Source: Phototrophicaceae bacterium (GTDB lineage: Bacteria > Chloroflexota > Anaerolineae > Aggregatilineales > Phototrophicaceae). Taken from it: 64,000 bases of DNA. The notes under the pieces are model-generated. The model was given only the letters and a program-made list of their open reading frames with translations. It was not told the DNA's origin and ran no database searches. Each line of letters begins with the position of its first letter. The first letter of the stretch is position 1. Location: positions 3,930,302 to 3,994,301 of the forward strand of contig OZ244801.1 of the NCBI GenBank assembly GCA_965219985.1. The letters are read 5' to 3'. A program made the position numbers and the translations under genes. Of the stretch, positions 1 through 64,000 are shown in pieces.

Positions 1-525
1 TACGGGCGCCTGCCAAATGCGGAACGGCTGCCGCTGATACTCGGCGGCGGCATCGGCTGGCGGGGGCGGGAAATTCTGGCTGAGATTGAGCGACTTGGCT
101 TGGGCGCCAGTGTGACGCATATCGGATTTATCCCTGCGGCGGAATTGCCGCTTTGGTACAATTGCGCCGAAGCATTTGTGTACCCGTCTGTCTTTGAAGG
201 CTTCGGCCTGCCGGTGTTGGAAGCCATGGCCTGCGGTGCGCCGGTGGTGATATCGGACGCGGCTGCTCTGAGGGAAGTCGCCGGATCGGCGGGCTGGCGT
301 ATCCCGTCCCTGGCTGCTGGCTCTTGGGCGGAGGCGCTCAAGCGCGTCAAGATGGACGAAGCCTGGCGAGACGCGGCAAAAGCCGACGGCCTAGCCCGGG
401 CAGCGCGATTTAGCTGGGAGCGCACCGCCGCGCTCACGGTCGGCAGTTATCGCAAAGCCCTGGCGGAAAGCAGTTTGACGCCCAAGACAGACGGCGCAAA
501 GGCGGCTGAGCTTGAATCCGAATAG
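1..525 (+). CDS. Glycosyltransferase (GT4/GT1 family), C-terminal part; 5' end lies outside the window
   Basis: Frame 1 is open from nt 1. The motif EGFGLPVLEAMACGAPVVISD is the canonical GT-B/GT4 sugar-nucleotide binding signature. Stop at 523-525. Confidence 0.8.
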   Translation, partial: YGRLPNAERLPLILGGGIGWRGREILAEIERLGLGASVTHIGFIPAAELPLWYNCAEAFVYPSVFEGFGLPVLEAMACGAPVVISDAAALREVAGSAGWRIPSLAAGSWAEALKRVKMDEAWRDAAKADGLARAARFSWERTAALTVGSYRKALAESSLTPKTDGAKAAELESE

Positions 526-583
526 CGCGCGCCTACCGTATATGGCGCAGGGATTTGGATCAGGCCGGCGGACCTAGAGCGAA

Positions 584-2032
584 ATGAACGCAAACTTGTC
601 ACTTTCGGAACGCCCAACTATTGAACCGCGCTGGCTATTGCCGCTGATCGACGCCGCGCTGGCTTTCCTGGCATTTGGATTGGCGTACGTCCTGCGTTAC
701 GAGTTGCAGATCATCCGGCCAATTCTGGACCCCATACAGCGCGAATTCGCCCCCTATATTCCCTTCGCCGCCGTGTACGCGCTATTGATTTGGCTGAATT
801 TCCAGCGCAACGGCCTTTACCGCAACATCGTTGGCAGAGCCTGGCTGGAAGAGGTTTACCTCATCATCAGCAGCGTGGCGGTCTCTATCGTTATCGTGCT
901 GGCGATGTTCTTCATCCTGCAGCCCTTGGTGACCAGCCGTCTGATGCTGATATATGTGGCGGCGCTGACGGTGATCGTCGCTTCAGTATCCCGGCTGATA
1001 CGGCGTTGGGCGCTGGCCTATTTGCGGCATCAGGGCATCGGCATTCGCCGCGTCCTAATCATCGGCATGGGCGACATCGGGCGGTCGCTGTTGGGCATCA
1101 TGCTCTCGCGCCCGGAGCTCGGCTACCGGCCGATCGGCTTCCTTGACGATGACAGCGAAAAACGCGCCATGAGCATGGGCCGGATAGAAGCCATGGGCAA
1201 TACGCCGCAGTTGGCGGAAGTCCTGAAAGCGCACGCGGTGGACACGGTCATCATCACCTTCCGCTGGAAGCATTACGATCGTATCCAGGAACTTACCGAA
1301 GTTTGCCGCGCGACCAATACCGATTTGCGGATTGTGCCGGAGATCATGCAGCTGAACATCCGCCAGGTGCAGGTGGAGAACCTGGATGGCATCCCCTTGC
1401 TTGGCATCGGCGCGCGCCGATCCATCAGCCGCGCCAATCAATTAATCAAGCGCGGCCTGGATTTGGCGCTGGTGATAGCAACCTTGCCATTGTGGGCGCC
1501 GGTCGGCCTGCTGGTGGCGCTGTCGCTGAAATTTGAAGGCGCTGGACCAGTTTTGTTCCGGCAGATACGCGTCGGCAAGGATGGACGGCAATTCCGCATG
1601 GTGAAGTTTCGCAGCATGATCGAGGGCGCGGAAGCGCTTGAAGAGGAAATGCTGCGTGACTCCGGCGAAGACCCGCGACATCCCAAATTCATCGACGACC
1701 CGCGCATCACTGGCCTTGGTCGTTTCTTGCGGCGCAGCAGCCTGGATGAATTGCCCAATCTCATCAATGTCATTCGGGGCGAAATGAGCCTGGTGGGCCC
1801 GCGGCCGCCAACGCCGCGCGAGGTGACGCTCTACGAACCGCGGCACACGCGCCGCTTGCAGATCACGCCGGGAATCACCGGCTGGTGGCAGGTGCGCGGG
1901 CGCAGCAATGTGCCCTTCGACGAAATGTGCGAAATGGATATGTATTACATCGAAAACTGGTCAATCTCGATGGACATCGAGATCCTGATGCTTACCATCC
2001 CGCGCGTCTTCTTGCGCAGCGGCGCCTACTGA
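584..2032 (+). CDS. Polyprenyl glycosylphosphotransferase (WbaP/EpsB-type priming sugar transferase for exopolysaccharide)
   Basis: 482-aa ORF with N-terminal TM helices, a central Rossmann-like linker (VLIIGMGDIGRSL) and a C-terminal bacterial sugar transferase core (SLDELPNLINVIRGEMSLVGPRP, WSISMDIEIL). Confidence 0.85.
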   Translation: MNANLSLSERPTIEPRWLLPLIDAALAFLAFGLAYVLRYELQIIRPILDPIQREFAPYIPFAAVYALLIWLNFQRNGLYRNIVGRAWLEEVYLIISSVAVSIVIVLAMFFILQPLVTSRLMLIYVAALTVIVASVSRLIRRWALAYLRHQGIGIRRVLIIGMGDIGRSLLGIMLSRPELGYRPIGFLDDDSEKRAMSMGRIEAMGNTPQLAEVLKAHAVDTVIITFRWKHYDRIQELTEVCRATNTDLRIVPEIMQLNIRQVQVENLDGIPLLGIGARRSISRANQLIKRGLDLALVIATLPLWAPVGLLVALSLKFEGAGPVLFRQIRVGKDGRQFRMVKFRSMIEGAEALEEEMLRDSGEDPRHPKFIDDPRITGLGRFLRRSSLDELPNLINVIRGEMSLVGPRPPTPREVTLYEPRHTRRLQITPGITGWWQVRGRSNVPFDEMCEMDMYYIENWSISMDIEILMLTIPRVFLRSGAY

Positions 2033-2557
2033 CGGCGATTCCGACTGCGGCTGCGCGATGCGGGCCAAGCGGGCAATCAGCCCCGGCGCCATCGGCAAGA
2101 AGTATAGCGGGCGCAACTGGGCGAAGAGATCCCGAACCAGGCTGAGCAGGCTCTCGGTCGATTTTTGCCCGGGCGAGCGGTCGTAGCACCAGAAGATCAG
2201 AACCAGCATCAGGGTAGTAAAGAGCGCCGCAGCCATGTCGCGCGCCTGAGACCCGCGCAGCGCGTCATCCGATTCCAGCGCCAGCCGCTCCAAGGCGGCG
2301 GTGAGGCGCTGTGCGGATGATCCGGACAAGAGCTCAAATTCAGCCTCGTCCAGCATGGCGCCAGCGAAAACAGCCACAACCGCCTCCCGATCTTGCGACA
2401 GAGTCTGTATGGCAATGGACAGGGTCTGGCTGTAGCGATCGGCCATAGCGCCGGCGGGCAGCGAATCAATATGCGTGGCCAGCGCATCAAGCTTGGTCTG
2501 AAGCACCTGCTGTGGCGTCTTCGCGGCATGAGGATTTAAGTCAGTATGTTCATCCAT
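1961..2557 (-). CDS. Hypothetical protein resembling a TetR-family C-terminal ligand-binding domain without an N-terminal HTH (possibly a truncated remnant)
   Basis: 198-aa ORF. The helical segment LMLVLIFWCYDRSPGQKSTESLLSLV is reminiscent of TetR_C domains, and no HTH is encoded. It overlaps the 3' end of the sugar transferase convergently by 72 nt. Repeat debris lies immediately upstream. Confidence 0.35.
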   Translation of the reverse strand: MDEHTDLNPHAAKTPQQVLQTKLDALATHIDSLPAGAMADRYSQTLSIAIQTLSQDREAVVAVFAGAMLDEAEFELLSGSSAQRLTAALERLALESDDALRGSQARDMAAALFTTLMLVLIFWCYDRSPGQKSTESLLSLVRDLFAQLRPLYFLPMAPGLIARLARIAQPQSESPSVGAAAQEDARDGKHQDLDVHRD

Positions 2558-2641
2558 GACGACAGTGATGTTGGCTCAAAGCCGTGCTAGTTGCAAGCCG
2601 CATTGGACCTTGGACCGGGCAAGCGCATCTGAGTTAGCTTT

Positions 2642-2668
2642 GCAGGGGCGTTTCGCTGAAGCGCCCGC
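2642..2668. repeat. Imperfect GC-rich hairpin repeat (REP-like)
   Basis: gcaggggcgtttcgctgaagcgcccgc; the arms pair with one mismatch. Confidence 0.5.
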
Positions 2669-2684
2669 AAATCGAAGACTATGC

Positions 2685-2713
2685 GCAGGGGCGTCTCGGC
2701 GAGACGCCCCTGC
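2685..2713. repeat. Perfect 13-bp-stem hairpin repeat (REP-like)
   Basis: gcaggggcgtctc-ggc-gagacgcccctgc; the arms are exact reverse complements. Confidence 0.8.
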
Positions 2714-2733
2714 GACTCTCGGCGTGAAGGGAA

Positions 2734-2760
2734 TTATATCCGCGATATTCACCACTCCCC
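2734..2760. repeat. Solo terminal fragment of the IS1-derived MITE family
   Basis: ttatatccgcgatattcaccactcccc is nearly identical to the right ends of the MITEs at 18887-18913 and 51848-51874. Confidence 0.7.
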
Positions 2761-2874
2761 ATGGCGCTGCTGTTTGCCATAAGCAGCCCTGGCAGGCATA
2801 ATGAATTCATCCATTCTTTGCCGTCCCGGCGGGAATATGCTGAATGCGCCTGCCGGCAAACTTGGCGCCTAACC

Positions 2875-5145
2875 ATGAGAGCCATGCTCAAATACCTGAT
2901 ATGGTTACTAAGCCTGCTAACGCTCGCGGCTTGCGAATCCGAGCTGCTGCGAGACGGGCCGGCGCCGGTTGCCGAGACGCCCATCCCGGTTATGAGAAGC
3001 AGCAGCGATGATCCGGCTGAAGCGCTGCAAGCATTTGTCCTGGCTTGGAACAGTGAAGATTTCGAGGCGATGTATGAATTGATCGCTAACCGCAGCCGCG
3101 AACTTTACCCACAGCGCAACTTCATCGACAAATACACGGTGGCGCACAGCGTCATTCGATTTGACGGCGTTGAGCACCGCTTGCTTGATGTGGCCTATCA
3201 GGGTACAACCGCTATCGTCGACTACGATGTGATCATCCAATCGCCGACATTTGGCATGGTTGCGGACGAGGGGCGCGTCATGCGTATGGTCGACGAAGGC
3301 GGCTGGAAGATCGCTTGGTCGCCGACGGATATCATCAAAGGCATGTCAAGCCGGGCGCGCCTGACCGAACGCGCTGACTTTCCAGCCCGCGCCAATATCT
3401 ATGCCGCCGACGGCTCGCCGCTGGCGGAAGAAGATGCGCCGGTATACAGCCTTTGGGCCATCCAGGCGGATATGCCCAGCGTGGATGTTTGCCTGGATAC
3501 GCTGGCTTTGGCGACGCGGCAATCCCTCCTGACCTTGCGGCGGCTCTTCGTGCAATATCTTGACGAGACTTTTTTCCAGGTCGCCGAGATTGACAGCGAC
3601 GCCTACGAGAAGTACCGGCAGCAGTTGGCGACGGACTGCGCCATATTTCCCAGCGACGGCATTTTTAACAAGGTGCGCGACTATCGTTCGCGCAGCTATT
3701 ACGGCCATGGCATTGCCACACACGTAGTCGGCTACCTGGGTTCTGTGCCGGCCGACGAGCTGGAACGCTGGGAAGCGCTGGGATATTCCGGCACTGACTT
3801 GATCGGGCGGGCTGGCATCGAATTGAGTTACGAACAGGCGCTGGCCGGCAAACCGCAACGCTTTCTGCGCATTGTTGAAGGCGGCAGCACCGTCATCCGC
3901 GAGCTGGCCGGCGCTGTCGGCGAAGCGCCGCGCTCGGTCACGCTGACTATCAACCGCGATTTACAGGCCATCATGGCTCAGGCCATGGCTGACGCGGTCA
4001 ATTACGCCACGCCCAACTGGGGCGCGATCACCGGCGGCGGCGCCTTGGTCGCCCTGGAGGTGAACAGCGGCAAGCTGCTGGCTATGGTGAGCTACCCCAG
4101 TTTTGATCCGCATACTTTTAACCCTGCCACCGAGTACAACGCGCTGGAGGCGGTAACGCGGCTGAACAATGACCTGCGCAACCCCTTCGCCAACAAGGCG
4201 CTGGTCGAGCAGTATACGCCCGGCTCGGTCTACAAGATTGTGACCGCCTTGGCAGCTGGCAGCGAGGGCATCTGGGACCGGCAGACGCATTTCGATTGCG
4301 GGTACTTCTGGGACGGCAGCCGCTACGGCGATTCGCAGGCGGTGCGCACCGATTGGCGGCTGTTGGAGTCGCCGCCGCGAGATCCGGCCGGCGCCGTCAC
4401 CATGGCGCAAGCGCTGGCCGCGTCTTGCAACCCCTTCTTCTACGAGATGGGCGCGCTGATGTTCGAGGCCTCGCCCGACATGCAGGTCGAATACGCGCGG
4501 CTGCTGGGTTTGGGCGCGCAGACGGGCATCCGAGGGCTGGGCATTGAAGCGGCCGGTAATGTCGCGCCGCCGGGCGACATTGCCGCCGCCATCAACAACG
4601 CCATTGGGCAAGGCAATGTGACCGTTTCAGTGTTGCAGATGGCGCAGGCGGCCGCCACAATCGCCAACGGCGGCACCCTCTGGCAGCCCTACGTCGTCAG
4701 CCATATCGGGGATGAGGGCGAGCCCGGCTATCAGCTGGAGAACGCGCCGACAGTAGTCAGCGAGCTGGCGCTGGATCCGGAGGCGGTGTCGATCGTGCGC
4801 AACGGCATGTGCCAGGTCACGACTGTGAGAGACCTGGGCACGGCCGCTTTCGTCTTTGAAGACGCCGATTATACGCTCTGCGGCAAGACCGGCACGGCGG
4901 AAACGGCCGCCAACCCCCACGCCTGGTTCGTGGCTTATTGGCCGCGGGAAGAACCGCGGATCGCCTTTGCCGGCGTCATGACTCATTCGCGCGAAGGCTC
5001 GGAAGTGGTGGCGCCGATGATCCGCCGCACGCTGGACGACTTCTTGGGCGAGCCTCGCAAAGCCTTCCCCGACTGGTGGCAAGAGCCTTACATCCCGGTC
5101 AAGACGCAGGCGCAGGCTCTGGCGGATCTGGCGGCGGAGAGCTAG
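2875..5145 (+). CDS. Penicillin-binding protein 2-type D,D-transpeptidase with an N-terminal NTF2-like (MecA_N-like) domain; probable lipoprotein
   Basis: The signal/lipobox-like start MRAMLKYLIWLLSLLTLAAC at 2875 is preferred over the ORF-track start at 2761. Transpeptidase motifs SVYK (SxxK), SCN (SxN) and KTGTAE (KTG) are present. Confidence 0.85.
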   Translation: MRAMLKYLIWLLSLLTLAACESELLRDGPAPVAETPIPVMRSSSDDPAEALQAFVLAWNSEDFEAMYELIANRSRELYPQRNFIDKYTVAHSVIRFDGVEHRLLDVAYQGTTAIVDYDVIIQSPTFGMVADEGRVMRMVDEGGWKIAWSPTDIIKGMSSRARLTERADFPARANIYAADGSPLAEEDAPVYSLWAIQADMPSVDVCLDTLALATRQSLLTLRRLFVQYLDETFFQVAEIDSDAYEKYRQQLATDCAIFPSDGIFNKVRDYRSRSYYGHGIATHVVGYLGSVPADELERWEALGYSGTDLIGRAGIELSYEQALAGKPQRFLRIVEGGSTVIRELAGAVGEAPRSVTLTINRDLQAIMAQAMADAVNYATPNWGAITGGGALVALEVNSGKLLAMVSYPSFDPHTFNPATEYNALEAVTRLNNDLRNPFANKALVEQYTPGSVYKIVTALAAGSEGIWDRQTHFDCGYFWDGSRYGDSQAVRTDWRLLESPPRDPAGAVTMAQALAASCNPFFYEMGALMFEASPDMQVEYARLLGLGAQTGIRGLGIEAAGNVAPPGDIAAAINNAIGQGNVTVSVLQMAQAAATIANGGTLWQPYVVSHIGDEGEPGYQLENAPTVVSELALDPEAVSIVRNGMCQVTTVRDLGTAAFVFEDADYTLCGKTGTAETAANPHAWFVAYWPREEPRIAFAGVMTHSREGSEVVAPMIRRTLDDFLGEPRKAFPDWWQEPYIPVKTQAQALADLAAES

Positions 5146-6689
5146 CCGCAATTTCCCGGCCAGTTGCTGTTGGGCGTCCAGCCGGGCAAGCGGTAAACGA
5201 TCTTCTCGGGCGGCGGCATCAGATGATAGACCCAGGTATAAGCGCGCCAGGGCTTGAAGCCCTCATTTTCGCCATAACCGAGATCGACCCAATAATCCGT
5301 GCCAGCGGGTCCGCCGCCAGTATCCAGGATGGCGCCGTCCCCGTAATTGGGCACGAACACCCGCGTGTGATAGGAAATGATATTGGGTTTGGACGCGATA
5401 ACGCCTTTGGCCAGAGGGACGCCGGTTGCTGTGTTCAGATTGCCGCCGTTAGAGCTCGGATTATAGCTGGTGGTGTACATGCAGAGGCGGCGCCAGTATT
5501 GACGCGGGCCGGCCGGCGTATTGACGGTCCCGAGCGGAACAACCTTCGTGCCATAGGCGACGATTCGATTTACAGGCGCTTCCACCACTGTCGACTCGAT
5601 CTGTTCGCGGCTGACTTCGAGGCCGTTTTCATAGCGGACGCGGCTTTGTAGCTCGCGCCTGCCATCACGCCCCGCTTGCACGACGGCGCTCTGGTCGAGG
5701 TTTAGCTCGGCATCGGGCTGTACGCGATTGTCATGCGGGATGGTTTCGCTAACGGTCACGACTTCTTCGGTGACGCGCACGATTTCAATGCGCATTTTTT
5801 CGCTGACAGCGGTCTCGGCGGCGGGCCGCACATAATCCAGCGCGAAGAGCGGCGCATGCAACTCAGCCAGCACATCAGCCACGCTCGCGGCCTTGCTGCG
5901 CGCCTCAATGACGACGCCGTCCACCAGCAGCTCGACCGGGACGGCGCGCTTGATGCTGACCGTCAGCGAGTCGGAGAGAGCGCTATCAAGCGGCGGACTT
6001 ACCTCATCAGCCTGATAGAGCTTGATGCCGGCGGCGGAGAGCGCATCCCCCACCGTTTCGGCGGTGGACATAATCGTCGCTGCCGCGCCGTCATCAACAA
6101 CGGTGAGACGCAGCGCGCGCCGGATTCTGATTTGGCGCGCCGGCACAGTCCAGCCGGGCAAGGCGGCGTAATCGGCTAGCGCGCCGTTGACCCAAATCTT
6201 GTCGGCGGCGCTGACGGCGATGTCCGCCTGCCGCAAGATTTCCAGCGGGTTTTCCAGCGCGGTCAAGACAGTGCGGCGGCTGTCAATGTCGATTATCTCG
6301 ACGGCGCGAGCCGGTGTTATGCGCAGGACCATGCCATCGCGCAGGCGCTCACTGGCTGGATGCGACAGCAGGCTGCCGGCCGGCGCCACGATACCTTGCT
6401 GGGCCAGCAGCTCGGCGACGGTTTCCGAGGAGGTCGACACTTTATGCAGCGCGCCAGCCTGCCGGATAGTGACCGTTACGCTGCCAGCGTCTGTAATCGG
6501 CACAGTATCGGGGATGGCGCTGACGAACAGAACCACGGTCATCACCAGCGTGGCGCAGGTAATCAGGATCAGCGCCGTCAGCAGCCAGCGTCCGCGCTGC
6601 ATGAGCCAGGGCTCGGCCTTGACCGAGGCGGGCGCGGCGAAGCGCTTGACCGGCTGCGTATCGTCTGTGGACGCCAAAACTCTACTCAT
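5142..6689 (-). CDS. YabE-like cell-wall protein (TM anchor, DUF348 repeats, G5 domain, C-terminal 3D/MltA-like domain)
   Basis: 515-aa ORF with one N-terminal TM helix and repeated about 50-aa modules (TVxxALxxAGI). A G5-like segment ends in VNRIVAYGTK. The C-terminus (TASYNPSSNG...AILDTGGG) is typical of 3D domains. Confidence 0.8.
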   Translation of the reverse strand: MSRVLASTDDTQPVKRFAAPASVKAEPWLMQRGRWLLTALILITCATLVMTVVLFVSAIPDTVPITDAGSVTVTIRQAGALHKVSTSSETVAELLAQQGIVAPAGSLLSHPASERLRDGMVLRITPARAVEIIDIDSRRTVLTALENPLEILRQADIAVSAADKIWVNGALADYAALPGWTVPARQIRIRRALRLTVVDDGAAATIMSTAETVGDALSAAGIKLYQADEVSPPLDSALSDSLTVSIKRAVPVELLVDGVVIEARSKAASVADVLAELHAPLFALDYVRPAAETAVSEKMRIEIVRVTEEVVTVSETIPHDNRVQPDAELNLDQSAVVQAGRDGRRELQSRVRYENGLEVSREQIESTVVEAPVNRIVAYGTKVVPLGTVNTPAGPRQYWRRLCMYTTSYNPSSNGGNLNTATGVPLAKGVIASKPNIISYHTRVFVPNYGDGAILDTGGGPAGTDYWVDLGYGENEGFKPWRAYTWVYHLMPPPEKIVYRLPGWTPNSNWPGNCG

Positions 6690-6810
6690 AGCGCCGAATC
6701 TCGCAGAGTTAGCTGAACTGGAGAGGCCGATAGACAGGCGAGAAAACCCCCAATTCGATTATATCGCAAGTCGTCGCCACAAAAGGCTATGCAATAGAAT
6801 CTGAAGCGGA

Positions 6811-6816
6811 TATAAT
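6811..6816 (+). promoter_or_regulatory. Candidate -10 hexamer (TATAAT) upstream of the metal-uptake operon
   Basis: Perfect TATAAT 39 nt upstream of the ATG at 6855. The -35 (TATGCA, 17-nt spacing) is weak. An inverted repeat GATTATATC (6765-6773) / GATATAAT overlaps it. Confidence 0.2.
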
Positions 6817-6854
6817 GAGACTTCGTATCAATAAGAGTGGAGGCTCGACGTAAA

Positions 6855-8204
6855 ATGCGACCAAGAATTACCCTGATATTCGCCCTTCTGGTGGCTCTCT
6901 TGCTACCCAATATCAACGCGGTCACGCAAGAAGACAAACTTGAAGTGATCGCTTCCTACAGCATTCTCGCCGATGTCGTCAGCAACATTGCAGGAGATCA
7001 CATTGAACTTACGACGCTGATTCCGACCGGGGCTGACCCGCACGGCTTTCAGCCCAGCCCGCGCGATCTGACGCCGCTGTCGGCGGCGGATGTGATCTTC
7101 GTCAACGGCGCCGGCTTTGAAGAGTCCCTGCTTGAGGTGATTGAAGGCGCGGCGGCTGATGTGCCGATCGTGGAAATATCGTCCTGCGTCGGAATTATTC
7201 CCATCGGCGCTTCCGGGCACATGCACGAAGATGAACACGGCCATGAGCATGAAGACGACGATCACGCCGACGAACATGAAGTCGAACACGGTCACGACCA
7301 CGATGACGATGACCACGCCGACGAACATGAAGACGAACACGGCCATGAGCACGATGACGACGATCACGCCGACGAACACGAAGATGAACACGGTCACGAC
7401 CACGATGACGACGATCACGCCGACGAACATGAAGACGAGCACGGCCATGAGCACGATGACGACGATCACGCCGACGAACACGAAGATGAGCACATGCACG
7501 ACGACATGCACAGCCATTGCGATGACCACGATGCTGAATTCGCTCAAGTCATTGGCGATGACCAAGACGCCCATGAACATGGCGCGGTCTTGGGGCGGCT
7601 GGAAGATATCGAGTGCGGCGGTCATGGGCATGGGCACGATCATGAGGAGCACGCGCATGAAGAAGGCGCCTGTGACCCCCACGTCTGGATGGATCCGCAT
7701 AACATCATCTATTGGTCGCTGATGGTTCGCGATGTCTTGAGCGAGCTGGATCCCGGCCATGCGGCTGACTACGCCGCCGCCGCTGAGGACTACATTGGGG
7801 AGCTAATCGCGCTGGAGGCGGATTTCATCCTGCCGCTGCTGGAAACGCTGCCGGTCGAAAAGCGCATCTTGATCACCAGCCACGATTCGCTGGGTTATCT
7901 GGCGACAACCTACGACTTTGTTATCGTCAGCACTGTGATTCCCGGGGGCAGCACACAAGTCGAGCCGAGCGCCAGCGATGTGTCCGCCTTGGTTGACCTG
8001 GTCAAGGAGACGGGCGTTGCGGCCATCTTCGGCGAAACAATCGTGAACACAGCGGTCTTGGAGACGATTGCGGCCGAAACCGGCGCCGAGCTGGCGGTCA
8101 TCTACACCGGTACACTAAGCGTTGACGGTCCGGCGTCCACCTATCTGGATTACATGCGCTACAATTTGACCACAATCGTGGAAGCGCTGGGCACTGGCGG
8201 CTGA
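6855..8204 (+). CDS. znuA: Metal (probably zinc) ABC transporter substrate-binding protein, ZnuA/TroA cluster-9 family, with a greatly expanded His/Asp/Glu-rich loop
   Basis: The ATG at 6855 gives the signal peptide MRPRITLIFALLVALLL. The conserved flanks (ADPHGFQPSPRD, DPHVWMDP, ITSHDSLGYL) are typical of ZnuA/TroA. An acidic His-rich loop of about 150 aa lies between the two lobes. Confidence 0.8.
   Translation: MRPRITLIFALLVALLLPNINAVTQEDKLEVIASYSILADVVSNIAGDHIELTTLIPTGADPHGFQPSPRDLTPLSAADVIFVNGAGFEESLLEVIEGAAADVPIVEISSCVGIIPIGASGHMHEDEHGHEHEDDDHADEHEVEHGHDHDDDDHADEHEDEHGHEHDDDDHADEHEDEHGHDHDDDDHADEHEDEHGHEHDDDDHADEHEDEHMHDDMHSHCDDHDAEFAQVIGDDQDAHEHGAVLGRLEDIECGGHGHGHDHEEHAHEEGACDPHVWMDPHNIIYWSLMVRDVLSELDPGHAADYAAAAEDYIGELIALEADFILPLLETLPVEKRILITSHDSLGYLATTYDFVIVSTVIPGGSTQVEPSASDVSALVDLVKETGVAAIFGETIVNTAVLETIAAETGAELAVIYTGTLSVDGPASTYLDYMRYNLTTIVEALGTGG
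7233..7505 (+). repeat. Tandem 51-bp (17-codon) coding repeat, about 5.3 copies, encoding HADEHEDEHGHEHDDDD units
   Basis: Unit starts read directly at 7263, 7314, 7365, 7416 and 7467, exactly 51 nt apart. A partial unit precedes at 7233-7262. Confidence 0.9.
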
Positions 8205-8243
8205 TGACGCCTCTTTGCTCGAGTTAAGGTTGGCTGGCTGGCT

Positions 8244-9053
8244 ATGTCAATATTCAAGCGAAACAGCTTTGACATCAGCCAGCCGGCCTTACTGGCGGAG
8301 CAGCTTTCAGCCGGCTACCCGGGCAATCGCTTCGCCTTGTCGGACATCAACCTCAGCATCGGCGGTGGCGAGCGCGTGGCGGTCATCGGACCGAACGGGG
8401 CTGGCAAGAGCACGCTCTTCAAAGCGATCGTCGGCACCTTGCAATTCACGCATGGTCATATTTCGATTCACGGCGTCGATTGCTACAGCAGCCACATCTA
8501 CGTCGGTTACGTGCCGCAGCAAAGCGAGATCGACTGGAAGTTTCCGGCGTCGGTATTCGATGTGGTGATGATGGGCCGCAGCCGGCATATCGGCTGGTTG
8601 CGCCGGCCGGGCAAAAGCGACCGCGCCATCGTCAACGACATCCTGGACGATCTCAGTTTGGGCGATTTGGCGAGTCAACAAATCGGCGAGTTGAGCGGCG
8701 GGCAGCGCCGGCGCGTATTCATCGCGCGCGCGCTGGCGCAAGACGCCCGTGTCCTGCTGCTGGACGAGCCCTTCGCCGGCGTCGACCAGACAGCCGAGCA
8801 AGATATCATCGATACGCTTGATACATTAACGAATCAAGGTATCACGATTTTGCTTTCGACCCACCACATGCATAATGACGCCCTGCGCTTCGACAAGGTA
8901 CTGATATTGCGGCGGACGGTCATGGCTTATGGACCACCCGGCGAGGTGCTGACGGCGCAAAACCTGCGCGACGCCTATGGCGCGGCCGCGCCGGTGCTGC
9001 ATCATGGCGATGCTCGGTTGATGTTCAGCCTGGATCACGAGCGGGAATCGTAG
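8244..9053 (+). CDS. znuC: Metal ABC transporter ATP-binding protein
   Basis: Walker A GPNGAGKST, signature LSGGQRRR and Walker B LLLDEP; it follows znuA in the same operon. Confidence 0.8.
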   Translation: MSIFKRNSFDISQPALLAEQLSAGYPGNRFALSDINLSIGGGERVAVIGPNGAGKSTLFKAIVGTLQFTHGHISIHGVDCYSSHIYVGYVPQQSEIDWKFPASVFDVVMMGRSRHIGWLRRPGKSDRAIVNDILDDLSLGDLASQQIGELSGGQRRRVFIARALAQDARVLLLDEPFAGVDQTAEQDIIDTLDTLTNQGITILLSTHHMHNDALRFDKVLILRRTVMAYGPPGEVLTAQNLRDAYGAAAPVLHHGDARLMFSLDHERES

Positions 9054-9054
9054 C

Positions 9055-9915
9055 GTGGATATCGTCAGCTTGCTTTCCGAGCCGCTCGGTTACGCCTTCA
9101 TTCAGCGCGGCATGCTGGCGCTGATTCTGGTGGGCGGCATAAGCGCGGTGGTGGGCTGCTTTGTGGTGGTGCGGGGCATGTCCTTCTTTGGCGATGCCCT
9201 GTCGCACGCCATACTGCCCGGCGTGGCGCTGTCTTATACAGCCAGCGGCGGCTATGTCGCCAGCAATCTCTTCCTGGGCGGCTTGGGCGCCGGGATCGTC
9301 TCGGCTCTGGTCATCGCCTGGCTGACGCGCAACCAGGAGCTCAAGGAAGACAGCGCCATCGCCATCGTATTCGTAACGATGTTCGCCCTGGGCATCGCCA
9401 TCGTCAGCACACAATCGAGCTATTCCGCCGACCTGACTCATATCCTCTTCGGCAGTATTCTCGGCATCAGCCAGAGCGATTTGCTAATGGTGGCGGCCAT
9501 GGGCGCCGCCGTGCTGCTGGTGATTTTGCTGCTTTACAAAGAACTGCTGATCGTCAGCTTCGACCTGACGTTGGCGCACAGCTTGCGTTTTCCGGTGGAG
9601 CGGCTGCGCATTTTGCTGCTGCTGCTCATCGCCGTAACGATTGTGGCCAGCTTGCAGGCGGTGGGCATTGCCTTGATGCTGGCGCTGCTTATCACGCCGG
9701 CGGCCACCGCCCGGCTGCTGGTCAAGCGCCTGCATCACATGATCGTCATCGCCAGCTTGATCGGCATAGTCAGCGGCGTGGTCGGCTTTTACGCCTCCTA
9801 TTATTTGGACATCCCGTCAGGCGCTTGCATTGTGCTGACTTTGAGCGCGATTTTCGGCTTGGTTATCGCGCTGAAATCCGGCTTTATGCAGCTGCGCGAG
9901 CGGGGCGGCTCGTAG
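9055..9915 (+). CDS. znuB: Metal ABC transporter permease (ABC-3 family)
   Basis: 286-aa polytopic membrane ORF with a GTG start 2 nt after the znuC stop. Typical ABC-3 segments are present (FFGDALSHAILPGVAL, ITPAATARLL). Confidence 0.8.
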   Translation: MDIVSLLSEPLGYAFIQRGMLALILVGGISAVVGCFVVVRGMSFFGDALSHAILPGVALSYTASGGYVASNLFLGGLGAGIVSALVIAWLTRNQELKEDSAIAIVFVTMFALGIAIVSTQSSYSADLTHILFGSILGISQSDLLMVAAMGAAVLLVILLLYKELLIVSFDLTLAHSLRFPVERLRILLLLLIAVTIVASLQAVGIALMLALLITPAATARLLVKRLHHMIVIASLIGIVSGVVGFYASYYLDIPSGACIVLTLSAIFGLVIALKSGFMQLRERGGS

Positions 9916-9967
9916 CGGGACACGCTAGATCACAAATACAATACTGACGGCGAACTCCACACTAGAA

Positions 9968-10077
9968 AATTCACCACAGAGACACAGAAGCGGAACCAAT
10001 ATAGTCTTGCGAAAACTGAATGGAATTCCATTCGAGAGCGGGCGAGCCAAGGCTCGCCCCTACATCCATACGAGTAT
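9968..10077 (-). repeat. Degenerate MITE-interior relic (inverted orientation) abutting the IS
   Basis: The reverse complement aligns with the interior of the relic at 25600-25720 (actcgtatgg.tgtaggggcgagccttggctcgccc ... cttctgtgtc.c..gtg). Confidence 0.5.
10040..10063. repeat. REP-like hairpin gggcgagcc-aa-ggctcgccc(ctac)
   Basis: 9-bp perfect arms, read directly. Confidence 0.8.
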
Positions 10078-10091
10078 GGGAGTGGTGAATT

Positions 10092-10837
10092 TCAAGGATA
10101 TATGAATTGCATGGGGAAAACCTTGTACTTGGGATACTGTTGAAGATGTAACTGCCGCCGATTCCAGGCATAGACAAAAAGTTTCACGGTCCGATGAAGC
10201 GCCTTAGCGCAACGAGAAAAGCAACGGGACCGCCGGTGCAAGCGCGCCAAATAATGACGCAACTCCGCATTCATACCCTCTACTCGGTAGGTTTGGCTCT
10301 TATTTGGCATCGGCGTATGCTTTCCGGGATAGTAGAGCAATTTCTTGTAGGCAGCCATCAGGTCACTGTAGTACCAATGCGCTCGCGGACTTTGATCCAC
10401 CAGCTTTTGCAAGGTAGCTTCGTCTCGCTTTTGGCTCAGCACAAAGCCAACAATGCAACTGCTAGCCCGCTCTACGAAAGTGCTTATGTACCATCTGTTT
10501 TTTTTCGCTCGACAAAGGTATACAACTCGTCCATTTCGACGATATGCAGAGGCTCTTCGCTTGGTGTGGGGGCAGGCGGAAGCTGATCGGCATGAGCTTT
10601 CACCCAATTCATCACGGTGACATGATCAATTCCCAAATGACGCGCTATCCTGCGATAACTGGCGCCATCAACATACCATCTAAGAGCTTGCTGCCGCATG
10701 TCATCCCCATAGAAACGCGTGGGCTGCGGAGTATAACGGCGCATGCAGACGTTACAACGATAACGCTGGCTGCCAGAACGATTGAAGCCAGCTTTGACTT
10801 GTTTTTGTGTAGCTTGACAATCGGGGCAAGTAATCAT
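10092..10837 (-). CDS. insB: IS1 InsAB' transposase, produced by a programmed -1 frameshift from insA into the insB frame
   Basis: The downstream -1 frame (ORF 10092-10607) overlaps insA and encodes the IS1-type catalytic region (KKNRWYISTFVERASS...YYSDLMAAYKKL...RVEGMNAELRHYLARLHRRSRCFSR). The slippery A8 run lies in the overlap. Confidence 0.7.
10484..10837 (-). CDS. insA: IS1 InsA (zinc-finger plus HTH DNA-binding protein)
   Basis: MITCPDCQATQKQVKAGFNRSGSQRYRCNVC zinc ribbon followed by an HTH (ASYRRIARHLGIDHVTVMNW); ends just after the A8 run. Confidence 0.8.
   Translation of the reverse strand: MITCPDCQATQKQVKAGFNRSGSQRYRCNVCMRRYTPQPTRFYGDDMRQQALRWYVDGASYRRIARHLGIDHVTVMNWVKAHADQLPPAPTPSEEPLHIVEMDELYTFVERKKTDGT
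10498..10505 (-). other. A8 slippery run, putative -1 ribosomal frameshift site of the IS1 element
   Basis: The plus strand shows T8. On the coding strand it reads cga-aaa-aaa-aca, within the insA/insB overlap, analogous to the A6C site of IS1. Confidence 0.6.
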
Positions 10838-10928
10838 AACTCCAGTCTAGCATAACCGCCTATTCACCACTCCCCGAGTATTTTGGCAGTTGCGATACTT
10901 CGCGATACACTTTGCTTAAGTCGAGGAG

Positions 10929-11879
10929 ATGGACATGATCAGCGGACTCAAACAGGAAATCGATAGCAAGGGATACGCGATCGTCGAGGGTGCGCTCGAC
11001 GCGTCCGCGCTTAGCGACATCGTGGCTGATTATGAGCGGCTACTGGATCGGCTGGCGCCGGAATGGTACGCGCAGGGGCGCATCTCGTCAGCCTTTGAGG
11101 GGCTGCCCTTTGCCGAACGCCTGACGGCCGTGGTCAGCGACAGCGAGGAAGATCTCTTTCAGCATTTTGATATCACACTGCCGAACGATACCGTCACGCC
11201 GGAGACGCCCCTCCACGTCAGCAGAGCCACCTATGAGTTCTTGAGCAACCAGGCGCTGCTGGACAAGGTCGAAGAAGTCATCGGCGGCGAGATCCTCTCC
11301 AACCCTATCCAGCACGTGCGCATCAAGCCGCCGCAAGATAAAGTCGCGGGCCAGCCCAGCACCTTGCTGAAGGAGACCGGCTGGCATCAAGATCGGGGCG
11401 TGGCGCGGGAAGTTGCCGATGAGAGCGAAATGCTGACGGTATGGATCGCCATCACTGACGCCACCCTGGAGAACGGCTGCCTGAAAGTTGTGCCCTACAG
11501 CCATCTGGAGGGCCTGGCAGTGCATTGCATGCTCGATCACTTGCGAATTCCCGATGAGCTGCTGGCGGGCGAGCCGCGGCCGCTGCCGATCAAAGCCGGC
11601 GATGCCATCTTTATGCACAGCGATACCCAGCACGGCTCGCTGCCTAATGTAAGCAGCTCGATCCGCTGGAGCTTTGACCTGCGTTACCAGCCGATTGGCC
11701 TGCCCACCGGGCGCGACGAATTCCCCAGCCTGATCGTGCGCAGCCGCGAGAACCCGGCGCAAGTGGGTGATTATGATAGCTGGCGCGCCGCCTGGTTGCG
11801 GGCGCGCGACGCCCTGGCCGGCGTGGAGGAACGCGAATCCACCAACCGCTGGGACGGCACAGCGATTGAATGCGCCTGA
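10929..11879 (+). CDS. Phytanoyl-CoA dioxygenase (PhyH) family Fe(II)/2-oxoglutarate oxygenase
   Basis: 316-aa ORF with an HxD...H triad context (GWHQDRGV ... DTQHGSLPN ... RWSFDLRYQ) typical of PhyH-family proteins. Confidence 0.7.
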   Translation: MDMISGLKQEIDSKGYAIVEGALDASALSDIVADYERLLDRLAPEWYAQGRISSAFEGLPFAERLTAVVSDSEEDLFQHFDITLPNDTVTPETPLHVSRATYEFLSNQALLDKVEEVIGGEILSNPIQHVRIKPPQDKVAGQPSTLLKETGWHQDRGVAREVADESEMLTVWIAITDATLENGCLKVVPYSHLEGLAVHCMLDHLRIPDELLAGEPRPLPIKAGDAIFMHSDTQHGSLPNVSSSIRWSFDLRYQPIGLPTGRDEFPSLIVRSRENPAQVGDYDSWRAAWLRARDALAGVEERESTNRWDGTAIECA

Positions 11880-11901
11880 CTTGGATACCGCTGACCGCTC
11901 A

Positions 11902-12288
11902 ATGAACGCGAGCTTCCAGGCGCTGGCGGGGGTAAGCTACGTCTCGCTCGAATCGTATCGCAAGAGCGGCGCGCCGGCGCGCACTCCGGTTTGGATCGCT
12001 GCCGACGGCGGCAAGCTCTACTGCTGGACGCTCAGCACTACCGGCAAGATCAAACGCATTCGCGCCAATGCGAATGTCCGGCTGGCCAAATGCGACGCCA
12101 GCGGCAAGCTTGAAGGCGAGTGGGTGATGGCCGAGGCGCGCATCCTGGATTCGCCGGCGGCGCTGAAGGCTCAACTCCGGCGTCTGCGCGCCAAATACGG
12201 CTGGAAGTTACTCCCATTCCGGCTCATCAGCTTCTTGAGGCGGGCTCCGACCTTGACGATAGAATTCAGTCCCGCCAGCTCTGATTAA
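11902..12288 (+). CDS. PPOX-class (pyridoxamine 5'-phosphate oxidase-like) probable F420-dependent enzyme
   Basis: An internal ATG at 11902 avoids overlap with the PhyH gene. YVSLESYRKSGAPARTPVWIA...GKLYCWT...KIKRIRANANVRLAKCD matches the small PPOX split-barrel family. Confidence 0.65.
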   Translation: MNASFQALAGVSYVSLESYRKSGAPARTPVWIAADGGKLYCWTLSTTGKIKRIRANANVRLAKCDASGKLEGEWVMAEARILDSPAALKAQLRRLRAKYGWKLLPFRLISFLRRAPTLTIEFSPASSD

Positions 12289-12408
12289 CGCGGCGTCAAC
12301 GAGGCAAACCGCTTGATTGAGCTGCCTCGCCTCAATAGGCGTCATTTCAGCTACAATGGCCGGCGCATGCCACACATTTTGGAGGCAAGGGCAGCAAAGG
12401 ACAATACG

Positions 12409-12843
12409 ATGCGTTATGAAACAGAAGTAATCATAAATTTGCCGCGCGAGCGCGTGATTGAGCTCTTTGACAGTTTTGAAAATCTCAAAAAGTGGCAGGA
12501 AGGCTTGCTCAGTCACGAACACATTAGCGGCGAGCCGGGCCAGCCGGGCGCCAAGACCAAGCTGCTGTATCAGATGGGCAGCCGGCGCACCGAAATGATT
12601 GAGACGATCATCAAGCGCGATCTGCCTGAGGAATTCTCAGGCGCATACGATGCCAGGGGCGTACATAATATCGTCCGCAATTACTTCCATGACGAGGGCG
12701 AGCGGACGCGCTGGGTGCTGGATTCCGATTTTCAATTTCACGGCTATATGCGCATCATGTCGCTGTTCATGCCCGGCAGCATGTTCAAGAAACAGACGCG
12801 CAAGACGATGGAAGACTTCAAGAAGTTCGCTGAAAGCGCCTGA
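12409..12843 (+). CDS. SRPBCC (START/polyketide-cyclase-like) family protein
   Basis: The start MRYETEVIINLPRERV at 12409 is typical of the SRPBCC N-terminus. About 145 aa. Confidence 0.6.
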   Translation: MRYETEVIINLPRERVIELFDSFENLKKWQEGLLSHEHISGEPGQPGAKTKLLYQMGSRRTEMIETIIKRDLPEEFSGAYDARGVHNIVRNYFHDEGERTRWVLDSDFQFHGYMRIMSLFMPGSMFKKQTRKTMEDFKKFAESA

Positions 12844-13329
12844 TTAACGCCGATCCAGCAGTTGGCGCGTCATGGCGGCGTGGCCCAGGTGCTCGGCGGT
12901 ATGATCCAACCCGCGCAGCAGCGACCAGCCCCGAGAGAATTGCTGCGGCGGCCAGTGACGATAGCGGCTCACATCGACGGTTTCGCCCAGGCGGCTGGCG
13001 GATTGCGCTGGAAACGTTGCCTTACAGAAGGCGACATTGGCGGCGAAGCGTTCGCCGAGCTGCTCAAGCGTATAACCGGCGGCCTTAAACTCCGCCGGGC
13101 GATCGCGAGTTATCATGTCGTCAACCACTGCGCCGAACCAGAAGCGCTCGGCCGCCGTGACATGCACAGCCAGGACGCAAAGCGAATTCATCCGCGGCCC
13201 CGGCGACCAATCCAGCTCCGCGATAGTTAAGCCGTCCATGGCCTGCAGATATTCAGTGTGCAGCCATTCCAGGCGGCTGATTGCCTCAGCGAAGATCGGC
13301 TCCATTTCGCTTGCTCCTGTGGCGCTCAT
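12844..13329 (-). CDS. DinB-family (DinB_2) metal-dependent four-helix-bundle protein
   Basis: Has the His triad context (LAVHVTAAERFW ... LDHTAEHLGHA). The ATG at 13329 overlaps the rsfS stop (ATGA), suggesting translational coupling. Confidence 0.65.
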   Translation of the reverse strand: MSATGASEMEPIFAEAISRLEWLHTEYLQAMDGLTIAELDWSPGPRMNSLCVLAVHVTAAERFWFGAVVDDMITRDRPAEFKAAGYTLEQLGERFAANVAFCKATFPAQSASRLGETVDVSRYRHWPPQQFSRGWSLLRGLDHTAEHLGHAAMTRQLLDRR

Positions 13330-13676
13330 TGAATGCGCAGCATAACGCGGGACGCGGCGTCCCACAATTCTTCCAGGCGGTAATAGGCGCGGCGGTCGGG
13401 GGAGAAGAAATGCGCCACCACATCGCCATAATCCATGACGACCCAGCCGTTTTCCGCGCTGCCTTCGTTGGTGAAGGGCAGCTTCTGTAAGCGCTCTTTG
13501 ACGTCGAGCCGAACGCTCTCGGTTAAAGCGCGCAAGTGGCGTTCATTATCGCCGCTGCAGATGATAAAAAAGTCGGCGATGATGTTGTCTGGTCGCAGGT
13601 CTAGCAGGAGGATGTCTTCCGCCTTGCGGTCCTCCACAAGGTCTACAATATGATGAGCCAATTCTAATGATTGCAA
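13326..13676 (-). CDS. rsfS: Ribosome silencing factor RsfS
   Basis: Conserved core DRKAEDILLLDL...ADFFIICSGDNERHLRAL...GWVVMDYGDVVAHFF. I prefer the TTG start at 13676, preceded by GGAGAGG (13682-13688). GTG at 13709 is an alternative. The ORF-track start at 13898 runs through repeat debris. Confidence 0.75.
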   Translation of the reverse strand: MQSLELAHHIVDLVEDRKAEDILLLDLRPDNIIADFFIICSGDNERHLRALTESVRLDVKERLQKLPFTNEGSAENGWVVMDYGDVVAHFFSPDRRAYYRLEELWDAASRVMLRIQ

Positions 13677-13956
13677 ATACGCCTCTCCGGTTTGGTCACG
13701 GTCGTTCACTGTGGGCAGTTTAGCACAGATCGCGCGGCGGCGAAATGCGCCGCGGTCGGCGGCCAGTAAAACGGAGTGTTTAATTCCGCGGACATGAATA
13801 CTCCGCGACCGTATTAAGATCAAGTAAGTCTTGAGAAAATAACCGCCGACTACTCCGAGAATATAAAGATGCCGTCGTGTAAAGCAGTTTAGAAGCACTA
13901 CGACAGCGACTGTTTCCGTATGTAGGATGGCGGCGCGCTGGCGCTAGGAGAGCAAC

Positions 13957-15381
13957 GTGAACGTTAAGCCAATTCTCGCCAGCAATTGCCTGGTCTTCTT
14001 GCCTAGCCGCTTACTTACGCTGCTTGCGATCTTGACGCTTTCTGTCTCATTCTCAGCTGTGGGGCAGCAACCCGGCGCTGACGGTATGGGCGATGCGCTC
14101 TATCCGCAATTGGGCAACGGCGGCTACGATGTGCAGCATTACACGATTGGTCTAAATTATGAGCCCGAGCTGAATCGCATACGCGCCACAACGGTCATCA
14201 GCGCTGTCGCGACTCACGCGCTTTCCCGCTTCAATCTTGACTTCTATGGCTTGACGATAACCTCACTAAGCGTCAATGAAGTTGCGGCCGCGCTAGACCG
14301 AATCGGCCAGGAGTTGATCATTTCACCGGCAGAATCGATAGCGGCGGGCGAGCCATTCAGCGTCACGGTCAAATACTCCGGTATACCGGCGCCGGTTGAA
14401 GACCCCGCGGTCCCCTGGACTGAATTGGGCTGGCACGAATATGCCGAGGGCGCCATCGCCACGACGAACGAACCATCCGGCGCGATGAATTGGTTCCCGA
14501 GCAACAATCATCCCTTGGACAAAGCTACCTACACATTCCGTATCACCGTACCAGTTGGTCTCACTGCCGCGGCTAATGGTGTCCTGACCCAGACGATTGA
14601 CAATGGCGACGATACAAGCACCTATGTCTGGCAGATGCGCGATCCGATGTCCAGCTATCTCGCCACGGTTGTCATTGGCGACTTCACGGTTGAGCGGGAC
14701 GACACCGGCCCGGTACCCATTCGCAACTACCTTCCGCGCGACCTTTCTGACGATGCCAAAGAAGCCCTTGCCAAGACTCAGGACATGATGGCCTGGATGA
14801 TCGACAAAATTGGCCCCTATCCCTTTGAAGCGTATGGCGTCGTGGTCGTGCCCGGCTTTCGAAGCGCGCTTGAAAACCAGACCCTTTCGACATTTTCTCC
14901 CCATATGCTCTTACCTTCGGTCATCATGCACGAGCTTGTTCATCAATGGTTTGGCAACAGCGTTTCTCCCGCGGGCTGGCAAGACATTTGGCTCAACGAG
15001 GGCTTCGCTACCTATTTCGAGTGGCTATACGCGGCGGAGACAACCGGCTCCCCGGGCATTGAGAGTCTAATCCCGGACTTGTCGCCAGCGCTTAAGCAGC
15101 CACCGGGCAGCGTAGAAGCAGATGCGCTGTTCGGCATCAGTGTCTATTATCGTGGCGCGCTAACGCTTTCTGCCTTGCGCGCGGAAGTCGGCGACGAGGT
15201 ATTCTTCGACATTCTGCGTGAATATTATCAGCGGCACGCCTATTCCGTTGCCAGCACCGCAGACTTCATCGCCGCCGCTGAAAAGGTAAGCGGCCGTGAG
15301 CTTGACGCGCTTTTCGATGCCTGGCTCTATAGCGAGGAGATGCCGGACCTGCCACAATCGCCGGAGCATACGACTCAGTGA
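13957..15381 (+). CDS. M1-family zinc metallopeptidase (aminopeptidase N-like), secreted
   Basis: HELVHQWFGN...WLNEGFATY gives the HExxH-(18)-E gluzincin motif, and GAMNWF is a GxMEN-like exopeptidase motif. N-terminal signal/TM. GTG start. Confidence 0.8.
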   Translation: MNVKPILASNCLVFLPSRLLTLLAILTLSVSFSAVGQQPGADGMGDALYPQLGNGGYDVQHYTIGLNYEPELNRIRATTVISAVATHALSRFNLDFYGLTITSLSVNEVAAALDRIGQELIISPAESIAAGEPFSVTVKYSGIPAPVEDPAVPWTELGWHEYAEGAIATTNEPSGAMNWFPSNNHPLDKATYTFRITVPVGLTAAANGVLTQTIDNGDDTSTYVWQMRDPMSSYLATVVIGDFTVERDDTGPVPIRNYLPRDLSDDAKEALAKTQDMMAWMIDKIGPYPFEAYGVVVVPGFRSALENQTLSTFSPHMLLPSVIMHELVHQWFGNSVSPAGWQDIWLNEGFATYFEWLYAAETTGSPGIESLIPDLSPALKQPPGSVEADALFGISVYYRGALTLSALRAEVGDEVFFDILREYYQRHAYSVASTADFIAAAEKVSGRELDALFDAWLYSEEMPDLPQSPEHTTQ

Positions 15382-15394
15382 ATCACAAGGAGTG

Positions 15395-16249
15395 ATGCAA
15401 ATCCAACACCCCTATCTCGACGCAATCCTCCGCTGGGCGCGCGGCGAAGAAGCCATCCGCGCCGTCGTTATCACCGGCTCGCTGGCGCGCGCGGATGGCA
15501 GCGTGGACGAGTACTCCGACCTGGACGCGCAAATCATCACCCGCGATGTCGAGCGGCTGACGCGGGACGACAGTTGGCTGGATACGCTCGGCGAAGTCTG
15601 GATTCGCTTTCCGATCCATCAACAAGCGCCCTATCGCCTGGTGTGGTTCGCCGGCGGCCTCAAGGTCGATTTTCAGTTCATCCCCATGGCGGACATTCAG
15701 GCGATGCGCGCGTCAGGCGAGCTGTCGGACGAGTACCTGCGTGGTTACTTGGTCGCGCTGGACAAGGACGGGCTCTACGCTGACATGCCGCCCTCCCCCC
15801 GTGTCTTTCCGATGCCGGCGCCGCCGAGCCGGACCGAAGTTGAGACTGCGATCAACGAATTCTGGTTCGAGGCGATCCACGTGGCGCAGTTCATCCGCCG
15901 GCGCGAATTCTGGGTGGCGAAATACCGCGATTGGACCATGAAAGAGGATTTACTGCGGCTGATGGAGTGGCATGCGCGGGCGACCGGGGGCAGAGCCGTT
16001 AACACCTGGCTGCTGGGCAAGCGCGTCCAGCGCTGGGCGGACGCTGAAACGACAGCGGAAATTGAGCGGATTTGGTCGCGCTGGGACGCGGCCGAGATGT
16101 GGCGCGCGCTGCTCGTTCAGCTGGCGCTGTTCCGCCGCTTATCGCGCGAGCTCCTGGCCGCGCTCGGCGGCGACTATTCCGAGGCGAAGCACTTGAGAAT
16201 CGAAGCCTACATTCGCCAACTCTACGCGCAAGACAAAGAGACGCGCTAG
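15395..16249 (+). CDS. Aminoglycoside 6-adenylyltransferase (ANT(6)/AadK) family nucleotidyltransferase
   Basis: ATG at 15395 preceded by AAGGAG. The pattern VVITGSLARADGSVDEYSDLD ... NEFWFEAIHVAQFIRRREFW ... LLRLMEWH parallels AadK-type enzymes. Confidence 0.7.
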   Translation: MQIQHPYLDAILRWARGEEAIRAVVITGSLARADGSVDEYSDLDAQIITRDVERLTRDDSWLDTLGEVWIRFPIHQQAPYRLVWFAGGLKVDFQFIPMADIQAMRASGELSDEYLRGYLVALDKDGLYADMPPSPRVFPMPAPPSRTEVETAINEFWFEAIHVAQFIRRREFWVAKYRDWTMKEDLLRLMEWHARATGGRAVNTWLLGKRVQRWADAETTAEIERIWSRWDAAEMWRALLVQLALFRRLSRELLAALGGDYSEAKHLRIEAYIRQLYAQDKETR

Positions 16250-16932
16250 AGACTGAACTCGCCGTCGGGCTCGGGAACGATGGTTCTCACGCCGGCCTCG
16301 CTCTCCACGCGCGCCGCCCAGGCGGCAACGTCTTGTTCAATCGGCGGGAAGGTATTGTAGTGCATGGGAGAAACGGCTTTGGGCTCGAGCAGTTTGACAG
16401 CCTTGATCGAGTCGTCAATGCCCATGGTGAAGCAATCGCCGATAGGCAGCAGAGCCAGGTCCAGCCCCTCGTCGCCGATCAATTTCATGTCGCCGAACAA
16501 ACAAGTATCGCCAGCATGATAGATGGTGAAACCACCACCGCGAATCACGAAGCCGTTGGGCTGCCCGCCATAGGTGCCGTCTGGAAAGGACGAACTGTGG
16601 AAGGCCAACGTCCATTTTGCGCTCAGCCAGCCATTGCGAAAGGTCCCGCCCGGATTGCCTTGAAAGACATTCTGGACGCCATGCGCCAGATACCAGTCGC
16701 CCATTTCAAAATTGCAGACCACCAGGGCGCCGGTGCGCTTGGCGATCTCGACCGAATCGCCGACATGGTCGCCGTGGGCATGCGTCAATAGAATCACCTC
16801 GGCATCCAGATCCTTGGCGGCTGCCTTGGCGACTGGATTGCCGCTCACGAATGGATCAATAAGGACCTTGTGCCCGTCGATATCCAGCGAATACGCCGAA
16901 TGACCTATCCATCTCACCGTAACAGACATCAC
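16246..16932 (-). CDS. UPF0173-family metal-dependent hydrolase (MBL fold, YtkL-like)
   Basis: Near-colinear similarity to the UPF0173 family: WIGHSAY...VLIDPFVSGNP...LTHAHGDHVGD...YHAGDT.LFGDMKLIG...LPIGD.FTMG...PMHYNTFP.IEQD. Confidence 0.85.
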   Translation of the reverse strand: MMSVTVRWIGHSAYSLDIDGHKVLIDPFVSGNPVAKAAAKDLDAEVILLTHAHGDHVGDSVEIAKRTGALVVCNFEMGDWYLAHGVQNVFQGNPGGTFRNGWLSAKWTLAFHSSSFPDGTYGGQPNGFVIRGGGFTIYHAGDTCLFGDMKLIGDEGLDLALLPIGDCFTMGIDDSIKAVKLLEPKAVSPMHYNTFPPIEQDVAAWAARVESEAGVRTIVPEPDGEFSL

Positions 16933-17158
16933 AGCCTCCTGCTAAGCCACCTACCTTACTGGCAAGATTGTAGCACTCTCGCCTTGCCATTGCGAAAGAT
17001 GTCAAGAAACTGTAAACATAAGCGGCGCTTTAGGATAGAACTGCCAAAGCGCGGGCAAAGCCGTTAAAATGGAATCAGCGGCTCCCGCGCCAGGTAGCGG
17101 TGTACGAGACAGCGCTGCGAGGCGCAGGCGGTTTCAACTTAAAGGAGATTAAGGCATT

Positions 17159-18016
17159 ATGTCGAACCAAACAATGCGCGGCATTCCATACCTGCTGGTA
17201 TTGCTGCTGCTGGTCATCGCGCTGGCTGGCGGGGCGGCGGCGGGCATCCTGGGTTATATCTGGTACACGGGCGGTTCCGGCGAAGCGAGCCTGTCGGTTG
17301 ACGCCGCGCTGGCCACGCGGGAAGCCAATGACGCCGCCATGGCTGACGCCGTCGGCACAGCGATCATGGACGCGGCCAACACCGTGATCGCCGATGCGGT
17401 AACTGTGGCAATCGCTGAAGCAGTGGATTCAAGCGTAGCCGCCGCCATGGAAGCGCAGGCGCCGGCGAGCGCGCCGGTGGAATTCAGCATCGTCGCCGCG
17501 GAGAGCGAAGCCAGCTTCACGCTGGAGGAAGATCTGAGCGGCGTACGCACCACCGTCATCGGCGCGACTACGGAATTGGGCGGCAGCATCACAGTCAACT
17601 TTGCCAACCCCGGCGCTTCGGTCATCGGCGCCATTGTCGTCAACGCGCGGACTTTGGAAACGGACAACAGCTTCCGCAATCGCGCCTTGCGCAGCCAAAT
17701 CCTTAGATCGGCGCAGGATGAATTCGAATTCATCGTCTTCGACCCGCGCGAGCTGAGCAACTTTTCAGCCGATTCAATAACGGTGGGCGAGACGCTCAGC
17801 TTCGATATCACCGGTGATCTTACCGTGACCGACGTCACGCGCAGCGTTACTTTCGCGGCGACGGTCACGCTAGACAGCGAAACGCAAATCAGCGGCAGCG
17901 CCTCGGCAAATCTGCTGCACGCGGACTTCGATCTGGTTATACCGGAAGTGCCGCGGGTAGCGAACGTCACCGATGATGTGGAGCTCAAGCTGGAGTTTGT
18001 GGCGCGGGCGGCCTAA
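17159..18016 (+). CDS. YceI-family protein with an N-terminal TM anchor and an Ala-rich linker
   Basis: The C-terminal 170 aa show YceI hallmarks (SEASFTLEE...GGSITVNF...NSFRNRALRSQIL...VTRSVTFAATV...VELKLEFVA). Confidence 0.7.
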   Translation: MSNQTMRGIPYLLVLLLLVIALAGGAAAGILGYIWYTGGSGEASLSVDAALATREANDAAMADAVGTAIMDAANTVIADAVTVAIAEAVDSSVAAAMEAQAPASAPVEFSIVAAESEASFTLEEDLSGVRTTVIGATTELGGSITVNFANPGASVIGAIVVNARTLETDNSFRNRALRSQILRSAQDEFEFIVFDPRELSNFSADSITVGETLSFDITGDLTVTDVTRSVTFAATVTLDSETQISGSASANLLHADFDLVIPEVPRVANVTDDVELKLEFVARAA

Positions 18017-18037
18017 TCGGCAGCGAAATCAAATCCA

Positions 18038-18316
18038 CTATCGGCCTGACTTTGTTTCGTCCTGATACTCTGATTCGCCCCGTTGGTCTTGATCCCGAGT
18101 CCGCAAGCGTTGTTCCCGAAGGCCTTGGGTTTGATCTACCAAGTCTTTGGGCTTGGGTTTCTGAGATTGGGGGCGAATCACGCGCGATGCCACCACCAAT
18201 ATAGCCGCAACGCCGAGCAAAAACTCGCGTATCTGTGTCCCTTCATATCCCAGGACAAACAATGCGGATGCAAGCAAAATAATGAAGATACACAGGATAT
18301 ATAAGACCAGCCTCAT
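18038..18316 (-). CDS. Small membrane protein (two TM helices, basic/acidic tail), hypothetical
   Basis: 92-aa ORF; hydrophobic N-terminal half MRLVLYILCIFIILLASALFVLGY. No recognisable family. Confidence 0.35.
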   Translation of the reverse strand: MRLVLYILCIFIILLASALFVLGYEGTQIREFLLGVAAILVVASRVIRPQSQKPKPKDLVDQTQGLREQRLRTRDQDQRGESEYQDETKSGR

Positions 18317-18319
18317 GCA

Positions 18320-18487
18320 TCAGCCGAAGAAGATGTAGGTGATGGCTGTTGTGAATCCAAGGTATGCCAAGATATCAAGCGGCGAACGACCGGCATTTGC
18401 GGCCAAGACTACCGTCAGCATTGCGATTACGGCAATCAGGTAGAGGAAACCGCGCTTGTCAGGCATTGAGGATTGACTTTCAGACAT
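18320..18487 (-). CDS. Very small membrane protein (55 aa), hypothetical; its stop lies 3 nt upstream of the start of the 92-aa ORF (near-abutting)
   Basis: My own translation: MSESQSSMPDKRGFLYLIAVIAMLTVVLAANAGRSPLDILAYLGFTTAITYIFFG. Below the ORF-track cutoff; the stop TGA is at 18320-18322. Confidence 0.25.
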   Translation of the reverse strand: MSESQSSMPDKRGFLYLIAVIAMLTVVLAANAGRSPLDILAYLGFTTAITYIFFG

Positions 18488-18698
18488 GGATCTCTTCTCG
18501 CAAGTTCTCAGCTAACTTAGAAAGATGCGACGAATGTGTTCTCTAAAGTACAATAATTGTACTAGAACAGTAGAAAGAACTTAAGAATTTCCTAGCCGGG
18601 GAGTGGTGAATAGGCGGTTATGCTAGACTGCGCCGAGCAAACAAGAAAACTCTGTGTTCTCAGTAGATGCAAGTAAGTCATGCAAATTTCACAGCATC

Positions 18699-18722
18699 GG
18701 GTCAGCCAAGGCTGACCCCTAC
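18699..18722. repeat. REP-like hairpin inside the MITE (gggtcagcc-aa-ggctgaccc ctac)
   Basis: 9-bp perfect arms. Confidence 0.7.
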
Positions 18723-18747
18723 CGGGTTCAAAATATAGTCGAAAGTT

Positions 18748-18773
18748 GTAGGGGCGAGCCTTGGCTCGCCCGC
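18748..18773. repeat. REP-like hairpin inside the MITE (gtaggggcgagcc-tt-ggctcgcccgc)
   Basis: Same core as the copies at 10040, 25620 and 63914. Confidence 0.8.
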
Positions 18774-19082
18774 ACAAACACGAAAATTCGCTATTTTGTG
18801 ATGATGTACCTAAATTCTCATTACTTACTCGCACTTACTTCTGTGCCCTCTGTGGTGAAAAAACTGTGACCTGTTCACTTAGAGCGTTATATCCGCGATG
18901 TTCACCACTCCCCTAGCCGCTCAGAGAAGGGTAGCCCAACCGTCGCGATGCATTAGAGCTTCGACATCGCAGCAGGCCTGTCGGGGCAAAATCGAGCGCT
19001 TGCGTCAGTCTTGACTACCCTGTTACATATCAATCTGCGATAATTGTGACAATCGCGCGAACCTGCCCCGGAACAAACCACA

Positions 19083-21335
19083 ATGCCCAGACCCCTCTAT
19101 GTGACCGAGCCCAAGGTCATCAACACGCTGCGACCGCGCCCCAGCCGAGACAAGTACCTGGAAGTGGCGACGACCAATCGCAACAAGCTGGAAGAATTTC
19201 GCCGCATCCTGCCGGATTACGAGATCGTCGGCGCCAAGCTGGACATTGAAGAGATCCAGAGCCTGGACCCCTACAAGGTCGCGCGCCACAAAGCGATCGC
19301 AGCCTGGAAAGCCAATAATTACAATCCCATCCTGGTGGAGGAGACGTCGCTGGCGCTGCGTGGCTTGGGCGGCCGGCCCGGCGCCTATATCAAGGACTTC
19401 TGCGAAGAAGCGGAAATGCGGCGCATGATCGCCGAAGGCTGGCTGCGCGGGCGTGATCGGGCGGCGCTGGCGAAGGTGTTGATCGCCGTGTTTGACGGCG
19501 CCGAGGTGCAGATTCGCGAAGGCAACACAGCCGGGACTATCGCGGAAACGCTGCGCGGTACAAACGGATTCGGCTTCGATGATATGTTAATCCCCGCGGG
19601 CGAGGCGCGCACCTTCGCCGAGATGAGCGCCAGCGAGAAAGATCGCCACAATATGCGGCGCAAAGCGCTGGAAGCGCTGCGCGACCGCCCCTTTGAACTG
19701 GGGCAAGGCGTCTTCATGATACCGGAGCCCTATCGCCAGGAAGTCGAGCGCGTGGACTATGCCGCGCTGGCTGACGAAGCGGCGCTGGATTTCGCCTTTG
19801 CGCTGGAGGCCCTGGAAGGCGACAATCCGCCCAACCTTGACTTCGCCGCGCCCAATTATCAGCCGATTCAATACGAAGAGAATATCTATTACACGCGCTA
19901 CCTGCCCAAAGCGGACAGCAGCAGCATCGGCTTGATCCTGACCGATGTCGACCGCGGCACACTGCGCATGAACAAGAACGGCTCGCCGGTAGTCTGGCAA
20001 TTCGGGCCCGATCGACGCACCCTGTGTCTGGCGCAGCGGGCCGATTTCTTCCGCAGCAATCAGAGCGCTGAAGTCCTGGCGACGCTCGATGCTATCGCCG
20101 ACAGCGACGCCATTCCCCAACGCTGCAATCGCCGCTCGGGCACGGTGGAGACAGTACTCGGGCTCAACGACAAACCCTATATCACCAGCACCTATTCCTG
20201 GAAAGATCTGGGCTACCGCAAGATGTCGTCCGCCAAGCATGTATCGCGGACGCTGAGCGCCGAATGCGGGCTGTTCAATCGCATCGGCAAACATCCGCGC
20301 AGCGTGCTCGGCTTCGGCTCCATGCCGGCTATATCCGGCTGGCGCGATGTGCTGGTCGCGGCGGCCATAGGGCATCACGCCATATTCACGCATCGCAACA
20401 GCATCTTCGCCGGTTATATCGACCGGCAGGCGGCCGTCATCAACGCGGCCAAGGACGTGCTGCGGCGGATACTGCCGCGCGAGGCCGATTATCAGCGCGC
20501 CGCCCGCAATATCGGCGCCGCCATCGGCTGCAGCAATGTCGCCGACGAGGTGGCGGATGCCCGTTATCTGTACGAGCGGGCCGGCGTACGCTTGTTTCGC
20601 ATCTACACGATCAACTCCGACCCGCGCGTGATCGAGGTGGCGGCGGCCATCCGCGCCGAGTTCGGCGATGACATTGAGCTCTTCGTCGGGCAGGTCAGCG
20701 ACAAGGCGCAGTGCCTCAAGCTAATTGCGCCGGAAGTGCGGGCGGATGGGCTGTTTTTTGGGCACGGGGGCGGGCGGCAGTGCACGTCAGCGACCAACGG
20801 CATGGCGGTGACCACGCTGGAAGAGGTCTACAGCATCACGACTGACGAGCGCTTTAACCAGGTGACCATCGCCGTGGAAGGCGGCATCGGCACATCAATG
20901 GGGCACTTGTTGCTGATGGGCGTCGACTTGATTTCCTACAATCAGCAGTTGGCTCGCTGCGTCATTGAGCAGGGCGATATCTACTTCGAGCACAATAGCG
21001 GGGTGGTCTGCATGCCTTATCACGGCAGCGCCTCGGCGCCGACCATGATCATCGAGAGCGCCAACCCGGCTTTGGCGCGCAAGCGGCTACGCCCCGGCGG
21101 GCGAACGCGCAATGTCGAGGGCAAAGCCGGTTATCGCTTCTTCGAGGAGAAAGCCAATTCGATGGTCTTTTACCTCAATACCTTTAAGCATTACGCGGCG
21201 CGCGCCCTGGCCGATGTGGGCGTGACCGATATGGCCGAGCTGCGCGATTTTGCGCGCAATCACGACGAGGAGCTGATTCGCGTGGTGAGCTCGCAAGCCA
21301 GCGCGGTGGGCCAGGCTTATGGGAATTGGATGTGA
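19083..21335 (+). CDS. Fusion protein: N-terminal Ham1/RdgB-type non-canonical NTP pyrophosphatase (ITPase), a linker of about 150 aa of unknown fold, and a C-terminal IMP dehydrogenase/GMP reductase-like TIM barrel without a CBS subdomain
   Basis: ITPase motifs: ATTNRNKLEEF, VEETSL, FGFDDMLIP, KDRHNMRRKALEAL. IMPDH-like motifs: GHGGGRQCTSAT (Cys loop, compare GIGPGSICTT), AVEGGIGTSMGHLLLMGVD (compare IADGGI), YHGSAS (compare YRGMGS). A single uninterrupted 750-aa ORF. Confidence 0.7.
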   Translation: MPRPLYVTEPKVINTLRPRPSRDKYLEVATTNRNKLEEFRRILPDYEIVGAKLDIEEIQSLDPYKVARHKAIAAWKANNYNPILVEETSLALRGLGGRPGAYIKDFCEEAEMRRMIAEGWLRGRDRAALAKVLIAVFDGAEVQIREGNTAGTIAETLRGTNGFGFDDMLIPAGEARTFAEMSASEKDRHNMRRKALEALRDRPFELGQGVFMIPEPYRQEVERVDYAALADEAALDFAFALEALEGDNPPNLDFAAPNYQPIQYEENIYYTRYLPKADSSSIGLILTDVDRGTLRMNKNGSPVVWQFGPDRRTLCLAQRADFFRSNQSAEVLATLDAIADSDAIPQRCNRRSGTVETVLGLNDKPYITSTYSWKDLGYRKMSSAKHVSRTLSAECGLFNRIGKHPRSVLGFGSMPAISGWRDVLVAAAIGHHAIFTHRNSIFAGYIDRQAAVINAAKDVLRRILPREADYQRAARNIGAAIGCSNVADEVADARYLYERAGVRLFRIYTINSDPRVIEVAAAIRAEFGDDIELFVGQVSDKAQCLKLIAPEVRADGLFFGHGGGRQCTSATNGMAVTTLEEVYSITTDERFNQVTIAVEGGIGTSMGHLLLMGVDLISYNQQLARCVIEQGDIYFEHNSGVVCMPYHGSASAPTMIIESANPALARKRLRPGGRTRNVEGKAGYRFFEEKANSMVFYLNTFKHYAARALADVGVTDMAELRDFARNHDEELIRVVSSQASAVGQAYGNWM

Positions 21336-21371
21336 TGCTCAGTTGACATGTAGTTGCTGCCAAAGATTCCA

Positions 21372-21418
21372 TTTGTGGGATCTTCATATGATAAGTTATC
21401 ATCTTGGTAGTCCACAAA
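21372..21418 (+). promoter_or_regulatory. Nested palindrome upstream of the methyltransferase gene (candidate operator or RBS-occluding hairpin)
   Basis: TTTGTGG (21372-21378) and CCACAAA (21412-21418) flank a perfect 15-nt palindrome ATGATAAGTTATCAT (21388-21402). The right arm abuts the AAGGTGA Shine-Dalgarno sequence of the ATG at 21430. Confidence 0.3.
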
Positions 21419-21429
21419 GGTGAGCGACC

Positions 21430-23094
21430 ATGAACTTTAAAGAAAACGAATCCGAACAGAAGTTGCGCGGCGGATACTATACACCGGATGATCTTGCAGA
21501 GTTTCTTGTTCGTTGGGTAGCGGCTAGACAGCCAGAAACGGTTTTGGAGCCTGGTTGTGGTGACGGGGTATTTCTTGAAAAAATTGGGTTGCATCTTGAA
21601 GAAAGCACCGTACTGGGGTTCGAAATCGATAGCACTGAGGCCAACAAAGCTCGTTGTCGCGCTCACAGCGTTAACCTAGTCAATACAACTATACACGAGA
21701 GAGACTTTCTTGATTGGGCGGTCAAGGCAATAAGAAACGAAAGCTGCGAATTTGATGCAGTGGTGGGCAACCCTCCGTTCATCCGCTATCAGTATTTGCC
21801 CTCTGTTTTTCAAAGTCGTGCAGAGGCAATATTCAGAAACCTCAACTGCAGGTTTACAAGACATACTAACGCTTGGGTTCCGTTTGTCCTTGCGGCATTT
21901 GCGTTGCTTCGTCCTGGTGGTCGGCTTGCAATGGTAGTGCCGGCGGAGATAATTCATGTCTTGCACGCTGGTTCACTTAGGGAATACATTGGAAAACACG
22001 CTCGTAAGATCACTATTGTTGATCCGGAAGAACTATGGTTTTCGAATACTTTGCAGGGGGCGGTACTTCTGCTTGCAGAGAAGCGGCGCGACAGTCGTGA
22101 CCGGGCTGAGGGTGTAGGGATTTTCCCGGTTCATGGGCGCGAGTTTATCAATAGGGGCCCTCACGATATTTTTGATACCCCTCATCCAATAAATGGAAAG
22201 ACGATCGAAAGTAAGTGGACTAGGGCACTTCTTGAGCCAAAAGTAAGGTCGTTAATTGATGGACTAACAGTCTTGAAGTCGGTACGTCGTTTCAAGGAGA
22301 TTGCTACCGTTGACGTTGGGATCGTCACCGGAGCAAATAAGTTCTTTCTCGTTCCAGACGATACCGTTCAACGGTTTGGTCTTAGTAAATGGTCGCATCC
22401 AATGTTTGGGCGTAGCCAGCACTGTCCTGGTATCGTTTATGACCGAACGCAACATAGCTCAAATGCTGAAAAGGGATTTCCGACGAATTTTATCTGGTTT
22501 AAGGACAAAGAGGTCGAAAGAAGCCCAGCCGCAAGGGCGTACATACTTCACGGAGAACGACGCAACCTAAATACTCGTTACAAATGTCGGACGCGCAAAC
22601 CCTGGTATTCGGTACCTTCCGTCTATTCGACCGAAATTGGGATGCTCAAACGAGCACATCATATACCACGACTTATTCTCAACAAGCTCAGCGCATACAC
22701 GACGGATACTTCATATCGTATTTCTGTCAAAGACGGAACTGCACAGAGCTTAGTATATTGTTTTGTGAATCCTCTCACTGCGTTGAGTGCCGAGTTAGAG
22801 GGCCGGCACTATGGCGGCGGTGTTTTGGAGCTAGTCCCGTCAGAGATAGAACGGCTGCTTATACCTGTTCCTGTTGATGTAGAATCCGATGTGCGGTTAC
22901 TTGACAAGTTAATACGAACGGAATCAATAGATTGTGTGTTGCGGCATCAGAGCCGGACAATTCTTGGTGCTCTTGGGCTATCCGCTTCGGAACAGGAAGA
23001 ACTAATACTAGCCTGGAAGGGGCTGCGCGATAGGCGAAACCGTGTCACTTCAAAGACGGTCCAAAGTCGGAGTACATTGAAACGCTTGATCTAG
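21430..23094 (+). CDS. Gamma-class N6-adenine DNA methyltransferase (Eco57I/TaqI-like, with a C-terminal target-recognition domain)
   Basis: Motif I VLEPGCGDGVFL and motif IV VVGNPPFIRY; 554 aa. GC is visibly lower than in the flanks. Confidence 0.8.
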   Translation: MNFKENESEQKLRGGYYTPDDLAEFLVRWVAARQPETVLEPGCGDGVFLEKIGLHLEESTVLGFEIDSTEANKARCRAHSVNLVNTTIHERDFLDWAVKAIRNESCEFDAVVGNPPFIRYQYLPSVFQSRAEAIFRNLNCRFTRHTNAWVPFVLAAFALLRPGGRLAMVVPAEIIHVLHAGSLREYIGKHARKITIVDPEELWFSNTLQGAVLLLAEKRRDSRDRAEGVGIFPVHGREFINRGPHDIFDTPHPINGKTIESKWTRALLEPKVRSLIDGLTVLKSVRRFKEIATVDVGIVTGANKFFLVPDDTVQRFGLSKWSHPMFGRSQHCPGIVYDRTQHSSNAEKGFPTNFIWFKDKEVERSPAARAYILHGERRNLNTRYKCRTRKPWYSVPSVYSTEIGMLKRAHHIPRLILNKLSAYTTDTSYRISVKDGTAQSLVYCFVNPLTALSAELEGRHYGGGVLELVPSEIERLLIPVPVDVESDVRLLDKLIRTESIDCVLRHQSRTILGALGLSASEQEELILAWKGLRDRRNRVTSKTVQSRSTLKRLI

Positions 23095-24269
23095 TAAATT
23101 TGTATGATAAAGAATCCATCGTCGAATTTGGATCGATAAAGCCACAATGTTCGCTCGAGAAGATCTTCCTGGCCAATAAGCTCACGCACCGATCCCCAAT
23201 GTATCTGGGTCATACTGTTTTTCTGAGTGTACGCCTTGGTGTCTGTTCGTGAGTTGTGTGACATTCTGAGAGAAAAAACGCCGTAGCTAACATCCCGGAT
23301 AACAATTTGAAACTGGCCTTCCGTGCGCTCAATATGCTCACTCCCTTTCGCAACATCATATTGCCAATCAAGACCAGCAAATACTTCATCACGAAAGTAA
23401 TGTCTATGGTCGATATTCTCTACAGCGCCCTTTTTGAAAAGCATAGAACCGGTAGGGTTGGTATTGGCTCCGACCGGTATTGAAAGGTCGCGTCGCGTCA
23501 AGGGATTACTCTTCCATAGTAGGGTCATTTGCTCCCTTGCAGGTAAAACAACACCGGAGAAATCTGAGTGTGCTTGCTCCGCCTCCGCATTTGAAGCTTC
23601 TCGGAAAGGATTGACGTAAGGAATTACGATTGAGCGAGTCCTAATATTCATCCTGGGGACTGTATCCAGATCACGTCTTGTTGACGTAGCCGATACGGTT
23701 GGTTCTGGGTCTATACTTTCGTCAGTTACACGTCCAGTAGCAAAGAGCTTTTCAATCGCCGCAAGGTCTGAAATTTGGAGCACGTTGTCAGGATGTTCTG
23801 CAACCATGCCATCAATCTGTTGTTCCAGCTGTTGAACAAACGTTTTGTCGTCCGGCTCATGAAGGTTCAAATTAAGAATGACGCTAGCTTCAATGTTCGA
23901 GAGCAGGCCTCCGACAGTGAGGTTCGCGCTTCCAATGAGCAAGCGCGCTTCATTCGGATTTCGTGACATGTATATTTTTGGATGGAACACTAGGTTTCGC
24001 GAACCCGTATCCACCACATGGGTGGAACAACCGAATTCCAAGCTTGTTTTCAATCCTTGGGCTGTTGTAATTCCATTTCGTATCCCTGTTAAGATCGTCG
24101 TCTTATTTGCAATCGGCTTGATGTCTTCGTGGAGAAAAGATAGCCCACGCGCGTTCATAAACGCTACGCTCATGATTATCCGTGTCGGCGAATCAATTTG
24201 CAGGACATGCTTGACACCAGACAGATGATCTTCTTCGGAAATGCCTTGAAGCAATAAGCGTTTGACCAT
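23091..24269 (-). CDS. PLD-superfamily (single HKD half-site) restriction endonuclease, NgoFVII/BfiI-like, with a C-terminal putative B3-like DNA-binding domain
   Basis: FHPKIYMSRNPNEARLLIGSANLT gives HxK...GSxN. The gene is convergent with the methyltransferase, and the two overlap by 4 nt at their stops. It shares the same low-GC composition. Confidence 0.7.
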   Translation of the reverse strand: MVKRLLLQGISEEDHLSGVKHVLQIDSPTRIIMSVAFMNARGLSFLHEDIKPIANKTTILTGIRNGITTAQGLKTSLEFGCSTHVVDTGSRNLVFHPKIYMSRNPNEARLLIGSANLTVGGLLSNIEASVILNLNLHEPDDKTFVQQLEQQIDGMVAEHPDNVLQISDLAAIEKLFATGRVTDESIDPEPTVSATSTRRDLDTVPRMNIRTRSIVIPYVNPFREASNAEAEQAHSDFSGVVLPAREQMTLLWKSNPLTRRDLSIPVGANTNPTGSMLFKKGAVENIDHRHYFRDEVFAGLDWQYDVAKGSEHIERTEGQFQIVIRDVSYGVFSLRMSHNSRTDTKAYTQKNSMTQIHWGSVRELIGQEDLLERTLWLYRSKFDDGFFIIQIY

Positions 24270-24298
24270 GGTAAATTGCGCTCTGCCAGTCGGCTACC

Positions 24299-25396
24299 TC
24301 AAAACACGATAATCCCGCGCGCGACCTCGCCGGTGAGCATGTCCTGGTAGGCTTCGTTGATCTCCTCCAGGCTATAGCGCTTCGTCACCAGCTCGTCCAG
24401 CTTGAGCTTGCCGTTGGAATACAGATCCAGGAACATGGGGAAGTCGCGCTGGGGCAGCACCGAGCCGTAGAAGCTGCCTTTGATGACTTTCTCGGTGCGG
24501 GTGATGATGGCGCCGGGCAAGTTGGTGCCGCTGCCTACCGGCGTCAAGCCCACCAGGGTCAGCGTACCGCCCGGGCGTGTGGCCTCAAAGGCGGTCTCTT
24601 GCAGAGATTGCAAGCCGACCGATTCAAAGACATGGTCAGCGCCACGGCCAGCCGTGAGCGCCTGGATCTGGGTGACGGTGTCTTCGGAGTACATGGTATG
24701 CGTGGCGCCAAATTCGCGCGCGATCTCCATCTTGGTGCTATTGGTGTCGATGGCGATGATGGGGTCGGCGCCGCACATAGCCGCGCCCATGATGATATTC
24801 AAGCCGACGCCGCCAGCGCCGTAGACGGCAACGCTCTCGCCCGGGCGCACGCCAGCGGTGAACATGGCGGCGCCCACGCCGGTGGAGACGGCGCAGCCCA
24901 CCAGCGCCGCTACTTCCAGCGGCACATCGCGGCGGACAGCCACGCAGCCTGATTCGGGAATCACCACGTATTCCGCGAAACAGCCCAGCCCGGTCATGAT
25001 GTAAATCGGCTCGCCATCCCTGGATATCCGGCTGCTGCCGTCTTTCTGCAAACCCGAGCGCAGCACGGGCGTATATGTTTCGCAGAGGTTGGACTTGCCT
25101 TGCTGGCAGTAGAAGCAACTGCCGCAATGGGCGCGGAAGTTCAGCGAGACGTGATCGCCGGGCTGTACGCTGGCAACGCCGTCGCCGACCGCTTCGACCA
25201 CGCCGGCGCCTTCATGTCCGCAGATGATGGGCAAGGGAAAATAGGACAAGCCTTCCACCACGTGCCAGTCGCTGTGGCAGACGCCGCTGGCCGCCATCTT
25301 GACCAGCACTTCGCCCGCTTGCGGCGCTTGCAAGTCGACGGTTTCGATGCTGAAAGGCGTGTTGGTTTCGTTAAGTACGGCGGCTCTCATCTTCAT
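24299..25396 (-). CDS. Zinc-dependent medium-chain alcohol dehydrogenase
   Basis: GVCHSDWH, GHEGAGVV, a structural-zinc Cys cluster (CGSCFYCQQGKSNLC) and the Rossmann motif VYGAGGVGL. Confidence 0.85.
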   Translation of the reverse strand: MKMRAAVLNETNTPFSIETVDLQAPQAGEVLVKMAASGVCHSDWHVVEGLSYFPLPIICGHEGAGVVEAVGDGVASVQPGDHVSLNFRAHCGSCFYCQQGKSNLCETYTPVLRSGLQKDGSSRISRDGEPIYIMTGLGCFAEYVVIPESGCVAVRRDVPLEVAALVGCAVSTGVGAAMFTAGVRPGESVAVYGAGGVGLNIIMGAAMCGADPIIAIDTNSTKMEIAREFGATHTMYSEDTVTQIQALTAGRGADHVFESVGLQSLQETAFEATRPGGTLTLVGLTPVGSGTNLPGAIITRTEKVIKGSFYGSVLPQRDFPMFLDLYSNGKLKLDELVTKRYSLEEINEAYQDMLTGEVARGIIVF

Positions 25397-25492
25397 GGGC
25401 TTGTCCTCTCGCTAGTGCGCGGTCTCGGCAGCGGAATCGACTCACTGATTATAGTCACAGCGCAATGATTCGCGCCACAAACAGAGCTGGAA

Positions 25493-25735
25493 GGGCGTGG
25501 TAAATAGGCGGTTACGAATACCGTGCCAAGCAATCAAGAAATTCTGATCCCTCAGTAAATCCAAGTAAGTAATGACAATCGCAGCAGCAAGAAAGAAATG
25601 CCAAAATACTCGTATGGTTGTAGGGGCGAGCCTTGGCTCGCCCACGATTGCCAGGGATTTCCAATCCATTTTCGCAGAACCACATGGGTCCTGCTTCTGT
25701 GTCCTCGGTGATGAATGTGATGCGAAGCGATTGAA
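25493..25735. repeat. Degenerate relic of the IS1-derived MITE
   Basis: The left end gggcgtggtaaataggcggttacg matches the MITE left end. The interior shares caagtaagt, a REP hairpin and cttctgtgtcctcggtga. The right terminal repeat is missing. Confidence 0.55.
25620..25645. repeat. REP-like hairpin (gtaggggcgagcc-tt-ggctcgcccac)
   Basis: Read directly; same core as the other copies. Confidence 0.8.
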
Positions 25736-25818
25736 GGCTTTCGCGCGGCCTCTATTCCATTTGCGCCTCGCTGACCTATAATGGCGCGTCACATTGAGCA
25801 TACAGAAGGGAGACGCGC

Positions 25819-26295
25819 ATGAACGCGCAGATTCAAGAATTCTGGAATTTGAATCGCCTGTATACGCCCCTGCGCGATGAGCTGCTGGCGGCGCTGAGCG
25901 ATGCGGATTTGGCTTATTCGCCGGGCGGCGGCAACCCGACGCTGGGTGAACTTTGCCGTGAATTGGGCGAGACGCAATATGCTTACGCGCAGTCCTTCAA
26001 GACCTTCACAGTCGATTTTAGCTATCGGACGAACGACGATCGCTATCTGTCAAGCGTGGCCGCGCTGCGAGCCTGGTACAAACAACTCGACGACGACTTG
26101 GAGGCGGCGCTGGAAGCGGTGACCGACGCCAATGTGGCCGACAAGCAGATGGATCGCGACGGCTACCGAGTGGCGCTGCATATCAGCCTGGACATATTGC
26201 GCGAGGCGCTGCTGATCTTCTACGGCAAAGTCAGCGTTTACGCCAAGGCAATGGGCTTGCCCTTGACGCAGACCTGGCGTGATTGGATCGCCTGA
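25819..26295 (+). CDS. DinB-superfamily protein
   Basis: 158-aa helical ORF with a DinB_2-like pattern (LGELCRELGETQYAY ... ISLDILREALLIFYGK). Weaker than the call at 12844-13329. Confidence 0.5.
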   Translation: MNAQIQEFWNLNRLYTPLRDELLAALSDADLAYSPGGGNPTLGELCRELGETQYAYAQSFKTFTVDFSYRTNDDRYLSSVAALRAWYKQLDDDLEAALEAVTDANVADKQMDRDGYRVALHISLDILREALLIFYGKVSVYAKAMGLPLTQTWRDWIA

Positions 26296-26421
26296 TCCCG
26301 CTGCGGCGGACGGCAACCTTGATTGTGGTAGCGCCGTGTAAGACGCCCTGCGAAACTGCCCTGCCCTGCGTTAGAATACCTTGGACTGTGTCGACCCGTT
26401 CAGACAGTTCACAGGACAGAA

Positions 26422-27336
26422 ATGAATTTGACCTACAACTCGGTGGATGAATTGCAGGGTGCGCTGGCGGAGCAGGATTATATCGCCGAGCGCGGTTTGG
26501 CGGTGGCGATTTATTTGGCGCTGAAAACGGGCAAACCCCTTTTCCTCGAAGGCGACGCCGGCGTGGGCAAAACGGAAATCGCCAAGGTGCTGGCGGCGCT
26601 GCTGGAGACCGAGCTGATCCGCATGCAATGTTACGAGGGCTTGGACATCAACACCGCCGTCTACGAGTGGAATTACGCCGGGCAGATATTGCACCTGCGC
26701 CTGATGGAGCGGGAGAGCCTGGGGCGCGAGGCGATGGAGCGTGAACTCTTCTCCCAGCGCTTCTTGCTGAAGCGACCGCTGCTGCAAGCCATTGAGCATA
26801 CACATGAAGGCGCGGCGCCGGTCTTGCTGATTGATGAATTGGACCGCTCGGACGAAGAGTTCGAAGCATTCCTGCTGGAATTGCTCTCCGACTTTCAGAT
26901 TACCATTCCGGAGTTGGGTACCATCAAAGCCACGATGCCGCCGGTGGTCGTGGTGACCTCCAATCGAACGCGCGAGATTCACGATGCCTTGAAGCGCCGC
27001 TGCTTGTACTACTGGATTGACTATCCGCATTTTCACAAGGAGTTGCAGATCGTCGAACGCAAGGCGCCCTTGATCGCCCCGATGCTGGCGCGGCAGATCA
27101 CGGCCTTCATCCAGGATATGCGCTCGATGGAGCTGTTCAAGCGCCCGGGCATCGCCGAAACGCTGGATTGGACAGCCGCCCTGATCGCGCTCGACCAGAA
27201 TGAACTCTCGCTGGAGACGGTGCAAGATACACTGGGTGTGATCCTCAAGTACCAGGACGATGTGGATATGCTGGACGCGGCCACCATCCAAAATATGATT
27301 GAGCGCGCCAAAGTCGAGGCGCAGCGAGCCGGCTAA
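26422..27336 (+). CDS. MoxR-class AAA+ ATPase (CoxD-like)
   Basis: Walker A GDAGVGKT and Walker B LLIDELDR; the size and sequence flow are typical of CoxD/MoxR. Confidence 0.8.
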   Translation: MNLTYNSVDELQGALAEQDYIAERGLAVAIYLALKTGKPLFLEGDAGVGKTEIAKVLAALLETELIRMQCYEGLDINTAVYEWNYAGQILHLRLMERESLGREAMERELFSQRFLLKRPLLQAIEHTHEGAAPVLLIDELDRSDEEFEAFLLELLSDFQITIPELGTIKATMPPVVVVTSNRTREIHDALKRRCLYYWIDYPHFHKELQIVERKAPLIAPMLARQITAFIQDMRSMELFKRPGIAETLDWTAALIALDQNELSLETVQDTLGVILKYQDDVDMLDAATIQNMIERAKVEAQRAG

Positions 27337-27355
27337 GCCCCGTGCCTGTCGGGAG

Positions 27356-27404
27356 GTAGGGGCGACCGACGGGCAGTGTCTACGCGCCCCACTGGGTCGC
27401 CCGC
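27356..27404. repeat. Composite REP hairpin carrying the 20-nt motif GGGCAGTGTCTACGCGCCCC in its loop
   Basis: gtaggggcgacc...ggtcgcccgc arms. The internal motif recurs at 40941-40960 and 51782-51801. Confidence 0.7.
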
Positions 27405-27429
27405 AGTGACAACTACTGTGTGATACTAA

Positions 27430-28674
27430 ATGTCCAAAGACCCGCCAATCAACAGCCTCTACCTCGGTCCCGCGGAAAACCCGCATGACTACCGCGGCGG
27501 CAAGCTGACGCACAACCTGATTCTTTTCGGGCGCGTCTGCCGCGCGCTGGGAATGAACGTAACGCCCAACCGCATGATGGACGCGGGACGGGCGCTGGCG
27601 CATATTCAACTGGGCCGCAAGCAGGATTTCTACTTCACGCTGCGGACGCATCTGGTAACGCGCAAAAAGGAAATCGACTACTTCGACGAAGCCTTCGATC
27701 TGTTTTGGCGGCGGCCCTCCGATGGCTTCACGGCCTTGAACCTGCAATCGCTGGGTGAAGAACGGCGCAAGAAGAAGACGCAGTTCCTGCCGCCGCTGGA
27801 AGCCAGCCCAAGCGAGAACGGCGCTTCATCCCAGGAACTCGATTCGAGCATGATCGTGCTGGCGCCGACCTACAGCCGGCAAGAGCGCCTGCGCAACAAG
27901 GACTTCGCCGATATGACGGCGGAGGAACTGGAGATGGCCAAGCGCATGATCGCCAAAATGCCCGATTCGCTGGGCCTGCGCCGCACACGCCGCTTCGAGA
28001 ACGGCAAAGGCCGGCAGATCAATATGCGCCGACTGATGAAAGATATGATCCGCAAGCAAGGCGATGTGACGCGGCTGCCGACGCATCGCCGCAAGGACAA
28101 GCCGCGGCCGGTCGTTTTGCTCTGCGATATCAGCGGCAGCATGGAGCGCTATACGCGTATCTTGCTGCACTTCATGCACACCCTGGCCGGCTCGCTTTAT
28201 CAAGTAGAGTCCTTTGTTTACAGCACTGATATCACGCGAATTACGCGGCAAATTCGCCAGAAGAACGTCGACGACGCCCTGGAAGACATCGGGCAGACAG
28301 TCTTGCAGTGGGGCGGCGGCACGATGACCGGCGAGTGCCTGCGCGGCTTCAACTGGGTCTGGTCGCGGCGGGTGCTGGGCCGGGGCGCCATCGTCATTTT
28401 GATCACCGACGGCTGGGATCGGGGCGATATTCCGCAGCTGCACCGGGAGATGGCGCGGCTGAAATTGGCCTGCAAGCGGCTGATCTGGCTCAATCCGCTG
28501 CTGGATGTGCCCGAGTACGAGCCGCTGACCCGCGGCGCGCAGGCGCTGCTTCCCTATGTGCATGACTTTCTGCCCATCACGAATTTGTCCAACCTTGAGG
28601 TCATCGTCAAGGCGCTGCAGAATCTGAATGGCCGACAGAGCGCCGAACCGTATCGCAAGCGCTATCTGGCATAG
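27430..28674 (+). CDS. VWA-domain protein (CoxE-like)
   Basis: MIDAS-type DISGSM motif in VVLLCDISGSMERY, C-terminal ITDGWDRG and WLNPLL, as in the CoxE family. Confidence 0.8.
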   Translation: MSKDPPINSLYLGPAENPHDYRGGKLTHNLILFGRVCRALGMNVTPNRMMDAGRALAHIQLGRKQDFYFTLRTHLVTRKKEIDYFDEAFDLFWRRPSDGFTALNLQSLGEERRKKKTQFLPPLEASPSENGASSQELDSSMIVLAPTYSRQERLRNKDFADMTAEELEMAKRMIAKMPDSLGLRRTRRFENGKGRQINMRRLMKDMIRKQGDVTRLPTHRRKDKPRPVVLLCDISGSMERYTRILLHFMHTLAGSLYQVESFVYSTDITRITRQIRQKNVDDALEDIGQTVLQWGGGTMTGECLRGFNWVWSRRVLGRGAIVILITDGWDRGDIPQLHREMARLKLACKRLIWLNPLLDVPEYEPLTRGAQALLPYVHDFLPITNLSNLEVIVKALQNLNGRQSAEPYRKRYLA

Positions 28675-28684
28675 AGGAGACACA

Positions 28685-29737
28685 ATGCTGGACATACTCG
28701 CAACGATGAAACGCTGGCGTACGGAAGAGCGCTCGGTCGCGCTGGCGACCGTCGTCAAGACCTGGGGCTCGGCGCCCCGCCGCGAAGGCTCGAAGATGGG
28801 AATCACGGATGGCATGGCGATGATCGGCTCGGTCAGCGGCGGCTGCGTGGAAGGCGCAGTGGTGGAAGAGGCGCTGGCCGGCTTACGAGACGGCAAACCG
28901 CGCTTGCTCCACTTTGGCGTGGCCGATGACATGGCCTGGGAAGTCGGCTTGACCTGCGGCGGCAGCATCGAAGTATTCGTTGAGCCGCTCGATACGCTGT
29001 GGTGGGACGCGCTGGCCGATCTGGCCGAGAACGACAAATTCGGCGTAACGGTCACGGTCATCGACGGCGAATTTATCGGCGAGAAGGCGCTGCTTGATGG
29101 CGGCGGTGATGTACTGTACCAGACCGACGGGCTGCCGGATGACCTGCTGGCGCGGCTGAAAGCGGCGGCGGCGGATTGCAGCAAGAGCGGCATCGTCGCG
29201 TTGGATAAGTGCGCGGAAGCGAGCGCGACGCGCGTGATGGTCGATATGCAAGTGGAGCGCCCGCATCTGATACTCATCGGCGGCGTCCACGTCTCGATTC
29301 CCTTGCAGGCCATGGCGGCGCTAGTGGGATTTCGCGTCTCGATCGTCGATCCGCGCTCGGCCTTCGCCTCGAAAGAGCGCTTCCCTAACGCGGCCAATAT
29401 CCTGCACAGCTATCCCGACAAGGCGCTGCCCCAGCTCGGCCTGGACCGCAGCACTTATGTAGCGGTGCTCACGCATGACCCCAAGATTGACGACAAGGCG
29501 CTGACGACGGCGTTGCCTGCCAATATCCCCTACGTCGGCGTTTTGAGCAGCGGACGTACGCATCGGCAGCGGGTGGCGCGGCTGAAAGCAGCCGGCCTCA
29601 GCGACGATCACATCGCGCAAATTCGCACGCCCATCGGCCTCGACATCGGCGCGAGCACACCGGAAGAAATCGCGGTCTGCATCCTGGCTGAGATCATCGC
29701 TGTACGCAACGGCGCAGCGGCGGGACCCGCGCCATGA
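28685..29737 (+). CDS. XdhC/CoxI-family molybdoenzyme maturation factor
   Basis: ATG at 28685 after AGGAGA. N-terminal VALATVVKTWGSAPRREGSKM...GSVSGGCVE and a C-terminal Rossmann-like LILIGGVHVS...VLTHDPKIDD. Confidence 0.8.
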   Translation: MLDILATMKRWRTEERSVALATVVKTWGSAPRREGSKMGITDGMAMIGSVSGGCVEGAVVEEALAGLRDGKPRLLHFGVADDMAWEVGLTCGGSIEVFVEPLDTLWWDALADLAENDKFGVTVTVIDGEFIGEKALLDGGGDVLYQTDGLPDDLLARLKAAAADCSKSGIVALDKCAEASATRVMVDMQVERPHLILIGGVHVSIPLQAMAALVGFRVSIVDPRSAFASKERFPNAANILHSYPDKALPQLGLDRSTYVAVLTHDPKIDDKALTTALPANIPYVGVLSSGRTHRQRVARLKAAGLSDDHIAQIRTPIGLDIGASTPEEIAVCILAEIIAVRNGAAAGPAP

Positions 29738-30744
29738 AGTTCGGCGAGGTCGCGCTGGACGAGGCCGTCGGCGGCATCCTGGCGCACAAGCTCTATGACG
29801 ACGCCGGCAAGATGGTCTTTAACAAAGGGCGTCTGCTGAGCGCGGAAGACATCGTCCGGCTGCGGCGGCTGAGCCTGGAGCGCATCACCGTCGCGCAGCT
29901 GAGCAGCGCCGATTTGCACGAGGACGAAGCTGCCGCGCGCATCGGCGCCGTGGTGGCAGGACCGCAGGTGCGCATGCGGGCGCCGGGCGTCGGCCGCGCC
30001 AACCTCACGGCCAGCGAGCGCGGCGTCTTGCACGTCAACGTGCCGGCGCTGGAATTGATCAACAATATCTACGACGGCATCACCATCGCGACGCGGCGCG
30101 CTTACAGCCTGGTGGACGCCGGCGAGATGGTCGCCCTGGTCAAAGTCGTGCCTTTTGGCGTGCCGGCCGCGCGCGTGGTGGATGTCGAGCGCATCGCCGC
30201 AGCCGGCGCCGCCGTCTTGCAGGTGCGGCCGCTGCAAGCCATGCGCGTGGCGCTGATCGTCTCCGGCACGGAGGCCACGCGCGAGCGTCTGCTCAAGAGC
30301 TTTCACGAACCGGCGCGCCGGCGGATTGAAGGCTGGGGCAGCCAACTGCTCAAGCCCACCTATTGCGCTCACAACGCCGAGTCGGTCGCGGCGGCGATAA
30401 GGGCGCAGGCCAGCGCCGACTTGATTCTGGTGGCCAGCATATCGGCCATCATCGACCGCGAGGATGTCCTGCCCTCCGCCCTGCTGCTGGCTGGCGGCAG
30501 CATCACGCTGCATGGCGTGCCAGTCGACCCCGGCACGCTGCTGATGCTGGGCTACCTGGGCGAAACACCGGTGGTCGGCGCGCCGGGCTGCATTAAGTCG
30601 CCCAAGACCAATGTCATCGACTGGATCCTGCCGCGCCTGCTCAGCGGCGAGCGCTTGACCCGCGCCAATCTGGTGTCAATGGGGCACGGCGGCTTGCTGC
30701 AAGACATCGCCGAGCGCCCCATGCCCCGCAGCAAGACGGAATAG
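29734..30744 (+). CDS. Molybdopterin-binding (MoCF_biosynth/MoeA-CinA-like) domain protein
   Basis: The C-terminal half (RVALIVSGTE...ADLILVASISAIIDREDV...VDPGTLLMLG) resembles MoCF-binding domains. ATGA overlap with the xdhC-like gene. Confidence 0.6.
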   Translation: MKFGEVALDEAVGGILAHKLYDDAGKMVFNKGRLLSAEDIVRLRRLSLERITVAQLSSADLHEDEAAARIGAVVAGPQVRMRAPGVGRANLTASERGVLHVNVPALELINNIYDGITIATRRAYSLVDAGEMVALVKVVPFGVPAARVVDVERIAAAGAAVLQVRPLQAMRVALIVSGTEATRERLLKSFHEPARRRIEGWGSQLLKPTYCAHNAESVAAAIRAQASADLILVASISAIIDREDVLPSALLLAGGSITLHGVPVDPGTLLMLGYLGETPVVGAPGCIKSPKTNVIDWILPRLLSGERLTRANLVSMGHGGLLQDIAERPMPRSKTE

Positions 30745-30751
30745 AACCATG

Positions 30752-30908
30752 CCCCCACCCCCCAGCCTCCTCTCGCCATCTCCAGTGGCGCGTAGACGCT
30801 GCCACGCCTGGCGAGCATCCGACGCATCAGGGAGGGGAAGCGTCGCCAATCCCGAGCCAGGGCAAGGGAGCGGGCTTCCCCCCGTTGCTACGGGGGGATT
30901 GAGGGGGG
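30752..30908. repeat. C-tract/G-tract bounded hairpin-module repeat (about 157 bp)
   Basis: Begins cccccacccccc and ends ggggggattgagggggg. Contains hairpins such as cttcccccc-gttgcta-cgggggga. Related to the element at 49764-49877. Confidence 0.6.
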
Positions 30909-31498
30909 TAGGTTACGGCGCGCTTATCCTGGCGGCGGGCTTGTCCTCGCGCATGGTGGAGAACAAAGTGCTGCTGCCCTGGCGGGACGGCCGGCCGATT
31001 GTGAGGCATGTCGCCGCGTTGTACACAAGCGCCGGCATCGACCCGGTCATCGTCGTGACCGGTCGCGATGCGGCGGAAGTCCGCGCCGCCGTCGCTGAGC
31101 TGCCCGTTCGCTGCGTCCACAATCCCGACTACGCCAGTGGCGAGATGCTGTCGTCAGTGAAAGCTGGTTTAAGCGCGCTGCCTGAGGCGCTGGCCGCCGC
31201 CTTCATTCAGCCGGCCGACATGCCCTGTGTGCCGCAAGATGTCATCAGCGAGCTGGCCGCCGCGCACGAGCCGGGCTGGAATGTCGCGCCGCGCTGCCAG
31301 GGGCGGCGCGGGCATCCGGTGCTGCTGGATCGGGCTTATTGGCGGGCGATGCTGGAGTTGCCGGCGGATGCGCGGCCGAGGGCTGGGCTGCGCGGGTCGC
31401 GGCTGCGGCTGGTGGATGTGGAGGACGCGGGCGTACTGCTGGATCTGGATACGCGGACGGCTTATGAGCGGGTTATTCAAGCGGGAAGCCCGGAATAG
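30899..31498 (+). CDS. MobA-like NTP transferase (molybdenum cofactor cytidylyl/guanylyl-transferase, MocA-like)
   Basis: The conserved start of the family, ALILAAGLSSRM...K, is followed by PVIVVTG and QPADMP. I place the start at the TTG at 30899. The ATG at 30749 would add 50 aa translated from the repeat element. Confidence 0.65.
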   Translation: MRGVGYGALILAAGLSSRMVENKVLLPWRDGRPIVRHVAALYTSAGIDPVIVVTGRDAAEVRAAVAELPVRCVHNPDYASGEMLSSVKAGLSALPEALAAAFIQPADMPCVPQDVISELAAAHEPGWNVAPRCQGRRGHPVLLDRAYWRAMLELPADARPRAGLRGSRLRLVDVEDAGVLLDLDTRTAYERVIQAGSPE

Positions 31499-34445
31499 CG
31501 GCGTCAATCGCGGACATGACGCGAATCGTCTCGGATAAGGCGACCACGATTTTCTGATAGTGTTCTTTTTCGTCCAGGGACAGCTTGCGTCCGCGCCGGT
31601 CTTTCAGCCACTTGCGCGCGACCTGATAACCGCCGATGTGGAAGTCCCAGATCTCTTGCGGCACGCCGCCAAAGTACTGCGCCCTGTTGATGTGGACTTG
31701 CCCGCCCTTTGGCCTGTACTTTGGATAGCCCCGCGCCACCTCATCGTCGCCCTCTGTATCGAAAGTGGTCATGGTGTCGTTCAGCTTGGGCGACTTCATC
31801 AAGTGCAGACTGACCAATTCCGCGCCCAGCTTGACCAGCGTCCCAAACAAGTCCACATCCGCCGTCAGCGGCAAACGGGGAAAGTCGATTTTTAGAAACT
31901 CGGCGTAGCGTTCGCGGTAGGTCGGGCTGTGGAAAACGGCGTAGGCGTAGTAGAAGACGTCTTCTGGCCCGAACCAGTCGGGAGAATCGCCATTGGTGAA
32001 GGCGCTGCCCTCGGTTTCGAAGCGCAGGCCGAGCTTGGCTTCAATCTCGGCTACGAGTTCGCGGCTGAGGTTGGGACGGCGGCCCTTGGCGCTGAGCGGG
32101 AACTCGCTGGCGTCGTCCCCGAGGTCGAACTTGTCCGCGTCGGGGTAGAGGTAGAGCGGGAAAACATATGCGTTATCTTTTGACGAGATTACAGATTTGT
32201 CGGTAATGTGGTCTGCAACCCAAAAATTACCAAACAAGTTGATTCTAGGTCTTCTAAGTGTGATCAAAGCAAGGTTCTCGACTTCGTAAAGATGACGCAT
32301 TATTTCAAATCGAGGACGAGTGATTGTCTCCAAGTCATAGTCAATAAAGCGAATGTCGAAGACTCGATAATGAATCTTATCCTGTTTATGGTGAAGAAAA
32401 CTCACATTTTTCTTTTGAATAGTTATTGCCATACTGTTGGCACTGAAGCACTGCTCAATAGGATAGAATTTAGAATATGAGCTTCTATGTTCTAGGTTAA
32501 TTGGCTTAAACAAGTAATGAGGCTGAGTTGGAATGGGGAGCTGCCAATCTACGTCTCTATAATCATTAAAGTCTAAAAACTTGTACTTTGAATTTCTCTT
32601 GCCTTTCAAATCAAAGTAGAAAACATTGCAATCAATGTTACCCAATTGTTTGACCAAAATTACGATAGAAACACCCTGAACAATATCAAATACGTTTTCA
32701 TCCTTTTGCCCATTGGCAGAGGGAACTGATTTTCGTGAATCTCCGTGAAGATTGAGAATGTAGATGTCGTTGAATGTTGTCATTAGATTCTGCCGCATCC
32801 CGCGAAATGTCGGCGCATCCAAATAACTGTTATTCGTAATAAAAGCCAAGACCCCCTCGCCCGTTTGCTCGATGCGCCACTGCCCAAAGCGAATGAACTT
32901 GACATAATCGTCTTGCAGCCATTTGGGATTCCTTTCGCCGATAGGTTCGCCGTCAACGAAGTAATAGTCGCGCACCAAGTCGCGTATCCATTGCCCTTTG
33001 TTGGCGCTGTGCCCGCTGTAGGGCGGATTGCCCAGCACCACCATAATAGGCTTGTCGCGTTTGATGGCGGCCGCTTCGTTCGCCTCCGCGCTGATGAACT
33101 CAGCGAAGGGCAGCGGCGGAGCTTCCACTGCCTCTTCCAGCGTATTCGTCAGGTAGATGCCCAGGCGCTCGTTCTCTTTGAAGTCGTAGCCGGCCTCTTT
33201 CAGCTGCAAGCCCAGGTTCATGTGGGCGATGGTGTAGGGCGCCATCAGCAGCTCGAAGCCGAATATGCGCGGCAAGAGACGTTCTTCGACATAGCTTTTC
33301 CACAAGCCTCGTTGCCCCTCAAAGCGTTCTTTGATTTGTTCAATCACATAGTAGAGAAAAGTACCCGTGCCGGCGGCCGGGTCAAGGATGAGCGTGTCTT
33401 TGTCGGCGAGTCCAAGCGGTCGGCCAAAGCGGGTTATGAGAATATGGTCGACGCTGCGCACAATATACTTCACGACCGGCTCGGGCGTGTAATAGACGCC
33501 GCGGCGTTCGCGCAGGCTGGGGTTGTAGGCGGCGAGGAAGGTCTCGTAGAAATGCACGACCGGGTCGCTTTGCCCGCTGCGTGTGCCGAAGTGGGCGAGG
33601 ATGCTGTCCATATCGGTGTGACGCAATATCTCCACCAGGCTCTCCGTCAACCAGGACAAACGCCGGCCTAAATCGAAGCGGCTGTGATGAAATAGCTCGC
33701 GCAGGAACGGGTTGCTGCGCGGGATGTCGTCAGCGGCATTGCGCAGGCTGAAGCGCTTGGGATCGCCGAGGTAATGCACCCTCGATGCGAATAAGCCATA
33801 AGCCAGGGTCTGCGCGTACATATCGGCGAAGCTGGCGATATTCAGCCCGGGCAGCAGCGTGCGTTGGAAGGCGGTCATTTGATTTTGCAAATTGGATGTC
33901 GGGCTGTCGCTATTGAGGTCTTTCTCGATGAAATGGGCGATGAGCTGGGCATTGCGCGCCAGTCGCTGCGCCAGTTCTTGGGCGCTGTTGACGGACTGGA
34001 CGCTTTGCTGGCAAAAGCGCTGGAGCATCTCTGTAAGGTCGGCGTAGCCTTTGGGCTCGCGGATGATTTTGCCCGCTCGTAATCTGGCGATTTTGACGCT
34101 GTCAACTTTCTCCGCATTCACATACCAGCGGAATTCCAGATAATTCGTCAGCAGCAAGTTGCCATGCGCTTGATAGCGTTTGATTTGCTGCGTTTTTTCG
34201 GTGCGGCTGAGCGCATTGCCGATGTCTTTCGCTTCCACGATACCTATTGGCACATTGCCCGGTTGGCGCAAAACGACAAAATCCGGCATGCCAATTTCGG
34301 TGCGGGCGGGATCGTTAACAGCGCTCAATCCCGTGTCAGCCGATTCCAGCAGTTGCTTCAAAGCCGGTCGGTAAGCATGTTCGCCAGCCATTCCGGTTCT
34401 AAATTCATCTTGTATGTCGCTGAGATAATCTCTTATCGCGCTCAC
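31473..34445 (-). CDS. Type IIG (MmeI/type IIL-like) bifunctional restriction endonuclease / N6-adenine methyltransferase, 990 aa
   Basis: N-terminal PD-(D/E)xK (MPDFVVL...IGIVEAKD), motif I LDPAAGTGTF, motif IV VLGNPPYSG, and a conserved C-terminal domain (YYAYAVFHSPTYRERYAEFLKIDFPRLP...GGYQVARKWLKDRRGR). GTG start overlapping the upstream stop. Confidence 0.8.
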   Translation of the reverse strand: MSAIRDYLSDIQDEFRTGMAGEHAYRPALKQLLESADTGLSAVNDPARTEIGMPDFVVLRQPGNVPIGIVEAKDIGNALSRTEKTQQIKRYQAHGNLLLTNYLEFRWYVNAEKVDSVKIARLRAGKIIREPKGYADLTEMLQRFCQQSVQSVNSAQELAQRLARNAQLIAHFIEKDLNSDSPTSNLQNQMTAFQRTLLPGLNIASFADMYAQTLAYGLFASRVHYLGDPKRFSLRNAADDIPRSNPFLRELFHHSRFDLGRRLSWLTESLVEILRHTDMDSILAHFGTRSGQSDPVVHFYETFLAAYNPSLRERRGVYYTPEPVVKYIVRSVDHILITRFGRPLGLADKDTLILDPAAGTGTFLYYVIEQIKERFEGQRGLWKSYVEERLLPRIFGFELLMAPYTIAHMNLGLQLKEAGYDFKENERLGIYLTNTLEEAVEAPPLPFAEFISAEANEAAAIKRDKPIMVVLGNPPYSGHSANKGQWIRDLVRDYYFVDGEPIGERNPKWLQDDYVKFIRFGQWRIEQTGEGVLAFITNNSYLDAPTFRGMRQNLMTTFNDIYILNLHGDSRKSVPSANGQKDENVFDIVQGVSIVILVKQLGNIDCNVFYFDLKGKRNSKYKFLDFNDYRDVDWQLPIPTQPHYLFKPINLEHRSSYSKFYPIEQCFSANSMAITIQKKNVSFLHHKQDKIHYRVFDIRFIDYDLETITRPRFEIMRHLYEVENLALITLRRPRINLFGNFWVADHITDKSVISSKDNAYVFPLYLYPDADKFDLGDDASEFPLSAKGRRPNLSRELVAEIEAKLGLRFETEGSAFTNGDSPDWFGPEDVFYYAYAVFHSPTYRERYAEFLKIDFPRLPLTADVDLFGTLVKLGAELVSLHLMKSPKLNDTMTTFDTEGDDEVARGYPKYRPKGGQVHINRAQYFGGVPQEIWDFHIGGYQVARKWLKDRRGRKLSLDEKEHYQKIVVALSETIRVMSAIDAAIPGFPLE

Positions 34446-35398
34446 ATTAGAGCTCCGGATTCGGCTACGACTTCATTCTGATTCAATGTCGCCAGTAAGG
34501 CCGACAGCGCAAGGCTGCGCCCCCGCCCCCACTCCAGTCGCCGCGCCAACACCGACCACAACAGCGAAATCGCCGACTCCCGCAGCGCCACCACCAGCAG
34601 CAGCGCCCCGCCTTCCACGACCGTCCGCAGCAGCGGACCCGGCTCAATAACCGCCCGCCCATACGCCGCCAGCGCCAGTCCGCCGGCCAGCAGCGGCAGG
34701 CTCGTCAGCGCGATATGCAGAAATACGCCGACGGTCATGCCATCAGGGCGCGACCAGTCGAAACTGCTGGCGTAGAGGCCGACCAGCAGGCTCAGCACCA
34801 GCGTCTGCGTCATATTGCTGAAGTAGAGCGCCAGCAGCAGCGCCAGCATCGCCAGCAGCCGTACCTGCTCGATGTCGACCGCCTGCGGCCCAATCAGCGC
34901 TGAAAGCAGGATAAACAGGCTCAGCCCACCCAGCACAGTCGATCCCAGCCGAAATGTCATCAGCGTACCCCAGCGCAGGGGGGTGAACCACGGGCTGCGG
35001 TACAAAATGCCGCCGGCGAAGGACCAGCTGGCTTGCAGCGCGCCGCGGGTTGAGGCGCAGATCAGCTCGTAGGTATGCTGATGCTTTTCGCGGTAAATGC
35101 CGCCGATGACATCGACCATCAGCCGACTGCCCGCCAGGATGACGACAATTGGCAGCATGACCGGCATCAGCACGATCAGCGTGATCATCACGATGGGTAT
35201 CACCAGGACGAGCATCAGCAATTCCGGCGCGTGCAGTAAAGCGGCGACCAGCGCGGGGATGGCGGCCGCAATCAGCGGGCGCGGCAGGCGCATCCCAGGT
35301 TTCGGCGCCGCGGCTTTCCTGATTTCGCTGACCCGGCGGAAGATCGGATCGTCGATGTCCATTGCCGTCAAGCTGCGCCACAAGCGCCGGGACATCAT
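34442..35398 (-). CDS. Polytopic membrane protein (about 7 TM helices), unknown function
   Basis: 318-aa ORF with many hydrophobic helices. Its stop TGA (34442-34444) overlaps the GTG start (34443-34445) of the type IIG gene. Confidence 0.6.
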   Translation of the reverse strand: MMSRRLWRSLTAMDIDDPIFRRVSEIRKAAAPKPGMRLPRPLIAAAIPALVAALLHAPELLMLVLVIPIVMITLIVLMPVMLPIVVILAGSRLMVDVIGGIYREKHQHTYELICASTRGALQASWSFAGGILYRSPWFTPLRWGTLMTFRLGSTVLGGLSLFILLSALIGPQAVDIEQVRLLAMLALLLALYFSNMTQTLVLSLLVGLYASSFDWSRPDGMTVGVFLHIALTSLPLLAGGLALAAYGRAVIEPGPLLRTVVEGGALLLVVALRESAISLLWSVLARRLEWGRGRSLALSALLATLNQNEVVAESGALM

Positions 35399-35551
35399 AT
35401 CGAGGTTCCTCTAATTTGCGGCTGATGCTGCTATCTTAGCGGAGTTGGGGTGCTCATCCAAGCGCCGGGCGTCTTGGCGGCTAAGGTACAATGCCAGTGA
35501 TTGCTTGCGTCACAAACTCGCGTGAATGGTGAGCATGAACAAGGTGAGTAA

Positions 35552-36079
35552 ATGAAGAGCATCGACATCATATCGCTGCCGCCGGAGCGCTGGCGGGAAG
35601 CGAAGAGACTGTGCCTCGCAGCGCTGCGCGCGGAGCCGGCCGCTTTCGCATCCAGTTACGCGGATGAGCTGGCTTTCAGCGATGAGGTTTGGATCGCGCG
35701 GCTGACATCGGCATTTCAGCGAGACGGCAACATGACTTATTTTGCCGAGCTTAATGGCGAGCTGGTGGGCATGGCCGGGGCGAATTGGTCGCCGCGCGAG
35801 AAGCTGCGCCATGTCGCGACGATTTACGGCCTCTACGTTTCGCCGGAACAACGCAGCAAAGGAATCGCATCGCAACTGATGGGCGCAGTGCTCGCTGCGC
35901 TGTCCGTACTGCCGCAGGTCGAGAAAGTCAGCCTGACGATCAACAGCGCCGGCAAACCGGCCATTCGCTTGTATGAGCGCTTCGGCTTTCAGCGCGCAGG
36001 CCGAGCGCAGCGCGAACTCTGCGTGGACGGGCAATACTATGACTTGCTGACTATGGAGCGTTTCTTGACGCCGAGTTGA
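35552..36079 (+). CDS. GNAT-family N-acetyltransferase
   Basis: Acetyl-CoA motif LYVSPEQRSKGIASQLM and the typical C-terminus RLYERFGFQ. Confidence 0.8.
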   Translation: MKSIDIISLPPERWREAKRLCLAALRAEPAAFASSYADELAFSDEVWIARLTSAFQRDGNMTYFAELNGELVGMAGANWSPREKLRHVATIYGLYVSPEQRSKGIASQLMGAVLAALSVLPQVEKVSLTINSAGKPAIRLYERFGFQRAGRAQRELCVDGQYYDLLTMERFLTPS

Positions 36080-36084
36080 GGCCG

Positions 36085-36927
36085 CTAGGCCTTGATCGAG
36101 CCGCTGGTCAAGCCGCTGATGAATTGCCGCATCGCCACGGCGAAGACACAGAGCAGCGGAATCGACGAGATGACGTAGCCGGCGAAGAGCGTGCCCCAGT
36201 CGGTCTCAAAGTCCGAGGAGAATTGCATCAAGCCCAGCGCCAGCGGCATCTGGCTCTTGTCGGTGATGGTGACCAGCGGCCATATCAGGTCGTTCCAGGT
36301 GCTGATCAGCGTGGTCATAGCGACGGTGGCGATCATGGGCCGAGCCAGCGGCGCCGACACATAGATGAAGACTTGCCACTCAGCCGCGCCATCGACGTAA
36401 GCGGCGTCGAACAGCTCATGCGGCAGCGACTCGAAATAGCTGCGCATCAGCCAGGTCGACAGCACCAACCCGCCACTGACCCAAACTGAAATCAAGGCGA
36501 AGGGTGTATTGACCATGCCCAGATCACGCACTAGCACAAAGCGCGGCGCCAGCGTCAACACGCCCGGCACCATGATCAGCGTGATGAAGCCGAGGAAGAG
36601 GACGGTCTTGAAGGGAAAGCGGAAACGCGCGAAGACATAACCGGCGACAGAGGCGATGGCGGCGATGAGGCAGATGGTCGAGCCGGAATAAATCACGCTG
36701 TTGACGATAAAGCGCCAGATAATTCTGAAGGCGGATGAATAATTGCCCAAGTGCAGGGGCAGCTCGGGCAGCCAGAAATTGTGATAGAACTGCGTATTGC
36801 TCTTGAACGAAGTGATGACAACCAGCACCAGCGGGAAGAAGGTCACTACGCCGAAGGCGAGCAGCACCAACTGAAAGGGCATATCGCGATTGCCCAGGCG
36901 CGGGCGTATGCGATTGAACGCGGCCAT
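36085..36927 (-). CDS. Carbohydrate ABC transporter permease (MalG-like)
   Basis: Six TM helices and the EAA loop YVDGAAEWQVFIYVSAPLARP. Confidence 0.8.
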   Translation of the reverse strand: MAAFNRIRPRLGNRDMPFQLVLLAFGVVTFFPLVLVVITSFKSNTQFYHNFWLPELPLHLGNYSSAFRIIWRFIVNSVIYSGSTICLIAAIASVAGYVFARFRFPFKTVLFLGFITLIMVPGVLTLAPRFVLVRDLGMVNTPFALISVWVSGGLVLSTWLMRSYFESLPHELFDAAYVDGAAEWQVFIYVSAPLARPMIATVAMTTLISTWNDLIWPLVTITDKSQMPLALGLMQFSSDFETDWGTLFAGYVISSIPLLCVFAVAMRQFISGLTSGSIKA

Positions 36928-36937
36928 TCCTGCCTCC

Positions 36938-37885
36938 CTAGCTCTGGTTCGCGCCGGCGGAGACGCGCAGGTTGATCACGGTCAGCGAGAGCATGGCGAC
37001 GAAGAGCACCACGCCGATGGCGGAGGCATAGCCGAATTCCAGGAAGTGGAAAGCCGATTGATAAAGCTGCAAGGCCGGCACCATGCTGCTGTAACCGGGT
37101 CCGCCGTCGGTCATAACCAGGAATAGATCAAAGCGCTGCGTCATGAAGAGCATGGTCAGGATCATCGCCAGCGTGATCTGCCGCCGCGTCATAGGAAAAT
37201 CGATATAAAAGAGCCGCCGCCAGAAGCCGGCGCCGTCGATGGCCGCGCTCTCGTGCACCTCTTGCGGGATGGTTTGCAAGCCGCCCAGGATGATAAGAAA
37301 TTGCAGCGTCGGCAGCCAGGGAAAGCGCACGAAAGCCAGCGCCCACATCACCGTCAGCGGATCGCCCAGCCAGGCATGCGTGTATTCGCCCAGGCCGATC
37401 AGCTTCAAGCCTTCGTTGAGCAAACCGACCTGCGGGTTGTAGATGAAGCGCCAAATCAAATAGTTGAGAATGGTCGGCACCACCATAGGAAAGACGAAGA
37501 TAATCTTCCACCAGTAGGACCAGCGCTGGCTGCGCAGATTGACGATCATCTCGGCGGCGAAGAAGGGCAGGGCGGTTTGCATGATGACGCGGAAGAAGAC
37601 GAAGCCGACCAGGTTGGTGATGGCGACGCGGAAGGTACGGTCGCTTAGCATCCGCTCGTAGTGTTCCAGCCCGACATAGAAGTGGACTTTGCCGCCGTTC
37701 CAGATATAGAGCGAGTTATAAAGCGCGCTGAAAGCTGGCAGCCACTCGAATATCAGCAGCAAAGCGACTGGTATCAGCAGCGCCGCATACAGCCACTTGG
37801 CCCGCCACATGCGAATGGGCAGCGCGCTATGGCTGGCGCGTTTACTGTTTCCCAGTGTCCGATCAGCAGCTAGACGTGCGAACAT
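36938..37885 (-). CDS. Carbohydrate ABC transporter permease (MalF-like)
   Basis: EAA loop AAIDGAGFWRRLFYIDFPMTRR. The real start may be the internal ATG at 37810 (MWRAKWLY). Confidence 0.8.
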   Translation of the reverse strand: MFARLAADRTLGNSKRASHSALPIRMWRAKWLYAALLIPVALLLIFEWLPAFSALYNSLYIWNGGKVHFYVGLEHYERMLSDRTFRVAITNLVGFVFFRVIMQTALPFFAAEMIVNLRSQRWSYWWKIIFVFPMVVPTILNYLIWRFIYNPQVGLLNEGLKLIGLGEYTHAWLGDPLTVMWALAFVRFPWLPTLQFLIILGGLQTIPQEVHESAAIDGAGFWRRLFYIDFPMTRRQITLAMILTMLFMTQRFDLFLVMTDGGPGYSSMVPALQLYQSAFHFLEFGYASAIGVVLFVAMLSLTVINLRVSAGANQS

Positions 37886-37918
37886 AAGAAACCGAAGTTG
37901 AATGCGCCGAAGTTTGTC

Positions 37919-37943
37919 GGGCGACCCACCGGGTCGCCCCTAC
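37919..37943. repeat. REP-like hairpin (gggcgaccc-acc-gggtcgccc ctac)
   Basis: Between the permease start and the binding-protein stop. Confidence 0.8.
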
Positions 37944-37956
37944 GAATACAATTCTT

Positions 37957-37983
37957 GAGATCGTTCGTACGGGTCAGCCGGCG
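37957..37983. repeat. REP-like hairpin variant (gtac gggtcagcc-ggc-ggctgaccc tt)
   Basis: 9-bp perfect arms; same variant core as 18699-18722. Confidence 0.75.
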
Positions 37984-38017
37984 GCTGACCCTTTTATACA
38001 TCTGACACTGTCCCAGC

Positions 38018-39481
38018 CTACTCCATCTGGAAGTCGCAGGACCAGTCGTTTTCGGCAATGACGACGCGCGCTTCCCGCGTCATCAAGCGGTCTTCTTCGG
38101 CGATCAGGGTGTCGAAATCGATCTGATCGGTGAAGTACTCTTGCATCAGACGGCGATGATCTTCGCCGTAACGCCGGCTGAGACGCGGGTCCGGATCTTT
38201 GAGCGCGCGAATCGGCAACTCAAGGAAAGCCACGGTCGGCTTCAGAGCATCGGGCACATCCAAGCCCAGCTGCGTAGGGATGCTGCGCGGCGACTCGGTG
38301 ACGATGCGCCCCCATTGCGGCTGGGCGGTCAAGTACATGAAAAAGTCGATGACTTGATCTTCGATGCCTTCACGGCGGGCGCGGTCGGTCATGGTGAAGC
38401 CGGCGGTGAAGCCACCGACCAGATAGGCGCTCTCGTTGTTGGCGGCGTAGGCGCTGGTGGTTTCGGTGACGGGCGGGAAATAACTGATGCCCCAGTTGAA
38501 GTCGGCATCGCGAGTGACGTTAAGCGTTTGGCTGGCGGCGTTACCCAGCAGGAAGGGCGTCTTGCCAGTGATGAAGAGGCGATAGGCTTCGTCCCAGGTC
38601 ATGGTAGCGTAGCCTTCCACCCACATCGGCTCGAAATCGGCCAGCAACTGAATCCATTCGGCGAAGGCCTCATCATTGGCGCTGATGAGACCGTTTTGGA
38701 TGGCGCAGGCGAATTCGCGCTGATTGAGCGCGTGCCAGCCGGCGCCGGGCTCCCACCAGCTTTCAATATGATCGATGTACATGCTGGTCAGGCTGGTGCC
38801 GTCGAACCAGTTGTAGGTATAGGGCGAAGCGGTAGACATGCTCATCGCCAGCGGCTCCACGCCGTCTTCGGAGACAGCGCCCATCTCGGCGATCATGGTC
38901 TCCCAATCAGCCCAGAGCGAATAGGGAATGTCGAAGCCGGTGTCGATGCCCATTTCCGCGAGCAAATCAATGTTATAGAAGAAGCCAACCGCCACCGCGT
39001 TGACCGTCACGACATATTGGTTGCCGCTGCCTGTATGGTAGGTGGTGTTCCAGACGACCTCGGGGATGCTGTCCGCCCAGCGCTCGTGGCCCGGCGTGCC
39101 TTCGGGGATGTAAGGATTTGGCTGCTCGATATAGTCGTTGAGCGGTACATACCAGTCGTTGCCCTGCTCCTGCCAGACGCGGATGTAATTGTTGACGATC
39201 ATGTGCGGCTCGTTCTGGCCGTTGAAGACCGTGCTGCGCCACTGATCGCCGGAGATATTGGACGGCACATCGACCAGCTCAATGTTGACGCCCGGATTGG
39301 CCGCTTCGTATTCGGCCACGATATCGTTCATCATCTGCGGCGGATTGGGGTTGTTCTCCGTCGGCTCGTCGGGATAGTAGGCGCCGACGGTGGCGAAGAT
39401 GGTGATCTCGTCTTGCGCAACCCCGGCAAAGACGCCAAATATCAGCAGAAAGACTGAAACAAGAAGTAATCGTCTGAACAT
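38018..39481 (-). CDS. Extracellular solute-binding protein of a carbohydrate ABC transporter
   Basis: The ATG at 39481 is preceded by GGAGG and gives the signal peptide MFRRLLLVSVFLLIFGVFAGVA. Family-1 SBP size. First gene of the three-gene transporter operon. Confidence 0.8.
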   Translation of the reverse strand: MFRRLLLVSVFLLIFGVFAGVAQDEITIFATVGAYYPDEPTENNPNPPQMMNDIVAEYEAANPGVNIELVDVPSNISGDQWRSTVFNGQNEPHMIVNNYIRVWQEQGNDWYVPLNDYIEQPNPYIPEGTPGHERWADSIPEVVWNTTYHTGSGNQYVVTVNAVAVGFFYNIDLLAEMGIDTGFDIPYSLWADWETMIAEMGAVSEDGVEPLAMSMSTASPYTYNWFDGTSLTSMYIDHIESWWEPGAGWHALNQREFACAIQNGLISANDEAFAEWIQLLADFEPMWVEGYATMTWDEAYRLFITGKTPFLLGNAASQTLNVTRDADFNWGISYFPPVTETTSAYAANNESAYLVGGFTAGFTMTDRARREGIEDQVIDFFMYLTAQPQWGRIVTESPRSIPTQLGLDVPDALKPTVAFLELPIRALKDPDPRLSRRYGEDHRRLMQEYFTDQIDFDTLIAEEDRLMTREARVVIAENDWSCDFQME

Positions 39482-39587
39482 GAGATCCTCCCTCATTACT
39501 TTGCGCTACCGTTGCTTGTGATTAAAACGTCCCGCGGGAGAGTTTAACCGCTTTCACCGCTATCGGTCAACTCTCCGGCGTCGAGAG

Positions 39588-40646
39588 CTAGTCAGCCAGA
39601 AAAGCCTGCAAAGCCTGATTAAATTCGGCCGCTTTCTCGATGAAAGGACTGTGACCGCAATCCTCAATGGCGATTTCCTCCACCGAGCCGCCGGCCGCGG
39701 CGTAGTTATCCAGCACCTGCTTGATCTGCGCGATCATCGGCTGGGGCGGGCAGACCTCATCGCCGGGCCAGCCGGGCACGACGCCCAGCTTGCCGAAGGC
39801 CGCCAGGTCAAACATCGACATATCGGCGATGACCTGGTCGCTGTCGCCGCGCAGCCACAGCAAGGGCGGCTTGGGCTCAATGGCGTAGAGCCGCGCCACA
39901 TCGGGCTGATTGTTGGGCGCCATGCCGTTCAGCACGCCCCAGCGGCCGGGCGCGACGCCGGGCCAATTCTCGGATGCGACCGAATCGCCCGGGTAATCGC
40001 GCTCGCCAGTATGCGTTTGCAGCACCGATGCCAGCAAGTCTTCTTCGCGCTCGGATGTAAAAGGCGGCTTCCAGTAGAAGCCATTCATAACCGCGCGCGG
40101 AGACATCTCGCCATCACCGCGCTCGCCGTCTTTGAGCATCTGCGTGTATTGCGGATTGGCGACGCCGCCGCCCGAGCCGGCCGCGTCCGGCGCGCAGAGC
40201 GTCCCCTGGGCGTCTTTGCTGCCGCCGAAGCCGAAGGGCGATACCGGCGCGACCAGCGCAGCGCTCAAGAGGCGTCCCGGCGCGTCCATCAGCAGATTCC
40301 ACACCACCCCGCCGCCCATCGAATGGCCGACGATATGCGCCTGGTCGATACCCAGCGTATCCATCAGGGCGATCACATCATCGGACATATCAGCCAGGCC
40401 GCGCGAGCCATCGACAGCCGCAGCCGGGTCGGCTTCACCGAAGCCGCGCTGATCGAGCGCGATGCAATGGTAGCCCGCCGGCATGGCCAGCATGGTTTCT
40501 TCCCAGAAAGTGGCTGAGGTCAAGTTGCCGTGCACGAAGATGACCGGCGCGCCGCTATCGGCGCCGGCAAACAGAACGCGAGTCTTCAGTCTTGCCGAGG
40601 TGATCGTCTCGGCCTTGATGCCGGGAAGCGTTGGAATGATGGACAT
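39588..40646 (-). CDS. Alpha/beta-fold hydrolase
   Basis: HGNLTS oxyanion region, nucleophile elbow GHSMGG, and a C-terminal CGHSPF catalytic His context. Confidence 0.75.
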   Translation of the reverse strand: MSIIPTLPGIKAETITSARLKTRVLFAGADSGAPVIFVHGNLTSATFWEETMLAMPAGYHCIALDQRGFGEADPAAAVDGSRGLADMSDDVIALMDTLGIDQAHIVGHSMGGGVVWNLLMDAPGRLLSAALVAPVSPFGFGGSKDAQGTLCAPDAAGSGGGVANPQYTQMLKDGERGDGEMSPRAVMNGFYWKPPFTSEREEDLLASVLQTHTGERDYPGDSVASENWPGVAPGRWGVLNGMAPNNQPDVARLYAIEPKPPLLWLRGDSDQVIADMSMFDLAAFGKLGVVPGWPGDEVCPPQPMIAQIKQVLDNYAAAGGSVEEIAIEDCGHSPFIEKAAEFNQALQAFLAD

Positions 40647-40940
40647 GGGAAAGTCTCCTTCCGCTGTTTGCGTTGAACATGCTGACTGTAACGCAGCATG
40701 GCAAAGCGCGCCAACTTGCTCATAAGACGAACTAGACTATTTCAATAGAAATCGACCTAGGCGACGTGTTGTACAGATTTCTTGCCACCGAGTACACCGA
40801 GTAGGATTGAGGGCACAGAGGCTTCAATATCGTGCCGATGCTCTCGCGATCATTGCCGCCAATTTTCTTATTGAATCAGTCGCCGCCGTAAAGATACTAA
40901 ACTGCTTTACTCGGTGTCCTCTTTTTTACTCAGTGTCGAA

Positions 40941-40960
40941 GGGCTGTGTCTACGCGCCCC
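40941..40960. repeat. Copy of the 20-nt motif GGGC(A/T)GTGTCTACGCGCCCC
   Basis: gggctgtgtctacgcgcccc; one mismatch to the other two copies. Confidence 0.6.
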
Positions 40961-41007
40961 TCGATGGCAAAAGTGTCTGTGATTCAACTGAAAAGATTCC
41001 ACACCCA

Positions 41008-42486
41008 TCAAAACGGACCGTAGCGGTCGGTCTGGGCGGGACGGGCGTAGACGGTCGCGTCATAGCTGCGCTGCAGCAGATCCCATTTCACATCGGCATA
41101 ATCCGGGTCCCCAGACAAGTCCTGATGTTCCCAGGGGTCATTCTCCAGATCATATAACTCGCAGATTCCTTTCTGATGATATACGACGAGCTTCCAACGC
41201 CGATCGCGAAACATGCTGGCGTGGGTCTCGTCGGCCAGGTTTGCGGCGGCATAATACTCCGCGCGCGCAAATTCACGGTGCGGCGTATCGCGCTTGCCTT
41301 CGCGCAGCAGCGAGGCCGCCGACCGCCCCTGCAGGTAGAGCGGGACATCCATTCCCAACAGCTCATACAGCGTCGGCGCGATGTCAACCAGTTCAATCAG
41401 CTCGTCCGATACTTGCGGCTGAATGTGGCCGGGCCAGGAGATCAGCAGCGGGACGCGCGCCAAGCCCTCGTAGAAGCGGCAGCCCTTGAGCGCCAGCCCG
41501 TGGTCGCCCAGCATCTCGCCGTGGTCGCTCATGAAGATGATGATGGTGTTTTCGCGCAGTCCGCTTGAATCGAGAAAGTCGAGCAGGCGGCCGAATTCCG
41601 CGTCGAGGAATTCGATCATGGCGTAATACGAGGCTTGCATCTGTTTGTGCTGGAATTCGTCGGGATGGCGGGCGCGGTTTTGAAAGTCGATGCCGGCGGC
41701 TTCCAGACGCCGCTGCTGCTCGAGGTCGCCATCTTCAAAGTGAGCGCCGGGCAGCGACTCGGGCTCGTAACGCCGGTAGTATTCGTAAGGCGCGTCAAAG
41801 GGCGGGTGCGGGTCGAAAGGGTTGACGCTAAGGAACCAGGGCTTGTCCGGCTCGCGATTGCGCCTGATGAACTCAATCGCTTTCTCCGTACACCAATGCG
41901 TCTGATGCAAATGCGGCGGCACATTGTCGTTCTCCGGCGTCGGCTCGCGGAATCCGCCGAATGTGGGGTCCTCGTGCGAGTTGCGATAATCATCGGTAGA
42001 GGCGATGCCGCGCGGCTGCAGGACGCTATTGTGGTCGACGCCCTGCGCCTTGATCCACTCGACATACTCGTTGCCGCGTTCGTTGCCGCCTTTGTGATCG
42101 TGGCTGTACTGGAAGTAGTCGTAGCCGTCATCGACCCGCTCCTCGCGCCGCAGGAAGGCGCTGGCCAGATGCAGCTTGCCGATGAGCCCGCAGTCGTAAC
42201 CGGCGTCATGCAGCGCTTTGGAAATCAGCCGATCTTGATAATAGCGCGGAAAGGACTGAAAGCCATTGCCGTTGACGCCGACCGCGCTGGGATACATGCC
42301 GGTCAAGAAACTGGCGCGGCTGGGCGTACAAATCGGCGACTGGCAGTAGGCGCGGGTGAAAGCCGCCGACTGGCTGACCAGGCGATCAAGATTGGGCGTA
42401 TGAATATGGGAATTGCCCAGGGCGGCGATGGTGTCGAAGCGCTGCTGATCACTGCAATACCAGAGGATATTGGGGCTGTCGGACAT
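41008..42486 (-). CDS. Formylglycine-dependent sulfatase (arylsulfatase family)
   Basis: N-terminal NILWYCSDQQR and the CTPSRASFLTGMYP signature (CxPxR). Confidence 0.85.
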   Translation of the reverse strand: MSDSPNILWYCSDQQRFDTIAALGNSHIHTPNLDRLVSQSAAFTRAYCQSPICTPSRASFLTGMYPSAVGVNGNGFQSFPRYYQDRLISKALHDAGYDCGLIGKLHLASAFLRREERVDDGYDYFQYSHDHKGGNERGNEYVEWIKAQGVDHNSVLQPRGIASTDDYRNSHEDPTFGGFREPTPENDNVPPHLHQTHWCTEKAIEFIRRNREPDKPWFLSVNPFDPHPPFDAPYEYYRRYEPESLPGAHFEDGDLEQQRRLEAAGIDFQNRARHPDEFQHKQMQASYYAMIEFLDAEFGRLLDFLDSSGLRENTIIIFMSDHGEMLGDHGLALKGCRFYEGLARVPLLISWPGHIQPQVSDELIELVDIAPTLYELLGMDVPLYLQGRSAASLLREGKRDTPHREFARAEYYAAANLADETHASMFRDRRWKLVVYHQKGICELYDLENDPWEHQDLSGDPDYADVKWDLLQRSYDATVYARPAQTDRYGPF

Positions 42487-42622
42487 ATTGCGCCTCCTGT
42501 TCAGTTTTGCCGAGTGTAGCGTTTTCGGTCGCGCTCCGCCGCCAATTTCTTAGCGGAATTTTGGCGCAAAAGGCAGTACAATAGGCGAACTTGCCGTCAA
42601 TCATGAGGAGAAGGAGCGCGCT

Positions 42623-43540
42623 ATGGTGGATTTCGGCTTAGGCCTGCTGCATGGGCCGCCTGCGGGACAAAACCAACGTTTCATCACGGAACTGGCCGAG
42701 ACGCTGGACCAACTGAAGGGCTACTTTAGCAGCATTTGGATGACCGACCACTTCTTCTGGGATGGCGCGCCGACTTATGAAGCCTGGACGGTGATGAGCT
42801 ACCTGGCCGCGCGCTTCCCCGATTTCGAGGTGGGGCCGATGGTCCTGGGGCAGAGTTATCGCAATCCGGCCACGCTGGCGCTGATGGCGGCGACCCTGCA
42901 GGCGCTGTCCGGCGGCAAGTTCATCATGGGCATCGGCGCTGGCTGGAAGGAAGACGAGTACCGCGCTTTTAACTACCCCTACCCTTCCCCCAGCATTCGC
43001 GTACAGCAGCTGGAAGAGACACTGATCATCCTCAAGAAGATGTGGGAGGAACCGGGCCAGGTCAGCTATCAGGGCCGGCACTACGCCATAAAAGACGCCT
43101 GGTGCGAGCCCAAGCCGGCGCCGAAGATCCCTATCCTGGTCGGGGGCGGCGGTTACACCACCATGAAACACGCAGCCAAGTATGCCGACATCTGGAATCT
43201 GCCGGACAAACCGCTGGCTCCCTACGTCGAGCGTCTGAACATTCTGCGGCGTCATTGCGAAGACATCGGGCGCGATCCGGCGTCGCTGCGCTGCAGTTGG
43301 TTCGGCCGCGTTTCATTGGGCCGCACAGAAGCCGAGGCCGAGGCGCGCGGTTTGTCGCGGGACGACAAATGGACGAGCGAGAACGCCTTTGTCGGCACGC
43401 CGCAACATGTGGCCGAACAGATGAATGGCTTCGTCGAGGTCGGCTGCGATTACTTCATGGTGGATATCATCGGCTCGCCTGATGAAGAAGTCATCGGTAT
43501 GTTTACGCAGGAACTGATTCCCGCATTAAATGGAGCATAG
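42623..43540 (+). CDS. Luciferase-like (LLM class) flavin/F420-dependent oxidoreductase
   Basis: GIGAGWKEDEYRAFNYPY and ILVGGGG segments typical of LLM-class F420-dependent enzymes. Confidence 0.75.
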   Translation: MVDFGLGLLHGPPAGQNQRFITELAETLDQLKGYFSSIWMTDHFFWDGAPTYEAWTVMSYLAARFPDFEVGPMVLGQSYRNPATLALMAATLQALSGGKFIMGIGAGWKEDEYRAFNYPYPSPSIRVQQLEETLIILKKMWEEPGQVSYQGRHYAIKDAWCEPKPAPKIPILVGGGGYTTMKHAAKYADIWNLPDKPLAPYVERLNILRRHCEDIGRDPASLRCSWFGRVSLGRTEAEAEARGLSRDDKWTSENAFVGTPQHVAEQMNGFVEVGCDYFMVDIIGSPDEEVIGMFTQELIPALNGA

Positions 43541-43544
43541 TCTC

Positions 43545-44222
43545 ATGAAAATCAAGTGGTATGGACACGCGGCATTTCTCGTTACCGCCGGCGATGGCAC
43601 GACGGTAATCACTGATCCCTATACGCCAGAGACTTCCGGTTACCAGCCGATACCCGATCATCCGGATATCGTGGTCACCTCGTCGCTGAACGACAGCTTT
43701 CACGATCGCTCGGACCTAATCGGCGGCGATCCCGAACGCCTCAATCTGCTGGATGTGGCGCGGGACAGCGGCGAATTGACCTGCAAGGGCGTGACTTTCA
43801 AAGCCATCGAGTCGTCGGAGATGTACGCGCATCCCGAGCATGAGCCGGACAAATGCGCCATGTACCGCTGGGAGATGGATGGCATCAGCATCGGACATAT
43901 GGGCGATGTCGGCAATCCCTTCACGCCGGAAGAATACGAGTTCTTCCGCGACCTCGATGTCTTCCTGGTGCTGGCCGGCGATGTGCCCACCATCGACCTG
44001 GGCGATCTCAAGCAGGTGATCGACCGCGTCAAACCGAAGCTGGTCATCCCCATGCACTTCCGTACGCTGCGCTACAAACCGCGCAATATGCAGTGGATCA
44101 CGGCTTTTCTGAGCCATTTTGAGGACAGCGATGTCGATTTCCAGTCGGATTGGGAGGTGGAGCTGAGCCGGGAAGATCTGCCAGATACGACACGGGTGCT
44201 GGTGTTGACGCATGCGCTGTAA
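43545..44222 (+). CDS. MBL-fold metallo-hydrolase
   Basis: The start MKIKWYGHAAFLV at 43545 lies just after the LLM stop. The family flow is similar to UPF0173-like hydrolases, but the canonical HxHxDH is degenerate (TSSLNDSFHD). Confidence 0.6.
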   Translation: MKIKWYGHAAFLVTAGDGTTVITDPYTPETSGYQPIPDHPDIVVTSSLNDSFHDRSDLIGGDPERLNLLDVARDSGELTCKGVTFKAIESSEMYAHPEHEPDKCAMYRWEMDGISIGHMGDVGNPFTPEEYEFFRDLDVFLVLAGDVPTIDLGDLKQVIDRVKPKLVIPMHFRTLRYKPRNMQWITAFLSHFEDSDVDFQSDWEVELSREDLPDTTRVLVLTHAL

Positions 44223-44289
44223 GCGCGAGCGCGCTGACATTCCGCCGCAATTATGTTATCATTTCAGATGAGTACGCATTAAGGTCGTC

Positions 44290-44616
44290 ATGAACCCGGA
44301 CTTGATCCAACCGATTATCACCATCGCCAGCGTATTTGGCGCCTTCCTCTGGCTGCGCAACAACATCAAGAATCTGCGTAATGAGACGCGTGAAGAGATG
44401 CGGCAAATACATACCGACATGCAGCAGTTGCGCACCGACATGCGGGATGATATGCAGCAGCTTCGCGCCGATGTTCAGAGTGACTTGAGACGTGTGGAAA
44501 CGAAGGTCGATGGTCTGGATAGTCGTCTGCGCGCCGTCGAATCTGAACAATCGCGGGTGGCTGGTCTACTTGAAGGATTGGGACTCGCCGGCGTCCTGCC
44601 TGGCGATGAGCGCTAG
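44290..44616 (+). CDS. Small membrane-anchored coiled-coil protein, hypothetical
   Basis: One N-terminal TM helix (IITIASVFGAFLWL), then heptad-like internal repeats (MRQIHTDMQQLRTDMRDDMQQLRADVQSDL). Confidence 0.45.
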   Translation: MNPDLIQPIITIASVFGAFLWLRNNIKNLRNETREEMRQIHTDMQQLRTDMRDDMQQLRADVQSDLRRVETKVDGLDSRLRAVESEQSRVAGLLEGLGLAGVLPGDER

Positions 44617-44669
44617 TTTGGTTTAATCCGTTTGCCGTCCGCGCGCGGCGGTGGCTGTCTTATGCGTAT

Positions 44670-46154
44670 TCACAGCCGCGTAAAGGTTTCCTTCAGCGCC
44701 GGATACAGCGACTGATAGATCCGGTAGCGCTCGGCGTAGATCTCGGCGTCCGCGCTAACCGGCACTTTGTCGCCCGTTTGAATCATGGCTTTGCAGGCGC
44801 TGGCAACATCGCGGTAAAGGCCCGCTGACACCGACGCCAGAATGGCTGCCCCAAAGGCGCCGCCCTCGGTGGTATTGATATTGACCAGCGGCGCAGCCAG
44901 CACATCGGCGATTATCTGCTGCCAGACTGGGCTTTTGGCGCCGCCCCCGCTTATGCGCACCTCGTATCTGTCCGGCAAACCCGCCTGAGCGACCAGGGTG
45001 AAGGAGTCCTTCAAGCCGAAGGCCACGCCTTCCAGCACGGCGCGGGTCATGTGCCCGCGGCTGTGACGGCTGGTAATGCCAATGAATGCGCCCCGCGCCA
45101 AGGGATCGGGATGGGGACTGCGCTCGCCGGTTAGATAGGGCAAGAAAAATAAGCCGTCGCTGCCGGCCGGCGCATGTGCCGCTTCCGCCAGCAGCTCGTC
45201 GAAGTCGACATCCGGCGCAAAGGTGTCTTTGTACCATTGCAAACTGCCGGCCGCGCTGAGCATGACGCCCATAAAATGCCAGGTGTCGGGCAGGGCGTGG
45301 CAGAAGGCGTGCAGCCGACCCTCGGCTTCATAGGCGTAGCGGCTCAAGGGCGCGAAGACGACGCCGGAGGTACCGACTGTGACGCCTATTTTGTCCGGCG
45401 ACACGCAGCCCATGCCGACCGCGCCCGCCGCCTGATCGCCGCCGCCGCCGACGATGGGTGTGCCATTCTCCAGCCCGGTCAGATCAGCCGCTTCGCCGCT
45501 TACGCTTGCTGTGAAGTCCGTGCCTTCGTGGACCGGCGGCAGCCACGCGCGCGGGATATCGAGAGCCGCCAGCATCTCGTCCGACCAGGCGCGCTCAGCC
45601 ACATTAAGCAGCGAGGTGCCAGAGGCGCCAGCCAGGTCGGTGGCGTAGTCGGTACTGAGCATGAAGCGAATGTAATCTTTGGGCAGCAGGATCTGATCGA
45701 TCCTGGCGTAGATCTCCGGCTCGTTTTCGCGCACCCAGAGGAGTTTGGGCGCGGTGAAGCCGGTCACAGCCGGGTTGCCGGTCAACTCGATCAGCCGGCG
45801 CGCGCCGACCCGGGCGGTCATATCGTCGCACTGCGCTTGTGTACGCTGATCGTTCCACAATATCGCCGGCCGCAGCACATCGCCATACGCGTCCAGCAGC
45901 ACCAGGCCGTGCATCTGCCCGGTCAAGCCGATGGCGTCAATTTCGTGACCGTCAAGTCCCGAATCCGCCAAGACCTGACGGATGCTGGCGCTGATGCCGT
46001 CCCACCAGTCAGCCGGGTTCTGCTCGCTCCAGAGCGGCTGCGGCTGGCTGATAGGCTGAGGACTGTTGGCCACGGCGATGACCCCGCCCTTCTCGTCGAC
46101 GATCAGCGCTTTGGCGCCGGTGGTGCTGATGTCAAGTCCCATCAGATTGGGCAT
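44670..46154 (-). CDS. xylB: Xylulokinase
   Basis: FGGY-family kinase, 494 aa (MGLDISTTGAKALIVD..., GGGAKSPVWQQI), adjacent to xylA. Confidence 0.85.
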   Translation of the reverse strand: MPNLMGLDISTTGAKALIVDEKGGVIAVANSPQPISQPQPLWSEQNPADWWDGISASIRQVLADSGLDGHEIDAIGLTGQMHGLVLLDAYGDVLRPAILWNDQRTQAQCDDMTARVGARRLIELTGNPAVTGFTAPKLLWVRENEPEIYARIDQILLPKDYIRFMLSTDYATDLAGASGTSLLNVAERAWSDEMLAALDIPRAWLPPVHEGTDFTASVSGEAADLTGLENGTPIVGGGGDQAAGAVGMGCVSPDKIGVTVGTSGVVFAPLSRYAYEAEGRLHAFCHALPDTWHFMGVMLSAAGSLQWYKDTFAPDVDFDELLAEAAHAPAGSDGLFFLPYLTGERSPHPDPLARGAFIGITSRHSRGHMTRAVLEGVAFGLKDSFTLVAQAGLPDRYEVRISGGGAKSPVWQQIIADVLAAPLVNINTTEGGAFGAAILASVSAGLYRDVASACKAMIQTGDKVPVSADAEIYAERYRIYQSLYPALKETFTRL

Positions 46155-46195
46155 CGAGTGTCCCTTTCAATCGAACTGCTGCGGGGTTTGAGGCG

Positions 46196-46219
46196 GGCGA
46201 CCCAAGGGTCACCCCTACA
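46196..46219. repeat. REP-like hairpin (gggcgaccc-aa-gggtcaccc ctac)
   Basis: In the xylA-xylB intergenic spacer. Confidence 0.75.
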
Positions 46220-46250
46220 TAATACCTTAGTCCGGGCTGGCCGAGCGACG

Positions 46251-47417
46251 CTAGCGCACGCCCAGCAGAATATCGAATGTCAACTGATCCAGCCGTTCGT
46301 AGGGCAGATTGCGCGCGCCCAGGCTCACGCGGTCGAATTCGGTCGCCTTCAGCCGGTCGGCGGCGGCGCTGCTGTAACCCTCGGTCAGATAGCTGGTGCT
46401 GCCGTCATCGGCGTTGATCTCGGCCAGCAGCGCCTGAATCTCGGCGTCGGCGTTGAACTGCGCCGCCTTCTCTTTGAAGACCAGGTAGGAACGCATACAG
46501 CCGCGGGCGAATTCCTTGACATCGTCGTAGCCCGAGCTGCGGTAGGCGTGGGCGTCAAAGTGGCGGCTGCCGTCGTAACCGACATCTTCCAGGAAGCGCA
46601 CCAGGTGAAAGTTTTGCTTGATCATCATGCTGCCGAAGCGGAAGTCTTGATCGTAGCGGCCAAACATCTGGTCGTTGAGGTCGATGTGGAAGAGCTTGCC
46701 CGCTTCCCAAGCCTGCGCCACCGCGTGCAGGAAGTTCAAGCCGGCCATGTGCTCGTGCGCCACTTCCGGGTTGACGCCGACCATATCGGAATCGTCCAGC
46801 GTGGCGATGAAACCCAGCATGGCGCCAACAGTGGGGAAGTAGATATCGCTGCGCGGCTCATTGGGTTTGGGCTCCAGCGCGAAGCGATAACCGTAATCAT
46901 TGTCTTTGGAGTATTCGCAGAGGAAGTTGATGGCTTCGCGCATGCGCTTGACGCCATCGGCCGGGTTCTTGGCGCTGTCGCTCTCGGCGCCTTCGCGCCC
47001 GCCCCAAAAGACATAGACCTTCGCGCCCAGCTCCGCGCCCAGGTCCATTGAGCGCATGGTCTTCTGCAGGGCATAGGCGCGCACGGCCGCGTCGTTGCTG
47101 GTGAAGGCGCCGTCTTTGAAAGCGGGATCGGTGAAGAGATTGGTGGTCGCCATCGGGCAGACGATGCCGGTTTCGTCCATAGCGCGCTTGAAATCGGCAA
47201 CGATCCGGTCGCGCTCAGCGAGTGTGGCGTCGATGGGGACGAGGTCGTTGTCATGCAGGTTGACGCCCCAGGCGCCGACCTCGGCCAGCATGCGCACGAT
47301 CTCGACCGGCGAGATGGGGTCGCGGGTGGGTTCGCCGAAGGGGTCGCGGCCGATGTTGCCGACCGTCCATAAACCGAAGGTGAATTTGTGTTCCGGCTGG
47401 GGGATGAAGTCCGCCAT
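46251..47417 (-). CDS. xylA: Xylose isomerase (class I, actinobacterial type)
   Basis: 388 aa; [24 protein letters not shown] and LEPKPNEP motifs. Confidence 0.9.
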
Positions 47418-47544
47418 ATTGTCCTCTTTTATCCTTCGCTCAAGTCAAGTTAGGCGGAATTGTAACAAAAAGGCTTATCGCTTGTCAGGCGGGTTTTCGG
47501 TACACTACTCTCTATTCCAGCCAAGGCTATCGAAAGCGACCCGT

Positions 47545-48324
47545 ATGGCATTACCCGCGCGCGAATCGCCCATCGGCAAAAGCGTCTCTCTCTTCGTCAC
47601 CTGCATCGTCGACATGATCTATCCGGGCACGGGCCTGTCGGTGGTCGACATCCTGGAGCATGTCGGCGTCCGAGTCGACTTCCCGCCGGCGCAGACTTGC
47701 TGCGGGCAGCCAGCTTTCAACTCCGGTTACCGCGATGAAGCGCGCGCAGTCGCGAAGCATTTCTTCAAAGCCTTCAAAGACGCCGAGGTCATCGTCTGTC
47801 CCTCCGGCTCCTGCGCCACCATGCTGCGGCACGAATATCCCAGCTTGTTCGCGCCGGACGACGGCGAGCTCTACCACCAGGCGCAGCGCATCGCCGCGAT
47901 CACCTGGGAGTTCAGCGAGTTCCTGGTCGATGGGCTGGGCATCGTTGACCTCGACCTGAGTTTGCCAGCCGCCGAGTCCTTCGCCTTCCACGACGCCTGC
48001 CACGGCTTGCGCGGCTTGGGCTTGGGCGGCGCCTCGCGCGAGCTGCTGAGGCATCTGGGCAAAGCCCAACTGACGGAATTAAACGAATGCGAGGTCTGCT
48101 GCGGCTTCGGCGGTTTGTTCAGCGTCAAGATGCCCGAGCTCAGCAACGCCATGCTGCGGAACAAAGTGGACAACATCAACGAATCGGCGGCGGACACCAT
48201 CGTCACCGGCGATGTCAGCTGCCTGACGCAGATGAACGGCGGCCTGTCGCGGCGCAAGTCGGGCAAACGCGTCCTGCACCTGGCTGATGTGCTGGCCAAG
48301 GCGCTGCAAAAGGAGCGCGCATGA
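47545..48324 (+). CDS. lutA: Lactate utilization protein A (CCG-domain Fe-S oxidoreductase)
   Basis: The internal ATG at 47545 gives VSLFVTCIVDMIYP, the usual LutA N-terminus. There are two CCG-type motifs (CCGQPAFNSG, CCGFGGLF). The upstream part of the ORF is antisense to xylA. Confidence 0.85.
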   Translation: MALPARESPIGKSVSLFVTCIVDMIYPGTGLSVVDILEHVGVRVDFPPAQTCCGQPAFNSGYRDEARAVAKHFFKAFKDAEVIVCPSGSCATMLRHEYPSLFAPDDGELYHQAQRIAAITWEFSEFLVDGLGIVDLDLSLPAAESFAFHDACHGLRGLGLGGASRELLRHLGKAQLTELNECEVCCGFGGLFSVKMPELSNAMLRNKVDNINESAADTIVTGDVSCLTQMNGGLSRRKSGKRVLHLADVLAKALQKERA

Positions 48325-49727
48325 GCGTCGAACTCAAGTCGAACGACTTCGTCGCCCTGGCTGATATCGCCCTGCGCAATCCCGACTTGCAGCGCGCGGT
48401 GGGCGCCGGCACCCGCGGCGGCTATCAGAAGCGCGCCGAGACCATGTTCGCGCGCAGCCGCGAGCACGGCGAGCACATGCGCCAGCAAGCGGCTGAAGCC
48501 AAACGCCGCGCCCTGCGCAAACTGCCCGATCTGCTGGAAACCGCTGAGCGCAACTTGATCGCCAACGGCTGGCAGGTGGCTTGGGCTGAGGACGCCGCCG
48601 AAGCCAATCAACTGGTGCTGGACATCGCGCGGCGACACGGCGTCGAGACGGTCACCAAAAGCAAGTCCATGCTCAGCGAAGAGCTGGGCGTCAACCACGC
48701 CATGGAGGCGGCCGGCCTGCGCGTGGTCGAGACCGACCTGGGCGAGTACATCATCCAGCTCAATAACGAGACGCCCAGCCACATCGTCGCGCCGGTCATG
48801 CACAAAACCAAAGCCGAAATCCGCGATATCTTCGTGCGCGAGCTGGATATGAGGCCGACCGACGACGCCGAAGAGATGGTCGCCTTCGCCCGCAAGATGC
48901 TGCGCGACGATTTTCTCAAGTCCGACATGGGCATTTCCGGCGGCAACTTTCTCATCGCCGAGACCGGCTCCATCGGGCTGGTGATGAACGAAGGCAACGG
49001 CCGCCTGTGCACTTCCATGCCGCGTGTGCATATCGCCCTGGTGGGCATCGAGAAAATCGTCGAAACAGTCGCAGACTACGCCACCTTGACGCAAGTGCTG
49101 CCCAGCAGCTCGACCGGCCAAAAGCTGACCGTGTACACCAATATACTCAACGGGCCCGGGCGCGCCGCCGAGGACGACGGGCCTGAGCACAGTTATGTCA
49201 TCCTGGTCGATAATGGCCGCTCGCAAATCTACGGCAGCGACTACGCCGAGGCGCTGACTTGCATCCGCTGCGGCGCCTGCCAGAATGCCTGCCCGGTCTA
49301 CCGCAGCACCGGCGGCCACGCTTATGGCTGGGTCTATGGGGGGCCTATCGGCGCTGTGCTGACGCCGCTGCTGGTCGGCTTGGAAAACGCCCAGCCCCTG
49401 CCCCACGCCAGCAGCCTCTGCGGCAGCTGCAAGCAAGTCTGCCCGGTCGACATCGACCTGCCGCGCATGCTGCTGGACCTGCGCCGGGACCTGGTGCGCG
49501 ACGGCCATTCGAAGGTCGGCTGGGATACCGCCATGAAACTCTGGGCGGTCGGCATGACCTCAGCCGCGCGCTTTGCCCTGGGCGGGAAAGCCGCCCGCAC
49601 CGGCCAACATATTATGGGTGATTACATGCCTGGCATCCTGGGCAATTGGAGCAAACACCGCGATTTCCCCGATTTCGCGCCCAAGCCCTTCCGCCAGCTC
49701 TGGAAAGAACGCCATGAACGCTCGTGA
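48321..49727 (+). CDS. lutB: Lactate utilization protein B (4Fe-4S ferredoxin-type)
   Basis: Two Cys clusters, CIRCGACQNACPV and CGSCKQVCPV. ATGA overlap with lutA. Confidence 0.85.
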   Translation: MSVELKSNDFVALADIALRNPDLQRAVGAGTRGGYQKRAETMFARSREHGEHMRQQAAEAKRRALRKLPDLLETAERNLIANGWQVAWAEDAAEANQLVLDIARRHGVETVTKSKSMLSEELGVNHAMEAAGLRVVETDLGEYIIQLNNETPSHIVAPVMHKTKAEIRDIFVRELDMRPTDDAEEMVAFARKMLRDDFLKSDMGISGGNFLIAETGSIGLVMNEGNGRLCTSMPRVHIALVGIEKIVETVADYATLTQVLPSSSTGQKLTVYTNILNGPGRAAEDDGPEHSYVILVDNGRSQIYGSDYAEALTCIRCGACQNACPVYRSTGGHAYGWVYGGPIGAVLTPLLVGLENAQPLPHASSLCGSCKQVCPVDIDLPRMLLDLRRDLVRDGHSKVGWDTAMKLWAVGMTSAARFALGGKAARTGQHIMGDYMPGILGNWSKHRDFPDFAPKPFRQLWKERHERS

Positions 49728-50442
49728 TCGTATTCTGAACCGGCTGCGTCAGGCGCAGAAGAACCCCCACCCCCAAACCCCCTCCCCCAAGATGAGGGAG
49801 GGGGCTTCAAAGCGCGAGCTCGCTGACGAAACTCCCCTTCCCCCTTTATGGGGGCAAGGGGCCGGGGGATGGGGGGGAGTGCGCCGCCGCATGCTGCCGC
49901 TGCCCGAGCTGAGCGATGAGGAGCGCCTGGAATGCTTCGCCAGCGAGGCCGCAGCGCTGGGCTGCGTCGTCTATCGGGTGAGCCGCGGCGAGGCGCTGGA
50001 ACAGATCATGGATCTACTCGACGGCGACAAGTCGGTGCTGAGTTGGGCGGAGGAAGAGCTGCCCTACCCCGGCTTGCACGAGCTGTTGGCGTCGCTGGAT
50101 GTGTCGGTCGCGCCGCCGGACGATGGCAATATCCGCGTCGGCATTACCGGCGTTTCGGCTGCGCTGGCCGCCACCGGCAGCCTCGTGCTGGAGAGCGGCG
50201 CCGGACGCCCCCGCAGCGCCTCGCTATTGCCCGACCGGCACATTGCCCTGCTGACGCCCGAGCAGCTTCTGAACGATCTCGAATCCTGGCAGAGCGCCCA
50301 GCAAGCGCTAGGGTATCCGGCTTTCAAAGACGCCAGTAACACCGTCATCGTGACGGGACCCAGCAAGACCGCTGATATCGGCCATCAACTGGTCAAAGGC
50401 GCCCACGGGCCGCGCGAGCTGCATATCATCGTTCTGGACTGA
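49714..50442 (+). CDS. lutC: Lactate utilization protein C (LUD domain) carrying an in-frame insert of about 38 codons derived from a repeat element
   Basis: ATG at 49714 (MNARDRILNRLRQAQ). C-terminal LUD hallmarks GITGVSAALAATGSLVL...TGPSKTADI. The insert is described under repeat 49764-49877. Confidence 0.75.
   Translation: MNARDRILNRLRQAQKNPHPQTPSPKMREGASKRELADETPLPPLWGQGAGGWGGVRRRMLPLPELSDEERLECFASEAAALGCVVYRVSRGEALEQIMDLLDGDKSVLSWAEEELPYPGLHELLASLDVSVAPPDDGNIRVGITGVSAALAATGSLVLESGAGRPRSASLLPDRHIALLTPEQLLNDLESWQSAQQALGYPAFKDASNTVIVTGPSKTADIGHQLVKGAHGPRELHIIVLD
49764..49877. repeat. C-tract/G-tract bounded hairpin-module repeat (114 bp) lying inside the lutC reading frame
   Basis: cccccacccccaaacccc ... 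gggggatggggggg with internal hairpins ccctccccc-aagatga-gggaggggg and ttccccc-tttat-ggggg. The length is a multiple of 3. Confidence 0.65.
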
Positions 50443-50448
50443 GTGTCT

Positions 50449-50472
50449 GGGCGAGCCAGGGCTCGTCCCTAC
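50449..50472. repeat. REP-like hairpin between the convergent lutC and oxidoreductase genes
   Basis: gggcgagcc-ag-ggctcgtccctac. It overlaps the stop codon of the minus-strand gene and is a plausible bidirectional terminator. Confidence 0.7.
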
Positions 50473-51605
50473 CGTCGACTGCGGCTGGACTGCGGCGGCT
50501 TGGCGATATAGCTTTGCAGCAAATCGGCGTATTCTTGCGCGTCAATCGGCAGCGGCACGGTCGCTCGTTTATGCGCGGACAGGATGATGGCGTTGTTCAG
50601 CATGACCGAGTTCAAGCCTGCTTCCGCAGGCGCGATCAAGTCGGCGCCGTTCAGTATCGCATCGGCGAAGTTCGCAATCACCCACTCGTGCTGATTGGTT
50701 TGGCGCGCTTCAAAAGGAATCAGCTCGCGGCTGACCGGCAGTTTGGCGCCTTTGCCCGCTTCGCGAATATGCTTGCTGGATGACCACTCGTTGCGGTAGA
50801 GCTCCAACTCATCATTCTCATATACCAGTTTGCCGCAATCGCCGACGATCTCCAGCCGATTGGTACCGGGCGATTCGCCGGTCGAGGCGATGAAATGGCC
50901 GACCAGACCGCTGTCGTATTCAAAATAGGCTGTCACCTCATCCTCGACTTCGATATGGTGATGCTTGCCGAAGCTGACCTGCCCGTTGACGCGCGCCGGC
51001 ATGCCCACCAGCCACTGGAAAAGGTCGAGATTGTGCGGGCATTGATTCATCAGTACGCCGCCGCCCTCGCTGGCCCAGCCGCCGCGCCAGGGCCGGCTGT
51101 CGAAGTAATACTGCGTACGGAACCAATCAGTGATGATCCAGGTGCAGCGCATCAAAGCGCCCAGCGCGCCACTTTCGATGATGGCCTTGACCTTGCGCCA
51201 CTGGCCCCAGGTGCGTTGCATGAACATGGCGGCGAAGACGAGCTCCGGATGCTTACGCCTGGCGGCGCTGGCGTCATCCAGCAAGCGCTGCGCCGCCCCC
51301 ACATGCACGGCGATCGGCTTTTCGACCAGCACATGCATGCCGCGCTCGAAAGCCTGGCGGCACATTTCGGGATGATCGTAATGCGGCGTGGCGATGATAA
51401 CCGCATCCAGCTCAACTGCCTCCAGCATACGCTCGTACGCTTGATAACGCGGGACATCCGGATAGGCGTCGGCGTCCAGCAGGGCGAAGCTGTGGTCGCA
51501 GATGGCGCTTAATTCCGTGCTGGGCAAAGCCATCACATGGTCGACATGCTCGCTGCCCATGCTGCCGATGCCGACGATGCCGATTTTGATTTGGGCTTGG
51601 GTCAT
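50469..51605 (-). CDS. Gfo/Idh/MocA-family NAD(P)-dependent oxidoreductase
   Basis: The ATG at 51605 gives MTQAQIKIGIVGIGSMGSEH (Rossmann GxGxxG). EKP motif VLVEKPIA. Confidence 0.8.
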   Translation of the reverse strand: MTQAQIKIGIVGIGSMGSEHVDHVMALPSTELSAICDHSFALLDADAYPDVPRYQAYERMLEAVELDAVIIATPHYDHPEMCRQAFERGMHVLVEKPIAVHVGAAQRLLDDASAARRKHPELVFAAMFMQRTWGQWRKVKAIIESGALGALMRCTWIITDWFRTQYYFDSRPWRGGWASEGGGVLMNQCPHNLDLFQWLVGMPARVNGQVSFGKHHHIEVEDEVTAYFEYDSGLVGHFIASTGESPGTNRLEIVGDCGKLVYENDELELYRNEWSSSKHIREAGKGAKLPVSRELIPFEARQTNQHEWVIANFADAILNGADLIAPAEAGLNSVMLNNAIILSAHKRATVPLPIDAQEYADLLQSYIAKPPQSSRSRR

Positions 51606-51718
51606 TTGCTCTCCTCGGTACACGCTGACGTCTATGTGGCGCAAACGCGCTGATTATAGCGCAAGCAGCGAGCCTGTGTATGGGCGAGCGGCGCCGAAGG
51701 TCAAGCCGCGCACGATAA

Positions 51719-51874
51719 GGGAGTGGTAAATAGGCGGTTATGATAGACTGCGCCGAGCACACAAGAAAACTCTGTGCCGGCGGGCAGTGTCTACGCGCCC
51801 CTCTGTGTTTTCTGTGGTGAAAAACCTGTGACCTGTTCGCTTAGAGAGTTATATCCGCAATGTTCACCACTCCC
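51719..51874. mobile_element. Short MITE (156 bp) of the IS1-derived family
   Basis: gggagtggtaaataggcggttatgatagactgcgccgagc...ttatatccgcaatgttcaccactccc. Both ends match the 314-bp MITE. The interior is replaced by the 20-nt motif (51782-51801). No target duplication is visible. Confidence 0.75.
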
Positions 51875-51939
51875 GCCGCCGTGGCTGCTGAGTTATCATT
51901 GTCCGTAGAGAATGTCAACCAAAAAAAGCGAGACGAAGA

Positions 51940-52374
51940 TCACGACTTCCTTGTCCCGCAGCGACAGTCAATGACCAGCTTGCCTTTGATGCGGTTGCAC
52001 TCGGCGCAGAGCAGTTGCAGATTGTCATAACTCGACCGGCCGCCCCTGGCGATGGGAAGGATGTGATCCAGCACCAGGTTGTCCACATCGCCGCAGTTGG
52101 CGCAGCGCTCGCCGTATTGCGCCGCCAGACGATCAAAGTACTTGGCGTAACCGGTCCGCAGCGCCTGCCGTTCACGCCGCTTGACTTGTGGCGGTACCGC
52201 CCGCTTGTAGGCGCTGGCTCGCTTCAGCGGCTTGCAAGATCGGCCGCCGCGCGCCATGAAACGAGCGAGATCGCTATCTGGCGAATGACACTGGCAGCGG
52301 CGCGTCAGCCGCCCGCAGTAGGCGCAGTACATAATCCGCCTGCTTCTGTTTTTGCCGAGCTCATGCCAAAGCAT
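51940..52374 (-). CDS. Small stand-alone HNH endonuclease
   Basis: C-terminal CANCGDVDNLVLDHILPIARGGRSSYDNLQLLCAECNRIKG is a classic HNH/zinc-finger core. I shorten the ORF to the ATG at 52374 (or 52332), because the longer version overlaps the opposite-strand dehydrogenase gene. Confidence 0.65.
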   Translation of the reverse strand: MLWHELGKNRSRRIMYCAYCGRLTRRCQCHSPDSDLARFMARGGRSCKPLKRASAYKRAVPPQVKRRERQALRTGYAKYFDRLAAQYGERCANCGDVDNLVLDHILPIARGGRSSYDNLQLLCAECNRIKGKLVIDCRCGTRKS

Positions 52375-52500
52375 AGCAGATAAAGAAGGCCCAAGGCCGC
52401 TCTGGCTGGCGGCATTCTGTTGGCGCGCCGGGCGAGGCTTTGCAGTATTGCGGCTTTGGGCTAGAGTGTAGCCGTATCCAAAGCAAAGCGAACCCGCCCC

Positions 52501-53520
52501 ATGCGACCTACAGTGCTGATCGCCTCTTACCTTGAGCCCGAGCATATCAACCGCATCCGCGCCGAGGCGCCGGCGGTGGATGTCCTTTACCGCCCGGACT
52601 TGATTGGAGCGCCGCGCTTCCAAGCCGACCATACCGCGCCAGTCAAGCGGACGCCGCAACAAGAAGCCGAGTGGCGCGCCTTGCTGGCGGAGGCTGAGAT
52701 TCTCTTCGACTTTGACATTTCGCATCGCGAAGATTTACCAGCGCTGGCGCCCAAGCTGAAGTGGATCCAAGCCACCAGCGCCGGCATCGGTCAAGCGGTC
52801 AAGCGCTTCGGCTATGATCAGACGGGCTGGCGCTTCACCACAGCCAGCGGCGTGCACGCCCGCCCGCTCGCCGAGTACTGCTTGATGGTAATGCTGATGT
52901 TCATCAAAAATTACCCGGTCATGGACGCCCAGAAGCGCGCTCACCACTGGCGGCGCTTCAACAATAGCGAGCTGCGCGGCCTGACGGTCGGCATCGTCGG
53001 CTTGGGGCGGATCGGGCGCGACATCGCGCAAGTGTGCCAGACCTTTGGCATGACTGTGCTGGCTTGCCGCCGCAGCCGGACGAACCCGCCGCCGACGGTC
53101 GACGTCCAATTCCCGCCGGAGCAACTGGATGATTTGCTGCCGCAGGTCGACTTTCTGGTGCTATGCGCGCCGCATACGCCCGACACCGATGGCCTGCTCA
53201 GCGCCGAGCGCATTCGGCTCATGAAAACCGGCTCCATTTTGATCAACATCGCTCGCGGCGCGCTGGTCGATCACAGCGAGTTGAAGCGGGCGCTGCGCGC
53301 TGGGCATTTGGGCGGAGCCGCGCTTGATGTGACGGATCCAGAACCACTGCCCGCGGACGACCCGCTATGGGACATGCCCAACGTCATCATCAGCCACCAT
53401 TCCGCCAGCACGGCCGATACCGAAAACGGCAAGCTGACCGACCTGTTCATCCGCAACTTGCATCGCTATCTCAATGACGAGCCGCTGGAGAATTTGCTGG
53501 ATATCGAGCGGATGTATTAG
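52501..53520 (+). CDS. D-isomer-specific 2-hydroxyacid dehydrogenase family protein
   Basis: NAD-binding motif GIVGLGRIGRDIA, with catalytic context INIARGALVD and SHHSAS. Confidence 0.8.
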   Translation: MRPTVLIASYLEPEHINRIRAEAPAVDVLYRPDLIGAPRFQADHTAPVKRTPQQEAEWRALLAEAEILFDFDISHREDLPALAPKLKWIQATSAGIGQAVKRFGYDQTGWRFTTASGVHARPLAEYCLMVMLMFIKNYPVMDAQKRAHHWRRFNNSELRGLTVGIVGLGRIGRDIAQVCQTFGMTVLACRRSRTNPPPTVDVQFPPEQLDDLLPQVDFLVLCAPHTPDTDGLLSAERIRLMKTGSILINIARGALVDHSELKRALRAGHLGGAALDVTDPEPLPADDPLWDMPNVIISHHSASTADTENGKLTDLFIRNLHRYLNDEPLENLLDIERMY

Positions 53521-54704
53521 CTGCATAGCTGCGATTGGGCCGACAGCGGGTCTTCCGCCAGGAACACCGGCTCGCCGCCCAGCAAAGTGGCGTGTACGCC
53601 CCTGTCTTCGTCCCAGACAACGATGTCAGCGTCGGCGCCTACTTGCAGCGAGCCCTTGCGCGGATACAGGCCGATTGCGCGCGCCGGCGTCCGCGTCGCC
53701 AGCGGCAGCGCTTCCGCCAGCGAAAGATTGCAGAACTTCATCATATTCCGCAGCGCCTGCGGCATGGTGAGGGTGCTTCCCGCCAAGCTGCCGTGACGAT
53801 CGCGGGCGATGCCGTCCTTGACGACGACCGCGACATCGCCCATGACGTATTCGCCATCGGCCAGGCCGGCGGCTCGCATGGCGTCCGTAATCGCCAGCAC
53901 ACGGTCGACGCCAACCAAGCCCAGCAGCAGTCTGATTACCGCCGGGTGCACATGTACGCCATCCGGGATGACCTCGAGATTTACCTCTGGGCGCTCGCTG
54001 GCGGCGATGAAGAGGCCGGGCCGCCGGTGATGGATGCCCGCCATGCCGTTAAAGGTATGCGTGATATGCCGTAAGCCCGCGGCGATGTATTCCAGCGCGG
54101 CGTCATAACTGGCGCCGCTATGCCCCATCGACACGGTGATGCCGCGCTCGACGGCGGCTCGTATCAGCTCGCGGCCCCCGTCAAGCTCCGGCGCCAGCGT
54201 AAGCAGCTTGATCAGGCCTGTATCCAGCCAGGGCCGGTACTCCGCCGGCTCTGGCGCGCGCAGGTGCGCTGCCGGCTGCGAGCCGCGGAAAGCCGGATTG
54301 AGATAGGGTCCCTCGAGGTGTAGGCCGAGCAAGGGACTGTGGCTTTGCTCAGCGAAGCGCCGCATCGCGCCCAGCGCCGCTTCGATGCGATCGCGCGAGT
54401 CCGCCATCGTCGTGCCCAAAAAGCTGGTTACGCCCTGGCCCAGGACAAAGTCGCAGAGCCCCTGAAGCGCCGCCGCCGACGCGTCCATCACATCAAAGCC
54501 GCTGCCGCCATGGCAATGCAGGTCGACAAAGCCAGGCAGCACGTAGCGGCCGCCCGCGTCCAGCCGCCGGTCGCCCGGCCGCGCAACCACATCGGCTGCG
54601 GACAGCGCCTGGCTGATGCGCCCCTCGCTGACGATCAAAGTATGATCGCTGATAAAGCGATCTTCCTGCCAGATGGCGCCGTTCTCAATCAGTGTCCGCG
54701 TCAA
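53517..54704 (-). CDS. nagA: N-acetylglucosamine-6-phosphate deacetylase
   Basis: LPGFVDLHCHGG, HLEGPYLNP, TLAPEL, HTFNGM and AITDAM motifs in the canonical order. Confidence 0.85.
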   Translation of the reverse strand: MTRTLIENGAIWQEDRFISDHTLIVSEGRISQALSAADVVARPGDRRLDAGGRYVLPGFVDLHCHGGSGFDVMDASAAALQGLCDFVLGQGVTSFLGTTMADSRDRIEAALGAMRRFAEQSHSPLLGLHLEGPYLNPAFRGSQPAAHLRAPEPAEYRPWLDTGLIKLLTLAPELDGGRELIRAAVERGITVSMGHSGASYDAALEYIAAGLRHITHTFNGMAGIHHRRPGLFIAASERPEVNLEVIPDGVHVHPAVIRLLLGLVGVDRVLAITDAMRAAGLADGEYVMGDVAVVVKDGIARDRHGSLAGSTLTMPQALRNMMKFCNLSLAEALPLATRTPARAIGLYPRKGSLQVGADADIVVWDEDRGVHATLLGGEPVFLAEDPLSAQSQLCS

Positions 54705-54862
54705 ATTCGCCCTGCCTGCCTAGCTGATTCGGTAGCGTGAGTATAGCATCTACTGCCGCCGGCGCGCTGCCGCAATCATGCGGGTGGAGACAAGGCGAAT
54801 CTGGGCAGTGAAGCCCACTCTGCTACAATGGACCGCGCCGATACCTCAGCGAAAGGGCTGCA

Positions 54863-55903
54863 ATGACCGCGGGTCAACACACGTTTCTCGAAATCCAGAG
54901 CCAGCCGCAGGTATGGCATCATGCCCTGGACGCTTTCAGCGCTCAACAGGCGCGCCTTACCGCGCTGATGGCGACTGCGGAACTTGAGCGGGTTGTAGTC
55001 AGCGGCTGCGGCTCGACCTACTACCTCGCGTTGACAGCCGCTCGCTTGCTGCGCAAAGCCGGAGTGGACGCGCTGGCTTGCCCGGCATCGGAGCTGCTGC
55101 TGTATCCGGAATCCATCTGCTTGCCCGGGCGCCGCCCCCTGCTCTTGAGCGTATCGCGCTCCGGCAGCACCAGCGAAACCGTCCGCGCCCAGGAACAGTT
55201 CAAGACGAGAGCAGGCGCTCTCGTCGTTTGCGTGACCTGCGACAGCGACAGCCCGCTGGCGCAATCGGCGGATATCGTCATCGCCATCGACGCCGCGCAA
55301 GAGCAGAGCGTCGCCCAGACGCGCTCATTCAGCAGCATGGCGGTCGCGCTCCAACTGATGGCGGCGGCGCTGGGCGGCCGCGACCTGGCAGCTAGCCAGC
55401 GACTTCCCGCTGTCTGCCGCCAGCTGTTGAGCGGCAGCGCCGAGCTGACTCGGTCGCTGGGTGAAGATGGCGCCATATCGAAGTTCTTCTTCCTGGGGTC
55501 GGACGCGCTTTACGGCATCGCTTGCGAAGCCATGCTTAAGATGAAAGAGATGTCGCTATCGTATAGCGAAGCCTATCATACGCTGGAGTTTCGCCACGGA
55601 CCGATGTCCATGGTCGGCGCGGACAGCCTGGTTATCGGCATGATTTCGCCAGACGCCGCTGTGTCAGAGCAGCGTGTGCTGCAAGAGATGGCTGAGCTGG
55701 GCGCTACGGTGCTGGCGATTGGACCGGAACTCGAACAGCATCAGCATCAAGTGGCGCTTCCGGCCGACCTGCCAGCCTGGTCTACGCCGGTCTTGTACTT
55801 GCCGGCGCTGCAGCTGCTGGCTTACCAGCGCGCCATCTTTAACGGCTGCGATCCTGATCAACCGCATCAGCTCAGCGCCGTCATTTCTCTCGACGATATT
55901 TAA
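54863..55903 (+). CDS. SIS-domain sugar-phosphate isomerase/deaminase (AgaS/GlmS-isomerase-like), paralog 1
   Basis: Two SIS repeats (VVSGCGSTYY, LLSVSRSGSTSET); 346 aa; no glutaminase domain. Confidence 0.7.
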   Translation: MTAGQHTFLEIQSQPQVWHHALDAFSAQQARLTALMATAELERVVVSGCGSTYYLALTAARLLRKAGVDALACPASELLLYPESICLPGRRPLLLSVSRSGSTSETVRAQEQFKTRAGALVVCVTCDSDSPLAQSADIVIAIDAAQEQSVAQTRSFSSMAVALQLMAAALGGRDLAASQRLPAVCRQLLSGSAELTRSLGEDGAISKFFFLGSDALYGIACEAMLKMKEMSLSYSEAYHTLEFRHGPMSMVGADSLVIGMISPDAAVSEQRVLQEMAELGATVLAIGPELEQHQHQVALPADLPAWSTPVLYLPALQLLAYQRAIFNGCDPDQPHQLSAVISLDDI

Positions 55904-55932
55904 CACTACAATAGCGGAAGGACTATTCAACT

Positions 55933-57480
55933 ATGACCGAAATCACACTCTTTCCCCAACCACTCCAGCTCGAAGTCAAACCCGGCCGCTTCACGATCAA
56001 CCGGCATACGCGCATCTTCGCCGCTGACAGCGCCATTGGCGAGCTGCTGGCTGAATATCTGCGGCCCGCCACCGGCTTCGGGCTACCGGTGCATCCGCTG
56101 AACGATGACAACCTGGCCGACGCGCGCAACGCCATCTTGCTCGCCCCGAGGGCGGACGGCGCTGATGAAAGCTACCGGCTGGAAATTGAACCGGGTAGAG
56201 CCCTGCTGAGCGCTTCGGGGCGGACCGGGCTTCTCCACGGCCTGCAGACCATTCGCCAGTTGCTGCCGCAGCAGATCCTCTCAAGCGACGCGGTGGAGGG
56301 ACTTGAATGGACGCTGCCCGCCGTCAGCATCAGCGACAAGCCCGCATTCGGCTGGCGCGGGCTGCACCTTGATGTCGGCCGACACATGTTTCCGCTGGCC
56401 TTTATCAAGAAGTTCATTGATATGCTGGCTTTCTACAAATTCAACATCTTCCATTGGCATTTGACCGAAGACCAGGGCTGGCGCATCGAAATCAAGAATT
56501 ATCCGCGCTTGACCGAGGTCGGCGGGCAGCGGGCTGAGACGGCTTTGCCGGGCAACCCGCATCAATTCGACGGACTGCCGCATGGCGGTTTCTACACCCA
56601 GGCCGAAGCGCGCGAAGTGGTCGCCTATGCCGCCGAGCGGGGCATCACCGTCGTGCCCGAGATTGAATTGCCGGGGCACGCGGTGGCCGCGCTGGCTGCT
56701 TATCCGGAGTTGGGCTGCCTTGGCGAAGGCTACCAGGTGCGCCGCAATTGGGGTATCGCGGACGACATCTTCTGCGCTGGCAAGGACGGGGTCTTCACTT
56801 TTCTGAAAGCCGTCCTGAGCGAAGTGCTGGAGCTCTTCCCCTCGACCTATATTCACATCGGCGGCGACGAAGCGCCCAAAGTACGTTGGGAAGCCTGCCC
56901 GGCTTGTCAGGCGCGTATCCAGGCCGAGGGCTTGGCTGACGAGCATGAACTGCAAAGCTGGTTCATCCGCCATATCGAAGCCTGGCTGAACGAGCGCGGG
57001 CGCAATCTGCTGGGCTGGGACGAGATTCTCGAGGGCGGCCTGGCGCCCAAGGCCACTGTCATGAGCTGGCGCGGCAGCGAGGGCGGCATCGCCGCGGCCA
57101 ACGCCGGGCACGATGTCGTCATGACGCCCAATACCTACTGCTATCTGGACTACTATCAGTCAGAAGACACCGACAGCGAACCGCCGGCGATATCGGCGAT
57201 CTTGCCTTTGAAGCAAGTTTGGCAATATGAAGTCGTTCCCACGCAGATCGCAGCCGACAAGCGTCACCACATCCTCGGCGGACAAGGCAATATCTGGACC
57301 GAGTATATGCCGCATTCCGACCATGTCGAATACATGACCTTCCCGCGCGCCATCGCCATCGCCGATGTGCTTTGGCATCATCCCGACGAGCGTGATTACG
57401 ATGCTCTGGCCGCGCGGCTGAAGCGCCATCTGCCCGCGCTGGACATCATGGGCGTCAATTACCGGCCGCTGAGCGACTGA
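55933..57480 (+). CDS. GH20 beta-N-acetylhexosaminidase
   Basis: FGWRGLHLDVGRH, FHWHLTEDQGWR and the catalytic pair in HIGGDEA. Confidence 0.85.
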   Translation: MTEITLFPQPLQLEVKPGRFTINRHTRIFAADSAIGELLAEYLRPATGFGLPVHPLNDDNLADARNAILLAPRADGADESYRLEIEPGRALLSASGRTGLLHGLQTIRQLLPQQILSSDAVEGLEWTLPAVSISDKPAFGWRGLHLDVGRHMFPLAFIKKFIDMLAFYKFNIFHWHLTEDQGWRIEIKNYPRLTEVGGQRAETALPGNPHQFDGLPHGGFYTQAEAREVVAYAAERGITVVPEIELPGHAVAALAAYPELGCLGEGYQVRRNWGIADDIFCAGKDGVFTFLKAVLSEVLELFPSTYIHIGGDEAPKVRWEACPACQARIQAEGLADEHELQSWFIRHIEAWLNERGRNLLGWDEILEGGLAPKATVMSWRGSEGGIAAANAGHDVVMTPNTYCYLDYYQSEDTDSEPPAISAILPLKQVWQYEVVPTQIAADKRHHILGGQGNIWTEYMPHSDHVEYMTFPRAIAIADVLWHHPDERDYDALAARLKRHLPALDIMGVNYRPLSD

Positions 57481-57501
57481 GCAGCGCCCGCGAGGAGACC
57501 T

Positions 57502-58533
57502 ATGTTCCTGCAAGACGAAATCTCCCAACAGCCGGCCGTCATTCAGCGCCTGCTCAATGAAGGTCGCCCCGATACGGAAGCGGCGGCCGCCGTCATTCGT
57601 GACTTTAACCCGCCCTTCGTATGCATCGCGGCGCGGGGCACATCCGACCATGCAGCCATTTACGCGCAGTATCTCTTCGGCCATGCGCTGCGCCTGCCAG
57701 TCATGTTGGCGACGCCGTCGCTGCATACGGTCTACGAGCGGCTGGCTGACTTGTCCCAGGCACTCGTCATCGGCATCAGCCAGTCGGGCAAAGCCGAAGA
57801 CGTCAAAGCCGTCCTGTCCGATGCGCGGCGCGGCGGCGCGCTGACGCTGGCGATCACCAATTTCGACGAGTCGCCCTTGGCGCAAGCAGCCCAGCTGCGC
57901 CTGCCCTTGCGAGCGGAGCGCGAATTCAGCGTGGCCGCCACCAAGACCTACACGGCGCAACTAACCGTCATCGCCATGCTAGCCAGCGCGCTATCGAGCG
58001 ACCCAGCGAAGTGGGACGATCTGGCGGCTCTGCCGGGTCTGGCCCAGGAGGCGCTGCAGCGCTCGGAGGGCATCGCCGGCTGGGCCGAGCGCTACCGCTA
58101 CAGCGACAAGCTGGTCAGCCTGGGGCGCGGCTTCAACTACGCTACCGCTCTTGAGATCAGCTTGAAGGTCAAGGAGTTGACCTATATCGGCAGCGCGGGT
58201 TACAGCGAAGCCGACTTTCGCCATGGCCCGATCGCGGTGATCGATCGCGGGCATCCGGTTATGCTGGTTGCGCCCCGGGGCCGAACCCTGGCTGGCATGG
58301 CGGAAATGGCGCAGGACCTCAGCGAAAGAGGCGCGGAGACGCTGATTATCAGCAACGATGAAGACCTGCTGCGCGCCGGCCGGCAGGCGCTGCCAATCCC
58401 CAATGTGGCGGAATGGCTGAGCCCAATCCTGAGCGTGATGCCCGGGCAGGTCTACGCCATGCGGCAGGCGCTGGCCCGCGGCTTCGAGGTCGACAAGCCG
58501 CGCGGATTATCCAAGGTGACCATTACGGAGTAA
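57502..58533 (+). CDS. SIS-domain sugar-phosphate isomerase/deaminase (GlmS C-terminal-like), paralog 2
   Basis: IAARGTSDHAA and GISQSGKAEDV SIS motifs; the C-terminal KPRGLSKVTITE resembles the GlmS tail. Confidence 0.7.
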   Translation: MFLQDEISQQPAVIQRLLNEGRPDTEAAAAVIRDFNPPFVCIAARGTSDHAAIYAQYLFGHALRLPVMLATPSLHTVYERLADLSQALVIGISQSGKAEDVKAVLSDARRGGALTLAITNFDESPLAQAAQLRLPLRAEREFSVAATKTYTAQLTVIAMLASALSSDPAKWDDLAALPGLAQEALQRSEGIAGWAERYRYSDKLVSLGRGFNYATALEISLKVKELTYIGSAGYSEADFRHGPIAVIDRGHPVMLVAPRGRTLAGMAEMAQDLSERGAETLIISNDEDLLRAGRQALPIPNVAEWLSPILSVMPGQVYAMRQALARGFEVDKPRGLSKVTITE

Positions 58534-58552
58534 CTCCGAACTGCGCGCGGCT

Positions 58553-59254
58553 TTAAGCTTCCAGCAGCAGCGGCGCCAGCTGGCTCAGCTGACTGATTTG
58601 GCAGCCGAACGTCGGCGAAGGGGCGTCGCGGCGCCAGTCCGGGCAATAGTGGCAGAAGCGGAGGCCGGCGCGCAAGCAGCCTTCGCGGTCATGGCTGAGC
58701 GAGTCGCCGACATACAATACTTCATCCGCGCCCAATTCAAGCCGCTCCAGAGCCATCTCGAAAATCCGCGCATCGGGTTTGGCCAGGCCGACTTCCTCCG
58801 AGATCAGCAGCGGGTCAAAGCGGTCGCGCCAGCCCGCCGCCGCCAGGCGCCCACGCTGAGAATCACTGTAGCCATTGGTGATCATGCCCAGCTGGTAATG
58901 TTCCGCCAGACTGTCCACCGTTTCCCTGGCGCCGGGGTTCAGCGCGTTCGCAGCGCAGAAGGCCTCCCAAAACGCTTTCGCCAGTTCCGGCGCGCGGCTC
59001 AGGTCCAGATTCAAGCTGGCCAGGAAATCGCGCCAGCTCAATTCGATGACTTGGTCGCGCGTGTATTGGCTGTCGTCGTCCGCATCGCGCGCCGCCCAGT
59101 AGCTGGAGCTAATTTTGGCGTAGCGCTGGCTGAAATCGGCCGGCATCATCGCCTGCATTCCGGCGCCGCTCAGCGTACGGCGCAGCGCTTGCGCTTCACA
59201 GCCACGCAGGCTAAAGAGCGTATCGTCCAGGTCAAAGAGGATTGCCTTTACCAT
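58553..59254 (-). CDS. HAD-superfamily hydrolase (subfamily IA)
   Basis: Motif I ILFDLDDTL, motif II MITNG and motif IV YVGDSLSHD. Confidence 0.8.
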   Translation of the reverse strand: MVKAILFDLDDTLFSLRGCEAQALRRTLSGAGMQAMMPADFSQRYAKISSSYWAARDADDDSQYTRDQVIELSWRDFLASLNLDLSRAPELAKAFWEAFCAANALNPGARETVDSLAEHYQLGMITNGYSDSQRGRLAAAGWRDRFDPLLISEEVGLAKPDARIFEMALERLELGADEVLYVGDSLSHDREGCLRAGLRFCHYCPDWRRDAPSPTFGCQISQLSQLAPLLLEA

Positions 59255-59292
59255 CGCGGTCCGGCTCCTTATCAGTATTGAGGCCCGTTGAG

Positions 59293-60297
59293 TCAGCTTG
59301 AAGGATCCGGGCTGGCGAGAAAGCCGGCGATAAAGCCTGTGTCGCCATTGTTGAGGCGAACCTCATACCATTGGCCTGAGACATCGATAATTCGCAGCGC
59401 TTGCCCCTTGTCGAAGACCGCCAGGATTTCGCAGTCAGTTCTTGGGCAGGCGCGGATATTGGCGCCGCTGTCGCCGCTGACGGTGTAATCAAGCACCGTC
59501 CGGTTGCGGTCCAGCGCTGTGACCACCGCCTCCATTTTGAAAGCGAATCGGTTCAACTCCGTCTCGATCTGGGGATTCAGAGGATTGTCCTCATCAGCCA
59601 GGCCATTATACCGTTGCAGGAAAAGCGCCACGAAGTCGCCCAGAATCTGGTTCATCATCAAGCCGAATTCAACCGCTTCATTGCAGTGCGGCAAGTGTTC
59701 CCAGGTCGCCTCGCGCCAATCGAGATAGGCCGAGGCATAGTCGCTGAACTCCTCCGGCGATGCGACCGCCAGCGCCATGGCGCCGGTATCTTGAAAACCC
59801 GCCAGGATGCCCGGCGCGAGCACAGCCAACTGCGCATCGGAACAAGCCGCGCCGACATCATCAAGCGATTGCGGCGTCAAGGCGGCGCCATCCAAAGCGG
59901 CGCTCAGGTCTTCCAGAAGCGCGGCTATGCGAGCCTGCCCGCTTGACATCGGCTCGAGCAGCCAGTCGCTGTCATCGCCGGCCAGGCCCAGCGCGGCGAC
60001 CGCCACCGCATCGCCAGCTACCTGGCTCATCAGCCAGCCGATTTCAAAGACTTCGGCGCAGCGCGGCAACTCGTCGTTCAAGCCCAGGCGCCACTCATAC
60101 TGCCGCTCGACCAGGTAGCGCAGCAAGGCAGCGCTCCTTGTGCGCGTTCCCTGCACCAGCAGCGCGTCGTAGCCGGACGCGAGCTGCCGCAGGGTCTCAA
60201 GATCAGCCGCTGAACAGGGCGCGAACACCCCATCGCCGGCTTGCGCCGCCGGCATCAGAAGCAGCAAGGTCAGCAAAAGAATCCAGCCAGGTTTCAT
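59293..60297 (-). CDS. Secreted protein with a C-terminal bacterial SH3 domain, function unknown
   Basis: Signal peptide MKPGWILLLTLLLLMPAAQA, two internally similar helical modules, and a C-terminal ANIRACPRTDCEILAVFDKGQALRIIDVSGQWYEVRL (SH3b pattern). Confidence 0.55.
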   Translation of the reverse strand: MKPGWILLLTLLLLMPAAQAGDGVFAPCSAADLETLRQLASGYDALLVQGTRTRSAALLRYLVERQYEWRLGLNDELPRCAEVFEIGWLMSQVAGDAVAVAALGLAGDDSDWLLEPMSSGQARIAALLEDLSAALDGAALTPQSLDDVGAACSDAQLAVLAPGILAGFQDTGAMALAVASPEEFSDYASAYLDWREATWEHLPHCNEAVEFGLMMNQILGDFVALFLQRYNGLADEDNPLNPQIETELNRFAFKMEAVVTALDRNRTVLDYTVSGDSGANIRACPRTDCEILAVFDKGQALRIIDVSGQWYEVRLNNGDTGFIAGFLASPDPSS

Positions 60298-60459
60298 GAG
60301 GTTAGCCGCCTGATTCGTTTCTCGTTAATGACTGCGTCCATCCTAACCCAGAACTTCCTGACGCGACACATTGAGCCGGGCGAGCGCCGGACAAGTGTGC
60401 CGTATGGCGGCAAACGCGCTAACATTGTGTCACTCAGCGGTATACAAAAGGAGCGTCTC

Positions 60460-61602
60460 ATGTCCAGCGAGCGATTACAACGATTTCAGCAGATCCTGGG
60501 TGAACATGCCGATTTGGCTTTCATCCCGATTTCCTCAGATTTACAGTACTTGACCGGCGTCCCGCGCGATTTCCCGAATTACGGACACACTATCCACCCG
60601 GGTGATTGGCTGGAGGGCGCCTGGATCAGTCCGAAGCGCGATCCGGTGCTGCCCCTGCCGCGCATGACTGCCGAGTTCGGCGGGCTCAGCCGGCTGGAAG
60701 GCATCGACATTCGCGTCCTGGGCGATTGGGATGCGCCGGCCGAGATGGTCAAGGGCATCCTCGACGACTTCGATTTGCCGGATAATCCGCGCGTCGCCAT
60801 CAGCGATTTCAGCAAGGGCGAGACGGTATCGCATTTGCAGCCGCTGCTGCCGGAGGCGACCTGGCTCTCGGCGACGGCGCTGCTGCGGCCGATGCGGGTG
60901 ATCAAGTCGCAAGCGGATATTGAGCTGATGAAGCAAGCGGGGCGCATCACCGAATCCGCCTTCGCCGATACGCTGAAGACGCTGCGGCATGGCATGACCG
61001 AGCTGGAAATTGTGGAAGAGGTCAATTACCAGTTGCGGAAACACGGCTCGCTGGGCCAGTCCTTCACCACTTCGCTGTACAATTCCGGCCCCGATCATCC
61101 GCTGCTATTCGGCGCGCGCATGGAGAGCTGGCATCGAGCGCTGAATCCGCCGGTGTCCATCTTGTTCGATTTCGGCGGCATCTATGAGGGCTGGTGTTAC
61201 GACTTTGGGCGCACGGTGTTTTTCGGCGAGCCGGACAGCGAGGCGCAGCGCGTCTACGATGTTATGATGGCTTCGCAGGCGGCGGGTATCGCAGCGCTCA
61301 AAGCGGGCGAAGGCACCACTACCGCTACTGACGCGGCGGCGCGAAAAGTCATCGAGGACGCCGGTTATGGCGAGGCTTTCCGGCATCGGCTGGGGCACGG
61401 CATCGGCATGGATGTGCATGAGCCGCCCTTCCTGACCACAGGCGATGAGACGCCGCTGGAAGAAGGCATGTGCTTCACGATTGAGCCGAGCATCATGCAA
61501 ATCAACGGCTATTCGTCGCGGGTGGAGGATGTGGTCGTGGCGCGCCCTGGCGGCGGCGAGAAGCTGACCAACGGCTGGCAGGAGTTGATTGTGGTGGAGT
61601 AG
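60460..61602 (+). CDS. M24-family Xaa-Pro peptidase
   Basis: ATG at 60460 after AAAGGAG. Pita-bread metal ligands in context (FDFGGIYEGWCYDFGRT, HRLGHGIGMDVHE, FTIEPS, RVEDVV). Confidence 0.8.
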   Translation: MSSERLQRFQQILGEHADLAFIPISSDLQYLTGVPRDFPNYGHTIHPGDWLEGAWISPKRDPVLPLPRMTAEFGGLSRLEGIDIRVLGDWDAPAEMVKGILDDFDLPDNPRVAISDFSKGETVSHLQPLLPEATWLSATALLRPMRVIKSQADIELMKQAGRITESAFADTLKTLRHGMTELEIVEEVNYQLRKHGSLGQSFTTSLYNSGPDHPLLFGARMESWHRALNPPVSILFDFGGIYEGWCYDFGRTVFFGEPDSEAQRVYDVMMASQAAGIAALKAGEGTTTATDAAARKVIEDAGYGEAFRHRLGHGIGMDVHEPPFLTTGDETPLEEGMCFTIEPSIMQINGYSSRVEDVVVARPGGGEKLTNGWQELIVVE

Positions 61603-61691
61603 GGGGATTCAGCACAGAGGCGCGGAGGGCGTAGAGGAAGCGCGCATTGAAGGCACTGGTCGGCAGACCGATTGCCGGGAGGCGCTTTGCG

Positions 61692-62405
61692 CTAGTCTCT
61701 CTTGCCCCAGTTCTCGTCGAATGGCTGCACTTCGTAGCCTAGAATCTCTCGCAGGTCGGCCAAATTTGCGTCGAGTTCGTCTTCCAATGTAGACGGATCC
61801 GCCCCTCGCTGCATGAGCTGCAGACGATTCCAGCTGCGAAGCGAGTCTTTAAGATAGAATTCGGCGTAGGCCATGTAGCCTTCTTTGGTTGACATGTCGA
61901 ATTGATCCCAAGGCGGTTTATCGAATATTTGGTCGCCGTATTCGTATCCAAAATTGATTTCTTGCTGGGGCTGTTGATCGCCGAGCAGTTCGTCGAGGTC
62001 CAGCACACGATCAAGAAGGCGAGTCAGGGCGTGAACGCGCTGGTTAACATGGTCGTCGCCGAGAGCCAGGTTATTGGACAGCGCGGTGGCGTGCTGCATG
62101 AGATTGGCGCGGATTTGCGCGAATTGCGCCAAGGAATTTTCGTTCTGTGCCGATGCTGAATCCGAGACAGCGCCTGCGATTGCGGCCTGTTGTGAGGCGG
62201 CAAGGGCATTGGCGCGGGAAATTAAATTCTGCGCCAATGCGTCGGTGTAGAGTTCGTAATCGTCATCCCATTGTTCGCGCCAATTATGGATGGTGCGTTT
62301 AGGGAAGCCGGTAAGGTGGTGAACGATGGGCACGTTGCCGCTGTGGATCAGCAGCAGGCGACGGACAAGTTTCTTTTCGTCGGGGGTGTAGATGCGTTTG
62401 GGCAT
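61692..62405 (-). CDS. Hypothetical protein with an N-terminal HTH-like segment and an acidic C-terminal region
   Basis: 237-aa ORF; MPKRIYTPDEKKLVRRLLLIHSGNVPIVHHLTGFPKRTIHNWREQW resembles a transposase-ORFA/terminase-small type HTH. GC is lower than in the core genes. Confidence 0.45.
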   Translation of the reverse strand: MPKRIYTPDEKKLVRRLLLIHSGNVPIVHHLTGFPKRTIHNWREQWDDDYELYTDALAQNLISRANALAASQQAAIAGAVSDSASAQNENSLAQFAQIRANLMQHATALSNNLALGDDHVNQRVHALTRLLDRVLDLDELLGDQQPQQEINFGYEYGDQIFDKPPWDQFDMSTKEGYMAYAEFYLKDSLRSWNRLQLMQRGADPSTLEDELDANLADLREILGYEVQPFDENWGKRD

Positions 62406-62717
62406 TGCGGGCCTCTGGGCGCTGTAAGGTGTTTTCGCAGGCTAGCGCGGGAGTGGCGTTGAAAGGCGACTATGGGGTCGCGTATTGGGAGGATTCGCTG
62501 CAGAGGGGCGGAGGGCGCAGAGGTTTTTTCACCACAAAGACACAAAGGGCACGAAGATTTTTGCCTTGGGGAATATCGGAATCGCCTGCGAATTGTAAGG
62601 GCGACTCTTTAGTCACGCTCTTCTGTAGTAACTTCTGTGAGTCGGTTTCCGTATGTCTATGTAGGTGTTTCAGATATACTTGCATCTTGGACGTTACTTG
62701 AGTGACGGGAAACCCAT

Positions 62718-63707
62718 ATGATTCGATTGAGGTATTCAGTTAGAAAACACGTTGAACTACACCGATCCTTCTACGTTAGCATAGCGACACTAGTTGGGAT
62801 TAGCGTTGCCATTTTGATATTGGTTGCATTTGTTCAGTTGGGGATTACACATTTTCGATTCGAACCCCGTGGTTATTACACGAATGTCTACACTGAGTTG
62901 TTTGGTGTGTTTTTCAGTGTGTTCGTCTCCGTGATTTTTATTGGCGGATGGACAGAATGGCGATCACGGCGACGACTGAAAGATCAACTGCTTCGAGAAG
63001 TAGGCAGCCGCTCTAACGATATTGCACTGTCTGCAGCAGATCAATTGCATCACAGGCGTTGGGTGATTGGTGAGAAAAGTTTGCTTAAGGGCGAAAGCTT
63101 GGTAGAAGCAAATCTGAAATGGGCGCAATTGCCTGGTGCGAACCTTGAGAATGTAAATTTTCAATCGGCTATTCTCGACGATGCAACATTGATTCGAGCT
63201 AACCTTCAAGGTGCAATCTTGCGCGGGGCGTATCTTCGGCGCGCACGTTTGGCCCGGGCGAAATTACAAGGAGCTTTTATGGATTTTACAATTCTTCACG
63301 GAGCATTCTTAGAACGAGCAGAACTGCAAGGAAACAATCTGCTATTATCGAAATTACAGAATGCAGAGCTACCAGGGGCATGTCTTGAAGGGGCGAAACT
63401 TTGGGCAACTAACCTGGAAGGCGCAAACATGCGAGCGGCTAATCTGAAGAATGCAGATCTACGAGGAGCCTACCTAACAGGAGCAACTTTGCCGAATAAG
63501 GAAAAGCTGGAAGGAACAGTTTTCCCTGACGGTACGACAATTACAGCAGATATTGATTATGAGGAATTGGAGCGATTCACCGACCCTGAACACGGAAGAT
63601 ACGGAGAGGCGTCTAAGGCTGCCAAAGCATTTCGTGAAGAAAAGGGACTCTTTTGGGATGAGGTCACACAGCCATACCGAGTAATCTACAAGCCTGACAT
63701 ATGGTAA
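62718..63707 (+). CDS. Membrane-anchored pentapeptide-repeat protein
   Basis: Two N-terminal TM helices, then about 35 consecutive A(D/N)LxX pentapeptides (ANLENVNFQSAILDDATLIRANLQGAILRGAYLRRARLARAKLQGA...). Clearly AT-rich. Confidence 0.75.
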   Translation: MIRLRYSVRKHVELHRSFYVSIATLVGISVAILILVAFVQLGITHFRFEPRGYYTNVYTELFGVFFSVFVSVIFIGGWTEWRSRRRLKDQLLREVGSRSNDIALSAADQLHHRRWVIGEKSLLKGESLVEANLKWAQLPGANLENVNFQSAILDDATLIRANLQGAILRGAYLRRARLARAKLQGAFMDFTILHGAFLERAELQGNNLLLSKLQNAELPGACLEGAKLWATNLEGANMRAANLKNADLRGAYLTGATLPNKEKLEGTVFPDGTTITADIDYEELERFTDPEHGRYGEASKAAKAFREEKGLFWDEVTQPYRVIYKPDIW

Positions 63708-63872
63708 CGAAAACCCAAATGGAATGCCCTATCCTCCTTTAGTGGCCTCCAGTGTTCCCGAATCGATTCGACGACCGCGCCGCCAGTTGCATTATTGTGC
63801 TGGAGCTTGACTTTTGTCCAGCACCTCGTGAACAAGCCCCACTTGGAGAGGAAATTGGCCATGTCCCAAGTC

Positions 63873-63897
63873 GGGCGACTCACAGAGTCGCCCCTAC
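63873..63897. repeat. REP-like hairpin (gggcgactc-acag-agtcgcccctac)
   Basis: Read directly. Confidence 0.7.
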
Positions 63898-63913
63898 AAA
63901 TCACATACTTTGC

Positions 63914-63937
63914 GGGCGAGCCGAGGCTCGCCCCTAC
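63914..63937. repeat. REP-like hairpin (gggcgagcc-ga-ggctcgcccctac), followed by a degenerate IS-end-like gcgtggtggtgaat
   Basis: The arrangement is the same as at 10040-10090, just outside the IS. Confidence 0.7.
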
Positions 63938-64000
63938 GGATTTCGCGTGGTGGTGAATCAACCCACTATCGTGTGCGACTGCTCGCGCATGTATTGCTGC

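What the first reader, a model, noticed from the sequence alone, without database searches (positions are those of the whole stretch)
32160..32850. Sharp AT-rich cassette inside the type IIG restriction-modification gene (probable swapped specificity module)
**What the sequence shows**
- Single-line hand counts inside 32.2-32.65 kb give about 28-38 % GC.
- Elsewhere in the same ORF the counts are about 55-63 % (lines 31681 and 33421).
- The reading frame stays open across both boundaries.
- The low-GC stretch encodes roughly residues 530-760. This lies between the NPPY methyltransferase core and the conserved C-terminal domain.

**Interpretation**
- In MmeI-like enzymes this is where the target-recognition determinants lie (established knowledge).
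- Inference: one gene with two compositional histories suggests that a foreign TRD cassette was recombined into a resident enzyme, changing its recognition sequence.
Basis: partly seen in the sequence, partly recalled or inferred. Interest (0 to 1): 0.6.

Follow-up and report, generated by a model that had tools for sequence, protein, structure and literature searches.

The report
Swappable AT-rich specificity cassette, restriction enzyme
The AT-rich block is real and encodes the DNA-reading loops of a single-protein restriction-modification enzyme; closely related strains carry unrelated versions of it, an ordinary and already known way for such enzymes to change target, and the low GC is shared by all versions, so it does not mark a recent foreign import.

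Summary
Observation confirmed. Window 32150-32850 has 34-43% GC against about 60% around it and is the second-lowest 690-nt stretch of the whole 4.2-Mb genome.

It lies in frame in a 990-aa gene (31473-34445, minus strand). By sequence and by fold the product is a DrdV-like Type IIL/IIG single-chain restriction-modification enzyme with a Type-ISP-type TRD. It is not an MmeI-family member.

The block encodes residues 532-762. By homology these are recognition loops III-VI.

Three conspecific strains are 95-100% identical in DNA on both sides but unalignable inside. Against one of them the replaced tract matches the AT-rich block. AU tests reject congruent trees. No silent copy, recombinase or flanking repeat was found.

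- Every orthologue in the genus has a low-GC middle.
- The closest cassettes are from the same Chloroflexota clade.
- This allele has diverged from two other species' alleles as much as the backbone has.
- Synonymous changes show the cassettes at an AT-rich equilibrium rather than ameliorating.

The scan has noted this pattern before in at least 19 other genomes. This is a new member of a known kind.

The parts
31473..34445 (-). Gene for a 990-aa single-chain Type IIL/IIG restriction-modification enzyme (DrdV-like): nuclease, helical connector, gamma-class N6-adenine methyltransferase and TRD. GTG start.
   Evidence: - ORF and translation.
- Pfam N6_Mtase at residues 293-509 and Type_ISP_C at 677-978, E 1e-74.
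- PADLOC REase_MTase_IIG, E 3e-262.
- The family profile aligns to DrdV 5-979, E 2.5e-87.
- AF2 model with pLDDT 86; top Foldseek hit is DrdV 7LO5, E 1e-43.
34056..34445 (-). N-terminal PD-(D/E)xK nuclease domain (residues about 1-130). The motif is P54-D55 ... E71-A72-K73, at window 34227-34286.
   Evidence: - P54 is invariant, and D55, E71, A72 and K73 are at least 90% conserved in 71 homologues.
- The motif aligns to the PD...ExK of DrdV.
- The model shows a beta-rich fold here.
- The domain ends are read from the model's secondary structure and are approximate.
32496..33563 (-). Methyltransferase domain (residues about 295-650). NPPY is at residues 473-476 (window 33018-33029).
   Evidence: - Aligns to DrdV MTase 295-635 and LlaBIII 845-1173.
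- DrdV domain limits come from bioRxiv 10.1101/2021.01.06.425610.
- Motif positions.
32160..32850 (-). AT-rich hypervariable specificity cassette (residues 532-762): the last part of the MTase domain, with recognition loop III, plus the core of the TRD, with loops IV-VI. It is bounded by the conserved motifs AFITNxSYLD..FRGMR and VFPLYLYP.
   Evidence: - GC 0.34-0.43; GC3 36-44%.
- Family conservation dips at residues 570-780.
- DNA identity to conspecific L001 falls from 95-100% to 36-60% between residues about 540 and 745.
- Loop positions are by homology with LlaGI/LlaBIII (PMC4872093; alignments; positions).
32670..32750 (-). Predicted recognition loop III (residues 566-592, LHGDSRKSVPSANGQKDENVFDIVQGV).
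   Evidence: - Aligned to the LlaBIII/LlaGI loop III region.
- Differs between conspecific alleles.
- The assignment is by homology, not tested.
32145..32438 (-). Predicted TRD loops IV (residues about 670-684), V (about 700-720) and VI (744-767). Loop VI aligns to the DrdV base-contact residues D803/K807.
   Evidence: - Profile alignments to DrdV and LlaBIII.
- Contact residues named.
- Allele comparison.
- The assignment is by homology, not tested.
31476..31973 (-). Conserved C-terminal part of the TRD (residues about 825-990), equivalent to the Type ISP 'guide' subdomain that steers DNA but does not read bases. GC is normal here.
   Evidence: - Aligned to LlaBIII 1404-1515.
- The guide subdomain is described in PMC4872093.
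- 94-100% identical to conspecific strains.
34442..35398 (-). Upstream 318-aa polytopic membrane protein gene. Its stop overlaps the RM start by 4 nt. It is conserved next to the RM gene in all six syntenic loci fetched. A functional link has not been shown.
   Evidence: - Translation.
- Synteny.
- No Pfam record in the contig tables, and no PADLOC hit.

Best explanation
**What the gene is.** It encodes a DrdV-like Type IIL/IIG enzyme. One polypeptide carries a PD-ExK nuclease, a gamma-class adenine methyltransferase and a Type-ISP-type TRD. By analogy with DrdV and LlaGI/LlaBIII (inference), the MTase and TRD clamp an asymmetric 6-7 bp site. They flip one adenine for methylation, and the nuclease cuts unmethylated DNA nearby.

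**What the AT-rich block is.** It is the hypervariable cassette that encodes the base-reading loops III-VI.

**How it varies.** In the population of this Chloroflexota (Anaerolineae-like) genus the cassette exists as many deeply diverged alleles. Homologous recombination anchored in the conserved flanks exchanges them, with breakpoints that differ from strain to strain. One event therefore changes methylation and cleavage specificity together.

**Why it is AT-rich.** Low GC is a standing property of the whole allele pool, not a trace of a recent donor. The cassettes sit at an AT-rich synonymous-site equilibrium close to what the local mutation bias would give. The frequently recombining flanks are held GC-rich.

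**Shown:** composition, domain identity, mosaicism, tree incongruence, absence of a programmed switching apparatus, and the equilibrium counts.

**Inferred:** enzymatic activity, that the alleles differ in recognition sequence, and the cause of the AT equilibrium.
For: Enzyme identity.

Mosaicism:
- Proteins P0003, P0007 and P0008 are 94-100% identical at residues 1-525 and 826-990 but 30-50% identical at 550-750.
- The loci are syntenic.
- The 6-kb flanks are 95-99% identical in DNA to L001 and L002.
- The codon-level identity profile gives different breakpoints for each strain:
  - L001: residues about 540 to 745
  - L002: residues about 440 to 800
  - L029: residues about 460 to 830

Tree incongruence:
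- The N and C trees hold {WIN, P0003, P0008} with support 100 and 96.
- The M (cassette) tree rejects that clade (p-AU 7e-12) and holds {WIN, P0004, P0005}. N and C reject that grouping.

Family-wide pattern:
- Flank identity and cassette identity are uncorrelated (r = 0.07).
- All 15 pairs with flanks at least 90% identical have cassettes only 29-52% identical.

Low GC in every allele:
-.
- The same dip occurs in two other single-chain RM genes of this genome.

No recent import:
- Nearest cassettes are from the same clade.
- Fourfold-site divergence of the cassette is at least that of the backbone.

Compositional equilibrium:
- Cassette: S>W (G/C to A/T) 87 of 159 sites and W>S (A/T to G/C) 78 of 197 sites, implying GC3 0.42 against 0.45 now.
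- N part: implied 0.62 against 0.75 now. Fisher tests give p = 4e-4 and 7e-6.
- Recent singletons in conspecific flanks imply an equilibrium GC of 0.43.

No programmed switch:
- No second copy of the cassette in the genome, by protein or by DNA.
- No flanking repeats.
Against: - No biochemical or methylome data exist. That the alleles recognise different sequences is inferred from 30-50% identity in the loop regions and a 47-aa insertion difference.
- The protein database is clustered at 90% identity. Pairs with the same backbone and the same cassette are therefore merged, and "close backbones always differ in cassette" is partly a sampling effect.
- The groups for the AU tests were named after the identity tables had been seen.
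- The polarised counts use three-taxon parsimony at fairly saturated sites (0.4-0.75 differences) and only 356 cassette codons. The known parsimony bias works against the contrast seen, but the numbers are modest.
- The genome and most relatives are metagenome assemblies.
Confidence: 0.85

Rival explanations
1. One reading: a single recent recombination brought a TRD cassette from a foreign, low-GC donor lineage into a resident GC-rich enzyme, and the low GC is the donor's signature, not yet ameliorated.
For: - One boundary is sharp, and GC3 drops to 36-44% in a gene whose other parts have GC3 of 70-88%.
- Conspecific strains carry other cassettes.
- In some other phyla the family also shows modules of very different GC. 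In Algoriphagus (L034) GC3 is 0.67, 0.17 and 0.33 for the three parts.
Against: - All orthologues in the genus have the dip with different cassettes.
- The closest cassettes in 5.8 billion proteins are from the same Chloroflexota clade (72-74%), and other phyla reach at most 42%.
- Synonymous divergence from the L003/L031 cassettes equals or exceeds that of the backbone.
- There is no excess of AT-to-GC synonymous changes.
Confidence: 0.08
2. Programmed diversification inside the cell, by a shufflon or invertible cassette system, phase variation, or a diversity-generating retroelement acting on the TRD.
For: The variable zone is confined to the DNA-reading part, as in phase-variable Type I hsdS systems (established knowledge).
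Against: - No second copy or silent cassette in the 4.2-Mb genome, by protein or by DNA.
- No inverted or direct repeats bound the block.
- No recombinase or reverse transcriptase among the called genes of the syntenic loci.
- Alleles differ by 50-70% of residues and by indels, not by adenine-specific point changes.
Confidence: 0.02
3. The dip reflects only protein-level constraint or fast in-place divergence (an N/K/I/F-rich fold) without any exchange of segments.
For: - The cassette is enriched in F, I, N and K (31% against 19%) and depleted in G, A, R and P.
- The region is the least conserved part of the family.
Against: - GC3 at synonymous sites drops as well.
- Conspecific strains with 0.04-0.13 fourfold-site differences in the flanks have 0.53-0.75 in the cassette.
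- Trees are significantly incongruent.
- Breakpoints are discrete.
Confidence: 0.03
4. Assembly chimera: the metagenome assembler joined the backbone of one strain to the cassette of a co-occurring strain.
For: - Several alleles of the same species occur in samples of one project.
- The genome is a metagenome-type single contig.
Against: - The frame is intact.
- Six independent assemblies show the same architecture.
- The cassette is only 0.7 kb.
- The population-level conclusion does not depend on this one pairing.
- A check with reads was not possible.
Confidence: 0.03

Closest known systems
DrdV (Type IIL single-chain RM enzyme, PDB 7LO5/7LVV; bioRxiv 10.1101/2021.01.06.425610)
   Same: - Same length class (1029 aa against 990 aa).
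- Same order of domains: PD-ExK nuclease, helical connector, gamma N6A MTase, TRD.
- The family profile aligns over DrdV 5-979, E 2.5e-87.
- Best fold match, E 1e-43.
   Different: - Only about 18% identity in the fold alignment.
- The recognition sequence here is unknown.
- The window's cassette type lacks a stretch of about 47 aa in the TRD core that the L001 and L002 alleles carry.
[quoted passage not shown]
   Same: - Homologous MTase-TRD unit (Pfam Type_ISP_C 1e-74).
[quoted passage not shown] PMC4872093 states this for the family. The abstract of PMC3553950 reports more than 95% homology across the first three domains of LlaBIII.
   Different: - No SF2 helicase-like ATPase or coupler domains. 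The protein is 990 aa against 1578 aa.
- It is therefore not a translocating Type ISP enzyme.
Allelic diversity or replacement of the TRD in Type IIG genes of closely related genomes (Furuta, Abe and Kobayashi 2010, PMC2853133; 'domain movement', PMC3077401, PMC3983042)
   Same: Closely related genomes share the flanks and most of the gene but have unalignable putative recognition regions at one locus. These papers read this as a change of specificity by recombination.
   Different: - Those cases are from Campylobacter, Streptococcus and Helicobacter, which are low-GC hosts where no compositional contrast is visible.
- Here the host is 59% GC, so the cassette stands out.
- Its compositional equilibrium could be measured.
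MmeI family (Type IIL; PDB 5HR4)
   Same: The same general single-chain architecture, with one TRD serving both activities.
   Different: - Pfam MmeI_Mtase scores 19.9, below the cut-off of 27.
- No other MmeI domain models match.
- The fold match is only rank 40, E 1e-11.

Membership tests
DrdV-like Type IIL/IIG single-chain RM enzymes | N-terminal PD-(D/E)xK nuclease domain | tested here: met
   - P54-D55...E71-x-K73 are at least 90% conserved in 71 homologues.
- The motif aligns to the PD...ExK of DrdV.
- Catalysis was not assayed.
DrdV-like Type IIL/IIG single-chain RM enzymes | Gamma-class N6-adenine methyltransferase with NPPY and a SAM-binding motif in the same polypeptide | tested here: met
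   - N6_Mtase, E 3.8e-15.
- N473-P474-P475-Y476 are invariant, as is the D355/A357/G359/T360 motif.
DrdV-like Type IIL/IIG single-chain RM enzymes | C-terminal TRD homologous to the Type ISP / DrdV TRD | tested here: met
   - Type_ISP_C, E 1.1e-74.
- The profile aligns through DrdV residue 979.
DrdV-like Type IIL/IIG single-chain RM enzymes | Cleavage at a fixed distance from an asymmetric site, with methylation of one strand | not testable with these tools
   Needs the purified enzyme or a methylome.
Type ISP RM enzymes | SF2 helicase-like ATPase and coupler between the nuclease and the MTase | tested here: not met
   - The protein is 990 aa.
- No helicase domain in Pfam.
- Alignment to LlaBIII starts only at residue 752 of LlaBIII.
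MmeI family | Matches to the MmeI domain models at or above the gathering score | tested here: not met
   - MmeI_Mtase scores 19.9 bits against a cut-off of 27.
- No other MmeI-specific model is among the four Pfam families matched.
- MmeI is rank 40 by fold.
Allelic TRD replacement by homologous recombination (Furuta et al. 2010 type) | Same locus, near-identical flanks and gene ends in close relatives, unalignable recognition region | tested here: met
Allelic TRD replacement by homologous recombination (Furuta et al. 2010 type) | Significantly incongruent phylogenies of the cassette and the backbone | tested here: met
   AU tests give p = 7e-12, 5e-115 and 3e-5. The groups were chosen after the identity tables had been seen.
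Allelic TRD replacement by homologous recombination (Furuta et al. 2010 type) | Alleles confer different recognition sequences | not testable with these tools
   - The loops differ.
Phase-variable / shufflon specificity switching | Silent cassettes, inverted repeats and a site-specific recombinase at the locus | tested here: not met
   and the gene tables.
Diversity-generating retroelement target | A template repeat homologous to the variable region, plus a reverse transcriptase | tested here: not met
   - No second copy of the block in the genome.
- Alleles differ by indels and by all kinds of substitution.

The most novel reading that the evidence does not exclude
The AT-richness of specificity cassettes may be a stable equilibrium rather than a fossil of foreign origin. 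The alleles are too diverged to form heteroduplex with one another. The cassette interior would then be shut out of the homologous recombination that sweeps the conserved flanks, and so out of GC-biased gene conversion or whatever recombination-linked force keeps this genome at GC3 of about 75-80%. It would relax to the mutational equilibrium, about 0.42 GC.

If so, RM specificity cassettes in GC-rich genomes are a built-in within-gene control for measuring gBGC against mutation bias in bacteria. The scan has noted such cassettes in at least 19 genomes, and three genes of this genome show them. It would also explain why swapped TRDs look low-GC so regularly.
Probability: 0.3. Interest if true: 0.55.

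Novelty: new member of a known kind. Interest (0 to 1): 0.3.

Why it matters
**As an annotation.** The gene is a DrdV-like Type IIL enzyme whose target specificity is strain-specific in an uncultured Chloroflexota lineage. This bears on phage-host matching and on barriers to gene flow between co-occurring strains.

**As biology.** The event type is textbook (TRD exchange), so it carries little surprise.

**The one point of wider use.** A low-GC TRD is usually read as "foreign DNA". Here the same dip is present in every allele of the genus and in two unrelated RM genes of the same genome. Synonymous-site counts put the cassettes at compositional equilibrium. Intragenic low GC in specificity modules should therefore not be taken by itself as evidence of a recent import from an AT-rich donor.

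Tried and rejected
1. **Foreign-phylum donor.** A search with residues 560-790 alone found the closest cassettes in the same clade. Rejected.
2. **Silent cassette or paralogous donor in the same genome.** Protein and DNA searches of the genome found only the gene itself, plus a 31%-identical Type ISP-like paralogue. Rejected.
3. **Repeats or recombination sites at the block edges.** Only short chance-level matches.
4. **Embedded RNA element.** No Rfam match at E <= 0.1.
5. **Internal promoter or terminator.** Counts are no higher than in shuffles.
6. **MmeI or Type ISP membership.** A defining feature was not met in each case.
8. **A universal rule that the middle of this family is low-GC.** Only partly true outside Chloroflexota. 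Some Poribacteria, Bdellovibrio and Alphaproteobacteria members show no dip.
9. **First MAFFT run.** It timed out and was repeated with faster settings.
Full report
**1.

- Sliding 150-nt windows give GC 0.34-0.43 between 32150 and 32824. The values are 0.57-0.67 just below and 0.54-0.62 from 32900 upward. The 64-kb window averages about 0.60.
- The low-coordinate edge (about 32160-32220) is sharp. The other edge is a gradient over about 250 nt.
- In the whole 4,203,750-bp genome, the 690-nt stretch of the finding has GC 0.371 against a mean of 0.594 (sd 0.044). Only 1e-5 of all such windows are as low, and one other locus is lower.
- The block lies inside one open frame, 31473..34445 on the minus strand, 990 aa. 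It corresponds to residues 532-762.
- Third-position GC falls from 70-88% to 36-44%. The cassette is also enriched in F, I, N and K and depleted in G, A, R and P.

**2. What the gene is**

- Pfam finds N6_Mtase (residues 293-509) and Type_ISP_C (677-978, E 1e-74). MmeI_Mtase is below its cut-off.
- PADLOC calls the protein REase_MTase_IIG (E 3e-262).
- PDB sequence hits are LlaBIII, DrdV and LlaGI.
- A profile of 71 homologues aligns to DrdV over residues 5-979 (E 2.5e-87), including the N-terminal PD...ExK nuclease.
- P54, D55, E71, A72, K73 and NPPY 473-476 are invariant or at least 90% conserved.
- An AlphaFold2 model (pLDDT 86.4) matches DrdV best (E 1e-43), then LlaBIII and LlaGI. MmeI is rank 40.
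- There is no helicase domain.

The enzyme is therefore a DrdV-like Type IIL/IIG single-chain RM enzyme carrying the MTase-TRD unit it shares with Type ISP enzymes. It is not an MmeI-family member.

**3. What the AT-rich block encodes**

- DrdV has its MTase at 295-635 and its TRD at 636-1029.
- Kulkarni et al. (PMC4872093) place the base-reading elements of LlaGI in MTase loops I-III and TRD loops IV-VI. They note that the C-terminal 'guide' subdomain does not read bases.
- By the alignments, the loops map as follows:

| Loop | Residues here | In the AT-rich block? |
|---|---|---|
| I and II | about 477-515 | No (conserved, GC-normal) |
| III | 566-592 | Yes |
| IV | about 670-684 | Yes |
| V | about 700-720 | Yes |
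| VI | 744-767 | Residues 744-762 inside; 763-767 just past the edge |

- Loop VI aligns to DrdV base contacts D803/K807.
- Conservation among 36 close homologues dips exactly at residues 570-780.
- These loop assignments are by homology and were not tested.

**4. The cassette is exchanged between strains**

- The organism is an Anaerolineae-like Chloroflexota.
- Six loci fetched from public assemblies are syntenic. The gene order is hydrolase, ABC transporter, 318-aa membrane protein, RM gene, then molybdo-enzyme maturation genes.
- Three of the loci (L001, L002, L029) are conspecific. The 6-kb flanks are 95-99% identical in DNA to L001 and L002.
- Their proteins are 94-100% identical at residues 1-525 and 826-990 but 30-50% identical at 550-750.
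- Codon-level identity gives these breakpoints:
  - L001: residues about 540 and 745 (window about 32830 and 32200), matching the AT-rich block.
  - L002: residues about 440 and 800.
  - L029: residues about 460 and 830.
  - Further short diverged patches occur elsewhere.
- L001 and L002 also carry a 47-aa insertion in the TRD core.
- In trees of 30 homologues:
  - The N and C segments hold {window, P0003, P0008} with support 100 and 96.
  - The cassette tree rejects that clade (p-AU 7e-12). It holds {window, P0004, P0005}, which N (5e-115) and C (3e-5) reject.
  - The groups were named after the identity tables had been seen.
- Across 36 homologues, flank and cassette identities are uncorrelated (r = 0.07). 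All 15 pairs with flanks at least 90% identical have cassettes 29-52% identical. The database's 90% clustering inflates this result.
- There is no silent copy, no bounding repeat and no recombinase in the neighbourhood. Ordinary homologous recombination in the conserved flanks is the likely mechanism.

**5. The low GC is not a donor's fingerprint**

1. Every orthologue examined has the same GC3 dip with a different cassette. This covers six syntenic loci and eleven species of the genus.
2. A search with the cassette alone finds its nearest relatives in the same clade (P0004 74%, P0005 72%, P0006 60%). Nothing above 42% comes from other phyla.
3. Fourfold-site differences between the window and L003/L031 are 0.41-0.44 in the N part, 0.50-0.53 in the cassette and 0.33-0.46 in the C part. 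This allele has therefore been diverging from theirs at least as long as the backbones have. Which conspecific strain was the recipient cannot be decided.
4. Three-taxon polarised synonymous changes in three cassette types:

| Segment | S>W (G/C to A/T) | W>S (A/T to G/C) | Implied equilibrium GC3 | GC3 now |
|---|---|---|---|---|
| Cassette | 87 of 159 | 78 of 197 | 0.42 | 0.45 |
| N part | 280 of 793 | 151 of 267 | 0.62 | 0.75 |
| C part | 47 of 161 | 27 of 47 | 0.66 | 0.77 |

   Both rates differ between the cassette and the N part (Fisher p = 7e-6 and 4e-4). Parsimony bias would act against this contrast. The cassettes are not ameliorating.
5. Derived singletons among the conspecific flanks are AT-biased (S>W 120, W>S 57) and imply an equilibrium GC of 0.43. 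This is close to the cassette's composition.
6. Two other single-chain RM genes of the same genome show the same sharply bounded dip in the TRD region. They are an Eco57I/TaqI_C type and a Type ISP-like 1610-aa gene.
7. Outside Chloroflexota the family shows the dip often but not always.

A plausible but untested cause is that the diverged cassette interiors are excluded from the recombination-linked GC-raising force that acts on the flanks.

**6. Comparison with what is known**

- Allelic TRD diversity in Type IIG genes of close relatives was described by Furuta et al. 2010 (PMC2853133).
- The description was extended as 'domain movement' (PMC3077401, PMC3983042).
- LlaGI and LlaBIII are the classic Type ISP pair with near-identical N-terminal domains and a different TRD (PMC3553950).
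- This scan has already recorded low-GC specificity cassettes in at least 19 other genomes. These include a DrdV-like case and a marine Chloroflexota case in which the low GC was also assigned to the family's module pool.
- The present case is a clean new member of a known kind.

**7. Limits**

- No enzymology or methylome is available.
- Most sequences are metagenome assemblies.
- The equilibrium test rests on a few hundred codons.

Noticed in passing
G000:C1:3120711-3123734 (+), outside the window: A second single-chain Type IIG gene (Eco57I + TaqI_C domains, about 1000 aa) has the same intragenic pattern. GC3 is 66-94% for aa 1-600, 34-48% for aa 600-950, and 78% at the end.
   Followed up: partly
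G000:C1:1286454-1291283 (-), outside the window: A Type ISP-like 1610-aa paralogue is 31% identical to this gene in the MTase domain. It also has a GC3 dip (44-54%) over aa about 1050-1400, returning to 80% in the C-terminal part.
   Followed up: partly
whole genome G000: Only 11 places in 4.2 Mb have 690-nt GC <= 0.42. Ten lie under an ORF; seven of those were scanned in Pfam. Six matched defence-type families: FRG domain twice, EcoRV endonuclease, DUF4435, AAA_21/AAA_15 and the Eco57I-type IIG gene; one had no match. Two unscanned ORFs look like a third FRG protein and a second AAA ATPase. One holds only short unscanned ORFs. The eleventh is this block.
   Followed up: partly
window 34442-35398 (-): A 318-aa polytopic membrane protein whose stop overlaps the RM start by 4 nt. 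It is present directly upstream of the RM gene in all six syntenic loci. It has no Pfam record in the contig tables and no PADLOC hit. It may be a partner of the RM enzyme or may only share an operon with it.
   Followed up: partly
window 31476-31955 (residues 830-990) and homologues P0015, P0025, P0049, P0052: The C-terminal 'guide' segment also has its own history. Some homologues with 75-78% identity in the N part are 87-91% identical in the C part. Short diverged patches occur at residues 261-300 and 801-830 against L001 and L029. The whole gene is a recombination mosaic, not only the cassette.
   Followed up: no
L034 (Algoriphagus terrigena DSM 22685, NZ_AUBW01000003.1): A family member with extreme module composition in a genome region of 47% GC. 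GC3 is 0.67 in the N part, 0.17 in the middle and 0.33 in the C part.
   Followed up: no
L001 and L002, TRD core (aligned between window residues about 684 and 690): The cassette alleles of two conspecific strains carry a 47-aa insertion (…AIWDTATRFVDLGIETARDFYNLGKDARDWKVHLAQADIRESGP…). It is absent from the window-type cassette and may be an extra subdomain.
   Followed up: no
L003 11941-13082: In the related species, an IS (rve integrase plus HTH_Tnp_1) is inserted between the XdhC-like and CoxE-like genes of the otherwise syntenic neighbourhood.
   Followed up: no
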